DNA of 64,000 nucleotides, from assembly GCA_001244265.2 (NCBI GenBank), contig CDLV01000011.1, positions 930,001 to 994,000 of the forward strand, read 5' to 3'. This document shows positions 1-64,000 of this stretch, in pieces (positions within the stretch are counted from its first letter, which is position 1; every line of letters starts with the position of its first letter). A program made the position numbers and the translations under genes. This stretch comes from Microbotryum violaceum. Lineage: Eukaryota. The notes beneath the pieces were generated by a model, which worked only from the letters and a program-made list of their open reading frames with translations, searched no databases and was not told where the DNA came from.

Positions 1-59
1 CGCTAGGATGCCGTGCTTCTGACTTGGGAAACTTTCTGAACCGTGTCTTGCTGCAACAG

Positions 60-849
60 GTATCTGCACAGCCAGAACATCGTCTATCGGGATCTGAAGC
101 CCGAGAACTGCCTTCTCGACGGCTCCGGCCACGTCATCTTGTGCGACTTTGGATTATCCAAGCTGCTCGACTCACCCGAGGCCACGACTCGCACACTGTG
201 CGGAACGGCGGCTTTTACTGCTCCAGAGGTCCTGCTCGACATCAAGTACAGCTTCCCGTGCGATTTCTGGTCCCTCGGATGCCTCGCGTACGAGATGTGC
301 TATGGCTTCTCCCCCTTCTACGCCGAGAACCGAATCGAAGAGTACGAGCGCATCCTGTCGGGCGAGATCAAGATCCCCGCCAAGAAGGGCTACTCGCCCG
401 AAGGTCGCGATCTGTTGCAGCGCCTGTTGACGCGTGAACCGAGTGAACGCATTTCCACCGACGGGATCCGATCCCATGCCTTCTTTGAATCGATCGACTG
501 GACCAACCTCGCTCTGCGACAGGTCTCCCCACCGTTCAAGCCGCCGACTCATGCCGACGAGGACGCGTGCGATTATCACGATCTGGGGAGGTCGGGTCAT
601 TGGATGTTTGACGAAATCAGGGGCTGCCACTCGGCGCGCGGCTCGTTGTCGGAAGCGAACGGGAATGGGAATAAAACCCCCGACGAGGATGTCGATGGTT
701 TGTTCAGGAACTTCACCTTCACCGCCAAGGAGAAGGAGAAGGAGCTCGCGGCGAACAAGATGCTCGTAACCGAGCGCGCGAACGGGAACAAGGAGAAGAA
801 GATCGTTGGTGCGCAAGCGAGGCGGTCAAGCTTTGACCTCATGCCCTGA
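60..849 (+). CDS. AGC-family Ser/Thr kinase, Sch9/Ypk-like, last exon only (gene starts before the window)
   Basis: Acceptor CAG at 57-59, then YRDLKPEN, CDFGLSK, CGT..APE, DFWSLG, PPFKP and hydrophobic motif FRNFTF; stop at 847-849. Confidence 0.9.
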
Positions 850-1253
850 TTGCGGGATCGTCGTCGTCACGTTATCGTCGAGTATCGAGAAGGAGGAAAC
901 TGAGTGCTCGAGCCCTTCCCTACCATGTTGTACAAATTCCCCCATGTTCCAGCGACTTGTCCCCGTGTTGTCTCTACTGTGCTACTTATGCTACGAATCT
1001 TCTAATCACACCTGCGCTATGTTGTCGGATCTTATCCCATACTGTCCCATGTCTCGAATTATCTATCGTCTTTGCATTCGGTCTCTCGCAACATCATTAA
1101 GCCTTCCACTCCCGCCCCGTCGCCATGCATGCTTTGCGTCTTCCATTTCTTCACTTTACTTAAGCAGTATCGTTGAATTTACTAAAAGTGCTCCTGTGCG
1201 TTCCATTTGCATTCATTCATTACAACAAGCTTTGTGCTACTCGGGTATCGAGA

Positions 1254-2707
1254 TCACATCTGTGCGTTTTGAGAAGCGACGTCGTCGAACGCTGTCGATG
1301 TTGGGTGGTCGCAGGGACCAAGGGCCTTTTCAAAGTGAAGAGAGTGGGATGAGCATTCTTTCGAGAACGTGAAGCTGTCGATTGTGCGAGAGAAAAAGTA
1401 CTGACATCCATAGTGAACTCTCCTTTCGTCCGCCGTGTCGGTCCAGGCGCGGCCAAGAGTTTTGTCAATCTGAAATCCGTCGAAAAAAACAAGATCAGTC
1501 CTGTACAAACCGACATGTCAGATAGGGAAAGAATCCCTTCATCCACCTTTCTCCCTCCAAATCAAAGTACAACACGATCCTATAGAACTGCACCCCTTCA
1601 TTGACGGGGATCCAACTCTCCCCCAGTTGAGGGATCAACAAAGCCTCAGCATCCTTGTTCGACCCTCCGAATGTGGTCGGTTCACCATTCGGGTCGAAAA
1701 GCTTGAGTGCCAAGGCGGAGGTGAGTATTATGGTGAGTTTGTGCTGCAACGTTAGGCGGTGTATGAGGGAGTGCAACTGGGCGAGGATATAGGTTCGGGT
1801 TTGAGGGGTGAGGGAGGTCGGTCGCAGGTGCGAGGTCAGCGAGTCCAGTATTAGGAGTGTGACCTGCGGAGCGGGGGAGAGGGGGCGTTTGAGGCGATGC
1901 ACGGGGCGAAAGGGTGATTGAATGAGTCAGAAGATTTTATACCAGAAACATTGTGCTGATATAATTCCCCTGACCTTGGGGTGCTCTTCGAGCCATGCCG
2001 GTAACGAATACAGCAATGCGATCAGGAGCGAGACGTCGGTGATCCTTTGGTAGTGCAGTCCGTCGAGCGCGGCTTGGACGTCGCTTGCATCACCTGTTGG
2101 AGGAGAAGTTCAATTTAGACAAAATTCATCGAATATCCTGTTCTCGGAGCGCTTTACTGACTCGCCTCCTGTGTGTTGGGCAAACAGTGTTGCCGTTTTG
2201 TGGATCAATGAAGGCAGAAGAGATCCTTCGGCGTCTGGAAGAATATGATCGTTTCCCAGAGATTAGTTTGAGAACCTCGAGGCTGGAAAAATTGTACCAA
2301 GTAGGAACACTCTTGCCCACGATCAAAACTTCCTTGCCCGTTGATGAAGTCGATTCGTCGTCTTCGTCGTCGTCGTCGTCGTCCCTCGAAGCTGCGATCG
2401 CGTTGAACCTCGTATGCAGTGCATACCCTAGCGCGGTCCTCGTCTTGCCCGATCCGGGAGGTCCAACCAGCTCCAACACCGATGCTTGTGCCAACCCTGT
2501 CGATGTCGATGCTGTCGCAGAAGAATCGCCAGCTGCTCCGGCTACGAAGGCGACGGCCGCCGCGGGGTTGGCTGACGTCGCAGCGGGCGAGACGAGATCA
2601 TCGATCGCCGAGCATGCACACGAGTACCGAGGCGTGTGCAGCGACTCTTGAAGTAAGGCTAGTGCGGTCTGTGAGTGCGCCACTGGAGCGGCTGGGGGTC
2701 GGGTCAT
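1254..2707 (-). CDS. Rad51 paralog (RecA-fold, RAD51C/Rad55-like), multi-exon
   Basis: Walker A LELVGPPGSGKT, spliced LIV-DAEGS, Walker B LLILDSL, LIPQLGESW motif; last exons inferred from splice sites. Confidence 0.8.
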
Positions 2708-2807
2708 GGGGATACGGATCGCCTCGGCGTCATGCGAGAGAGCGTGAAGGAAGAGGTCAAAGCGGCGAATGACTTCGCGCGAGGGGAGCGTTTTTCGGTC
2801 ATCATGC

Positions 2808-2890
2808 ATCACGCATCACGCGTCGCGTCGCGTGAAAGCCATGGCCCGACGTGGTCCGCGCGCGGGGACGACGTGGTTGGCGCGTCTAAG
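2808..2890. promoter_or_regulatory. Cluster of MCB-like (ACGCGT/CGCG) sites in a ~270 bp bidirectional promoter
   Basis: ACGCGT at 2818-2823 followed by TCGCGT copies and more CGCG cores between the divergent ATGs at 2707 and 2979. Confidence 0.55.
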
Positions 2891-2978
2891 TTGGCAGGCG
2901 GGCTTGCTCACCACCCTAAACCCATCCACAGCCAAACGATCGCACGAACCGGCCGCGGCGAGGCATCATCAACCAACG

Positions 2979-5900
2979 ATGAGCAAGAAGCAATATAACG
3001 AGCCTATCAAGGGCCAAGCCTCGCTATTCTCCTTCTTCAAGAAGAGCAGCGACACGCCGTTGTCCTCGGCGCCGTCGCAGCGGGCCACTCCCTCCTCGAC
3101 CACGACTACAGCTCGTAGCACCGGTAGCACCACCGCCACTTCGACCGCCGCCTCGTCCGGGACCAAGCAGCTTTCGACGCCTCTGACAGCCTGCAAGAAG
3201 CCTGCATCGTCTCTTTGGACTGCCAGCTCCAAGAAGCAAGCCGAGGACGGCGCGACCGGCACCGCTGCTGCCCCCACCTCGTCTTCGTTAGGGGGCACGA
3301 AGAATGTCAACCGCACACCGCTGACCGAATGTCGCCTCGCTCCTTCGTCGTCGGCATCGTCGCCGGCAGCCGCGCCGGCGCATGTCGGGTCTATGGCCAA
3401 CACCCCTCCTCTCCCTTCGGAAGCCGACGCGGTCGTCCCTTCGTCCTCCTCGGCGCCGTCCTCGGTCAAAATCGTTAGTCTCCGCTGGTCGGAACTTCTT
3501 ATGCACGCGTCTTGCACAGAGCTGACCTGACACGATTCACTGTCGCGCTAGCCTACGAAACGATCTGCTGTAGTCGACTCGGAAGATGACGAAGCCGAGG
3601 ACGAGATCGTCGCCTTCAAGAAGAAGTTTTCTGTGGCCAAAACCAGAGCCAAGGCCACGGCCGTTGCTGACTCTGAAGATGAGCGAGGTGGGTCTGCTTC
3701 ACGGTCTGGGATCAAGTCGGGCACTGGCGTCGGCTGATGCTTGCACATTCGAGCCCTGCAGCGTTCCTTGATGATGATAGCTCATCGGAGGAAGAGGTCC
3801 GACCCCGCAAGAAGGCGACCAAGGGCAAGGGCAAGAAGGCCGACGACGACGACGATTTCTCAGCGAGTGGGGGTGCCGACAGCGACAGTCAGTCGCGAGT
3901 CACGAATTTGTAGAGGGTCCATCAATATTACTGACGCCTGTCTTGTGCTGTAGGTGAAGACTACTTCAAGGACGACATCGACATGGACGAGGTCGATAGC
4001 GACGCTTTCGAGCCTGCGCCCAAGAGCAAGGGCAAATCCGTCGCTTCGTCTTCCCCTTCAACGAGCAAGAAGGCGGCCCCGCCTGCGTCACGACCACCCC
4101 TCAAACCAGCTGGTGCTTCGGGCTCGGGCGGGCTGTCAAGCATCAAGACGCAAGCCGAAGTGGCGCGAGAGGTTAGTCGTGCCGGTGCCGAGCGCAACTG
4201 CTCACGCTGACGACCGTGATTGGCGATACAGAAAGCGAAGCAGCAGAAGAACGCCAACGAGGCCACCTTCAGCTTCCTTGTGGATCCCAAAGATGTGAGT
4301 CTATGCCCGAGATGTTGCACGCGGCGAGACGGATGTGCGTTCTGACAAAAATGGTTCTGGTCAGGCCGACGGCATTCGTCCTGGAGAGCCGGGTTACGAT
4401 CCTCGCACGTTGCGCATCCCGACGAAAGCGTGGAACACATTCACGCCTTTCGAGCGTCAGTTCTGGGAGATCAAGCAGAATCACTATGACACGGTCCTTT
4501 TCTTCCAAAAAGGCAAATTCTTCGAGCTCGTGAGTTGTTTTCCAGATCGGATGGCTGCTATGGCCCGCTGATTCATCCTTCCACTTGTGATCGCAGTACG
4601 AGGAGGATGCCGCGATCGGACATCGCGAATTTGATCTAAAGCTGACCGATCGCGTCAAGATGAAGATGGTCGGAGTGCCCGAGGCGAGCTTCGATTTTTG
4701 GGCCGCCAAGTTCCTCGCCCAGGGGTACAAGGTCGGCCGCGTCGACCAAGTCGAGACCGCGTTGGGCGCCGAAATCCGAGTCAAGGACGGCAAGGCGAAC
4801 GGCAAGCCCGCGGCGAAGAAGACCGGCAGCCAGAAGGAGATTGTTCGCCGTGAATTGAAGAGCGTGTTGACATCGGGTACGCTCGTCGATGGTAGCTTGC
4901 TTACGGATGACTTGTCGAGTCACTGCGTTGCTATCAAGGTCAGTCTCGTAGCGTTCAGCGTCAGGAGCAGACCTGAGCAGGTGTCTCAGCATGAGCTTTG
5001 GTGACCTCACACAGGAGGACACCCCAACCGCATCGTCGATCCCCACCTTCGGGGTATGCGTGCTCGACGCCTCCACGGCCCAGTTCGACCTTTCATTCTT
5101 CGCCGACGACACGGGACGCACCCAACTCGAGACGCTCATCCGTCAGCTCAAGCCAAAGGAGGTGATCCACGAGAAAGGCAACTTGACCGTCTCGACCTTG
5201 CGCCTCTTGCGCTCCTGCCTCAGCATCGACACTCAGTGGACCGCGCTCAAAGCGGGCACCGAGTTCAAACGCGCCGACGACACGCGCAAGTCGCTCGTCA
5301 AGCTTTTCAAACAGGCCAAGGAGGCCAACTCAAGCAACGACGATATCGATGTCGAGACGACCGCCGCCGAGGAAGAGGTGGCGCTGGTACCCGAGAGCAT
5401 CCGCTCAATGTACGACAAACCTCTCGCCATGTCGGCCCTGGGAGGCATGATCTGGTACCTCGAGCAGCTCAACCTCGACAAGGAGCTCGTGACCAACAAC
5501 AACTTCAACATCTACGACCCATTGTCCCAGGGTCGTGCGCTAGTGCTTGACGGCCAAACCTTGGCTCACATCGAGGTATTGCAGAACTCTCAGGGTGGCA
5601 TCGAAGGGACGCTGCTGCAGCTGCTCAGTCGCTGCGTCACCCCCTTTGGCAAGCGTCTCTTCAAAGTCTGGCTGTGCGCTCCCTTGCGAGAGGCCGCGGC
5701 AATCAACCAGCGCCTCGATGCCGTGGAGGATTTGCTCGCTCACGCCAATTTTGTCTCGACTTTTGACTCGATGGCCAAAAATCTGCCAGATCTTGAGCGC
5801 ATGCTTTCGCGCATCCACGCCAAGTCATGCAAGAAGCAGGACTTCCTCAAGGTCGTCGCCTCCTTTGGCAAGGTCGCGAGGACGCTCGAGGTGCTCGGCA

Positions 5901-8172
5901 ACCTCGCGGACGAGTTCGTTTCGACTGGAATCCCGCAGTTGATTCGGAGTGCGCCGGATCTGGGGCCTTTGCTGGAGGAGGTTGAGGCGATGTATGACGG
6001 GGACGAGTTACTGCCTGTTGAAGGCAAGGACGAGCAGTATGAGGTGAGTGGGTAGCCTGGGCACGGTCTAAAGCTGGTTACTGATGTTTCTGGCCATCTT
6101 TCCGCAGGTTGTTCGGCGCAAGGTCGAGCAGATCGAGGAACAGCTGGATGAGCAGTTGGAGAAAGCCAAGAAGGATTTACGGTGAGTCGAGGGCCCATCT
6201 CGATGGCGCAAACTTCCTCAGCTGCTGAGCCGAATTTACACCCTCTCGTCTGCAACAGCTGCCCCGCAATTATCTACCGCGATATTGGCACCAAGGATAT
6301 CTTCCAGGTCATTGATCACTTTTCGTCCGTGTCGTCGAAAAAAACAAAGACACGAGTGCTGATCTGTGGTCCCTGCCTTTGCTGTGATTCCAGATCCAGA
6401 TTCCGGTCAAGATCAAAGCACCTTCCAATTGGACCAAGATGTCTAGCACCAAAGTGAGCCCGAGCTCAGTTACAGCCAATGTGAGCCTGCGCTGAGCAAA
6501 ACGTGTATCTTCCTCGCCTCTCAGGATGTGGATCGTTACTGGTCGCCCGAAGTGACGCGTTTGGTGACCAAGCTCAAGGAGGCGCGTGAGCGCAAGCAAA
6601 CTGTCGTCAACGAGTTTCTCTTGCGCGTCTACGCTGCCTTTGACCGCGACTATTCAACGTTCTTACAAGTCGTCAAGACAGTCGCCGAGCTCGACTGTCT
6701 GTTGAGTCTGTCCAAGAGTTCGGCGGCGCTCGGTGAGCCCGCGGTCCGACCAGAGATCGTGGCCAATTCGGATCGCGCTGTGCTCGAGTTCGAGGAGCTG
6801 CGCCATCCTTGCGTACTCAAGTGAGTTGATTCACTGCGATGGGTTCTTTATATCGCTTTTGTTCATGTACTCATTCGAGCTTTGTGCAGTGCTTCGGTCG
6901 ATTTCATCCCCAACGACGTTGCTCTTGGTGGTGACGCCGAGCAGCTCATCTTACTTACGGGTCCCAATGTGAGAATCCTAGCCCACGGGACTGTTTTGAT
7001 TGAAGCTTACAAGGTTTCTTGATCTTCCCAGATGGCGGGTAAAAGCACACTATTGCGCATGACCTGTGCCGCCATCATCATGGCTCAACGTGCGTGTGAA
7101 GGGCACCACAGTGGAAACCCCCGTCCCAATCTGACTGACTGTCCATCTTCGCACAGTTGGCTGCTTCGTACCGGCTGCCAAAGCGCTCATCGCCCCTGTC
7201 GACGCCATCTACTCTCGAATGGGTGCCAACGACTTTATCTTTGCGAACGCATCAACGTTCAAGGTCGAAATGGACGACTGTAACAAGATCCTAACCAAGG
7301 CGACACCTCGATCGCTCGTCATTCTCGATGAGCTTGGACGCGGTACCAGCACGTATGATGGGATGGCGATTGCCTACTCGGTCTTGCATCGCTTGGCGAC
7401 CCATGTCGGTTGCGTCGGCTTCTTTGCTACCCATTTCACGTCGCTGACTGAGGACTTTGAGGTGAGTGGAAGACAACGACATCTTCAATCACCACAGGTG
7501 ATGGCCGCTGACAAAATTGTCCTCTCTGGATCACAGTACCATCCTCAGTGAGTCTCACTGCATTGCCGAGTATGTTCTTGTACGACAGTTCGCTGACCGC
7601 CAACTGGCTGCTCAGAATTCGACTGTGCAACATGAGCACTCAGGTCTCAAACGATACTCGAGCAGTAGTCTTCTTATACAAACTGGTGAGCTCAGGTGAA
7701 AATTTACATCTGTTCGTTGTGCTAGAACCTGACACCAGACTTGGGTGACTGTAGATCAACGGCTCGGCGCCAAAGTCGTACGGACCGCATGTGGCGGCGA
7801 TGGCGGGTATGCCCGAGTGAGTTGTCTGCTCTATCATTGTACAACTGGATCAACTGGAACACTTCACTAACCTCGAAACCTTTTGAGGATGTGTTCAGCT
7901 CGCTCGTTCAACGCGCGATCGACATCTCGCGTCAATTCGAGACAACCTCCCGAGCGCGCGAGCGCAAGATGCGCGCCAACGAGTCCCTGCCGCTAACGCT
8001 CCAAGCTGATGCAGCGTTCCTCATAAAGCTAGCTCAACTCGGCCTGGACTCATACGAAGGTGACAAGTCGCAGTTGGTTCGCACGTTCAAAACGATCAAG
8101 CAGGGTATCGATCTCGTGCACCGGAAACCTCGCGCGGCATCTCCATCGTCGTCCGCACCCACGGCTCCCTGA
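2979..8172 (+). CDS. MSH6: Mismatch repair protein MSH6, multi-exon
   Basis: N-terminal PIP box QASLFSFF, YDPRTLRIP, FFQKGKFFEL(Y), spliced GPNMAGKST, ILDELGRGTST, FATHF. Confidence 0.96.
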
Positions 8173-8738
8173 GGGGGCTGGTCCATGAACCCCTGTCAGC
8201 AATTTTTGCCCTCCCAATACCTCGCGCCGGGCCGGATATTCTCGTTTTCAGTGCTAATGGTATTTTGTGGCTAAGTGATTTTTCCGGAAATGTGCTTTGC
8301 GTTGTCATTAGAACCCTAGTTTATAGTTAGTGGCCTGCCATGTGCACCCTGTGTACCCTGTACGCCTTGCCTCACGTTGCGATTAGCGGAGCAGCCGAAA
8401 CGAAACGTGCGGGCTCCCAGTAAATCTTGAGCAAGTCCTGTGTACACGATAGAACGCTCTTGAGGATTTTGGATGGGATTTGATGGCATTGACTCTCTTG
8501 TGGCTTTTGAGCATGTACATATACATATGGGCGAGGGAGAAGCGGGCCCAGGGACAGATCGCATCCGGCTTCACTTTAGCGCGCGCACGAGCGATCCTTG
8601 CCGGGACAGGAAGAAGGCCGTGCAAGCACGCGCTTGGGCCGGTTCTCAAGGAGTTGCTCCCCGGGGCTCCTGTGGCTCCAACTGTACGGATTGTTGTAAT
8701 CAACGAAGATCCCGAAATGATCAACAAAAGAAGAAGAA

Positions 8739-8810
8739 CGGCTGGACCAAGAGTCGAACCTGGGTCGCTTCCATTAATCGGAAAAGCTTTGATTTCTAAG
8801 CTATCCGGCC
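8739..8810 (-). tRNA. tRNA-like cloverleaf, probable pseudo-tRNA, nominal anticodon TTA
   Basis: Minus strand GGCCGGA TA GCTT AGAAATCA AAGC T TTTCC GATTAAT GGAAG CGAC CCAGG TTCGACT CTTGG TCCAGCC G: four stems pair and B-box GGTTCGACTC is present, but D-loop GG and U33 are missing. Confidence 0.55.
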
Positions 8811-9425
8811 ACCAATATCAGTGCAAGGTCTACTAACACCTTCAACACTTCCCCTTAGACCTTTGCACTGCTGCCAGGCTATTGCAATGCGTCGACTCTA
8901 AGTCCCAATTGGACTCTGTGTCAAGCTTCTTCGGCAGCTCCGGCAGCTCTTTGCGGCCTCATTGGAAATATTTACATGAAAGGTTCTATAATAGATCCTC
9001 ACACGGATCCTATACGCCTCGAGCGAAGCGCGAACCCTGATCGACTTGGTCACCTCCCATCACGAAAGAAGGAGCAGGATTGACGCTCTTGATCGCCTTT
9101 CCCAGAAAACTGAGTAAGGGAAGGGCCCAAAGGTAGACTGTTCCCGCTTGCGAGCGAGCAGAATCTGGGCGCCTGCTCGCTCTACCCTCGGCCTTGCTCA
9201 CCCCTCCCTCCTCGCTCCGCTTCGCCTCTGACCTTCATCTCGGTGTGCGCCAATCTCTGATTATTTGGTGGTCAGGACGTCCGTCGGTTCTCTCTTCTTG
9301 TCCGTCTCCACACGCCTCACCTCACCCACCTACATCGGTTTCACGCCTAGCTCCAGCCTCGACGACATCTGCCTCCTGTCGCTTGTGAGCTAGTTTAATC
9401 GCACGCGATCCCTCAAGGCAGGTCG

Positions 9426-11783
9426 ATGGGCCCAACTACGCCCTATTCGACCCCACCCGAAGAATCCCAAAACCGTTTTGAAGACCCGATCATGATCCCC
9501 GAAAAGTTGTACGACGACGAATCGATCACGATGAGCAATGACTGACGCAACCGCCGCCAGCGCGACAGTTGGCCCGGCGTGCCGGCGACCTCGACGACCC
9601 ATCGTTCGATCTGGAAGAAGAAGCGCTGCTGGGCCATCCTTTTCTTTGTCGTGGCTGGTGTTACCTTTGCTGTTGCGTTGAGTGCTCGTTCTTACGAGGA
9701 TGCTCGCAAGAATGCCAAGGAGAATCATCGCATTGGCATGGCGCTGTGCGACCAGTACCCGACCCTTCCTTACTGGTGAGCAAGTTTGGCACTAGGCTCC
9801 GCCTCTTCCCGATTCACACTGACCTCGATCGTTTTGCCACTATAGCCTCAAAATTAAAGACGAGGTCGATCCTTACCATGGAACGCTTCGCTACGTATAT
9901 GTAGTGGTTTCGATCAACCACACCACCGCTTCTCTTTCGAACGACACCACTGCCGCGCCGTCCAACTCGACCGGCCCTTCTCTGATCCACTCATCATCGA
10001 CGCCGAGCAATACTGGAATGCCAAGCTCGCCAAGCAGAGTCATTCGCTCGTCCAAGCCGTTGCGGAGCACAAGCGACGTTACAACCAGAACCCTCCCGTC
10101 GGTTTCTATCGATGGTACCAGTCGGCGAGACAACAACGTCCAGCTCATCGACGAATATGACTCGATTTACGAGATCATCTCCCTTACGCCTCGATTCCGA
10201 GTGCGATCCTTCGGGAGCGATCGGATTTGCTCCAAGAGGACGAAACGCTGTGGGTCCACAACTTCAGTTTCACGATCGACGTGACAAACCACAACGCAAC
10301 CCTGGAGGGCCCGATGACGAAAGGAACTCGCGCGTGGAGAACCTCTTGTTGCTCATGGAGGGTATCTTGCCCATGCTTCCCGATCTCAACTTGACCGCGA
10401 CTGGACACAATTCCGGCTACATCGTCGCCTCGACCAACATGAAGGCGAAACACATTGAGGCCGCCAAGGCCAAGCGATGTAAGTCATAGATCGTTTCCAT
10501 CCTCCCTCACGGCCATCCTCTGATAACTTTGTATATTCCCACCGTTTCAGACCTCACTGAGGACCAGCTCATGTACTTTGACGATTACAAGACTCTGAGT
10601 AAGTCCCGATGCGGGATTCCCAGTATCTTCTATCCCTCTAGTGGCGAGCTGACCAATGGCTTCATCAGCCACTCCCTCCCAGTGGCTGGCAATCTCTTTG
10701 TCCCCGCGGCTCACCCATTCGCAACGTCTCTTACATCGCCGACCGGCTGGCTAAGAACGAGCGCAAGCAAATCACTTTCATCGAGGACCACAAGGAGGCG
10801 ATGAACATGTGCAACCATTCCGAGATCCAGCCCCTTCATCGATACACATTCTCGTCGGGTCCTCGACCGGCTCTCTTGTTCCCCCTCTTCGCTTTCGCCA
10901 CCACGACCATGCACAACGACCTCTTGCTCCCTTCGCTCGAGCAATGGGAGGTGCCACCCGGAGACAACCCCAGTTGGGTCAAAAAGACCAACGACAAGGT
11001 CGTTTGGCGTGGAACCGCGTTCAACTTGAACCTTTCGGACAAGACCAACCGCGAGATGTCGCAGCGACCTCGATTGATCGAGTGTGAGTTTGATGAGCCC
11101 TGGAGACACTCTATGCGCCTTCGCTGGAACTGACCTGTGGGTTCGGGCTTGATTATTTCGACAGTCGGAGACGTCGACGGAAACGTGACTGTTTAACTCT
11201 CGCTCAGCGACACAAATGACACGATCGGCCCCATGACGGCCTACACCGTGCCCGCTCGTGAACTCGCTGCGGACTACTTCGACTTTGCTCTCGTCGGCGA
11301 CATTTCCTCCAACTGCCTTCCCGAGGACCAACCCTTTCCGACCAGTTCAAATCTACGCACCGCTTCAGCCCCTTCATGACACGCGAGGAACAAAGCGTCT
11401 ACAAGTACACGATGGATATCGATGGCAACTCATGGTCAGGTCCTTTACATACCTTGATGAGCTCCAATTCGCTCGTGCTCAAGTCGACGATTCGTCCTGA
11501 ATGGTACTTTGAACGTATTCAACCTTGGTACCACTACATCCCCGTCAATGTTGATTATACGGACCTGTTCAATATCATGGCTTTCTTCAAAGGTGATATC
11601 GATGGCAATGGCGCGTACGACCAACTCGCCGAGACGATGGCCGCTCAATCCAAGGAATGGGCCGCGGCGTACTGGCGTTGGGAGGACATGCAGGCGTACC
11701 TCTACCGCCTGTTGCTAGAGTACAATCGCGTCATGCAGCGCAATCCCAACAATTACAACAGCCACCACTTTACGCAATATTAA
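9426..11783 (+). pseudogene. GT90 (CAP10/Cxt1-like beta-1,2-xylosyltransferase) pseudogene
   Basis: TM anchor, KVVWRGT, YKYTMDIDGNSWSG, PWYHYIPV, WRWEDMQAYLYRLLLEY; in-frame TGA at 9543, TAA near 11194 and several frameshifts. Confidence 0.8.
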
Positions 11784-12000
11784 GAGCATCCCTTCTTTCT
11801 TAGGCTCTTCATCGTCCCGGGGGATTTTCTGTTCAGTACTTTGATAGCGCTTCACCTTCCTTTCTCTGTAGCCTATCTCAATGGTCCAACCTTGAAACTT
11901 GTAGCATCTTTGCATACCGCGACCATACATAATGTTGCGAGACAACGTTGTGGATCAAGCGTATACCCTGTACAAGAAGGAGACCCAAGGTCAGTAAAGC

Positions 12001-13569
12001 TCAGAGACTTCCCAGGACCAAGGCGCCTTGCTGTATCCACCTTTGCAAGATCATCTTGTCCATCAACCTCGATTCGCGCCTCTTCTCGGCATCCTTGACG
12101 ACTTCTTCGGCCGGTCCTGGGGGAACGATAACTCGTCTTAACTTACCTTTCAGAGGTCTGCCCGATGAAGGATCGACAGCGATGAGGGTGAAGAAGCTTT
12201 CGCTGACCAAGCGGATCGTCGGTTTGGGTGAATTCCGATCCTCTGCCGTAGCAACGACGTACACCTCGATCGAAGAATCGAAAACCTTGATGACGCATGC
12301 GCGGATGTAAACGACTTCCCCCGGAATGACGGGCGATTTGAACGTGAGGGAATCGATGCAAGCCGAAGACCACGAAGCGGAAGGGAGGATACGACGCGCC
12401 GCGATCGCCGAGGCTTCTTCGATCCATCGCATCAGGTACCCGCCGAAGAGCACACCTTTAGAATTGACAAATTGCGCTCGTACGATCCAGAGACACATGA
12501 TCAAGGTGTCAATCATCTCGAGGGGGGGTTGCGAATCCGTGCCTTGCGATCGATCGTCGTAATAGCTGCGGAGTTGGGACGGTTGGGGTCGGGTGTTGGC
12601 CGTCGAGATGGGTTTCCCAACAGTCAATCGTCGATAGCCGCGATGACCTTTGAGCTGGCTGATTCGTTCGACTTCCTCGAGTGGCATCTTGACGGTATCC
12701 GTGAAGCCTTCGATCGCCACTACGACATCCTCACCTTGGATCTGCACCTCGGGATCCTTCCTCATCCAAGCGTCGACGATCATCTCCTTCTGCAATGCCA
12801 GTAAGACGGCCGCCGTCAGGCCCTCTGATTCGGGTATACTGATTTGTTTCGACTCTTGTTCGAGTTGAAAGACCTGGGCTCGGAACGCGGACAGGGTCGA
12901 GTCGTTCTTGGAAGTGCTTTTGATGCGGTGCGCTCGCCGTCGACCGGCCAAGAGATAACGCTTGTGTTCGGTCGACGTGAGCGGTTCGATGGGTGGGACT
13001 TGGGCTTTGATGGGTTTGGGCGGGGAGACGAGGCCTAGGGATCGGGCGATGGAGGTAATGAACGTCGGTGCTGGGGCTGGGGTAGGTTTGGCGACAAATG
13101 TCAAGTAGGCGTGACAGCAATAGGATTGGTGACCAATCGGATCGGTAGAGCGTTCCCTCATGACCCTAATCCCAATCTCCATTGAACTACCCCAAGCACG
13201 ATTGACCGCACCGGAAAGGAGGACGACATCGCCGACGAGGATCTCGGAGAGAAAGATGACTCGATCGGCCGAGATGGTGACGCAAGGTCCTCCGGCCGCT
13301 TTGGCTGCGACGACGCCGGCGGTGACGTCGATCATTTTGAGCAATTCGCCGCCGTAGACTCGACCGTGTTCGTCGCAGTAGCTTGGGTCGATCTTGACGC
13401 GGTACGAGACTGAACTAGCCGAGACGGGGTTGGGCGAGACGACTTGAGCGGGTGTTCCCTGGTCGGACAAGGCCGCCATCAAGTGGTGGCCTAGGCGTGC
13501 AAGGCAGAGAGCAGCCACGGTTGAGCCGATGACGATTGACCCTGATGGCAAGGGCATTGAGATTGCCAT
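12001..13569 (-). CDS. Acyl-CoA thioesterase with two HotDog domains
   Basis: HGRVYGGELLKMID and NSKGVLFGGYLMRWIEE motifs, SSMEIG/SSIEVY; extreme 3' end may be spliced. Confidence 0.88.
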   Translation of the reverse strand: MAISMPLPSGSIVIGSTVAALCLARLGHHLMAALSDQGTPAQVVSPNPVSASSVSYRVKIDPSYCDEHGRVYGGELLKMIDVTAGVVAAKAAGGPCVTISADRVIFLSEILVGDVVLLSGAVNRAWGSSMEIGIRVMRERSTDPIGHQSYCCHAYLTFVAKPTPAPAPTFITSIARSLGLVSPPKPIKAQVPPIEPLTSTEHKRYLLAGRRRAHRIKSTSKNDSTLSAFRAQVFQLEQESKQISIPESEGLTAAVLLALQKEMIVDAWMRKDPEVQIQGEDVVVAIEGFTDTVKMPLEEVERISQLKGHRGYRRLTVGKPISTANTRPQPSQLRSYYDDRSQGTDSQPPLEMIDTLIMCLWIVRAQFVNSKGVLFGGYLMRWIEEASAIAARRILPSASWSSACIDSLTFKSPVIPGEVVYIRACVIKVFDSSIEVYVVATAEDRNSPKPTIRLVSESFFTLIAVDPSSGRPLKGKLRRVIVPPGPAEEVVKDAEKRRESRLMDKMILQRWIQQGALVLGSL

Positions 13570-14166
13570 GATTGCGCAAGGACGCGGAAGAGATGCGGAT
13601 GGCTTCGTCGAGGCCCGAGCTCTGTAGATTGAGGCATAACAGGTTGGAGCGATCAGTTAGGGTGGGGCTCCAGTCAGAAATTAAGTGGGTCAACTGACGT
13701 TTGCTTGCCCGAGGGTGCTGATCGAAGCGATGGACGACCACACGGGTGAACAAGGCGGCAATGTCACGTGACTTGGGGCGGGGTCGAGACCAGAGCTCCA
13801 GAGCGAGCCACTGGCCGGCCAACTCTCCCCCACTCGGGCCCGGCCGCCGACGTATTCACAGACAGACAGGCTTCAAGTTTACTGCGCTGTTTTCGCATCG
13901 CCGAGTATTCTCTGCGCCACACATAATAAAGATATTTCCGATGTCGCTCGTTCTGCTTAGCCTGGGGTTTTTGCAACGCCTCATGACTGTAGTGCTTGAA
14001 ATCCGTCTATTAATGCACTGGGAGGCCCTATTACCCAAAGCTGCCTCAGATCGCCTGGCTGAAATGAATGTCAATCGGGTTCGCACTCGCACTCGCGCTC
14101 GGCCGCTCCTCCCCCTCTCCCCACTCCGCTCTCCCCACTCCGCACTGCCCACCACCCTCCACCACG

Positions 14167-15538
14167 ATGCAGTCAACATCACGACCCCTCGCCCGTCTCC
14201 TCTCCTCTCAGCTGCTCGTCTCAGTAAGAGCATCAAGACCAACAACCTCGCTCCTCCTCCGGCCCAGCGCACTTTCCCTCCACTCCTCCCAGCCACGACG
14301 ACTCGCCTCGAGCAGTAGCGATAGTGTCGATCAGGCTCGGCTGGACTTGCAGAGGAGGCAAAGCAAGATGGCTGACAAGCTGGGAAGGATGAAGCAAGAC
14401 CTGGGGCAGGTACGTTCAGTTGAGAACGGCGACGACGGGCAGTTGCTTTGTGAGCTGATTCGCAACGTGTAATTCGTTCGGGCGCCACACAACAAACAGA
14501 TGATCTCGGCTCCTATATTCGGTGAGCACCTGCTCGTCTGAATAAATATGTATCGATTACTGAATCTGACGCTCTCCCTTCACAGCGAACCACATCCCAC
14601 CTCGGAATGGTCGTCAATTCGCGAAAGGGACGCGGCTCTCGGTCAAGATGCGCTACCTGTGGCACGACACCCTCAACACAGTACAATCACTAGACGTGTA
14701 AGATACTTCCAAGGGCTCGTTGAATGTCGCCAACATCTCACCAGAAGTACCCTCGCTTTCAACAGCCGCCGCAAGCTCAAGAAAGTGCTAGGGTCGGGCT
14801 GGTACAACCATTTCCAGGACCGGTCCTTGATCGCCTACAAGATCTCGAACCAAGCCATGGCGACGTAAGCTGCAAAAGAATGACATAAAAACCAAGCGAT
14901 ACTCGAGAAACTAAAGCCTCATATCCTACCACCTCCTCCCCCCTCTCCAGTGGCAACTTTGACGCGCTAAACCCTCTCGCAACCCGAGCCGTGATCGACC
15001 AAATCAAAGCAACTCGCATTCGCTCGTTCTCCCCCCGCCTCGACCTCTCGTGGAAGTTGCACGACGTCGTCTCGCAGACGAGTGTGTGCTCGAGGCAGAT
15101 GGAGTTGTACAAGGTCGGGGAGGGGTACGCGCAGATTGCGGTGAGGTTCGTCACGATGCAGGTAAGTTTTGAATGGATGGAGATGACTTCGCTGGAAGGA
15201 GGTGAAGGAGCGGTCGAGTCGTGCACTGATTATTTGGGCTTCCTGTTGGTGGGGTCGTAGAGCTTGGAAGTGCGGGACTCGACGGGAAAGTTGATTGGGA
15301 ATGGGTCGCACGAGGCACCTCAAGAAGTGATCGAGGTCGGTCTAAGCACGACGATCTTCTCCGGAGGACCAAACACTGCGTCGGGAGCTTTCAGCTGATT
15401 GCCATTGCGCTTTGCTTCATTGATTTTCAGTACTGCGTCTTCCAAAGGGAGATGTGGCACCCCCAAAACGATTGGACCATGATCAAAAAAGGCGCCAACG
15501 AAACGGATTTGATCGCCAACCCGCCCGATCAGGCTTAA
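14167..15538 (+). CDS. Mitochondrial Tim44-domain protein (Mba1/mL45-like), multi-exon
   Basis: Arg/Ser/Leu-rich presequence; spliced exons give AQIAVRFVTMQSLEVRD...EVIEYCVFQREMW..DWTMI, a Tim44-like C-terminus. Confidence 0.7.
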
Positions 15539-15959
15539 GAGAGATGAATGGAAGCCTTGGGGAGCGGATAATGATGTAACGTGGTGATTTCAAACGTGTT
15601 TGCTTCGCATTCGCACGAGAGAGTTTCAGTGGAAGATGAGAGCTTGCGAGGCACCGAACGGCAACGAACTCCGTAGAAACAACGAGTAGACCATCGTGAC
15701 AAGGAACATCTCGCCCGTGTCTACCATGCGTGCAGTTCTCACACACACCAAGAACACCGTGCTTCTCCCAGGTGCTTCCATCCACCCCCCAAAACGACGC
15801 ATCTTTCCCCGTGTCCCTCCCTCGCCCAGTGTGTATAGGTGTTGTCGAAAGAATTGACTTGTTTTCTTCCAATATCAAAGTAGAAAGCCTCTCCCTCTCT
15901 CCTCGTACTCGTACTCGTCCTTCTACGATGACAAGAGCCTTCTCACGCAAACCACACGT

Positions 15960-16547
15960 TTATGCGGACTTCTTGGCCTTGGAGGCAGCGACCTACGAGA
16001 GAGAATGAGACGAGTAAGTGAATTGTCCTAGCCAAGTATCCCATTTCATAGGCCGTACCTGCACCAAACGACGGCGTTGCTTCTTGAGGAGCATGATCTC
16101 GAATCGGTCAAAGTCGGTCGTGTTCCTCCTCGCCTCGACGGCCTTGCGCTTCTGGGCCCATGCCGATGCCTCCCACTTGGCCAGGACGCCCGAGGCCTCG
16201 AACACCTTCTTGACGGTCGCGGTACCGGCGGCGCGGGGCAACTTCTTCAACACGAAGGGGGTCAGGACGAGGCGGCGGTAAGGGAACGATTGGCGCGGGA
16301 CACCGGTGAGGGGGCCTTCGATCAATGCCTGTGGGAGAAAGAGTGAATGTATAAGTAAAAGGGTTCTTCCCCGGGTGGGTTGGAATGCATAAAGAGAAGC
16401 GGTGCGTACTCGGTTGTGGTCAATGATCTCGACGATGGTCGCGAGCTTGCCGGCTTGCGGGCCTTCGCTGAGCAAGACGACGCGGCCGACCTCGACGTAA
16501 CGCTTGAACGTGGCGACGGAGGAAGAGGTGGACTGCTCGGCAGACAT
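15960..16547 (-). CDS. RPL14: 60S ribosomal protein L14 (eL14), 3 coding exons; probable 5' UTR intron ~16549-17028
   Basis: FKRYVEVGRVVL, KLATIVEIIDHNRALIEGP, TTDFDRF. Confidence 0.96.
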
Positions 16548-17489
16548 TCTGAGGATCAGAGAAAGAAAGGGTTTGGTCAGTTTAACGTGCAAGGTTGACT
16601 CGATGCAGTTGTGGTATATCGGTCGTGGAGTGTCACTGGTCGTGGGCTGCGTTGTCGTCGTCGTCGGCGTCGTCGGCGCATCGACTGGAACCGTGCCTCC
16701 CATAGTCCCTACTACGCTCATCACCGCCTGCGTCCACATCCTTCATCCCGTCCAAACACATCCTGCAACATTCTCTGCCACGATCCCCTCCTCTCTAGAG
16801 CGAGTAGGACCCCTCAGCCTAGGCTGGCCCGTTATTTTTCGAGCCCGGCCCAGCCCCAGCGTTGCGACCCTCTTTCGCGCGCAACACGCTTTTTGGGCCG
16901 CCAGCCCGCCAGCCCGCCAGCCCGCCAGCTCAAGCGCAGAGGCCACGGATGTCGTTCGTCCATTCCTCAAGAGTCGGCGTCGCAGGTCGAGTCCTCGAGA
17001 AACAGAAGGAGACAGAGATGATATGTACCTGATGGAAAGAAAGGGTCGGGGTGGGAGTTGATTGGTGACGTTGACAAAGAGACGGACAAGGGTGGAGAAG
17101 AGGGCCACGCCGACTAGGCGCGAACACAGCTTCGACCAGCTTGGCCTCGCTCTGCCTCTTTCTGCCTCGCTTCTCTGCTTCTCCCCAGCCAAATAATGCC
17201 CAAATAATAGGCGTCGCGCCCTGTCGCGCCCGCCCTGTCGCGCCCGTCCGACGCTGGACGAAATTGGGTCAAAATTCGCAAAAAAAAAGACTTTTTCGTC
17301 CAGTTGGCTCAGGAGAGGTCCGTGCGCGTCGGATCGGTCGAGCACACACGGGGCACGCGACAGAAGCGACCCACTAAGACTCCCCTCGAGTCACCTCACT
17401 CGTCCCGTCCTCTGTCTCTGTTGTTCACCCCTGGGATTCAGTGCGGTCCAGTCCACGACTTGATCCGGTTGGCGTGGTCAAAGAACGCC

Positions 17490-20400
17490 ATGTCGGTCCC
17501 TCCTACCCCTCAATCGCCCGTGGCAGCGCTCGCATCACCCGCACCAGGTGCCGCTTCCCCCCTCCAAGGTCAACAACCCGCAGGAGCAGCCCCCGCAGCA
17601 GGAGGAGGATTTTGGACCAAAGCGATCAGTCCCGACGGTCGACCGTTCTACAACCATTCCATCACCAAAGAATCCGTATGGGAGAAACCGTCCGAACTCA
17701 AGACCCCGGCCGAATTGGAGGCGGAGAAGACACCGTGGAAGGAATACGAAGCGAATGGCAGACCCTGTGCGTCCAGTTGAGGAATCCCTTTCCGAGACGT
17801 GCATCTCATATATTCGTTGCTTCTTCAGATTGGGTTCATGCCGAGACCAAGGAGACGACGTGGACAATCCCTGCCGTTATTCAAGGTCAGTTGCGAAAGA
17901 GCCTCCCTACCTCATCATGAAGTGGGGATCGTACGAGCTGATGACTTTGCCTTCTTTCAGACATCCTTAATCGCTATTCCACCAAGTAAGCACCTCTTGA
18001 AAAGATATTCTCCATGTCCCCCACCGTTGCTGAATCAGGTCTCTCTTCGGTCCCTCTTCGCAGCTCCCCGATCCCTCCTCTCCCCCACTCGCCTCTCCCA
18101 CCTCAACCCGCCCTCTCATCGATGAGCCCTCGACACCTGGGCAACCCCAATTTCCAACCGGGACAGATGCCCATGCGTCCACCGATGAATCAAATGTCAC
18201 CCCCTCACCCCCAAGTGTCTGGCCCTCCCCTCGTCGGAGGTGGTGCGCTCGTCGGACCAGGTGGATTCGTCCCCTCCGGTGCGAACGCCATGAGTCCTGA
18301 TCCTACCCATCGCAACAACCACCACCATAACCACAACAACCACAATAACCACAATAACCACAACAACCACAACCACAATCAGAATCACCGCGGTGATCGT
18401 CATGACGAACGAGATCGTTCCCACGATCGTTTCGGCCATGACGGGATCCCTCGATTTCGTCACTTTCACGATGCCGAGGCCGCCTTCATGGACATGTTGA
18501 GCGCGTTCAAAGTCGATGCTTCGTGGACGTGGGAACAAGTCATGAAGGAGACCATCATCGATCCTTATTACAAGGCGCTCAAGACGTTGACGGAGAGGAA
18601 GGCCGCGTTCGAAAAGTACTTGGTCAAGACCGTCGAGAGGGAAAAGGAAGAGAGGGAGGCGAGCTTGGAGAGGTGTAGGAAGGAATGGGGTAGGGTGTTG
18701 GAGAAGCTCAACGGCGGAACCATGATGGAGAATGGGGTCAAGAGTTGGTGGAGCTTTGAGAGGGCCAAGAAGGAGTTGGAGAACAAGGCGTCGGATGTTT
18801 GGGGAATGCCGAGGAACGACGAGGAGCGCAAGGCCTTGTTCAAGGAGTTTATCGAGGCGCTCAAGGAGAAGGAAGAGGTTGGTCTCTTGAGTTCGGAGTT
18901 ATACATGATAAATCCTTCTGTGGAGCCTGATTCGTTCTGATGCTGAATTCAACAGACTATGAGGAAGGAAGTGCGCACCAAGAACCTCGAGAAGCTGACC
19001 TCGATCCTGCGCTCGCTCAACCTCGAGCTTGCAGGACCTTTACGCTGGCAAGACGCGCGTTCGACGATCGTGCGCACTCCAGAATGGCACCGCGATCCCG
19101 AGCTGCAAAAGGTCGATCCGATCGATATCCTCCAGGTGTTTGAGGAGCAGGTCAAGATCGCCGAGAAGGAGGCGATTGAGGGGAGGGCCAGGCAGGTCAA
19201 TGACAAGAAGAGGAGGGCGAGGAAGGCCAGGGATGGATTCAAGGTTCGTTTTACCAAGATGCTCTAGGCTGGCCGGAGATGATACTCATTACGTTATCTT
19301 CTACTTTCATAGGAACTCTTATATGAGCTGAAGGAGTCAGGCCACATCGTTTCGGGCACGACGTGGCACTCAATCCACCCCGTCATCGAGAACGACCCGC
19401 GCTACCTCGAACTCGTTGGACAGACGGGCTCGTCGCCGCTCGAACTGTTCTGGGACCTGATCGACGAACTTGATCAAGTGATTGAGGAGCATCAGAGGAT
19501 GATTGAGACGATCCTTTCGGAACGCAAGAGCAAGATTGAGGAGCCAACGACGTATGAGCAGTTCAGGTCCATGATCGATGGCGATGAGCGCGTACACAAG
19601 ATTGATCAAGAAATCGTTCGGGTCACATATGAGAAGGTGAGCTCCAGATTTCTTTTCGTCTTTTTTTTTCTCCTGTCGTTTTTGCTATATCACACTACGC
19701 CATGCTGACTGCGCTTGGGCCTCGCCAGCTTCACACCCGCGTCGTGCGCCAGAACAAGGAGGAACGACGCAAGGCCGAGAGGAAAGTGCGCATCTTAGCC
19801 GATGATCTCAAGTATGCCTACAAGAAGCTTGATCCTCCGGTCGAACTTGGCGCAACATACGAACAGGTAAGCCATCCTCGGACGGGCGACGAGGAGTCGG
19901 GACTTGGCAGCTTGGCGGGCTAAAGTCTCTGCGTGGTCTTCCTTTTCCTTTTTTGTGACAGCTCTTGCCTCGTATTCAAAACACGCCCGAGTTCATTGCG
20001 CTCACGGACGAAGCACAGCGCAGGTTGGCGTACGAAAAGTTCATGCGTCGTCTCAAGGTCAGTGTCGTCGCTACGTCATTTTCCGACAATTGCTCGTGAG
20101 ACCCGAGCGGATCTCCCCTAAGCTGATCAAAGCGACTTTTATTTTACTTGCACGGCACCACGCGATCCAACAGGAGAAGATGCAAGAACGTGAAGGGAGT
20201 GGCGAAACGAGTCGACATGAGGGTGAACGTGCGAGGGGCGGGCATGAATCACGAGAACGCGAACGTGACCGGGAGCGTGATCATGGAAGTCGGTCGAGTC
20301 GGCACGAGCGCACGCGCCGTGAGTCGTCGGCGAGAGATACGTCAGAAGGGCCTCCTCTCCAAGCCAGCTCGACGACGACGAGGACCTTCTCGGCAAACAA

Positions 20401-20666
20401 AAGGATCGCCGGTGCCGAACATGACGGGGAGGATGCTAGAAAGGCCAAACAAGTTAAGTTGGAGAAGTCCAGTTGTGGCAAGCGAATGGATGCCGTCATG
20501 GTGAGTCCACGAAGGCAAAAGCGCTGTGTCCGCGTGCCTGATGCCCGGTGGGCCGCGGACTTTGGCGCGATACACAACACGACGCTAAAAACGAGGCGCC
20601 ACTCGATCATTTCATTTTGGTTGCCCACAGACGGAGGGAGAGGCTGAAGAGGGGGAGATTGCGTAG
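17490..20666 (+). CDS. PRP40: U1 snRNP protein Prp40 (2 WW + FF domains), multi-exon
   Basis: WW repeats (FYNHSITKESVWEKP; WKEY...ETTWTIP), FF repeats (WTWEQVM..DPYYKAL..ERKAAF; GSSPLELFWD), C-terminal EEGEI. Confidence 0.92.
18314..18388 (+). repeat. AAC/CAC/AAT triplet tract encoding a His/Asn run in PRP40
   Basis: NNHHHNHNNHNNHNNHNNHNHNQNH. Confidence 0.85.
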
Positions 20667-21541
20667 CATTTGAACCCAAAGCACAAGATGATGCAATGAG
20701 CTTGGCCCTCGGATATACGTAGCTTCTTCTGCAAGAAAAAAGGTGTGTCGTCGAGGAGAGCGGAGGCGTAAATGACGACGCCGGGAGCTCTGCCGTTTGG
20801 GGAAGGGGCCCCGCCGCCCCGTGCCCCCGTGCTGGCGCGGGCACAATAATGATTGTGCGTGACTTCGCTGCGAGGAATCTGCTAGTGAAAGATCGAAGTT
20901 GAGCGCGCCATCCAACGAAGTGCCCAGCGAAGTTAAGTACATACCTGACCAAAAGTTCCGCATGGTCATTGGCCTTCAACCCCAAGCCCCGGAGGCACCT
21001 GGGGCTTGTCAATTTTCCGACTAGCGCGCCTGGCCCCGCGAGAGTCGCGTCCGTGAGAAAAAGACGATAAGCTCAGGAGAGGGGTTTCACGTCACGCGTC
21101 ATTGATGAAGTCATCGGGCACGGCAAGGCGCGAGTATGAGAATTTGGACGCGAGTCCTTTTTCTTTCGGCGTTTTGGTTCCTGATCTTCTATTCCTTCTC
21201 TCCCCTCTCACCCCTTCCCGTCTTCTCCCCCCAGCCTTTCTTTCCTTCTCTCCTCTGCATCCGAATCACTCGAACAACCGAATATCCTACGGTGCCTCTG
21301 CCGTGCGCGCCACTGTGAGTCAAGTGCTTTCCTTGCCTCGTCAGCGTCTTCGTCCCTTCGCGACGCAGCGCGCTTTGAGCCAGAGCGCTTCCGGGCGATT
21401 TCCGAAGCATGGGCGGTGGTGATGTAATCAGGAGCGGAGGCTGCTTTTGTGCATGAGCTGACGTTGTCTTCACATGCTCGTCCTCACAATTTTCAGTAAT
21501 CATCTCCTTATAAAACAAACAACCACACCACCTGAGCTAAC

Positions 21542-21990
21542 ATGTCCACGCAGCCCCATCAATTGACCACTTCGGTTTCGAGCTCGTCAATGGTCGACTC
21601 GTCATCGCGGCTCTCGAGCAGCGCGGAGTCATCATTCAGCTCACCGCTCGACTCGCTCGCGCAAACTCTCGGTTCGGTGCTTCCTGGTCAAGACTCGTCC
21701 TCATCCGAAGACCACGATTCTGGACTCAACTCCAATGGTGACTTGGAGCCTCAACGACGATCATCTCTGGAAGAGTCGGATGATGCTCTTCGCCTATACC
21801 GCGTCGGGTGAGTCTCTCCGTTCGGGCTCTGGCTAGGCGAGAGACAACCGTTTCTGACCCCGTCATCCTTCGTCCTCGCTTTCTTTTTAGTCTTCACCAC
21901 TACACCCGAGCTCAATTTGCGGACTTTAAGAAGGAGCTCGAGACTCGTTCGAGTTTATCACGGTCCTCCGCTGTCGGCGGTCGCAAGTAA
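21542..21990 (+). CDS. Small Ser-rich hypothetical protein (~120 aa, 2 coding exons)
   Basis: GTGAGT..TAG intron ~21808-21890 joins ALRLYRV to LHHYTRAQF; probable 5' UTR intron ~21315-21496. Confidence 0.6.
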
Positions 21991-23735
21991 ATCAAGTAAA
22001 CCCAGCAGCGAATCGCGCGCCTCCTGCAGACATACACCCCTTGTTTCTCGCTTTTGGACCTCCTCTCGCGAGCATCCGTCTCCTCATCACCAAGCCTATA
22101 CTCTCATAAATCCGACCTCGGCTAGTCTGACCCCTATCCTCTAGGGTCTTTCTTCGCTGGACATGACATCATCACCCTATATCGCATTTGGTTTTTACAC
22201 ATCGTTTCCCACATCGTACATCGTTTCTTCCAAAAACGCCATAGCATAGTAAACACATACGCATGTCTTCATCTCTTGCAAGTAGTACCTTTGCCACTTT
22301 TGTGGAACGGATTCTTCCGCATTTTCTTTCTTACAAGATATGTGCAACCACAATCATCATTTTGTACTAGACCCCCTTTCGAAGCCCTATAATAATCATC
22401 CGGCGCTATTGTCGCTCGCCGAGCGTCAAGTTGTGTTGGCCAAGGCCAAGTAATATCACGAGCCGTGCTCTACTGAACGACGCCCGTGCCGATTTTTCTT
22501 GATGGAGCTGAATAGGGACATATGATTATCACCTTCTGCACTGGTTTTGAGGGCAACTTTCCCCCACGACACGGCCCCACGAAGAAATCGGCGAGACGAG
22601 CGAAAGCAAGGGGAGGCAAAGTTTGTTGAATTGCATTCTGCCTATCCTTCGAACACTTCGACTCGGACCGCCGTTTGACGGACTCGCCAGGACCCATGAA
22701 AGCCCAGCCTGAGGCGCATAGGTAAAATCCGGGAAAATCGCCGAATTTGGACCTCATTTGTCCACCATTTTTTGGAATTTTGGCCCCAAAATGTCCCCAA
22801 AATGTCCAGTCCATCTACGCGCCTCAAAAAAATAGCTCTAGAATTGCTTCAAATACTCTAAAACATCTTTCAAAATCGCGAAAACGCCGTCCGGACGTTT
22901 TTCGCTCGGGCCGAATCGGCGGAGCCCGCGCGCGCGTCAGCCGTTTCGGTTCTGCTTCGCCGAGGGCTCCCCACCTGCACTTACTGCCTGCCTCTTTGCC
23001 TATGATTTAACGTGGCCATAGTATACATGTAACGAACCACGAGAGGTAAGATCGATTGCAGTCACTCTGCGAAGCAGTAAGCTAGCTACAGTGAGATCTA
23101 CGAACCCCCAGGTTCATTGAGGGGGGTAATTGCTCCTCAACGAGCAGTGACGGCATCACTTCCAGAGCTCTAACGAAGGGACGTTGATCTTCGATGCCGA
23201 CACGCGGATAACTTCACCAACTCGTGGCTACTGAGAACAACCGAACGCATGCGCTCAGCGTGATGCATATGCCGCCAGATTCGACGTCGAAAGGCAGCCG
23301 ATAATGATAGACGGGTGGCCTTGCCTACGTGCCGCAAGGATTGCTCCACGATCTTCAACTTGTCCCTCAAAGCATCGAGCGGCCTAGCAAGGGATTCAAA
23401 CTCGAGAGGCTCGTCTGTCGACCATGAAAGCTGTTTAAGCTGAATCCGGGTGCATTGGCTGGTTTGTCAAAGCTGGAGGCGAAAAGCTCAGACACCCTCA
23501 CGTCCAAGAGGGGTGCCATTCGCTCAAAATCATCGTCAAAGAGATCGATATCCGGACCTCTACGTTTCGTCAAAGCAAGCCGTGCCTAGAATGTAGGATA
23601 TTGGCGATGATGGCACAGACGACGTCGACGCGACGTGGCGGGGAAGGCAAGAGACGCGCGCACTCAAACGTTCAAATTTTCAAACGCTTCGTTCAACTAG
23701 CCAAGAGGTTATAATTCATGAAAACCGAAGGTTAA

Positions 23736-29007
<5,272 letters not shown>

Positions 29008-30270
29008 TAAAACCTACGGGCCTAGGACCCCACCCACACCGGCGCACCATGATTTGTCCACCCCCGACTACGCGCGTTAGCGATTTTAGTCCATCTGAGG
29101 CCCCAAATTTGTCCAGTCGGGCGCTACGCGCCTCAGGCCGGGCTTTCGGGGGTCTTGACTCGCCCGCCTTTCGCCTCGGCGCCTTCGCTTCGCAGCCTAG
29201 CTCGGCGCCTTCGCCTCCGCGAGCACTCACCGCGCACCCCTGTCTCCCGAGCCTTGCTGCATGATCCTTGCACCTCGCCTCGTCCCTCGACCTATGTGCA
29301 CCGTTCGTCAACTCGTCCACATCATGGTCCGTCAGCCCGACCATTGCCTGCCCTGCTCCGCATGCCTTTGCCTCGGCGCTCCCACCTTGGCGCTTTCACC
29401 TCGGCGCCTTCGCCTCGCCCCCTGTTCCTCGAGCCGCACTACATGACATTGTGCCTAGCCTCGTCCCTTGACCCATGTGTGCCGCTCGTCAACTCGCCCA
29501 CATACTGGTCCGTCTTCCCGGCCGTTGCCTGCCTTGCTCAGCACGACTCTGCCGATTTTCGCCTCGCTGCTTTTCGCCTTCGCAGCCAAGTCGCCCCCTT
29601 GTCCACGCCAGCCTGTTCAACTCACGCTCGCGCGCCGCTCCCTCCACGTCGGGACTTAGTCAATCTACCTCTACAGCCTTACCGAGCCGATGCCTCCGCC
29701 TCGCTACAGCCAGTTTGCCGCCTCCGACCTCATGAACCTCCGGCCATGCAGATCATCGCCCCTTCATGACGTACGTTGCTTGCCACCTGGACCTCGCCGT
29801 TACGGATCGCCTCCTCCAACAACACTGGACCTTGTAAATAAGTATCTCCTCGTGTCTGTCGTCCAACACGGCACCTCTCAGAGCCCTGATGGCCGCCCAC
29901 TTGGAGTTTGGTCCTTGAAGCTTCGCAACGTGCCTGCCCAGTTTGCCTTAGAACCTCTGTGCAGGACCCCCGAGAGCCCAGCCGGAGGCGCGTGACTGGA
30001 CAAATTTTGGGCCTCAGATGGGCCAAAACCGCCAAGGCGCGTAGTCGGGGGTGGACAAATCAGGGTGCGCCGGTGCGGGTGGGGGCCTAGGCCCGTAGGT
30101 GCTAGTGGACAAATCTCGGCCGATTTCAGCTACATTCGGCTTGGTGCGGCAAAGTTTGCCGACCCTCAAGAGCGTGCGGGAGCGCGCGCGAAACACTCTG
30201 GGCTATACCGAATCAAGAACAACGGCTCTAATTGTTCAATATTTGCAATGTAACCTCTTGGCTGGTTGAA

Positions 30271-31714
30271 CAAAAAGTCCAAGGCCTTGACCATTGCTCG
30301 GATACGCTCGATTCCGATGTACGATCTCCCATATGCAGCCAAGTGTTCGATCGTCAACATCTACTGCTACACAAAGATCTTGTACTACAGCTGATTCCTT
30401 CCCGCCCCCAAGAGCGTTGTCAAGGAGATCGAGGAGGCCGCCATGCTCGCCATTCACGGTCGAGCTTCGGATGGTACTCAGCAACGTCCGAAGGTCTCCC
30501 GGTCGCGCCTCTGCACCCCTCTTGATCACGGCGGCTTCGGTTTGATTGATCTGCCTCGGCGTCTTGCAATTGATCACGCGAAGTGGGTCTTCCAACTCCG
30601 GGCCCCGGACAGCTGCTTCACACGCCACCTCTTTGACATCCGCATCCGCCTCCAGGCACCAAACGAACCAACCCCTTTCACCTTGTCCAGACCGGCCCCC
30701 AACCAGCATCGTTGCTCTTGGATTTGGATCTGGTGGGCATACTTTTGCCATCCTCCCCAAAGTGGGACCATGTGGTGAGAAAAACGACAAAACTTCTTCC
30801 TGCTCGTTGGGTCCGATACTTCGAAGCCTGGGCGTTGGTGACCACGCTCAATCCCCCGGAACTCTCCAAGAGCCAGAACCTAGAGCAATGGGCGATGCAC
30901 GTACTCTATTTCCCAGCGGGCCACGGAACACAACTCTTGGTAAACCCGACGCTTTTTCGAGGGCCCGATGGCGAGGTGATGACCCCGTCTTCGTTTGTGA
31001 ACGCGTCCAAACGCCACCAAGTCTTCATCTTCCCCCTATCTTCCCCAAGGGACACCAAAAGGTATTCGGTCTGCCTGAGCAATGCTGGAACGCTTGGTGG
31101 AAGGCTTTGCGCAAGGTTCGCCGGGTTCACTCGGACGCCGAGGATACCGGCCACCTTCTCTCCCTGGGGTCCCTCCATCCGGGAAGCCAAGTCGCCTCCC
31201 CAACCAGCCCACATCCCAACAATCGATCTACCCCCTGTGTGATGTGCCTCTCGGAAGCACCCGAGTGCCTGGTTCACCTCGCGGTCGGCTGCCCATTTGC
31301 CCGGCGCCTCTGGTCTGCTCTGTCCCCGACCCCCACCCAGTCTTTGTGGACTTTGTATGCCCGGTCGTGTCTCGCTCGGAACGTCGACTTGTCGAACTAC
31401 GAGTCCTCTTCTTTCACTCGATCTGGAAGCTGTGTTGCCGTCGTCAATTCTCGTCGGATCTTTTGGAACCGATCACCGAAACGGAATTCGAGGGGCTTTG
31501 AGCCTCTATCCAGGAATCCAAGGGTCGCCTAGTGTCTCTGTAAGACACCAAAGGGGGTTTTAGTGGGTATGGTTGATCCTGGTTCAGGGTCAATGAGTCT
31601 TACACTACTGGCTTCTGCCAGTGTGCATAACAGCATTCCCTCCGACTTTTCCGAAGATTTCTAGGTATCAATATAATTATGCTGTTAATGAAGTCTATCA
31701 AATAAATAAATAAA
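30271..31714 (+). mobile_element. 5'-truncated non-LTR retrotransposon (L1/Tx1-like LINE 3' end)
   Basis: GGFGLIDL motif, zf-RVT-like CVMC...ECLVHLAVGCPFARRLW, frameshifts, (TAAA)n tail; interrupts homology to copy 1. Confidence 0.88.
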
Positions 31715-31817
31715 CCGAGTGCGCACGTCTCTTGCCTCCCCACCGCGTCGCGTCGTCTGTGCCATCATCGTCATCAACATCCTAGGCTAGGCTCTCGCTT
31801 CAGCCAACTTCGACGAG

Positions 31818-34800
31818 ATGTATCTAGGCAATCCGGATATCGAGCTCCTTGACGATGATTTCGAGCGAATGGCACCCCTCTTGGGCGTGAGGGTGTCTGA
31901 GCTTCTCGCCTTCCGCTTCGACAACCCGGAGACCTAAATACAGCTTGCGTGGTCGACAGACGAGCTTCTCGAGTTTGATACTCTTCCTAGGCCGTTCGAT
32001 GCTTGGAGGGACAAGTTCAAGGATCGTGGAGCAATCATTGCGGCACGAAATCAAGGTTACCGGTCTATCGCCATCGCTGGGCACCGGCTGCCTTTCGGTG
32101 TCGAAAGGATTTGGCGGCATATAGACTACGCTGAGCGCATGCGTTCGATCATTATCAGTAGCGATGAAAATTTATCTGGGTGTCAACATCGAAGATCAGC
32201 CTCTCATCGTCAAGGCTCTGGAGGTGCTGCCGTCATTAATCGTTGAGGAGCAATATACTCCCTCAATGATCCTCGGGTGTAGCGCGTCCTTGCGCACGCT
32301 GCTCGATTTCGTCGGTAAGTAGCCATTTTGTTTGCTTGTTCGATGGCGTGATTGACTGGGACTATTCTTCGTGCTTTTCCTAGGGACAACGTGGCTTGGA
32401 GAAACCGCGATGGACGTTGCCACCGCCAGCGTACTAGCTTCATCGCGAGTAGAAGCGTCGACAGCACCTGACAAGGTATACGGGGCATTCCCATCCCACC
32501 TCATGGCGATTTTGGTCGCGTCAAAAAAACATCACCCTGACTCTCCTCAACGTGATGTTCTCGACAAATACACCTTCACATCACCACTTGTTCCCTATCG
32601 AACTTTCAATCACAGCACGACGATCCAGACTAGCCAAGGAGCATCTTAAAGACATCGAATACTCGAAGGCTCGCCCCGCAGCATTTGCTGAATTCAAGGC
32701 GAAGGTCAAGCAGCTCTGCCCAGGTTCGGACGTGAAGATTGCAAATCCCAGGACGGTACAGTGGGGTCGCTGTCGTACATATCACAAGATGAAGACACGG
32801 CACGGCGTCACCCGCTTCATGAGGCATATTAATCAAAACCCGCCGTGCACAAACATGCGCAAGATCGACCACTACTTTGCTGTTCGACCGCCCGCGGAAA
32901 CGGCTGTCCGGTCGCAAAGGCAAAACCCTGGAAGATTCTCCCCCGTGTCCCGGCCTGACAGGCAAGCGGGTAGAGCGATACCTCTCAAAGATCTCTGCTC
33001 GAGGCGGAGGTGCACCATCTCGGCTAAAGCTCATCAAGAGAAGGTTCCCAAGACTTGGCAAACGTGTGCTGACTCCCTCCGAACGCCGTGAGATCAATAA
33101 TCTGGAAGCGAACGAGTGGAAGTGGGTGAACGATCATTCAGCACCTCGAGTGAACAATATCGAATGTACCAAGATCGGAGTGGAGTCTCAATGTGGAACA
33201 AAATCGCAGCCTTGCGCCAAATGCAAGGCACTGCTTCGCACGAAAGCCTTTCCACCGGCGTTATATCGGCCTCGGGCTGTCGGACCCACAATCAAGTTCA
33301 CGAATAAACGATTGGCTTCCGTCGACGCTCTGATGTCAAAGGTTTTCAAGGAACACCAAGGTCTGGAGGAACTCTTGGGGACCAAGGATGGCAAGATCTA
33401 TCATCGTTACGCCCAAGGTTTAATTGTCGGCGAGCTTGCTGGAGCAAATATTCTGAAAGGTATGGCAAAAGTTGCCGTGATTAAGCATAGGCGAAACGCA
33501 CAAGGCAAGGACATGAGAGGCTATGTGCGAGACGAAGCTTTGCTCGACTTTGAACACGCGCTGGCTCTGGCATCTCCCACGGCCTTGCGCGTGGTGCAAA
33601 AAACAATTGGAGGAATCTCGATGCGCACACTTCAGTAAGTTTCAGACCTGAGCTATCCGTCACTCCTTCAAGCTACTGACAATTACAAACCTCTCAGACA
33701 ACACCGAGCCACATTTGAAAAGCCCAGGTTCGGCTTAGATGAGCCCCACATGCAGCGCGTTGTCCAAAAGATCCTTTCGGATGGAAAGACCTTCAACCTG
33801 CATGTCGACGACACGAAACTGCGACAAGTAATCAGGACAACACGGATTTATTCGAAGGACAAGGAGGCGGAAGCTCGCCTGCGCGGCCAGAAAATCTTTC
33901 GTCACGAGCTCATTGGCATGGTTGGCCCGCCAATCGTGTATGAAACCACGCGGGAGCTCGAGGGTATCTTTCGGGGACCGAACCCTCCGATCGCTGGCAC
34001 CAAGGTCGGCGACTATGTCTGCGCGGCGCTTTGATTAGTTGCTCATTTGCTGGCGCTTCTGTGAATAGGTTCGAGTGTACATGCTTGCACCAAACGATGT
34101 CTCTTGCCCAGCCCAATACCTTGCCGCATTCGTGATTGGCGACTCGACGAGCTCATCCGAGGCTGCGGATGATTTGGAATCAGTTATTCAATTCCTCGTC
34201 AACGCTGAGCTAGGTCATCTTCTTGCCTGCATCTCAGCGGATGGGGCGGCAAGCGAAGGCGTCTTGCAGCGCGTCATGGCAAAGCGACTTGGCGGCGATG
34301 AGGGGTATACCGGAGAGGGGAACCGTCGGCGAGAGCTCGCACATGTCATTCCATCTCCAGGTCCCGACAAAGTCTTCCCAGCCATTCGACTGGCATCCGT
34401 TCAAGTGGGCAACACTCCAACGTGCCTCAATCGGGACGAAAAGCATCTGAGCAAAAATCTCCGCAGCGCGTGCGATTCAGGCGCCAGGGCAATATACGGC
34501 GGCACCGGATGCATCGGATATCGTGACCTGTTGACGCTGCTCGACGTCGAAGAGTCGGCAAGGACCTTGTATCTACGCGATGTGATTGGACGTGATCGTC
34601 AAGATGACAATGCGACGCATCGAGCGTTCTCCGAAGCTACTCTCTCGCTTGCTTGCCGACTTCACGAGGACGGCAAAGTCGATGCCGATGCCATCGTCTT
34701 CCTCTTTCTCTGCGGCGAGCTTCATGACGCGATACAAAATAGGTCATTGCAGCCGATTGAACGTATCAAGATGCTATTAACGGTTCGTTATACGTTTGAG

Positions 34801-36680
34801 GGCTGGTTGACCTTCGAGCGCAATCGTCCCGGGTACAACGCGCAGTCCTTTGTAGCCAAGGAGACCCTAGATGGTATGCGAAAGGTCGTCGATACGAACA
34901 TCGCCCTTATTCGGAACTACCGCGACTTTTGGCCGGAAGAAGCGTTCATACCTTGGCGACATGGTACGGAGATGGTCGAGCATTTTTTAGGCGGTTTGCG
35001 CAAAGTCGTGCAAGAGTTTGATGATTTAGAATTCCTGCACATCACACGTATGACAGGCTCGACGATCTCGACCTCGTCGCAATGCGGACTTATCCAAACG
35101 ATGAAGAGATTCAATCCACAAGCTTGGTTGCTGCAGGACTTGCAAAAGAGCTCCTTCTTGGTCTTCGAATGTGGGATACCATACATTATCAGAAGTCCAA
35201 CCAGGTAGAGGAAGAGATACCGGTCAATGGTGGGTGTCGCAAGCTTGTGGCTTCGTTTTGAGCAAAGCTGATTGATGCCGCCCCTTACAGCTAGTGAACC
35301 TTGGCATTTCGAGCCCGAGGACACTGAGCCGGTTTCGTACCTCGCTGACCTAGATCGGACCCTCAATGGGATCCGAACCAAAACGTGCCAAGGTCTCGTC
35401 GTGCTGGACCCGAAAGAGCGAAAGTCAGTTGAAAATGCTGTTCGCTCTTTAGCTGCTCTTGGCCTTGACAATGATGCTGCACTGTAAGTTGAGTGCTTGA
35501 GACCTGTACCCGCCTCATCCGAGCTGATGATACGTCTCTTTCAATTCTAGGCTTGCCGTTCAGCAGGCCTATGATAAGGCCGATGCTCAAGCAGAGGAAC
35601 GCTTTCTACTCGACGCCATTGAGACAGCAAATGAAAGCTTGCCAGGTCGTGTAGGTTCATTTAAGCAGCAACTGTCTTCTTGCAGAACCACTAAACAGAA
35701 CCAGCACTCTTTCACAGGCTCAAATTCTTCGGCTCCCATCCCTTCTGCGTCACGACACTCGTCAGCTTGCGCTTGATCTGAAAAGCTTGACTGAGCACCG
35801 TCGGGCCCATCAATGTGCCCACCTCAAGGGAAAGCACGGCGCCCCCACCTCGACTGCCCAAGATTTCGATCCCACATCAAAAGCGCAATTGTCCAAGCAC
35901 GGTGAAGTGCACTCCAGTGTCCTCCGAGGCTTAGTGCAATCAATGGGTGCAGCCCGTCTCGAAGCTGTGTCAGGAGTTGCGAGGTCCATTCGTTGGACAG
36001 GACAAGGGACCTTCAGTCGCTTTTCGACCGCAAACGAGACAAACAACATAGGATACATCGAAGACGGACGTAAAGAAGTGAGCTACAATCGTGTGCTGTG
36101 CACATATCGCCCAGAGAGTGCTCATCAATAATGTTCATTCTTGCCCAGGTACGGATGCAATTGCGAGCAAGGCAATACACGGTATTCGCCAAGATCCCAA
36201 CGTTTGGGTCGATTGACGGAAACGTCACGTCAGCCATGCCTTTGAAAATCGGCTCTTTTGTCTGCTTCGGATTGAAACGAGGCATCATACCTGTCAGTTG
36301 TGACGCCAGCAACATAGGAGAAGACCAATTGTCCATTGGACTTGGTTTGTGCATCTCACTATAGCTAGCTTACTGCTTTGCAGAGTGACTGACTTCGATT
36401 TTACCTCTCGTAGTACGTTACATGTATGCCAAGGCCACGTCAAATCATTGTGACAGAGCGGAGACCGACTCCCTCGCGTTACTCTCGAAGTCGTCCTCCA
36501 AGAATTACGAGTTGTGAGCAAGGGCCGTTATTCAACGCATATGATTGACGGCACGACTCGCTTCTTTGGACTCGATGCTCGACATATTATTCAATCCTTG
36601 GAATCATCCTCAACGCCCGCCCTCACTCTCGCACCCTAGGATTCAGTTGCATACCTCGGGGAGCGTGTCTTCGACTTAAG
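31818..36680 (+). pseudogene. Spliced DDE transposase, P-element/THAP9-like, with stops and frameshifts (ends approximate)
   Basis: LHVDDTKLR (~33800), CISADGA (~34230), DEKHLSKNLR DxxH motif (~34435), DRQDD, TEMVEHFLGGLR (~34970); Cys/His clusters upstream; lies between TIRs. Confidence 0.7.
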
Positions 36681-38579
36681 CCAGCAGGCTGAGGCCAGGT
36701 TCTGTTTTCTTCGACGCTACAACGGATTACGGGACGCTTCTGTGTCCTTGAGTAATCAAATGAAGGGCGTGAAAGATGTAGGGTCAAAAAGGAAGGCAGC
36801 AAGTGCAGATGAGGAGCCCTCGGCGAAGCAGAACCGAACCGGCTGACACGCGCGCGGGCTCCGCCGATTCGGCCCGAGCGAAAAACGTCCGGACGGCGTT
36901 TTCGCGATTTTTGGAGATGTTTTAGAGCATTTGAAGCAATTCTAGAGCTATTTTTCGAGGCGCGTAGATGGACTGGACATTTTGGGGACCTTTTTGGCCG
37001 AAAATTCCAAAAAATAGTGGACAAATGAGGTCCAAATTCGGCGATTTTCCCGGATTTTACCTACGCGCCTCAGGCTGGGCTTTCATGGGTCCTCTCTGTG
37101 CGCGCCCTTGCTAGAACCTTGTCAGACTCGCGCGCTCTCGCGCCTCTCTCCCTCTTCTCTATCGTTTCACCTCACCATTCAGACTGCTGAGATTCGTTAG
37201 AGAACAGATCGCTCGGCTGCGCCGCGGCCGTCCCTCCAGGCCGCGTCCTCACCGCCTCACGACTTCTCCACCGGGGAGTACTTTGCTTCGCCATCCTGCC
37301 TCGCAACCCCCGAAACGATCTGGTCCGTGCCGCCTCACGATTCTCCAGCGACCCCCCGGTCCCAACTTAATAAAGTTCGGGAGGCGGGCGGGAAAGCGAG
37401 ATTCTCAAAGTCCGGAGCGAGAAACAGGCCATGTTGCAAGCGAAAGTAGTCAATTCAAGCAATCAGGAGTGATTCACACCGCACTCGCCTTTCGAGGTCG
37501 CCTTTGGCAACTGGCCAATCTCCAAGAGCGACCTTGAGCCCCACATGATGGGCTGCCCGAGCATCGGCAAAGCCTGCTCCATCTTTTCGACCTACTCAGC
37601 TCTTAGGCCATGGTGACCATGAGGCGCGGTCGATACATCGGCAAAGAACTACTCTCATCTCTATCCTCCATAAAACTCTTGCCTAACATCCTGATCTCTG
37701 TCCACTCTCGATCATTACACACATGCCCGCCCGAGCCGAAACTACCACTTCCATTTCCCAAGTCGATTCGCATCAACTACATCAACCCCCAACGCAGGCT
37801 CTTTCACGGCTTATAAAATATATTACCTTACTGCGGCTTCCATTGCAGCGAGTGTCACTTATGTAGTAGATCTCCTTCAGTAACCCTTGGCCCTGGGCCG
37901 GACCTTGCCCGTCCCCGAGTCGACCCCTAACGATAAACAAAGCGCGCCGGTGCTCATTGGCCGACACGTCGAAGGCGAAGGGATTTCGGCGCCCATCATC
38001 ATAAAATGCCCTGCAGCACCTGAATTTCATCAAGGTCATTGTAAACGAGACAAGGGAAACTCGACCGCTTTGATGAGTGATGCAAGGGTTTTGTCCTGAT
38101 CTGAGGACAAAGGGCAAGTCTCGGGCGAGGAGTTGGATCAAGTCGATGAGAGTGATCAAAGTGGGGAGAATGACCAAAGGAAGCCTAGGCGCTTCGTTCT
38201 TGATCTCGCGGGGTCGTACAGATTGAGTACGTGTTTTGCGCCTGACCTTTGAGCATGATCTTCCACAAGTAGCTGCGGTGGGTACCGCGAGCCGAGTGCG
38301 GTGAGCGAGTTTATGCTTGAGCTTTCAGAAATCGATAGCGAATACAAGATCACAAGCCTTCTTCACTGTGATTGCTATTGAGATGCTGATACAACAGGTG
38401 TTTACCTCTCTCGCCGTAATGTACAAGCTATTCTTCTCTGTCATGATTGCCGATGCAATCAAGCACTTTGTGGCTTACATCTCATCACCACTCGTGATTG
38501 AACGTGTCCGGTGCCATCGAGGTCATCCACCTGTTTCAATATGAAGCAGGGCCAGTCAGTGCCGGATGATCGACATGGT

Positions 38580-41500
38580 AGTCAAGAGTCGGTTACCAGA
38601 GCATACTGGGGCAAGAACAAGCGATCGATACCGTCGTTGAAAGCCGAGTCCAGAGTCCAATCCTACAAAGGTAGGCCAAGCTCGAGTCAGTTTCCTCTCA
38701 CACTACCAATGATCAAAGGACGCGTTGAAGTCGACGTACCTCATCACCTTGCAACCACTCGGGCAAGACGTCGGATCCGACCCAATTACTATCCGACACG
38801 GGGAGGGAAAGCAAGTCAACGGAGCCGAGTCCGGCGGGGTTTGGCCAGATTCCCGAAAGGGCCGAATTGGGAAGCCCATTCGGGTCACCGAGTAAGCCAG
38901 CTCCGTTCTGGGCTTCTCCTCCACCAAGATTGGGTCCGTTCGTATTCCCGCTGGTCCCGCTGGTCGCTGGTCCTCTAGCACCGTACATCGCTCCACCAGC
39001 ATGATTCAAGGCGGCGTTCAACGTCGTCGCTAATGAATGCGTTAACCCTCCACCGCTCGACGAAGCCTCGAGTTTGTTGAACAGTGCCGAGATGTCACTG
39101 GCGAACCCGGCGGAAGTAGAGAACCGTTCGACCGCGATCTTGATCGTCAGACTGAAGCGTTGAGCTTGATATTCTCGAAGCCAGGAATAGAGGTCGCAGC
39201 ATTGTTTGGCGACGGCGTAGAGATCCAAGCCTTCAGGGAAGAGGCGAGAGAGCTTGAGGTAGAGCAGGCAGGCGACTAGTAGAGTGGAAAGGGAGGGGAG
39301 CGGTGAGTCCAAAGTACCAATTGTCGCTAGCTGTACCGAGTTTCACTCACAACTGATCTCGATGAAGACGTCCTGAGTGGCGAATCGGATGGCCGTGCGG
39401 AATGAGGGCAGCGCCGCGACATTGAGGATCACACTCGCGGCTTGACGAGCCAACATGGCAAACTCTCGAGCGTCCTGGATATAGAAACGCTTATCGAATC
39501 AGCCATTTTAGCTGCTCGAGAGGGAGAGGAGTTTAGTGAGCCAGCTCACCACAGGTAGAGACTCGGCGGATCCGAGACTTTGTCTCTTGAGCAGGGTTGT
39601 GTACAGGAAGAGGAGTGTCGTATTGAGCGACAGTTGCAGTCGACGCCGTTGTACGGATTCGTCCAGTTGATTTCGCGCTGAGGAAAGGCCACAATCTCAG
39701 TCAAAAGCCTCGACGAAATTTGTCCGTGTATTGTAATTCACCAAGGATACTGTCCCACTTGACGTGCCATGCCCTCAGATCCTTGGCCGTCCTCCTTGCA
39801 AATTCGACAATCTGCGACGTGATGCTCACCACATGCATCAACTCGATCCTACTCCTTGCCTCGATCAACTCGAACTGGGCCACGAGCCAAGCGTCCGACT
39901 CGATATGAAAGGGGTGGTCCAAGAAGGCGTCGAGTTTTCCCGATGAGACGAGATCCTGTTGTAAGTTATGGGGTCTACCCGAGCTGGCGCAGAGGGTGTA
40001 GTTGAGCAAGGAGAGGCAGAGCCATATCCTGGCCGAGATGACGAGGTTGCGTTGTTCGGTGAGGGACCGTTCTCTTGATCCGTCGACGAGCTTCTCCAAT
40101 GCGCGATGCAGGTTTAGTTCCTCGGCCATGCGTAGCGCGTGCCCTCCTGCGAGATAACCTGGTTCAGACCACGCCGCGAGGATCGCCATCGAGCTGCAAC
40201 CCTCGATTCGTACTGTCGGACAGAACAATGACGATCGAGCAATGCCCTGCGACTCCTCCAATCCGTATTCGGCAGCGGCTCGGATTGCCGGCGTCGGATG
40301 GGCTATCCTCGTCGCGGCGACGGCAATAATGGAATTGAGGGACCACGGTGTCCGCTCTCGAATCGAGCCGTACTGATCGTAATCCGGGTCGAGAATGGGA
40401 AAGAAGGGGAGACAATTTTGGATGAAGACGTCAAAGACGTCGCGCGCGGTCGAATCCTCGACTTGGCCCTTTTCAACAACGTCGGGAAAGGCGTTCGGGG
40501 GTGGTACGACTTGAGTTCGAGGTCGTTTCCGAGGTCGACCTTTGTGAACCAAAGGGGTCAGGTAGCCACTTCCTGTAGCTCGCGTGTTCATGTCTCCCGA
40601 GGCTTCGGCTGCCGCCTGGGCGAGGGCTTCGAATGGCGCTGTGAGCGACTCGGAAGGCAAGGCATCGTCTTCGCCGTCTTCGGACTGCGCTCGAGAGGGA
40701 ATGAGGCCATCTGTGTAAGAACGAAAATCAGAGGGTGCCTTACACCAAACTGAGAGAGTGAATTCACTGACATGTCGAGATTGGATGTGGGGGAGCTTGA
40801 TATCCGGGCAACGGAGGAAACTTCTTTGCCCTCCGACCCGTTGATGCTTCCCCGTCGAACAAACCATCACTGTTCCTTTTGTTGGAGTTCGCAGAAGCTG
40901 GGATGTGAGCGAACGTCGGTGGTGCTGGCGCAGTATTAGAGGGATACCCTGATTCGAGTGCGACAGTGGTGATCGGAATCGGGATCGACATGGCGTTGCT
41001 CGCGAGTGGGTCGACGCCGGGAGCGTTGGGGTCTTGCGGCCAGGCCATGGGGTTCGAAGGTGACTGGGCGTTCCAAGCAGCGGGGAGTCGAAGGGCAGGG
41101 TTGTTGGGGTGCGGCAGGAAAGTGGGGGGGTACGCCGGTGCGACGGCACCGAACTCGGTGATCCGACTCGAGGTGGTACCTGCTGGTGATTCGCCGGCCG
41201 ACAAAACTTGCTTGCCGAAAGCCTCCATCAACCGCTCGACGTTGTTGGACAGCGCATTGAGAGCTTCATTTCGGTGCGCGGTAGAACAGAAGAGGCCAAG
41301 AGGACGTTAGTAGGCAGGTTCTTCAAGCAGAAGTCTTGTGGATTCTGACTGACTGGATTCCATGCGCTCGATTCTTTCCTCGTCAACGGCTTTGGCATGC
41401 ATGGGCGTCTCGAACACGCAAGCCGAGTTTGTGTTTTTACACCTCTCGCATCTGAAGAGTGCAAGGTCGTTGGAAGGTAAGCGAGCTTTCCTGGTTCAGC

Positions 41501-41771
41501 GCTGGTCTCGGCACTTTGCCGAAGCCCGGGTGACTCGGTCAGGGAGAGAACTTGCGGTGGGTTACCCGACGGTGCGACACATCGTGCTTTTCCGGCTCGA
41601 CAGCGGACACCTGTGAAGGAAGCGAAACGATCTTTAGCGATGGCGGAGAGCGCAGTGGATGGGACGGTCGGCCGAGAAGCTCCTCGGTAGGTGATGGCAC
41701 TTACACGCTCGTGCGCCTCGTTTGACCTGGGTCGAAGAGGCATTGGCCTCGGGTGATCCCGTAGACGACAT
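38580..41771 (-). CDS. Zn(II)2Cys6 transcription factor with fungal TF middle-homology region (PriB-like); 3' end approximate
   Basis: Spliced RGARACVRCRAGKARC...CERCKNTNSACVF; GHALRMAEELNLH, SARIWLCL. Confidence 0.88.
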
Positions 41772-42640
41772 GGTAGAGTCGTGCACAGGACGAGGTCGAG
41801 CTGGGTTAGGTAGGCAGCAACTTGTGACTAAGCTGAGCCGAACGTGGGGCGCAAGCTACTGCAAGCAGCTACTGCTTAGCCTGGACGACGAGGTAACCTT
41901 AAGCTTTCGAGCCCGGTCAGCTTTCGAGTTGGAGGTGACCGATCAGTCGGGTCCGAAAACACGGCTTGGTCCCTTCACGTCGGGTCAGGTGCACCGAGCA
42001 CTTCGGAGCACGAAGATTGTCGCGGTCTGCCGACGTCGTCCGCCCAGATCTAGCGGCGAAAGAGCATTCGAGGTCGAGCAGATACTGTATCCTTCTTGAG
42101 CGAGCACCGTTGGCGTTGACTGCTCTCAGGCTCGCAGAAACACAGTTGAAACGTTGAAGCTTGAAGGTGAAAGCGCGCGCGGCATTCGAGCCCGGCCTGA
42201 CTGCTTCTTGCCGAAGGCTCAGCTCAGATAATGAAGGGCTCCGATCGGCTCCGATCACGCGAGCACGGATTGGCCTGAGGCCTCCGCCTGGCTCAGCGCT
42301 CAATGCTCAGCGCTCAGCCCCCACACTGCGCCGCTGCACCTTCGCACACAACTGCCGCCAGCTGCTTCTCATCACAGTGCCTCGCGGGGTGAACATCGTC
42401 GCCACGCCTTTCATCCGTAAAGTTAGCTCATTCGTCTTTCGTCAAGCTTCATCCGCGACTGCTCGGTCCTTGCGCTCGTTCGGTACCACAACAAGGACGA
42501 TCCAGCCTCGACTCCCACCCCACTCGCGCAAGTTCCGGGCCCGCGCAGCAGCAGGAGCGACCACAAACATAAGTTCAAGTTCAATCCCAGTTTCAAGCCT
42601 CTTTGGCGCCCTCATTTCATTCCGTAAAGTTCCCCCAAAG

Positions 42641-44899
42641 ATGAGCAACAAGGTCAACATCCTCGTCTACAACGGTTCAGGAGTCTCCGCCGCCTCGCTC
42701 GCCTTCACCGTGGCCTCGTTGAAAGCCTACGCCTCGCACCACTACGACGTCCAGCTCGTATCACCCAAAACGCTACGCTCTGATCCTTGGACAGAGACCT
42801 GTGCTCTGTTGGTCTTTCCGGGGGGCAGGGATTTGCTGTATCTGTTTGATTTGCAAGGCGAGGCCAATCGAAGGATCGAGCAATGGGTTACTAACCACGG
42901 AGGCAAGTACTTGGGGTTCTGTGCGGGGGCCTATTACGCTTCCAAGGAGATCGAATTCGAACGCGGAACACGACTCGAGGTCGTCGGACAGAGGGAGTTA
43001 GGCTTCTTTCCTGGCATGTGCAAAGGCGCCGTCTTTGCTGGGTTCGAGTACGACTCCGAAGCCGGTGCAAGGGAGGTCTCGATTGCCTTGGAAAGGAACG
43101 TGTGGAGGGATCATTGGTCCTCGAGTCCCGAAAAGTTGGAAGTATGGTACAACGGTGGAGGGCACTTCGTACTCGCTGAGAACTCGATCATGTCCGAACA
43201 GCGCAGTCGGATCGGCGTTTTGGCGAGATACGAACAAATCGAGGGACGACCCATAGCTGGCGTCGTATGCGACGTCGGCAACAAGGGAGGAAAAGCTATT
43301 TTGTGGTCTGTGCATCCCGAACACCCATCATTAGCCACCAACTCGTCCAAGGCCTCTTCGTCGCTCGACTTTGACACCAAGGAAGCACTTCGAAGAGCGT
43401 TGCTCCGATCGACTCTGGCTCTACTCGACGTTCAAGTCTCTGAGGAAGCCGCTCCCCCACCCAAGTTGTTGCCCTTGTTCTTGGCCTCGACGGATTTGGA
43501 GCTCGTCACGCGGACTGCGATTGCGATAGGCTCCAAACGAATGGCGGGTCAGCAATCCCAAGCGACCCTGGACGATCGTAACGATTCGTTCCTTTTGCAT
43601 CCGTCGAAGGTGGCGAGCAAGGTCATTCAGGCTCATCGAGCGAGGCAGGGGACCTTTGACGTTGAGGAACTGAGAACGACGACCAAGGAAATCGTGGTCT
43701 GTTCCGAGGGATTACCACCGAAAGAGTTGACGCCCTTGTTCGACGTGCGAGCATATTTCGAGCAAAAGCAAGTTTTGGCCGCAGATTTGGAGGGGATGGC
43801 TATCGGAGGTATTCTGATGTATGGCGAGACGGTAACGAGTACGCAAACAATGATGGACAAGTGAGTGATGCTCGTTCGCTGCAAAGCACAGAATGGAAAA
43901 GACCTGACCCATCCCTTCCACACCAGAAACGACCGTTTCCTCTCGGCCCTCCCCCTCGGACTAACCTGCGTCGCTTCGCACCAAATCGCCGGAAGAGGAC
44001 GAGGCGGCAATTCTTGGGTATCCCCCGCAGGATGTCTTCAGTTCTCGCTCGTACTTCGACTCGCTTCCACCCAAGCGTCCAAGATCGTATTCCTGCAATA
44101 TTTGTTTGGTTTGGCTGTCGTGGAGGCGATTCGAGGGACCCCGGGCTATGCAGGTATCGAGGTGTGTTTAAAGTGGCCGAATGATGTGTATGGGAGAGTT
44201 GGGGAGGGGAAGAACTTGAGAAAGATTGGCGGGATCTTGGTCAACTCGAGTTATGCGGGGGAAGAGTTTACGTTGGTTGTGGGTGAGTTTTCTTTTCATG
44301 TCATGACGCTTACTGAAGCTTCGTGTAGTCGTCGTTGCTCATCTTTTCTCGAATCCACCCGTCGATGACCGCCCACATAGGTTGTGGGATCAACACCTCC
44401 AACCCGTTACCCACGATATCGGTCAACGAACTCGTAGCAGCTCACAACGTGCAATACGGCACGGCCATAGCCCCTTTCACGCCCGAGGTGCTCATGGCGA
44501 GGGTATTGCATCAGTTCGGAGGGATGTGGGACGTCTTTTTGAACGAAGGTTTCGAACCGTTCGTGAACCGGTATTTGGGGTGTTGGATCCATTCGTAAGT
44601 AATTTTAAATCGCGTACAAACGTGGAATCTCATCGAGTAGAGACTGATGGTCTGGGATTGCTTCAATTCGCAGCGAGCAACGCGTGACGATCGAATCGAC
44701 CGGTCAGATTGTCAAGATAATCGGCATCACACCTGATCACGGTCTGTTGAGAACCGTGCCTATTGACGTCGATCGAGAAGGGAGAGAAGTGTTTGGTGGG
44801 GGAACGGGGAGGGAACCAACGCGGGGTTTCATCGATTTACAACCGGACGGGAATGGGTTCGATATGTTGAAGAAGTTGTTGGTGTCCAAGAAGACGTAA
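42641..44899 (+). CDS. BPL1: Biotin-protein ligase (holocarboxylase synthetase)
   Basis: BPL_N domain (LLVFPGGRD, YLGFCAGAYY), QIAGRGRGGNSWVSP, LKWPNDVY, KIGGILVN, LQPDGNGFDM. Confidence 0.95.
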
Positions 44900-45003
44900 G
44901 GTATTAGTTACAGTCTGGTGTGGGTCGTTATGTTGTAGTGCAGTTGATGATGATACAGGGTGATGATACCAGGTTATACACACCTCTTGGAACAGCATAC
45001 CCC

Positions 45004-46201
<1,198 letters not shown>

Positions 46202-46436
46202 CGTGGTGTGGTGTGGTGTGGGGGTCCAACGAGGTGTCGTCTGCAAGTCGTAGGTCTTTTGTCGTTCTGCACTGAAAAGAGTCAGCGAGGGGTGTGTGGA
46301 GATGCAATGTTCGCGCGAACAAGTGGGCGATCGAATGTATTAGAAATGGTTCTGGCGCTTTTGGTGATCATTTTGTAATGCGCCAAGGCTAATAGCTAAC
46401 GCAGTGCTAACGCTTGAATTGCGCAGCGCAGCGTGC

Positions 46437-46826
46437 ACCCCCCACCCAGTCTTTGTGGACTTTGTATGCCCGGTCGTGTCTCGCTCGGAACGTCGACTTG
46501 TCGAACTACGAGTCCTCTTCTTTCACTCGATCTGGAAGCTGTGTCCCCGTCGTCAATTCTCGTCGGATCTTTTGGAACCGATCACCGAAACGGAGTTCGA
46601 GGGGCTTTGAGCCTCTATCCAGGAGTCCAAGGGTCGCCTAGTGTCTCTGTAAGGCACCAAAGGGGTTTTAGTGGGTATGGTTGATCCTGGTTCAGGGTCA
46701 ATGAGTCCTACACTACTGGCTTCTGTCAGTGTGCGTAACAGCATTCCCTCCGACTTTTCCGAAGATTTCTAGGTATTAATATAATTATGCTGTTAATGAA
46801 GTCTATCAAATAAAAAAATAAAAAAA
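46437..46826 (+). mobile_element. Short 3' fragment of the same LINE family as 30271-31714
   Basis: Near-identical to ~31329-31714, ends in an A-rich tail. Confidence 0.9.
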
Positions 46827-49747
46827 CAGCGCACGAGCCTACTCGGGCTGCTGAGCGCTGAGCGCTGAGCGGCAGTGAGCGGCAGTGAGCGGCTGGCAGC
46901 AACCCCGTTGCTGCACCTCGGGCAGACATAAAAAAATACGTCTTAACAGGCGCGCGCGCAGCGCCCCCTCACGCGCCTTCCAAGTCACTGCCCCAGCGGG
47001 GTGCAGCCTTGCTACCCCAGGGCTCCGACTTGGCCCACTTGAGGTATGCCCACCTCGATGTCGAGCTACCGAGACGTTCACTCCCACTAGTATCACTCGG
47101 TGGAAAACCTGGAAACAAAGGCACAGTCGGCGAATAATAGTGCATTCGGATTTTTGCATATTTTCTGAGAGTTACTATTGTCCTCTGCAAGCTGAACAAG
47201 AGCTCTACCTCGAACACGTGATTCGGCACGGGTCGCGCGGAACAATTGGGGCCGGGACTGGCCGGGATGTCGACGCGTCATGACTCCGGAGACGCTCCCA
47301 TTCTTCTGCTTTAATTTGCCCAATCGCCCCCTACGACGTATACGAAGTAATAACGAACTATACAATGAGCATCCGTCACCTTGCGACAGTCTGAAATGAG
47401 CGCCCGCTTCGAAACACCGGATCAATCGTACTTCTGCTGCTCCTACCATGATGAGTCAATCCAATCAACTTAACCACCTCCCGAACCGCAGCCAACGTTT
47501 GGCGCTCCGGCGATGAACAGCAGTATGTTTGCCGCCGATCGACACGGGTGCTCTGCCTGGACTACCGGCTCACAATCACATCTGACACGTAGGTTCATAT
47601 GCTGCCTCTAGGTACGAGTCGCGCACCTTGCCTTGGACTTCCTATCCGTCCGCATATAACGACTGTTCGGGTCCGTGGGTGGCCGTCGCGTCGATCGCGT
47701 ACAGCATCGGTCTGTTCTGACGTTACACCGTCGTGCACCCGATCCAGCGTCCACTTTCGCTGGCGTAACGGCCATCTCGAATCCTGTGTCGTACAACTAT
47801 CAATCGTCGCCGGGATCTGCTTCGTCCAACCAACCAGTTTACCGTCCCAACGTTCCCCGATCCTGGACGCATCGATGGCCCGTATCTAGCTCCGCCAGCA
47901 AGCATCAATCTCGCAAGCATCGCAAGCATGGTCGAACAAGGAGGGACCAATCCTGGCGGCACGGGTGACGCGGCAGGTTTGCCAAATACTGCACCTTCCG
48001 CTCGCGATCGTCAAAAGTTGCGGGCCGCACAAGTTTCCCAAGACGAGGAGGGAGGCCGCGCATCAGGAGGGAGGGATGTATCAGCGAATGTCTGCGCACA
48101 GCTTGGAACGCACCCGTGGCCGACAAGAAACGTTGAGACCAAATGCCAATGATACGACATCATCCTCAAGGAACTGTTCCGTGAGTACAAGAAGTGCAGC
48201 CTGCCTACTCTTCCATACAAGGTGCCTAATTTTGACCCGGCTCGCTGTCTTCAGAGTCCGCGCTACGCCAACGCTCCGTGCTGGACGGCGAGAAGATCCA
48301 ATCGCCCAAGTTCGTCTATGACGTAAAGGCCCTCAGGGACAACGCCAGAATCATTGTTCAGCGCGGCGCTCTCCTTCGCAAAGCGGATTTCCGAAGCCCG
48401 AGTAGCAAGCTCAAGTTGTTGGGACGACCTGGATCGGATCATCCCATTGCTGCGTGCAGGCGAGCTGAGCTTCAGGCTGGAGGAAGAGGTAATCGGGTCA
48501 AGTGCAGACCAGGCAATGGCCGACGGCGATGAAGGCGGCGACAGCGATGCTGACCGGCGGACTCGGAACACGAGCTCCGACGAGTACAGCGAGTGAGGTG
48601 ACGATGGCCGAGCTTTCAGCGCCAGCCGGACTCGTCGACGCGCATGCGATGCGGAAATCTTGGCTGTTGAAGGGCCAGAATTCGTTGGACAACACAGGCC
48701 ACCACAATTGTTCTTTGATATTTTGCTTCATATGCATCCGGCTCTTGGGGCTCTTGGTGACTAAAGGCGGAGAGGGTTATTGTTCGTTGGCCCTTCGTGC
48801 CTAATCTTCCCCTGGGCCGCTCGAGACCGACCTCTCCTTGTTGACGTGGGATGTGCCAGTGACGTAATCCTGCTCACAAACATCATCCTTCTTGTTCTGT
48901 TTTGTTTCCGAAGTATTGTGTAGAGTTGAATTGCCCTGTGAGAATGGAGTGCTCCCTGATCCGTGGTCCAGACGGAGCGTCTGCTTTCCGGAAGTGACTC
49001 TTTGAGCAAAGAATGAATGAACAGAATTCGCAGCGCGATTCCACAAATTGCAGTGTATGTTAGCATCTTTTTATAATCTATTAGCACTAAAGTGAACGGC
49101 AAGGGTTGCATCTGGCCGGACTCGGTCTTCGCCAAAGTGCCAATCAGAGCTGCTGGGCCACGGTGACGACCGCTGGCCGGCTGACTTCAAGCGGCGCGCG
49201 CTCCCAGAAGAAGGCGAACTGATCTGAGCCCCTGAACGCGCAAGCGGAGCGGAACACGTAGGTAATCAGTCGTATGTTGCCAAGTAGCGACAAAGTACGT
49301 GCTTGATGAGAGGTGGGTCGAACTTGATAATAGGTTCGGTGAAAACATGGAAGGCTTAGGCTTGTAACAGGCTCTTGGAGCGAGAACCTCAATTGACTCC
49401 GAGACATGATCGATGGCCGCTCATACCTACCTCTTACTTGATAAACACTCCTTCTCATCAATGAAGTAGGCTGCCAATCCTCAGGCCCCACGGTGAGTGC
49501 TCAAACTTGAAGCAGAGAGAATTCTTGCATTCGCCGCACTAAAATGAATTGTCAGCACTTTTGCCCCCGTCAAGCATAAACTAAACTAGATCTTGAGATC
49601 TTGACACCAAGCTCTTCTTAAAACAGGCGCAAGTCTCAGTAGCAGGGATCGGGATCGGTGCAAAGGGTCTTTTGCCGCGCCATGGCAGGAAGTCGAATCC
49701 TTCGATCGGGAATCCTCATAGAGAGAGAGCCGCCCAGCCATACGCAC

Positions 49748-50090
49748 ATGCCAACTTTGCTATTCAACCCTGTCCGAGGGTAGGAGATGCATTCTCTATA
49801 TTGACCAAACCCACTCACCCATTTCCACGTGGTAGTCATTCTAGGTACTCGAGCAGTTGCATGCGCTTTGATTGGACAGTCACCCGGCACTGGTAAGGGA
49901 AACCGCCGAGCCATCTTGTTCGGAAGAAGGGCTTGCATGCACATGCCAATTTTGCTATCCAACCCTGTCCGAAGGTAGGAGATACATTCTCTATATTGAT
50001 CAAATCCACTCACTTGTTTTCACGTGGAAGACATTCTAGGTACTCGAGCAGTTGCATGCGCTTTAATTGAAAAGTCACCCGGCAAGTCAC
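49748..50090. repeat. Diverged direct duplication, period ~194 bp, inside the KDZ element
   Basis: CATGCCAA...CATTCTAGGTACTCGAGCAGTTGCATGCGCTTT...GTCACCCGGCA at ~49748-49890 and ~49942-50084. Confidence 0.85.
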
Positions 50091-50365
50091 CCGGCAGGAG
50101 CCTAGTAAGGCAGGCGCAGCCCAGAGATTAGGTCTGACAATATTTCTTTCTATAAGATGGTGTTATTACTCTCACCCACCGCAATTGAGACGACTATAGT
50201 TTGCAAACACCATGTCCATTCTCTCAACATTAAGTTGCTCCACTAATTCAATCTACATCAGAAGCTGGTCTAAACGCCCGAGAAGTATTCGTCTTCCTGA
50301 CCAGCGAATTCATCGCCGTAGCTTTCACCCGAAGAGCTGCCCATCTCACCGTCCTGCTCGAGGAG

Positions 50366-52527
50366 TTATGCGGAGAAAGGCCCCACCTCCTTTGCGAGTT
50401 GAGTCTCGTCGCTCATATCCATCTGCGCCTGAATGACCCGCACTTGTTGAACGTCACGGGCCAGCGGTGCAGGCCGCGCCGAGTCGTCGAGGCCAGATGT
50501 CTCCATAGGACCGCGTGTTCTCGATCGATTATGTGCAGGTAGTTGGTGATGTTTCGCCTTCTCGACAATCCTTCCCGTCGCGTTCAATCGCTGATGTAAA
50601 CCACGAAATTCTGATAGTGCAGGACGCATGGGCTCGGAAGCGCCCTCTGACTGCCCGCGAGTGTCGAGCCAAACATCGAAGAAATGGTCGTTCTGGGACC
50701 AAGAACATTCGTGCAGCTGAAGAAGCTCCATCCGGCGATCCAGTATAATGAGCGCGCGGTTTCGGATCTCTTCAACATCTTCAGTGCCAAATATGGACTT
50801 GGCATCAGCTGCGTCGATCGATTCAGGAAGGGTATCTGTTGGGATAGTTTGAAAGATGTCAGGGCGACATAAGAGGTGATATGGAGCACGCTGTATCGAA
50901 AACTTACCCGACACGTTAGTCCAAAGTGTTTGGCAACTAGTGATACAAGTCTTTACATCTTCGATCCAAGCCAAAGCTTGCCGCACCTCGGCGCCGATCC
51001 GCGCTTTCTCCTCACCGACTCGATCCTTGGCGCGCACAGCTGCTTCTCCTCGGAATGAGCGACCGTAGCCCGCTCAACAATCGCTCACAGCCCTCTCCAT
51101 CAGTCAACCCGAAGGTCAGAATGAGGCGGGGTTGAACTCGACTTGGCAGGACCAGATATGGGTGTATGCATGGAAGACGCTCGTGGCGAACTCCAGTCGC
51201 TTGAAAAGCTTTGGCAGGAGCTGCCTCTGGTGACAAATGATTAGAAGGTAGGCACATTTGGTCTGTGCCAACGAGACTAAGGAGGAAGGGACGCGTCGTG
51301 ATCGAAGCATACCTTTTCAATATGGTGCTTAAAGTTACAAGCAATGTCGTATAAGACTCCGATCTTGGCGTTTTCAGGAAGGCGCTCTGAGATGTGCTTG
51401 AGGATGGCAAGCGCATAGTACGATCTGAGTGATCGGAGCAGTTCCGTCGTCGGCAGCCTTCCACGACTCTGTGCACGCCTACGAGGGTGGGTGGGTGTAG
51501 AGGTAAGCGACCCCATTAAGGCAAATGCAAAAAGCGGCATTGCTCACCTTTTTGGTCGGTTGCACCGAAGCTTCAACCTCGGCCTTCATCGCCTGAACCT
51601 CTTCCTCAGCCAAGAAAATGTCCGGAACAATTCCTTGGACGTCATGCTTCGAGTTTTTCTCACGCGTTTGCTGAAAGTTGACGTCGTATGCAAGCACGCA
51701 ATCCAATGTGACGTCGTGACAAGGTTGATTAAGTCACGTTGGCCCGAAGCACGCGGGACACTTGTTGGAACGAATCGACGGTGCCTGCGAGAAGGTCCCC
51801 GCTGTCCTCCTCGCATGTTTCGAGAGCGCGGTACTCGTCGATCGCGTTGCTTCCGAAGGTCTTTGTCCTGTATGCGCGGAAGGCAGGCTTTAAGCAAGTG
51901 CCCATGAGACGATGGCGGCGTCCAAACTCACCCAAGGATGTCCCGTATAGTGACCCCGACCCCACCCACAACGAGAGTAATACTCTTTGAGGCCGTCCGC
52001 ATAGCCGGTGATAGCGCGGGGGCTGCCCTTCCAGCTTGCGTGGGCCTGCTCGACCAGTCGAAATGAGAAGGCGGTCATCGGCATTGAAGCGGTCGAAGAG
52101 ATGAACCCTAGTTGGGCCAAGCGTTCAACATCCGTAGCACACCGCGACTCGGAGGCACATCAGGTGACCTGCAATTTGTAGACCGACGGTTTGGACTTGT
52201 ATCTTCTCTTCGGCGGCATGGCGACGCCGAGTCAAGTGCATGAGCAAGAGGACGAACGCGAGCCGTGGGGCCTGTACAGTCGATGGCGGCGCTACAAAGA
52301 GCTGTAGCGAAAGCAACGAGGTGAGGCGGCAAGCCAAGTGGAAGGTCCCTCGCGTGTTCCGCTAGGCCTCGGCGCGCGTGGCCGACTGCCGACTGCCACC
52401 AACCGCGTGTGCTCGGACCCTTCGATCTCGGGACCGAAACCCTGCGCGACCGCTTCGGACACGTGACATTGACGACATCCGAAAGATGCGAAAAAAACAT
52501 CAAGGAAGGAATGCATCTACTACCCAC
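50366..52527 (-). pseudogene. KDZ transposase with CxC1-like N-terminal region, disrupted (ends approximate)
   Basis: AYDVNFQQTR, GVLYDIAC, SVFHAYTHIWSCQ, GLTDGEGCER motifs; internal stop and frameshift. Confidence 0.88.
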
Positions 52528-52915
52528 TTTCCTAATCTAGCAGCTGTGAGAGTGTTGTGTGTACACAGAATCGACTCGAAGCAGAGAGTTGGGTGTAACC
52601 TGGGCCAAGTCGGCGCCCTGGGGTAGCAAGGCTGCACCCCGCCGGGGCAGTGACTTGGAAGGCGCGTGAGGGGGCGGTGCGCGCGCGCCTGTTAAGGCGT
52701 ATTTTTTATGTCTGCCCGAGGTGGCAAGGCAGCAACGACTTCGCAACCCCCCACTGCTGGCCCGACTCCGATCCCACACTCTGTCCCTCGACAAAAACGT
52801 TGCGCCTTTCGACAGACCATTCCGTCACGAACCAATCACCTACATACACATCCAATTCAGACTGACCGATCAACCGCTTTGCAATACGTCACTGTATTCT
52901 AGCTCAACCGTAGTC

Positions 52916-54902
52916 ATGCCCAAAGCATCGACCTCTCGCTCGAGCTCGGCTGCGAAGCACGACCCGCTCTCGGTGCAAATGATCCAGCAATCGCTCGTCG
53001 ACAGTGGCAACCTGTCCCTGCCTGGCAAGAGGCAAAAGAGCAAGCACAAGAATGCTCAATCCGAACAGGAACACGCTCAGGTCAGCGAATTGCATCCCTG
53101 CCAGCGCAGCGATCTTTCTCCCCCCAAGTCAAGTTGATCCAGGCTGATCCCCCGAATGCTCGCTAGACCACTCTGGACGCCAAGGTCTCGCGAAGGGTGC
53201 TCGAGATGGCTAGGGACCAACAGGATGAACTCGCGCAGGAACAGTGGGCCGATGAGCTTGACCAGGACCTAGAGTGAGCGAGCAGACATCTCTGACCCGC
53301 CCGAATTTGGCACCCAATGAGAGTTGCGCAGCTGACCACTCGAATTGCGATTCTCATTTTTTACAGCCAAACAGCTGCTCGATACGAAAACAACGACGAC
53401 GACGACGACGACGACGACGATCGAGACGACGACGATGAAGAGGAAGATGACGATGAGGAAGAGTTCGAACAATACGAGGAATTGGTGAGCTCCCCTATTC
53501 CGCCCTCGAGCTCAACACTTGGAGCTCTGACCGAGTCTCTTCGATCACTCGCTCTAGGAATTCGACGGCAACGATGCTGCTTTGGATCAGTTCATGCCTC
53601 AGGGTCAACTGGCGGGTGGGAGGACCCTTGCCGATCTCATCATGGAGAAGATTGAGCAGCAAGAGAACGACAAGACCGCCGTCCCAGTCGGTCAGTTGGT
53701 GCGGGTCAACCTGGCAAATCCCCACGTACTGACCGGATCAAGTCTGTCGACATTCTACAGTCGCCCCTGAACCACCACCAGGCTACAACCCCAAGATCGT
53801 CGAAGTCTACACAAAGTGAGCGCGCACCGAAAGTCTCGCATCCCCCTCTGGTCGAGCCCAGATTTGCTGACACTCGCGATCCTCCTTGCAGAGTCGGAGG
53901 TCTCCTCAGTCGATACAAGTCCGGACCGCTCCCCAAGGCCTTCAAGATTCTCCCCACGCTCCGACTCTGGCCCCAACTCGTCATGTTGACTGTCCCGGAG
54001 AACTGGACTCCTCATGCCACGTTAGCCGCGACCAAGATCTTCGCCTCCAACCTGGACCCCAAGCAGAGTCAAAAGTTCTACAAGGAGATTCTGCTAGAGA
54101 AAGTCAGGGAAGAAATACAGGAGACGCACAAACTGAGCGTGCACACGTACATGGCGCTGAAGAAAGCGATCTACAAACCGGCCGCGTTCTTCAAGGGAAT
54201 CTTGTTCCCGCTGTGCGAGGTGGGTCTCTACCAAGAACGCAGAACGAGAGTCTCTTGACTGACTGTATCCCCCTTTTACAGTCCCAAACATGCACGTTGC
54301 GAGAAGCGGCTATTTTGGGATCCGTCTTGACCCGAGTATCCGTGCCCGTTCTGCATTCGGGCGCTGCATTGCTCAAATTAGCTGATATGGAATACACAGG
54401 CAAGTCGTCAGAGTACACAATGTGTGGCTCCCTCCCTCTCAACACTAACATTGTTTTCAAGGCCTTCATATCCCACAGGTCCAAACAGCGTCTTCATCCG
54501 CGTGCTCCTAGATAAGAAGTATGCGCTGCCTTACAAGGTCGTTGATGCGCTCGTCTTCCACTTCATCCGGTTCAAGCGGGACCCGAGGGAGATGCCCGTG
54601 TTGTGGCATCAGTCCTTCTTGGTCTTTGTACAGAGGTCAGCATTCCGAAGGTGGCGCGATGAGGAAAGAAACGAGCAAGCTGACCGAGTGACATTCCTCT
54701 TTCGGTGCCTAGGTACAAGTCCGACCTTACGGAAGAACAAAAGAGAGCTTTGTTGGACACGCTCAAGGTCAAGGCCCACCCGCAGATTACACCCGAGATC
54801 AGGAGGGAGATCTTGAATTCCGTAGCGAGGGGGGAAGAGGCGCCTCTCGCGAATGGGCAAGGGTTGGAAACGGTGATGGCGATGGAGGTGGAGATTTGTT
54901 AG
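52916..54902 (+). CDS. ENP1: Bystin / Enp1 ribosome biogenesis factor, multi-exon
   Basis: [65 protein letters not shown]. Confidence 0.96.
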
Positions 54903-55135
54903 AAGAGTGATGGTCGAGCAGGGTTTCTAAGAGAGGTTCATTTTGTTGTATAGTAGGAACGGGAGTTGCAATGCGCAAAGAGGTCTTTCACACGTTCTTT
55001 TTAGGGTTGAGGCGTGTCAGATGTTGCATTCCCTGCACAAGCGCGCCGGCGCGCCGAGTCGTTACGGGAGCGACGTGCGAAGCTACGGGAAACAAAGGGA
55101 GAGAATGTTGCCGCCTACTAGTATTCCACATCCAA

Positions 55136-57393
55136 TCAATTGTAGTACGCCTGCAGTTTCTGATTCTCGTACTCGACTCGAACACCCCACAACTCCCGAC
55201 AACTTCTCCTCGAAACGCTTTCCCTTCGGCGAGCAACATAACCTTGTCCAGAGGTGGTGGAACTCCCTCCTAAAAAGAGGAGGTTCAGGTTCGACGAGTC
55301 GGTAGCGGGCTTCCAGCGTGGGAGGTTCAGAACTCCAGCTGGGTTCGGGGACCCGGTACGGATGAAGGCGCCCCATCGAGATTGGACTTCGGCAATCAGC
55401 CGAGTTTGGGAGGTGGTGGGGGTCAATAGAGGGGAGTTGAAGAGAAGACGACTGAAGGAGTGGTACCGGGAACGGATAATTTCAGTACTGGGGATGGGAG
55501 GGTAGGAGCAGAGGACGATCCATTCGCACTACTTACATATCATCGCTATTGGAAGGAAGTGAGTGGAACAAATGAACAGACGGGGAGGACGTCAGCATGC
55601 CAAATAGCGGAGTCGCTCCCATTATCGTTCGATGACGGGGCAATGGGAAGCACTTACCTATGCGAGACTTTACCCGTGCAAAACGAGCTCTCGTCCTCAT
55701 CGTACGAGAGACCGAGGTCGAATTCAGCGAGCCAGTACGAGCCCGTGTTCACCGCAGACGACGAAAGATTCAGGACGGTTTGTTGGATTGAGCAGATCCT
55801 GCACGTATGTAAGAACGAGGCTCAATATAGGGCATTGGGGATGCATGTCCGAGCATACGGTCTGACTGACCACAGCTCATCCGTAACCATCGAGGCGAAG
55901 ACTGTTCGACCATCCTCATTCGAGTTGCTTGTCTTGTACAAGCGGGAAGCAATGATTTTTGCGGCGCTCGTTGGCTGAAGATTGGTCAGTACATCGCCTA
56001 ATTCGTTGGCTGGGAAAGGATCGGTAAAGCTGTGCAGAAAGGACGTGGTCATGAATACATGCACTTCGAACGTGTAGCCCAGTGCCAAGTGCTCCGAACT
56101 CACAGCGAAGCGACGAACGAACAACTCTCGTCCTTGACGTTCGTGAAAATGACGCTTTTGTACCCTGAGGGCAAAAGCACGTCTTGCCGAACCGCCTCTG
56201 CAAAATCAATCGGTACCAAGCTACCATCCACGTTTGGTCGCAAGAATTCGCTCAACGGATCGAGACCAGGGACGTTGAGAGGGGCAAAAGATGGGGACGT
56301 GCTGGTTTGCAGCGCCGTTTGAGCGGCGAGGATCGATTCGACCGAAGCAGAGCGAAGGCACTTGATGGTCGTGCAATTCATGGAAGCGAGTTCACCGATC
56401 TCGTTCGCCATCACGGGCGGGAGATCGCCGTAAGCCAGAGGTGCCGAATGGATGATCGCGCGTGTGAACAGGGGCTTCGCCGCGGTGATTCCGAGGAGCG
56501 TCCGGATCATCTCACCACCCGAAGATTGACCGGCGAGAGTGACGAGGGCTTTGTCTCCACCAAATGCCGAAATCCTGGATTGGACGTATTGGAGAGCGAC
56601 GATCAGGTCCTTGATGGCGTAGTTGCCTCGGAGACCTACGCGATCGAGACGCAGTTGTCCGAGAACGCCAAGTCGGTATTGTACGGTGATGACAACGACT
56701 GTCTCTCGATTCGCTAAGTTCGCACCATCAATGTCAGAGCTGGCCCCATTGTAGAATGAGCCGCCATGAATCTGATGGGGTAGACCTGTGATGTCAGGCA
56801 CCGCTGCCCGGGAAAAGAAATTGCAAATCCCAGTTCGCACTTACCCAAAAGAGTACGGGAAGCTTTGCGGCACCGGTCACTAGCGCAGATGAGGGGGTAT
56901 AGATGCTGATAGACAGTTTCGCTACATGATTAGTGATCCTTCGCTCGGGAAAGTGCTGCCCGCTTCGTCACCGTTGACCCACGTTATGAACAGACAGTCT
57001 TCCGAATAGTTTCTGCCGGTTTGGGGACACGGGGGCGGGAGAGTGGATCCGTCAAAGCTATTTCGGGATGCGGACCACAGTGTCAGATTTGGGAGTCTTT
57101 TCGAAAGCGGAAAGGTCAACAGGTAGGTGCTCGTACTGCCTGAAATTGGGGAAAGCGACCGGATCTGCAAGCCTGAGCGCTCCGACTGGCGGGCGGGCAT
57201 AGGGGACGGTGAAGCGAGCGACCGCGCCGCCCAACACCGATGTTCCATTCAGCGTGCCATCGTATGTCGACACGGTAGGTGCGCCGGTTGATAGATCCGG
57301 CCAGAAGAAGACGAGGGTCGCGATGGCGTAGAGTAGGCCGCTGGGGAACCAGCTCTGGGAGGGGGTTCTGCGGAGGGAGAGTGGGTACGACAT
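55136..57393 (-). CDS. Type-B carboxylesterase A (N-terminal hydrophobic segment), multi-exon
   Basis: PYARPPVGALRL, SEDCL, IHGGSF, QYRLGVLG, nucleophile GQSSG, spliced SHSDDI. Confidence 0.9.
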
Positions 57394-57787
57394 GGTGGTA
57401 TGACAAGGTGGAATGCTTAGCCACCCTACGTGAAAGAGGTGAACACCAGTAGGATAAACAGAGAAGTAGGAATGTTCACGATCCCCTTCTGTGCGTTTAC
57501 CTTCGAATGCTCGAAGAAAGGGTTTGTTCCCCTGCTCCGAGGACAAAGCCGTGATGAAACAGGGGGTGGGCTCTGAATTGGAAAGAAAACGTGGGTCCAA
57601 ACTCTGTTTTTCTCGAATGTTGAAATACGGACTTGAACTTTCTCGGAACCGTGCAAGGTACCGATATGATCGCCGAAATCTTCTTGATTACAAGGTTTGA
57701 GTTATCCTTCAGGCACAGAGGAGCGATTGGCACTTGGTCCTCCAACTTCATCCCCCCCGCCCCCCGCCCTCCCCCCGCCGAAATTAC

Positions 57788-59980
57788 CTACACCCGACTC
57801 CAGATTCCACTTGACAACGAACACACCGCAGGTCGTTGCGTCTTGGAGATGTTCGAGAGTCCATAGTGCGCATTGGAACCAAGCTCTAAGAGGTTGAGGT
57901 TAGCCTCATTTGCGATCGGGCTCCATGTCTTGTAACCGTTTGCATTAGGTGAGGCGCCCCTGACGAACGCGCCCCAGCGCGTTTGAACTTCGCTCGTCAA
58001 AGCTCGTTGAGCGCGCGTCAGAATTATCGAGGTCGGATGGAATACTAGGCCGATATCATCTTGGTGAGTTGCTTTGCCGACCAGGTATGGTACGGTGTCG
58101 TTGTAGTACGAAACGCCCAAGTCGAATTGTCCGAGGTAGATCTGATACCTGAGAAAAGTGACGAATGGAGGGTTCAGGTCCCTGGAGCCTATAGTTCTGT
58201 TGTCTCCAAGTCGACGAACAGTTAGGAAACTTACCCAGCTCTGGTGAGATTCAAGGCAACTTGTTGCGTGGCGCAGGTGAAGATAAAGTCCGTGCCAACG
58301 CGAGAGAACTGATTTCGCAAAGCGTCGTCGTCATTCGGCAACAGCGAGGGATCGTACAGTCCTGAACCAAGAATGGCTGCAGCTCTCTCGGGAAAGAAAC
58401 GCTCAATAACCATTGGGAAGTAGGCCGTGCTAGTCGTGGATGGGAATCTGGCAAGCGATAACCTGATGGAGCTTCAGAGACTCCGAGATTCCAGAGAATG
58501 ATTCGCCACAGCTCCTACTACTCACATCTCTGATACCGTGAAAGCGCCTTCGTCTTTCATCGTAGTGAGAAAGATGAGCTTTTTCGCCACCCTGCTCCGA
58601 ATGGTGCCGATTCCTTGAGCAGCGGTGTCTCCAAACTCGCTTTGGACAAGTGTTCCATCTACGATAGTTCGATAGGCGGGTTCGACTTCGCGCACGCCGT
58701 CAAGAGCACCTTTTTGGCCCTCGTCATTCATATCGGCCTGTACGCTCAATATGTGTTCGATGGTGGCATCACGCAAGCATGTCATCGAGGAACAGTTGAG
58801 TCGAGACACCGTCATAGCTCCGATCGTGTCGGCGAGAGCTGGCGAAAAATCGGAAAAGTCGAGCGGTGCTGAATGCAGAATCGCTCGTGCGTACATGGAA
58901 AAGACGGAAGGCGTAACGAGCAGTGACTTGACGATCTCGGCGCCTGAAGACTCTCCCGCAAGGGTGATACGCGACGAATCGCCACCAAAAGCCGTGATCT
59001 CGGCTCGAACGAAGCGCAAGGCGAGTATGACGTCTTTGAGACCGTAGTTGCCGGCGACGCTCAAATTCGAGTTGCCCATCCACCCGAGAATACCGAGACG
59101 GTATTGGGGAACGACTATGACCATGTTTTGATTGCTTGCGATGTCGGAGCCGTCCAGGCCAAAGGCTGTAGACGACCCCGTCTGTGCTCAGAGAACGCAA
59201 TTTGAGAAAGTCAGCCTGAACATTGTCGCAGGTGGTTGGTGCACCGTTAAAATGAGGCAAGGTTTTTAAGAGAGGAGGCTAACATAGAATGCGCCACCGT
59301 GAATCTTGAGGCGATCAAAAGGATGAAAGTCAGTTGAACTGGAACGGAGTATCGCGAGACGATTGGGATGGACTCACCCAAAACATCACAGGCAGCTTGG
59401 AAGATGAGGTGGCACCCTTTGGTGAGTATACACTAAATGAGTGGCACCAGACAAGCCTTTGTGTCAGTCATTCGCATAGCAATATCTCGAAAGCTATGCG
59501 GTAAGGGGAGTTAAAGATGCACGTAAGAAACAGACAGTCTTCCGATGTCGCCGTCGTCGCCCTCGGCTGCGGACACGCCGGTGGTATCGAGGTAGCATCA
59601 TGGCTAGAATATAGGCAGAAGCCTGAGGTCAGCTCTATAGGGCCGTAAATGTTTGATTGGATGAAGAGTCACCCACTTGGCCAAAGTCACCCGGCTGACT
59701 GGGTCGCTGAAACGCAGCGAATCAACGGGAGCCTCGGCGAAAGGGATCGTCCAGCGATTAGCAAGCCGCCCTGGTAATGTGGTTAACAGGAAATGTCTTC
59801 AGTAATTAGTATCAAAATCTGAAGCGTACTCTGGAATTTCGGACCTTGATGGCCCAGAACTCGGCCTTTAGAGGTGACGGCGGTGGCGGAGGACAGGGGC
59901 CGTGCTCGGCACCTGCTCAGCAAGCTGAAAAAGCAGATCAACTGCCACAGTGGGTAGGAAGACCCGAGCCTTGACAACAT
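57788..59980 (-). CDS. Type-B carboxylesterase B (signal peptide), tandem paralog, multi-exon
   Basis: PFAEAPVDSLRF, SEDCL, IHGGAF, QYRLGILG, GESSG, THQDDI. Confidence 0.9.
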
Positions 59981-60678
59981 GTTGGTGAGACTTGTGATAA
60001 TTCAAGAACCAGATACAAACTTGGACGAGCAAGGGTCGAATGAACCGACTCGAATCAGCCGATGGAGCGATGTTGAGGGGAGACTGCAGGATCTGATTGA
60101 CTGCGGAGATAGCGCGATCCGGAGCAGAGACGCACGGGATCAAACAAGGGGTAGCGAATGTTTCATCTTATTCTTGGGGAAGATTCGGGACAAAGGGACG
60201 TGAGATCACATTACTTGGGTCGGTTTCTTTGAACCGCAACGCACTGATCGGGTGCTTAAGTTTAAGCGCGGCATGGCGCGTCGTGCCGCGATCGGTCACG
60301 AACAAAGGGAGCCCTCAAACTCAAAAGGCGACAGGTCTGAGGCCTCCGGGCCGATTTACGAACGGCGTCGTCCGCGCAGGCCCCCTGCAACGGTACAAAA
60401 GAAATAGGCTGTACTGCTTACTGGGGTCACTAGGCATGCCCATGTGTAGAGGCCCCGACTGTGCAAGGACCCTCTTCGCTAAGGCGATCCTGAGTACAAC
60501 TTTGAGCATGAGCTGGACGCTCGCACAGGTACTAAAAGAGCCCAAGCACAACGGTCCGAGGCTACAGGAAAGAAGCTGTTAAGCGCGAGTTGACAATAGA
60601 GTGGGTGCTTCAGTGTAGCCCCATGACAGATTACATATCGCCCCTCGGCTCTTTTTGGTCTGCCTCCTCTCGTGACGG

Positions 60679-62204
60679 TCATTCCTCGATGCCCGCCCAC
60701 TCGACCTCGGCATCGTCCTGTGTTTCTACCCCTGCCGAGATCGGCTCGGCGGCATCATCCGATCCCATCTGCATGCCATCCCATTCCTCCTTGTAGGCTT
60801 CATCAAGCGCAGTCTCGCTCGTTGGAATCATCTCGTGATCCTCTTCCACCTCAGCGGCCCCTGCAAGGGCCTTCGGTTCGTCGACGGTTGCTGCCGCTGG
60901 TGCCTCGGCTATCGGTGTTTTTGTCGTCGTTGTGGCTGCCATGGAAGAGGTTGATGCTTCGGATTCTTCCGTAGAGCTCTGTCCAGGTGCGTTGACGATG
61001 ATGGCAAAGTTGTTGCGCTGTATTCCACCCCGAAGTTGCTCCCTCTTCCAACCCTTGCCGTCGCCGGATCCATCGCCGACTCGCTTGCAAAGCCAATACG
61101 TCAGTTTAGCCGAGTCCTTTCTCCGCACAGGCGCCCACCCTGTTGTCAACAGAATCGCCTCGAGTCGGGTATGGTTCATGTATCGGCTATTGGTGAGACA
61201 GGGCAGGGGCAAGACAAGGAAGAGAAGACCTTGAGGTTTGAGGTAGAGGTGAGCTCGACGAAGCATGTCGGCCCTTCGAGTGAGTGACCCTTCAAAGTTG
61301 AGGACGAGGCTCAGCGCCACGACGTCAAAGAAACGCCCGGAGGCGGGAGGTGGTGGATAGTCGAAGAAGTCGTGCTTGAGCACGGATTCGGACTGTGGGT
61401 TGAGATCGATGGAGGTGCTTTCAATCCACGCATAGTCCTCGTAAGCCGTACCAGCGATCGCTCCGACGTCCAAGAGTCGTAGCTGCGGGGGTACGGGAGA
61501 GCGGGGAAGGCATGTTCAGTGCAATGTACCGTCAACATACCGCGTCCGTTGCCGACTTGTGATCTTAAAGTACGGACCTTTTCTCTCTCAATTTTGGGCC
61601 AGGTTTTCGTCCCGTCGGCGTTGACCACGGGTTCGACTTTACGCTTTTCCCTTTGTTTGCCCTTGTCGACGCCAACCTTGAGCTCCTTGAGTTGTGTGAC
61701 GCACCACTTGCTCGTTTCGCCCCCTCGACTCTTGTCGCCGCCATGAACGGAAGCGTCCTGGTACTTCTGCAGGCCGCCGAGCTGCTCCCGTTTGGCGATC
61801 AAATCGGCTCGTTCTTTCGGGTCCTGGGTTGCGGCGAGCCGCTTCTCGATTGCATGAAACTCGCGGATAAGCTTCACCTTGCTTTCGCGAGAGTCCAAGT
61901 CTTGCTCGGGTGGAAAAGCAGCAGCAACTATTTCAGACTGATCCTTGGCCTTTGCTTTGCCTTTGCGCTTGTCTTTGCCCTTGCGCTTGACCATGCCTTT
62001 ACTCCGACTCTGGCCTTTTGCGTTGGCCCCGTTTGGATCCGTGTCAGGGTCGTGCAGCTCGTTCTTCGCGGCCTTTACCTCATCCATCGTGTCGTGCCTT
62101 TGGCGAGCGACTGCCGGGCCTGACTTCTTCTGCAGAAATTTGGGCTTCTTGCCCGCTCGGTTGGCGTTGCGAGAGGCTGCATTTGGGTTATTCGTGTGGG
62201 GCAT
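60679..62204 (-). CDS. BMT2: 25S rRNA m1A methyltransferase Bmt2-like, 2 exons
   Basis: LGGLQKYQDAS, RGGETSKW, LLDVGAI, IDLNPQ, LSLVLNF, LPLPCLTNSRY, NNFAI. Confidence 0.9.
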
Positions 62205-62261
62205 GTTGCAGCGAAGGCTGTTGGCTTGATCGTGGGAGATGCAGTAGGGCCTCGTCGAGAC

Positions 62262-62292
62262 TGTGTGTGTGTGTGTGTGTGGGGGGGGGGGG
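62262..62292. repeat. (TG)n plus poly-G microsatellite upstream of BMT2
   Basis: TGTGTG...GGGGGGGGGGGG. Confidence 0.9.
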
Positions 62293-62511
62293 GTCCAGTG
62301 GAGAGCAGTCAAGTCGCCTTCGCAAGCGGCGAATGGCACGCCCTGGCCGGTTGCCAAATGCCAAAGGCGACAGAACATGCATGCTGAGCGCCGCTCTGCT
62401 CTGCTGAGCTCCTTCAGCTCTCCTGATACCGCTTGCGCCGTGCATCTGTTTAGCGAGCGAAGGATGTCTTGTAGTTGCAGCAGGCTTGAGAGAAAACCGA
62501 AGGAACCGTAG

Positions 62512-62788
62512 TGTAACTAACACGGACGGCCTTAGTGGAAATAATAAATCAAAATAAACAGAAATTAGAGGGAAAGGGACGGAGGGCGGGAAGGTTCAAG
62601 GACGAAGGATCGCTTTGCGAGGCGTAGCGCGATAGAGATTCAGTAAGACAGAGCAACTAAGACAAAGACAGTAGCCCCAGCGTAGTAATATGGCATACCT
62701 TTGCGAGGCGTAGCGCAAGCGTCAAATAGAAGATTTGAGGGTTGGCAGTCTCGGCGAAGGGTATCCTATAGGGTGCTACGTGTTAGTT
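62512..62788. mobile_element. LTR-like remnant (~277 bp)
   Basis: Starts TGTAACTAACACG and ends CGTGTTAGTT (inverted termini lacking the last ACA); internal direct repeat CTTTGCGAGGCGTAGCGC; no TSD seen. Confidence 0.45.
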
Positions 62789-63152
62789 TGGGCGCGCCCA
62801 ACTAGGACGCTCCTGAAAGACAGACGAAGGGCCGTACAGAGGTGAATCGCGGAGACCACTTGAACGAGTAGGGGACCGATTTGAGAACGTCAACAACTAG
62901 TCGAGCGTACTCAGACCGGCGCGAGGAAGGGCGCGTGGCTGCTAGGAATCGTCGAGTCGCTTTTTTCCCGCGGCAGACGCGTGATGCTGTGCGGGTCGTC
63001 GGGAGGTCGACTCGCAGGCAATTGCGAGGTAGATCGAGTGCAGCCTTGAGCAAGATGAGATTCGACTTGTAGAGGGTCACCGAGAGGAACAGCACGATTG
63101 AACAGGATCCAGACGACGCGATCAGTGAAGAGCGAAGCCTAGCTTGGAGGCG

Positions 63153-63228
63153 TTGAGCGCTCCGGGGAGGCTAGGACGCTGAGCACTCTGGAGAGGCTAG
63201 GACGCTGAGCGCTCCGGAGAGGCTAGGA
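63153..63228. repeat. 26-bp tandem repeat, ~3 copies
   Basis: TGAGCGCTCCGGAGAGGCTAGGACGC units. Confidence 0.85.
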
Positions 63229-63449
63229 AGGCTGGTGCGGAGACCAGTGGGGTGGTGCACGGATGCGCGCTCTCTCTTGAGCGCGGAACTCTTACCGCTA
63301 AAGCTGAACAGACATCTTCAGGCGATTCAGGCGCTTGGTCGCTCGTCGAGCGTCTCGTGTCGGCCAAGTAATACGACGAACAGTCTCCGACTGAACGACG
63401 TTTGTGCCGATCTCTATTGATGAACATGAATAATATATAAAAAATGGCT

Positions 63450-63693
63450 TTGGTTTGGGCTTGGGGCGAATTCCCTCACGACACCGCCCCGCGAAGAAAC
63501 CGGCGGGCAGCGCAAACAAGGGAGGGAAACCGGGGAGGCGGGCGGGAAAGCAAAACATTATGGAGTTTTGAGTGAGCAACAGGCGATGTTGCGAGCAAGA
63601 ATAGTTGGTTCTAGCAAGAGGGAGTGATTCACACCGCACTCGCCTTTCGACTCGCTCGGCGCGCCCGTTGGTCGCCTTTGGCAACCGGCCAGG
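63450..63693 (+). repeat. Dispersed ~240-bp repeat; a second copy is split between ~22540-22617 and ~37379-37517
   Basis: Identical 30-mer GGAGTGATTCACACCGCACTCGCCTTTCGA at 37466-37495 and 63621-63650 with collinear flanking similarity. Confidence 0.75.
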
Positions 63694-63776
63694 CCTTCAG
63701 GTTCCCCACGTGATTCCACAGGCTCCCCTTCCTCGCCCGCGTCCCCATCGCGCGCACGTATCAATCCCCGTCCACC

Positions 63777-64000
63777 ATGCTCGCCCGACAACTCACGCGA
63801 TCTGCGCCTCGCTCATGCAAGGCTCTGCTTCCTGCACCCAAGGTTGCAGTCGCTCGATTGGGATGCAGCTCCCGTGATTATGCTCCTGTTCCGTTCACGT
63901 CGGCATTGCTGTCGCCTCTGTCGGTTCGCAACTTTAGCCAGACCTGCACTCGGTTCGACCAGAGTCAGTCCCTTGATTGTCCAGTGTGAGGACATCATGA
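63777..64000 (+). CDS. First exon of a probable mitochondrial-targeted protein (runs out of the window)
   Basis: MLARQLTRSAPRSCKALL...VRNFSQT presequence-like, donor GTCAGT near 63963. Confidence 0.6.

What the first reader, a model, noticed from the sequence alone, without database searches (positions are those of the whole stretch)
29963..37093. Fungal P-element-like transposon with defined ends, 8-bp TSD and a spliced transposase
Seen: 31-bp imperfect TIRs starting AGGACCC, perfect 8-bp TSD CTCTGTGC, and a multi-exon ORF with ordered motifs VDDTK / SADG / DEKHLSKNLR / EMVEHFLG. Established: P/THAP9 transposases use D..D..DxxH..E in this order and make 8-bp TSDs; hAT also makes 8-bp TSDs but usually starts CAG/TAG. 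Inference: this is a P-superfamily-related element with atypical AGG termini, a group poorly described in fungi and likely annotated as hypothetical protein. I cannot confirm novelty without a search.
Basis: partly seen in the sequence, partly recalled or inferred. Interest (0 to 1): 0.8.

Follow-up and report, generated by a model that had tools for sequence, protein, structure and literature searches.

The report
Decayed P-like transposon in anther-smut fungus
This is a broken copy of a cut-and-paste DNA transposon whose enzyme folds like the fruit-fly P element transposase, from a large and mostly unannotated family in basidiomycete fungi, where P-type elements were thought to be rare.

Summary
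A 7,131-bp element (29963-37093) has 31-bp imperfect terminal inverted repeats (27/31) and a perfect 8-bp target duplication, CTCTGTGC. A second copy in the window (22689-29156, other strand) has the same ends and its own perfect 8-bp duplication, GACTCGCC. Contigs from four public runs join the flanks of the first copy across a single 8-mer, which is an empty paralogous site.

The gene is MVLG_06469, a "hypothetical protein" of Microbotryum lychnidis-dioicae. Its predicted core matches the Drosophila P element transposase far better than anything else: Z 28.2 against 10.6 or less for Tn5, Hermes, RAG1 and Transib. The match covers the helix-turn-helix, the split RNase H domain and the helical insertion domain. 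The D, D, D(2)H and E motifs are conserved across the family, which counts 517 clusters at 50% identity. All 23 named representatives are Basidiomycota.

Full-length relatives carry an N-terminal Ulp1 protease and a Cys-rich module, and no THAP domain was detected. The window copy is dead. It has a nested LINE fragment, an in-frame stop, a deleted Ulp1 catalytic part and a frameshifting deletion.

P elements with 8-bp duplications are already in Repbase for rust fungi, so this is a variant of a known kind. I could not check whether it belongs to those Repbase families.

The parts
29955..29962 (.). Left copy of the 8-bp target site duplication, CTCTGTGC
   Evidence: Read directly. It is identical to 37094-37101. 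A single related 8-mer sits at the empty paralogous site.
29963..29993 (+). Left 31-bp terminal inverted repeat, starting AGGACCC
   Evidence: pair I3.
29994..30278 (+). Left subterminal region with three exact TGGACAAAT words (29997, 30052, 30106). These are candidate transposase binding sites (inferred).
   Evidence: all 7 exact matches in the window lie in the subterminal regions of the two copies. The region is conserved in copy 2.
30279..31714 (+). Nested 5'-truncated non-LTR retrotransposon fragment, not part of the original element
   Evidence: It ends in an A-rich tail. A 96% identical 398-bp sister lies at 46439-46835. It is absent from copy 2. Contigs of X1, X2 and X8 join 30278 to 31715. 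There is a weak zf-RVT hit, E 0.031.
31836..32153 (+). Remnant of the family's N-terminal domain, broken by an in-frame TAA at 31935
   Evidence: tblastn of P0005, P0006, P0007 and P0160 gives 39-41% identity, E about 1e-17. The translation shows the stop.
32392..32660 (+). Remnant just upstream of the Ulp1 domain, and the breakpoint where the Ulp1 catalytic part is missing
   Evidence: P0005 residues 201-267 map to 32392-32607 and residues 483-554 map to 32660-32878. The stretch in between, which holds the Pfam C48 hit at 280-385, has no match.
32606..33635 (+). Cys-rich module and start of the helix-turn-helix. Two exons: 32606-32905 and 32928-33635. Includes PPCPGL 32940-32957 and PCAKCKALL 33210-33236.
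   Evidence: tblastn of P0002, family conservation and the model with mean pLDDT 81.6. Residues 208-271 of the ORF match the P transposase HTH, chain residues 135-193, at Z 4.5.
33333..36514 (+). Public gene model MVLG_06469 (P0001, 862 aa, 9 exon pieces)
33699..35039 (+). RNase H-like catalytic core with its helical insertion domain. D138/D139 at 33807-33812, D261 at 34240-34242, D326xxH329 at 34435-34446, E504 at 34969-34971.
   Evidence: Motif coordinates, conservation, fold.
35039..35040 (+). Deletion that shifts the frame from 1 to 3. About 27 codons present in relatives are missing.
   Evidence: tblastn of P0002, P0020 and P0022. Contigs of X1 and X2 carry extra letters here, and an X8 loose end encodes the missing stretch. 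The model has pLDDT below 50 at residues 534-588.
35040..36843 (+). C-terminal exons of the transposase gene, as guided by P0002
   Evidence: GT..AG joints at 35483/35551, 35650/35718, 36077/36149 and 36343/36413 appear in run X15 only.
36971..37062 (+). Right subterminal region with one exact TGGACAAAT (37018), in the same orientation as those at the left end
   Evidence: (D5, D16).
37063..37093 (-). Right 31-bp terminal inverted repeat
37094..37101 (.). Right copy of the target site duplication, CTCTGTGC
22681..29164 (-). Second copy of the family with its 8-bp duplication GACTCGCC (22681-22688 and 29157-29164). It is an internally deleted derivative of about 1.39 kb (22689-23837 plus 28915-29156), split by a 5.08-kb Ty3/gypsy retrotransposon at 23838-28914.
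   Evidence: blastn, sequence, Pfam on the insert.

Best explanation
The feature is a defective copy of a cut-and-paste DNA transposon of the P (P element/THAP9) superfamily in Microbotryum lychnidis-dioicae.

Shown here:
- 31-bp terminal inverted repeats.
- An 8-bp target duplication at two copies and one empty site.
- A multi-copy family with internally deleted derivatives.
- A spliced gene whose product is predicted to fold like the P element transposase, covering the helix-turn-helix, the split RNase H domain and the all-helical insertion domain between strand 5 and helix 4.

Inferred mechanism:
- An intact family transposase binds the ends. The subterminal TGGACAAAT words and the inner half of the repeats are likely contacts for the Cys-rich module and the HTH.
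- The transposase pairs the ends and cuts them with the acidic triad D138 or D139, D261 and E504.
- It inserts them into target DNA cut with an 8-bp stagger, which yields the duplication.

Family features. Intact relatives carry an N-terminal Ulp1-type cysteine protease with a conserved catalytic Gln/Asp/Cys stretch. Its role is unknown. My guess is that it removes SUMO from host or transposon proteins to help transposition or escape silencing.

State of the window copy. It cannot make this enzyme. It has a nested LINE fragment, a stop at 31935, a missing Ulp1 catalytic part and a frameshifting deletion at 35039/35040. It keeps both ends, so in principle it could still be moved in trans.
For: Ends and duplication.

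Second copy with its own perfect 8-bp repeat.

Four-end comparison. The four ends share a 31-bp consensus. The left ends share CCCCCGA and the right ends share CCCATGA, so the left/right asymmetry is inherited.

Laid contigs:
- In X1, X2, X8 and X15, one contig each joins 29956 to 37100 with TTGC between. That gives one 8-mer, CTTTGCGC, where the window has element plus two CTCTGTGC.
- Contigs join 32402 to 35390 in all 4 runs (internally deleted copies).
- Contigs join 30278 to 31715 in 3 of 4 runs (copies without the LINE).
- GT..AG joints at annotated intron positions appear in X15 only.

Fold:
- VIA-align, 6p5a_A: Z 28.2, rmsd 3.4, 396 of 442 residues, model 37-536 against chain 134-564. 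Next are Tn5 10.6, Hermes 10.1, RAG1 10.0, Transib 9.9.
- Foldseek: 6pe2_A and 6p5a_A at E 2e-14 with target TM 0.72. Next is Hermes at 1.2e-4 with TM 0.27.
- The ESM Atlas's nearest named clusters carry the TNP-like RNaseH_N, GBD and RNaseH_C families, or are THAP9.

Sequence:
- PF12017 (P transposase HTH) hits 6 of 42 family proteins just upstream of the core. One (P0039, 25.9 bits) is above the curated cut-off of 23.
- PF21787 hits 1 of 42, weakly.
- D138/D139, D261, D326, H329 and E504 are invariant or at least 90% conserved.
- In the model, D326xxH329 sits at the end of a strand where the helical domain starts, and E504 sits on the next core helix. This matches the published layout of D339 (the D(2)H motif), the 339-528 insertion and E531 in the fly enzyme (PMC8230255 and PMC7776569, passages).
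Against: - Sequence profiles did not reach the P transposase in the PDB. phmmer of P0002 and two family profiles found only Ulp1-type proteases or noise.
- None of the 42 proteins scanned reached the curated cut-offs of PF21787, PF21788 or PF21789.
- No THAP domain was reported at E <= 0.05 in any of the 42.
- The termini start AGG, not the CA.. of P elements (the latter is recalled, not tested).
- The fold evidence rests on predicted models. I could not inspect a residue-level superposition, so the catalytic assignment is by motif, order and secondary structure only.
- GTP binding could not be assessed.
- Only two copies and one empty site were available for the duplication length, because no genome was held.
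- The filled left junction is present in all four runs laid, so there is no sign of recent movement of this copy.
Confidence: 0.88

Rival explanations
1. It belongs to a separate, sister superfamily that shares ancestry and fold with P but is not a member of P in the taxonomic sense. The Ulp1 fusion, the Cys-rich DNA-binding module and the AGG termini would be its own hallmarks.
For: Sequence similarity to P/THAP9 is below the reach of HMMER profiles and mostly below Pfam cut-offs. No THAP was detected. The termini differ. The family is large and self-contained in Basidiomycota.
Against: The match to the fly enzyme spans the HTH, RNase H and insertion domains at Z 28.2, about 18 units above every other transposase. 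The D(2)H signature and the 8-bp duplication are those of P. One member passes the curated cut-off of the P-specific HTH family.
Confidence: 0.2
2. It is a hAT element. hAT elements also make 8-bp duplications.
For: The 8-bp duplication. Hermes appears among the fold matches.
Against: Hermes scores Z 10.1 with rmsd 7.4, against 28.2 with rmsd 3.4 for P. Foldseek gives 1.2e-4 with TM 0.27, against 2e-14 with TM 0.72. No hAT family was reported by Pfam in 11 window ORFs or 42 relatives.
Confidence: 0.02
3. It is a Zisupton/Dileera (KDZ) element. These are common in basidiomycetes and also give 8-bp duplications.
For: Zisupton and Zisupton-1_PGr make 8-bp duplications (PMC12730594, passages). The host range is basidiomycete. 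I recall that Zisupton encodes a SUMO protease, but I did not check this here.
Against: No KDZ transposase family was reported by Pfam at E <= 0.05 in any of the 42 relatives, whereas the P-type HTH was. The fold match to P covers three domains. No KDZ structure is solved, so the structural contrast is untested.
Confidence: 0.03
4. It is a host gene derived from a transposase (domesticated, like human THAP9) and not a mobile element.
For: It is annotated as a gene (MVLG_06469). Spliced RNA-like contigs exist in X15.
Against: It has inverted repeats, duplications, a second copy, internally deleted copies, an empty paralogous site and several inactivating lesions.
Confidence: 0.02

Closest known systems
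Drosophila P element and its transposase (PDB 6P5A/6PE2); vertebrate THAP9/Pdre
   Same: 8-bp target duplication and 31-bp inverted repeats (P element figures from PMC7776569). Internally deleted non-autonomous copies. A spliced transposase gene. The same predicted fold over the HTH, the split RNase H domain and the helical insertion domain. The D, D, D(2)H, E order.
   Different: No THAP finger was detected; a Cys-rich module with no PDB match stands before the HTH. Intact relatives have an N-terminal Ulp1 protease. Proteins run to 1400-2000 aa. The termini start AGGACCC. Identity to the fly enzyme is 14% in the structural alignment. GTP use is unknown.
Rust-fungus P elements in Repbase (P-1_PSt, P-1_MLP, P-2_MLP, P-N1_MLP, P-N2_MLP)
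   Same: They are P superfamily elements with 8-bp duplications in Pucciniomycotina, the subphylum of Microbotryum. They have autonomous and non-autonomous forms (PMC3164196, passages).
   Different: I could not see their sequences, so I do not know whether they have the Ulp1 domain, the AGG termini, or any closeness to this family. None of the 23 named representatives looked up here was a rust.
Zisupton/Dileera/Kyakuja (KDZ) transposons of basidiomycetes
   Same: 8-bp duplications for Zisupton (PMC12730594). Large multi-domain proteins in the same hosts.
   Different: The KDZ transposase domain was not detected, and the core is P-like by fold.
Plant MULE and CACTA elements that carry an Ulp1 protease (recalled, not checked here)
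   Same: A DNA transposon that carries a C48/Ulp1 protease domain.
   Different: A different transposase superfamily. There the protease is usually a separate or captured gene, whereas here it lies in the same predicted protein as the transposase in 26 of 42 models.

Membership tests
P superfamily (P element/THAP9-like DNA transposons) | 8-bp target site duplication | tested here: met
   There are perfect 8-bp repeats at two copies and one 8-mer at an empty paralogous site.
P superfamily (P element/THAP9-like DNA transposons) | Transposase with an RNase H fold split by an all-helical insertion domain between strand 5 and helix 4, preceded by an HTH | tested here: met
   The predicted model matches 6p5a_A at Z 28.2 with 396 residues aligned, model 37-536 against chain 134-564. 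Foldseek gives E 2e-14. This rests on a predicted structure.
P superfamily (P element/THAP9-like DNA transposons) | Acidic triad on strand 1, after strand 4 and on helix 4, plus the D(2)H signature | tested here: inconclusive
   The residues are conserved and lie on the expected elements. The signature is described in PMC8230255. No residue-level superposition could be inspected.
P superfamily (P element/THAP9-like DNA transposons) | Sequence membership in the Pfam P transposase families (PF12017, PF21787, PF21788, PF21789) | tested here: inconclusive
   PF12017 hits 6 of 42 proteins, 1 above the cut-off. PF21787 hits 1 of 42, weakly. PF21788 and PF21789 hit 0 of 42. The window ORFs gave 0 of 11.
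P superfamily (P element/THAP9-like DNA transposons) | N-terminal THAP zinc finger (typical of P and THAP9) | tested here: not met
   No THAP hit at E <= 0.05 in 42 relatives. A different Cys-rich module is present.
P superfamily (P element/THAP9-like DNA transposons) | Termini of the CA.. type (recalled from Yuan and Wessler 2011; not read here) | tested here: not met
   All four ends start AGGACCC or AAGACCC.
P superfamily (P element/THAP9-like DNA transposons) | GTP as cofactor, bound in the insertion domain | not testable with these tools
   The insertion domain is present by fold. Ligand contacts could not be examined.
hAT superfamily | hAT dimerisation domain and a Hermes-like core | tested here: not met
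   No hAT family was found. Hermes scores Z 10.1 against 28.2 for P.
KDZ (Kyakuja-Dileera-Zisupton) | KDZ transposase domain | tested here: not met
   It was not reported by Pfam at E <= 0.05 in 42 relatives. The 8-bp duplication alone is shared.
Kolobok | TTAA target duplication (recalled) | tested here: not met
   The duplications are the 8-bp words CTCTGTGC and GACTCGCC.
Ulp1/SENP (C48) protease domain, in the family but not in this copy | C48 fold signature with conserved catalytic residues | tested here: met
   The family profile hits yeast Ulp1 (1euv) at E 6.4e-18. PF02902 hits 26 of 42 proteins. Q, D and C are nearly invariant. In the window copy the catalytic part is absent.

The most novel reading that the evidence does not exclude
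This copy belongs to a so far unnamed lineage of P-superfamily transposons found across the basidiomycetes. In this lineage the THAP finger has been replaced by a Cys-rich module of no recognised fold, and the transposase is fused to a catalytically competent-looking Ulp1 deSUMOylase. If so, P-type elements are old and common in Dikarya rather than rare horizontal arrivals. The protease would be a transposon-borne tool, for instance against SUMO-dependent silencing or for processing the giant protein.
Probability: 0.45. Interest if true: 0.65.

Novelty: new variant of a known kind. Interest (0 to 1): 0.5.

Why it matters
A survey of fungal genomes lists P as "only Pucciniales & Allomyces" in Repbase. 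It found 11 transposase-bearing P copies and suggested horizontal arrival (PMC5751038, passages).

The family seen here has 517 clusters at 50% identity. It occurs in Microbotryomycetes, Tremellomycetes and many Agaricomycetes. Nearly all members are annotated "hypothetical" or only "ubiquitin-like protease".

If it is accepted as P-related:
- Genome annotation pipelines are missing a common fungal transposon type and are calling its relics genes.
- It offers a distant relative for asking whether the P element's unique GTP requirement is ancestral.
- It offers a natural fusion for testing what a SUMO protease does for a transposon.

Tried and rejected
- **Genome search.** Searching the window's own genome and laying it in the script box failed because none is held. 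The copy census is therefore limited to the window and to contigs of four runs.
- **Sequence searches against solved structures.** phmmer of P0002, the full family profile and a core-only profile never reached the P transposase. Only Ulp1-type proteases or noise appeared.
- **Capped protein searches.** A search with the alignment and lengths 'longer' looked only at 3503-5000 aa proteins and found nothing. The 'near' repeat returned 12 proteins: 10 named Microbotryum proteins plus 2 without an organism name.
- **Cys-rich module.** Fold searches gave no match above Z 5 or below E 1, apart from its C-terminal helices matching the P HTH. Residues 40-165 were barely tested by those lists, so I make no claim of a new fold.
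- **Earlier notes of this scan.** Nothing was held.
- **Literature.** The searches were Ulp1 + transposon + Agaricomycetes (0 papers), Peptidase_C48 + transposable + fungal (2 irrelevant), THAP9 + Basidiomycota (3 hold the terms, 2 listed, none relevant), Ulp1 + transposase + fungi + P element (3, none on fungi) and P-1_MLP (only the 2011 rust paper). The Zisupton/SUMO protease search returned only SUMO papers.
- **Published classification.** The superfamily breakdown of TIR elements in this species is a figure (Additional file 6) whose image is not held. Supplementary files 13-24 of that paper were not searched for the Wicker codes.
- **7-bp duplication with a CAGG terminus.** I considered and rejected this. 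The extra C would sit at the left end in one copy and at the right end in the other.
Full report
**1. The observation**

- The sequence reads ...CTCTGTGC|AGGACCCCCGAGAGCCC... at 29955-29979 and ...GGGCTTTCATGGGTCCT|CTCTGTGC at 37077-37101.
- The repeat finder reports arms 29963-29993 and 37063-37093, 31 nt, 87% complementary (I3). That is 27 of 31.
- The element is 7,131 bp long.
- The terminal word (17 letters, up to 2 mismatches) occurs four times in the window, against 0.14 expected. None of 100 shuffles reached four.

**2. A second copy and an empty site**

- blastn of the element against the window found a second set of ends on the other strand.
- Reading them shows GACTCGCC|AGGACCCATGAAAGCCC at 22681-22705 and ...GGGGGTCTT|GACTCGCC at 29148-29164. 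This is a second element, 22689-29156, with its own perfect 8-bp duplication.
- Without a 5,077-bp insert (23838-28914) it is about 1.39 kb. It keeps parts 1-282, 1755-2315, 6382-6486 and 6823-7131 of the long copy, so it is an internally deleted derivative.
- The insert encodes protease, reverse transcriptase, RNase H and integrase in Ty3/gypsy order.
- The four ends agree over 31 bp and then diverge into a left type and a right type, and both types are shared between the copies.
- All seven exact TGGACAAAT words of the window lie in the subterminal regions of these two copies. They have the same orientation relative to the element at both ends.

Contigs of four public runs (three organism labels, four studies, all coded) were laid on 28900-38500.
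- In each run one contig joins 29956 to 37100 with TTGC between. The flanks are thus continuous across a single 8-mer, CTTTGCGC, which differs at two positions from the duplicated CTCTGTGC.
- The same runs also hold the filled left junction without a mismatch (pieces 29609-29992 or 29609-30023).
- The empty form has about three times the depth of the unique right flank in X1 (82 against 27).
- I therefore read it as paralogous copies of a repeat into which the element inserted. It fixes the element boundaries and the 8-bp length independently.
- Other joints show copies without the nested LINE (30278 to 31715; X1, X2, X8) and internally deleted copies (32402 to 35390; all four).
- At 35039/35040 some copies carry letters that the window lacks.

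**3. The gene and its state**

- The largest ORF is 99% identical to [quoted passage not shown] (P0001, 862 aa).
- It is 93% identical to a 1,375-aa protein of M. silenes-dioicae (P0002).
- P0001 maps as nine exact pieces between 33333 and 36514.
- In the supplementary gene table of the genome paper it is autosomal, hypothetical and without a Pfam domain (PMC4469406, supplement 2).

Guided by relatives, the coding region starts further upstream, at about 31836. It is damaged in five ways:
- A 1,436-bp 5'-truncated non-LTR fragment sits at 30279-31714.
- An in-frame TAA lies at 31935.
- The stretch of relatives that holds the Ulp1 catalytic residues has no counterpart between 32607 and 32660.
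- A Cys of a conserved Cys motif reads Trp (QWGRC against QCGRC in P0002).
- About 27 codons are missing at 35039/35040, with a shift from frame 1 to frame 3.

The public model reads through the last lesion. Its residues 534-588 are the low-confidence part of the fold.

In X15 only, contigs skip 35483-35551, 35650-35718, 36077-36149 and 36343-36413 with GT..AG ends. The first three are annotated introns to within three bases. X15's kind is not on record, so I take this as a hint of spliced transcripts from some family member, not from this copy.

**4. What the protein is**

- Pfam finds nothing in 11 window ORFs beyond a weak zf-RVT hit in the LINE.
- An exhaustive HMMER search finds 517 clusters at E <= 0.001, 341 at <= 1e-10 and 52 at <= 1e-30. 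Most are 1,400-2,000 aa, and the shared core corresponds to P0001 residues 3-530.
- A 52-sequence alignment shows invariant or nearly invariant D138, D139, D261, D326, H329, K332, R335, N336, a DRQDD block, E504 and H508. A 30-sequence core alignment agrees.
- AlphaFold2 with that alignment gives mean pLDDT 73 and high confidence over about residues 30-530.
- Against about 48,000 PDB representatives, the Drosophila P element transposase (6p5a_A) scores Z 28.2, rmsd 3.4 A, 396 residues aligned, model 37-536 against chain 134-564. The next entries are Tn5 (10.6), Hermes (10.1), RAG1 (10.0) and Transib (9.9).
- Foldseek gives 2e-14 and target TM 0.72 for 6pe2_A/6p5a_A, then 1.2e-4 and TM 0.27 for Hermes.
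- The ESM Atlas's nearest named clusters are P transposase and THAP9 families.
- By sequence the link is faint but repeated. PF12017, the P-type HTH, is hit in 6 of 42 relatives just before the core, once above the curated cut-off. PF21787 is hit once, weakly.
- In the model, D138/D139 lie on the first core strand and D261 lies just after a strand. D326xxH329 sits where an all-helical domain (about 327-501) begins, and E504 sits on the following helix.
- That is the published layout of D230, D303, D339 (the D(2)H signature), the 339-528 insertion domain and E531 in the fly enzyme (PMC7776569 and PMC8230255, passages).
- I could not inspect the superposition residue by residue.

**5. What else the family carries**

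- The family profile hits yeast Ulp1 at E 6.4e-18 and many SENP proteases.
- PF02902 is reported in 26 of 42 relatives, N-terminal to the core. The Q, D and C of the catalytic stretch are nearly invariant.
- Between protease and HTH lies a conserved Cys-rich region (PCPGL..YL.RT..GGG, W.NDH..VFS..C, PC..C..LL).
- Folded alone it is confident (pLDDT 81.6). It has no match in the PDB above Z 5, except that its last helices match the P HTH.
- No THAP domain was reported.

**6. Distribution and prior knowledge**

- Of 30 representatives looked up, 23 carry names and all 23 are Basidiomycota. By my own knowledge of the genera, 21 are Agaricomycetes. One is Phenoliferia and one is Naganishia. Seven are unnamed.
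- Nearly all are "hypothetical" or "ubiquitin-like protease domain-containing". One UniRef name is "THAP9-like helix-turn-helix domain-containing protein".
- P-superfamily elements with 8-bp duplications were reported from Puccinia and Melampsora and deposited in Repbase in 2011, as "previously unknown in any Dikarya" (PMC3164196, passages).
- A 2017 survey lists fungal P as "only Pucciniales & Allomyces". It found 11 copies with a transposase and proposed horizontal origin (PMC5751038, passages).
- The Microbotryum genome and TE papers that I read in passages speak of TIR elements without naming P. The superfamily figure is not held.
- My searches of the held library found no paper on a P-like transposase with an Ulp1 domain in fungi.
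- Repbase and Dfam could not be searched, so I cannot say whether the rust entries belong to this lineage.

**7. Verdict**

- The locus is a dead copy of a P-related cut-and-paste transposon.
- The points of interest lie in the family rather than the copy: a large, basidiomycete-wide clade that standard domain models largely miss, with a protease fusion and a different DNA-binding head.
- I rate it a new variant of a known kind, of moderate interest.

Noticed in passing
window 23838-28914: A Ty3/gypsy LTR retrotransposon lies inside the second P-like copy. It has a 1,112-aa ORF with protease, RT, RNase H, integrase and SH3 domains. LTR-like direct repeats lie at about 23866-24027 and 28700-28905.
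   Followed up: partly
window 30279-31714 and 46439-46835: Two 5'-truncated copies of one non-LTR retrotransposon share a 96% identical 3' end and an A-rich tail. In run X15 the summed contig depth over this part is far above the rest.
   Followed up: partly
window 29157-29962 and 37102-37466: The DNA into which the long copy inserted is itself repeated. The empty form has about three times the depth of unique sequence, and several contigs end at 37466. The N-terminus of a related M. silenes-dioicae gene model (P0007) resembles 29690-29962 and then reads through a terminal repeat. This may mean a preferred target repeat, or gene models that start in flanking repeats.
   Followed up: partly
window 28915-30198: The two copies lie head to head. 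Their left ends face each other 806 bp apart, giving a 186-nt inverted repeat at 85% (I1). The spacer holds a 181-bp-period repeat, 29181-29372 and 29364-29553, at 75%.
   Followed up: no
window 29997-30114 and 37018-37026: The subterminal TGGACAAAT words have the same orientation at both ends of the element, direct rather than inverted. That is unusual if they are transposase binding sites.
   Followed up: no
window 32940-32957, and P0002: The window's ORF keeps the family's conserved PCPGL motif, which the M. silenes-dioicae gene model P0002 splices out. Public gene models of this family are therefore unreliable at exon level.
   Followed up: no
window 37379-37495 and 63533-63650: This is a 119-bp stretch, 79% identical between the two places, of unknown nature.
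   Followed up: no
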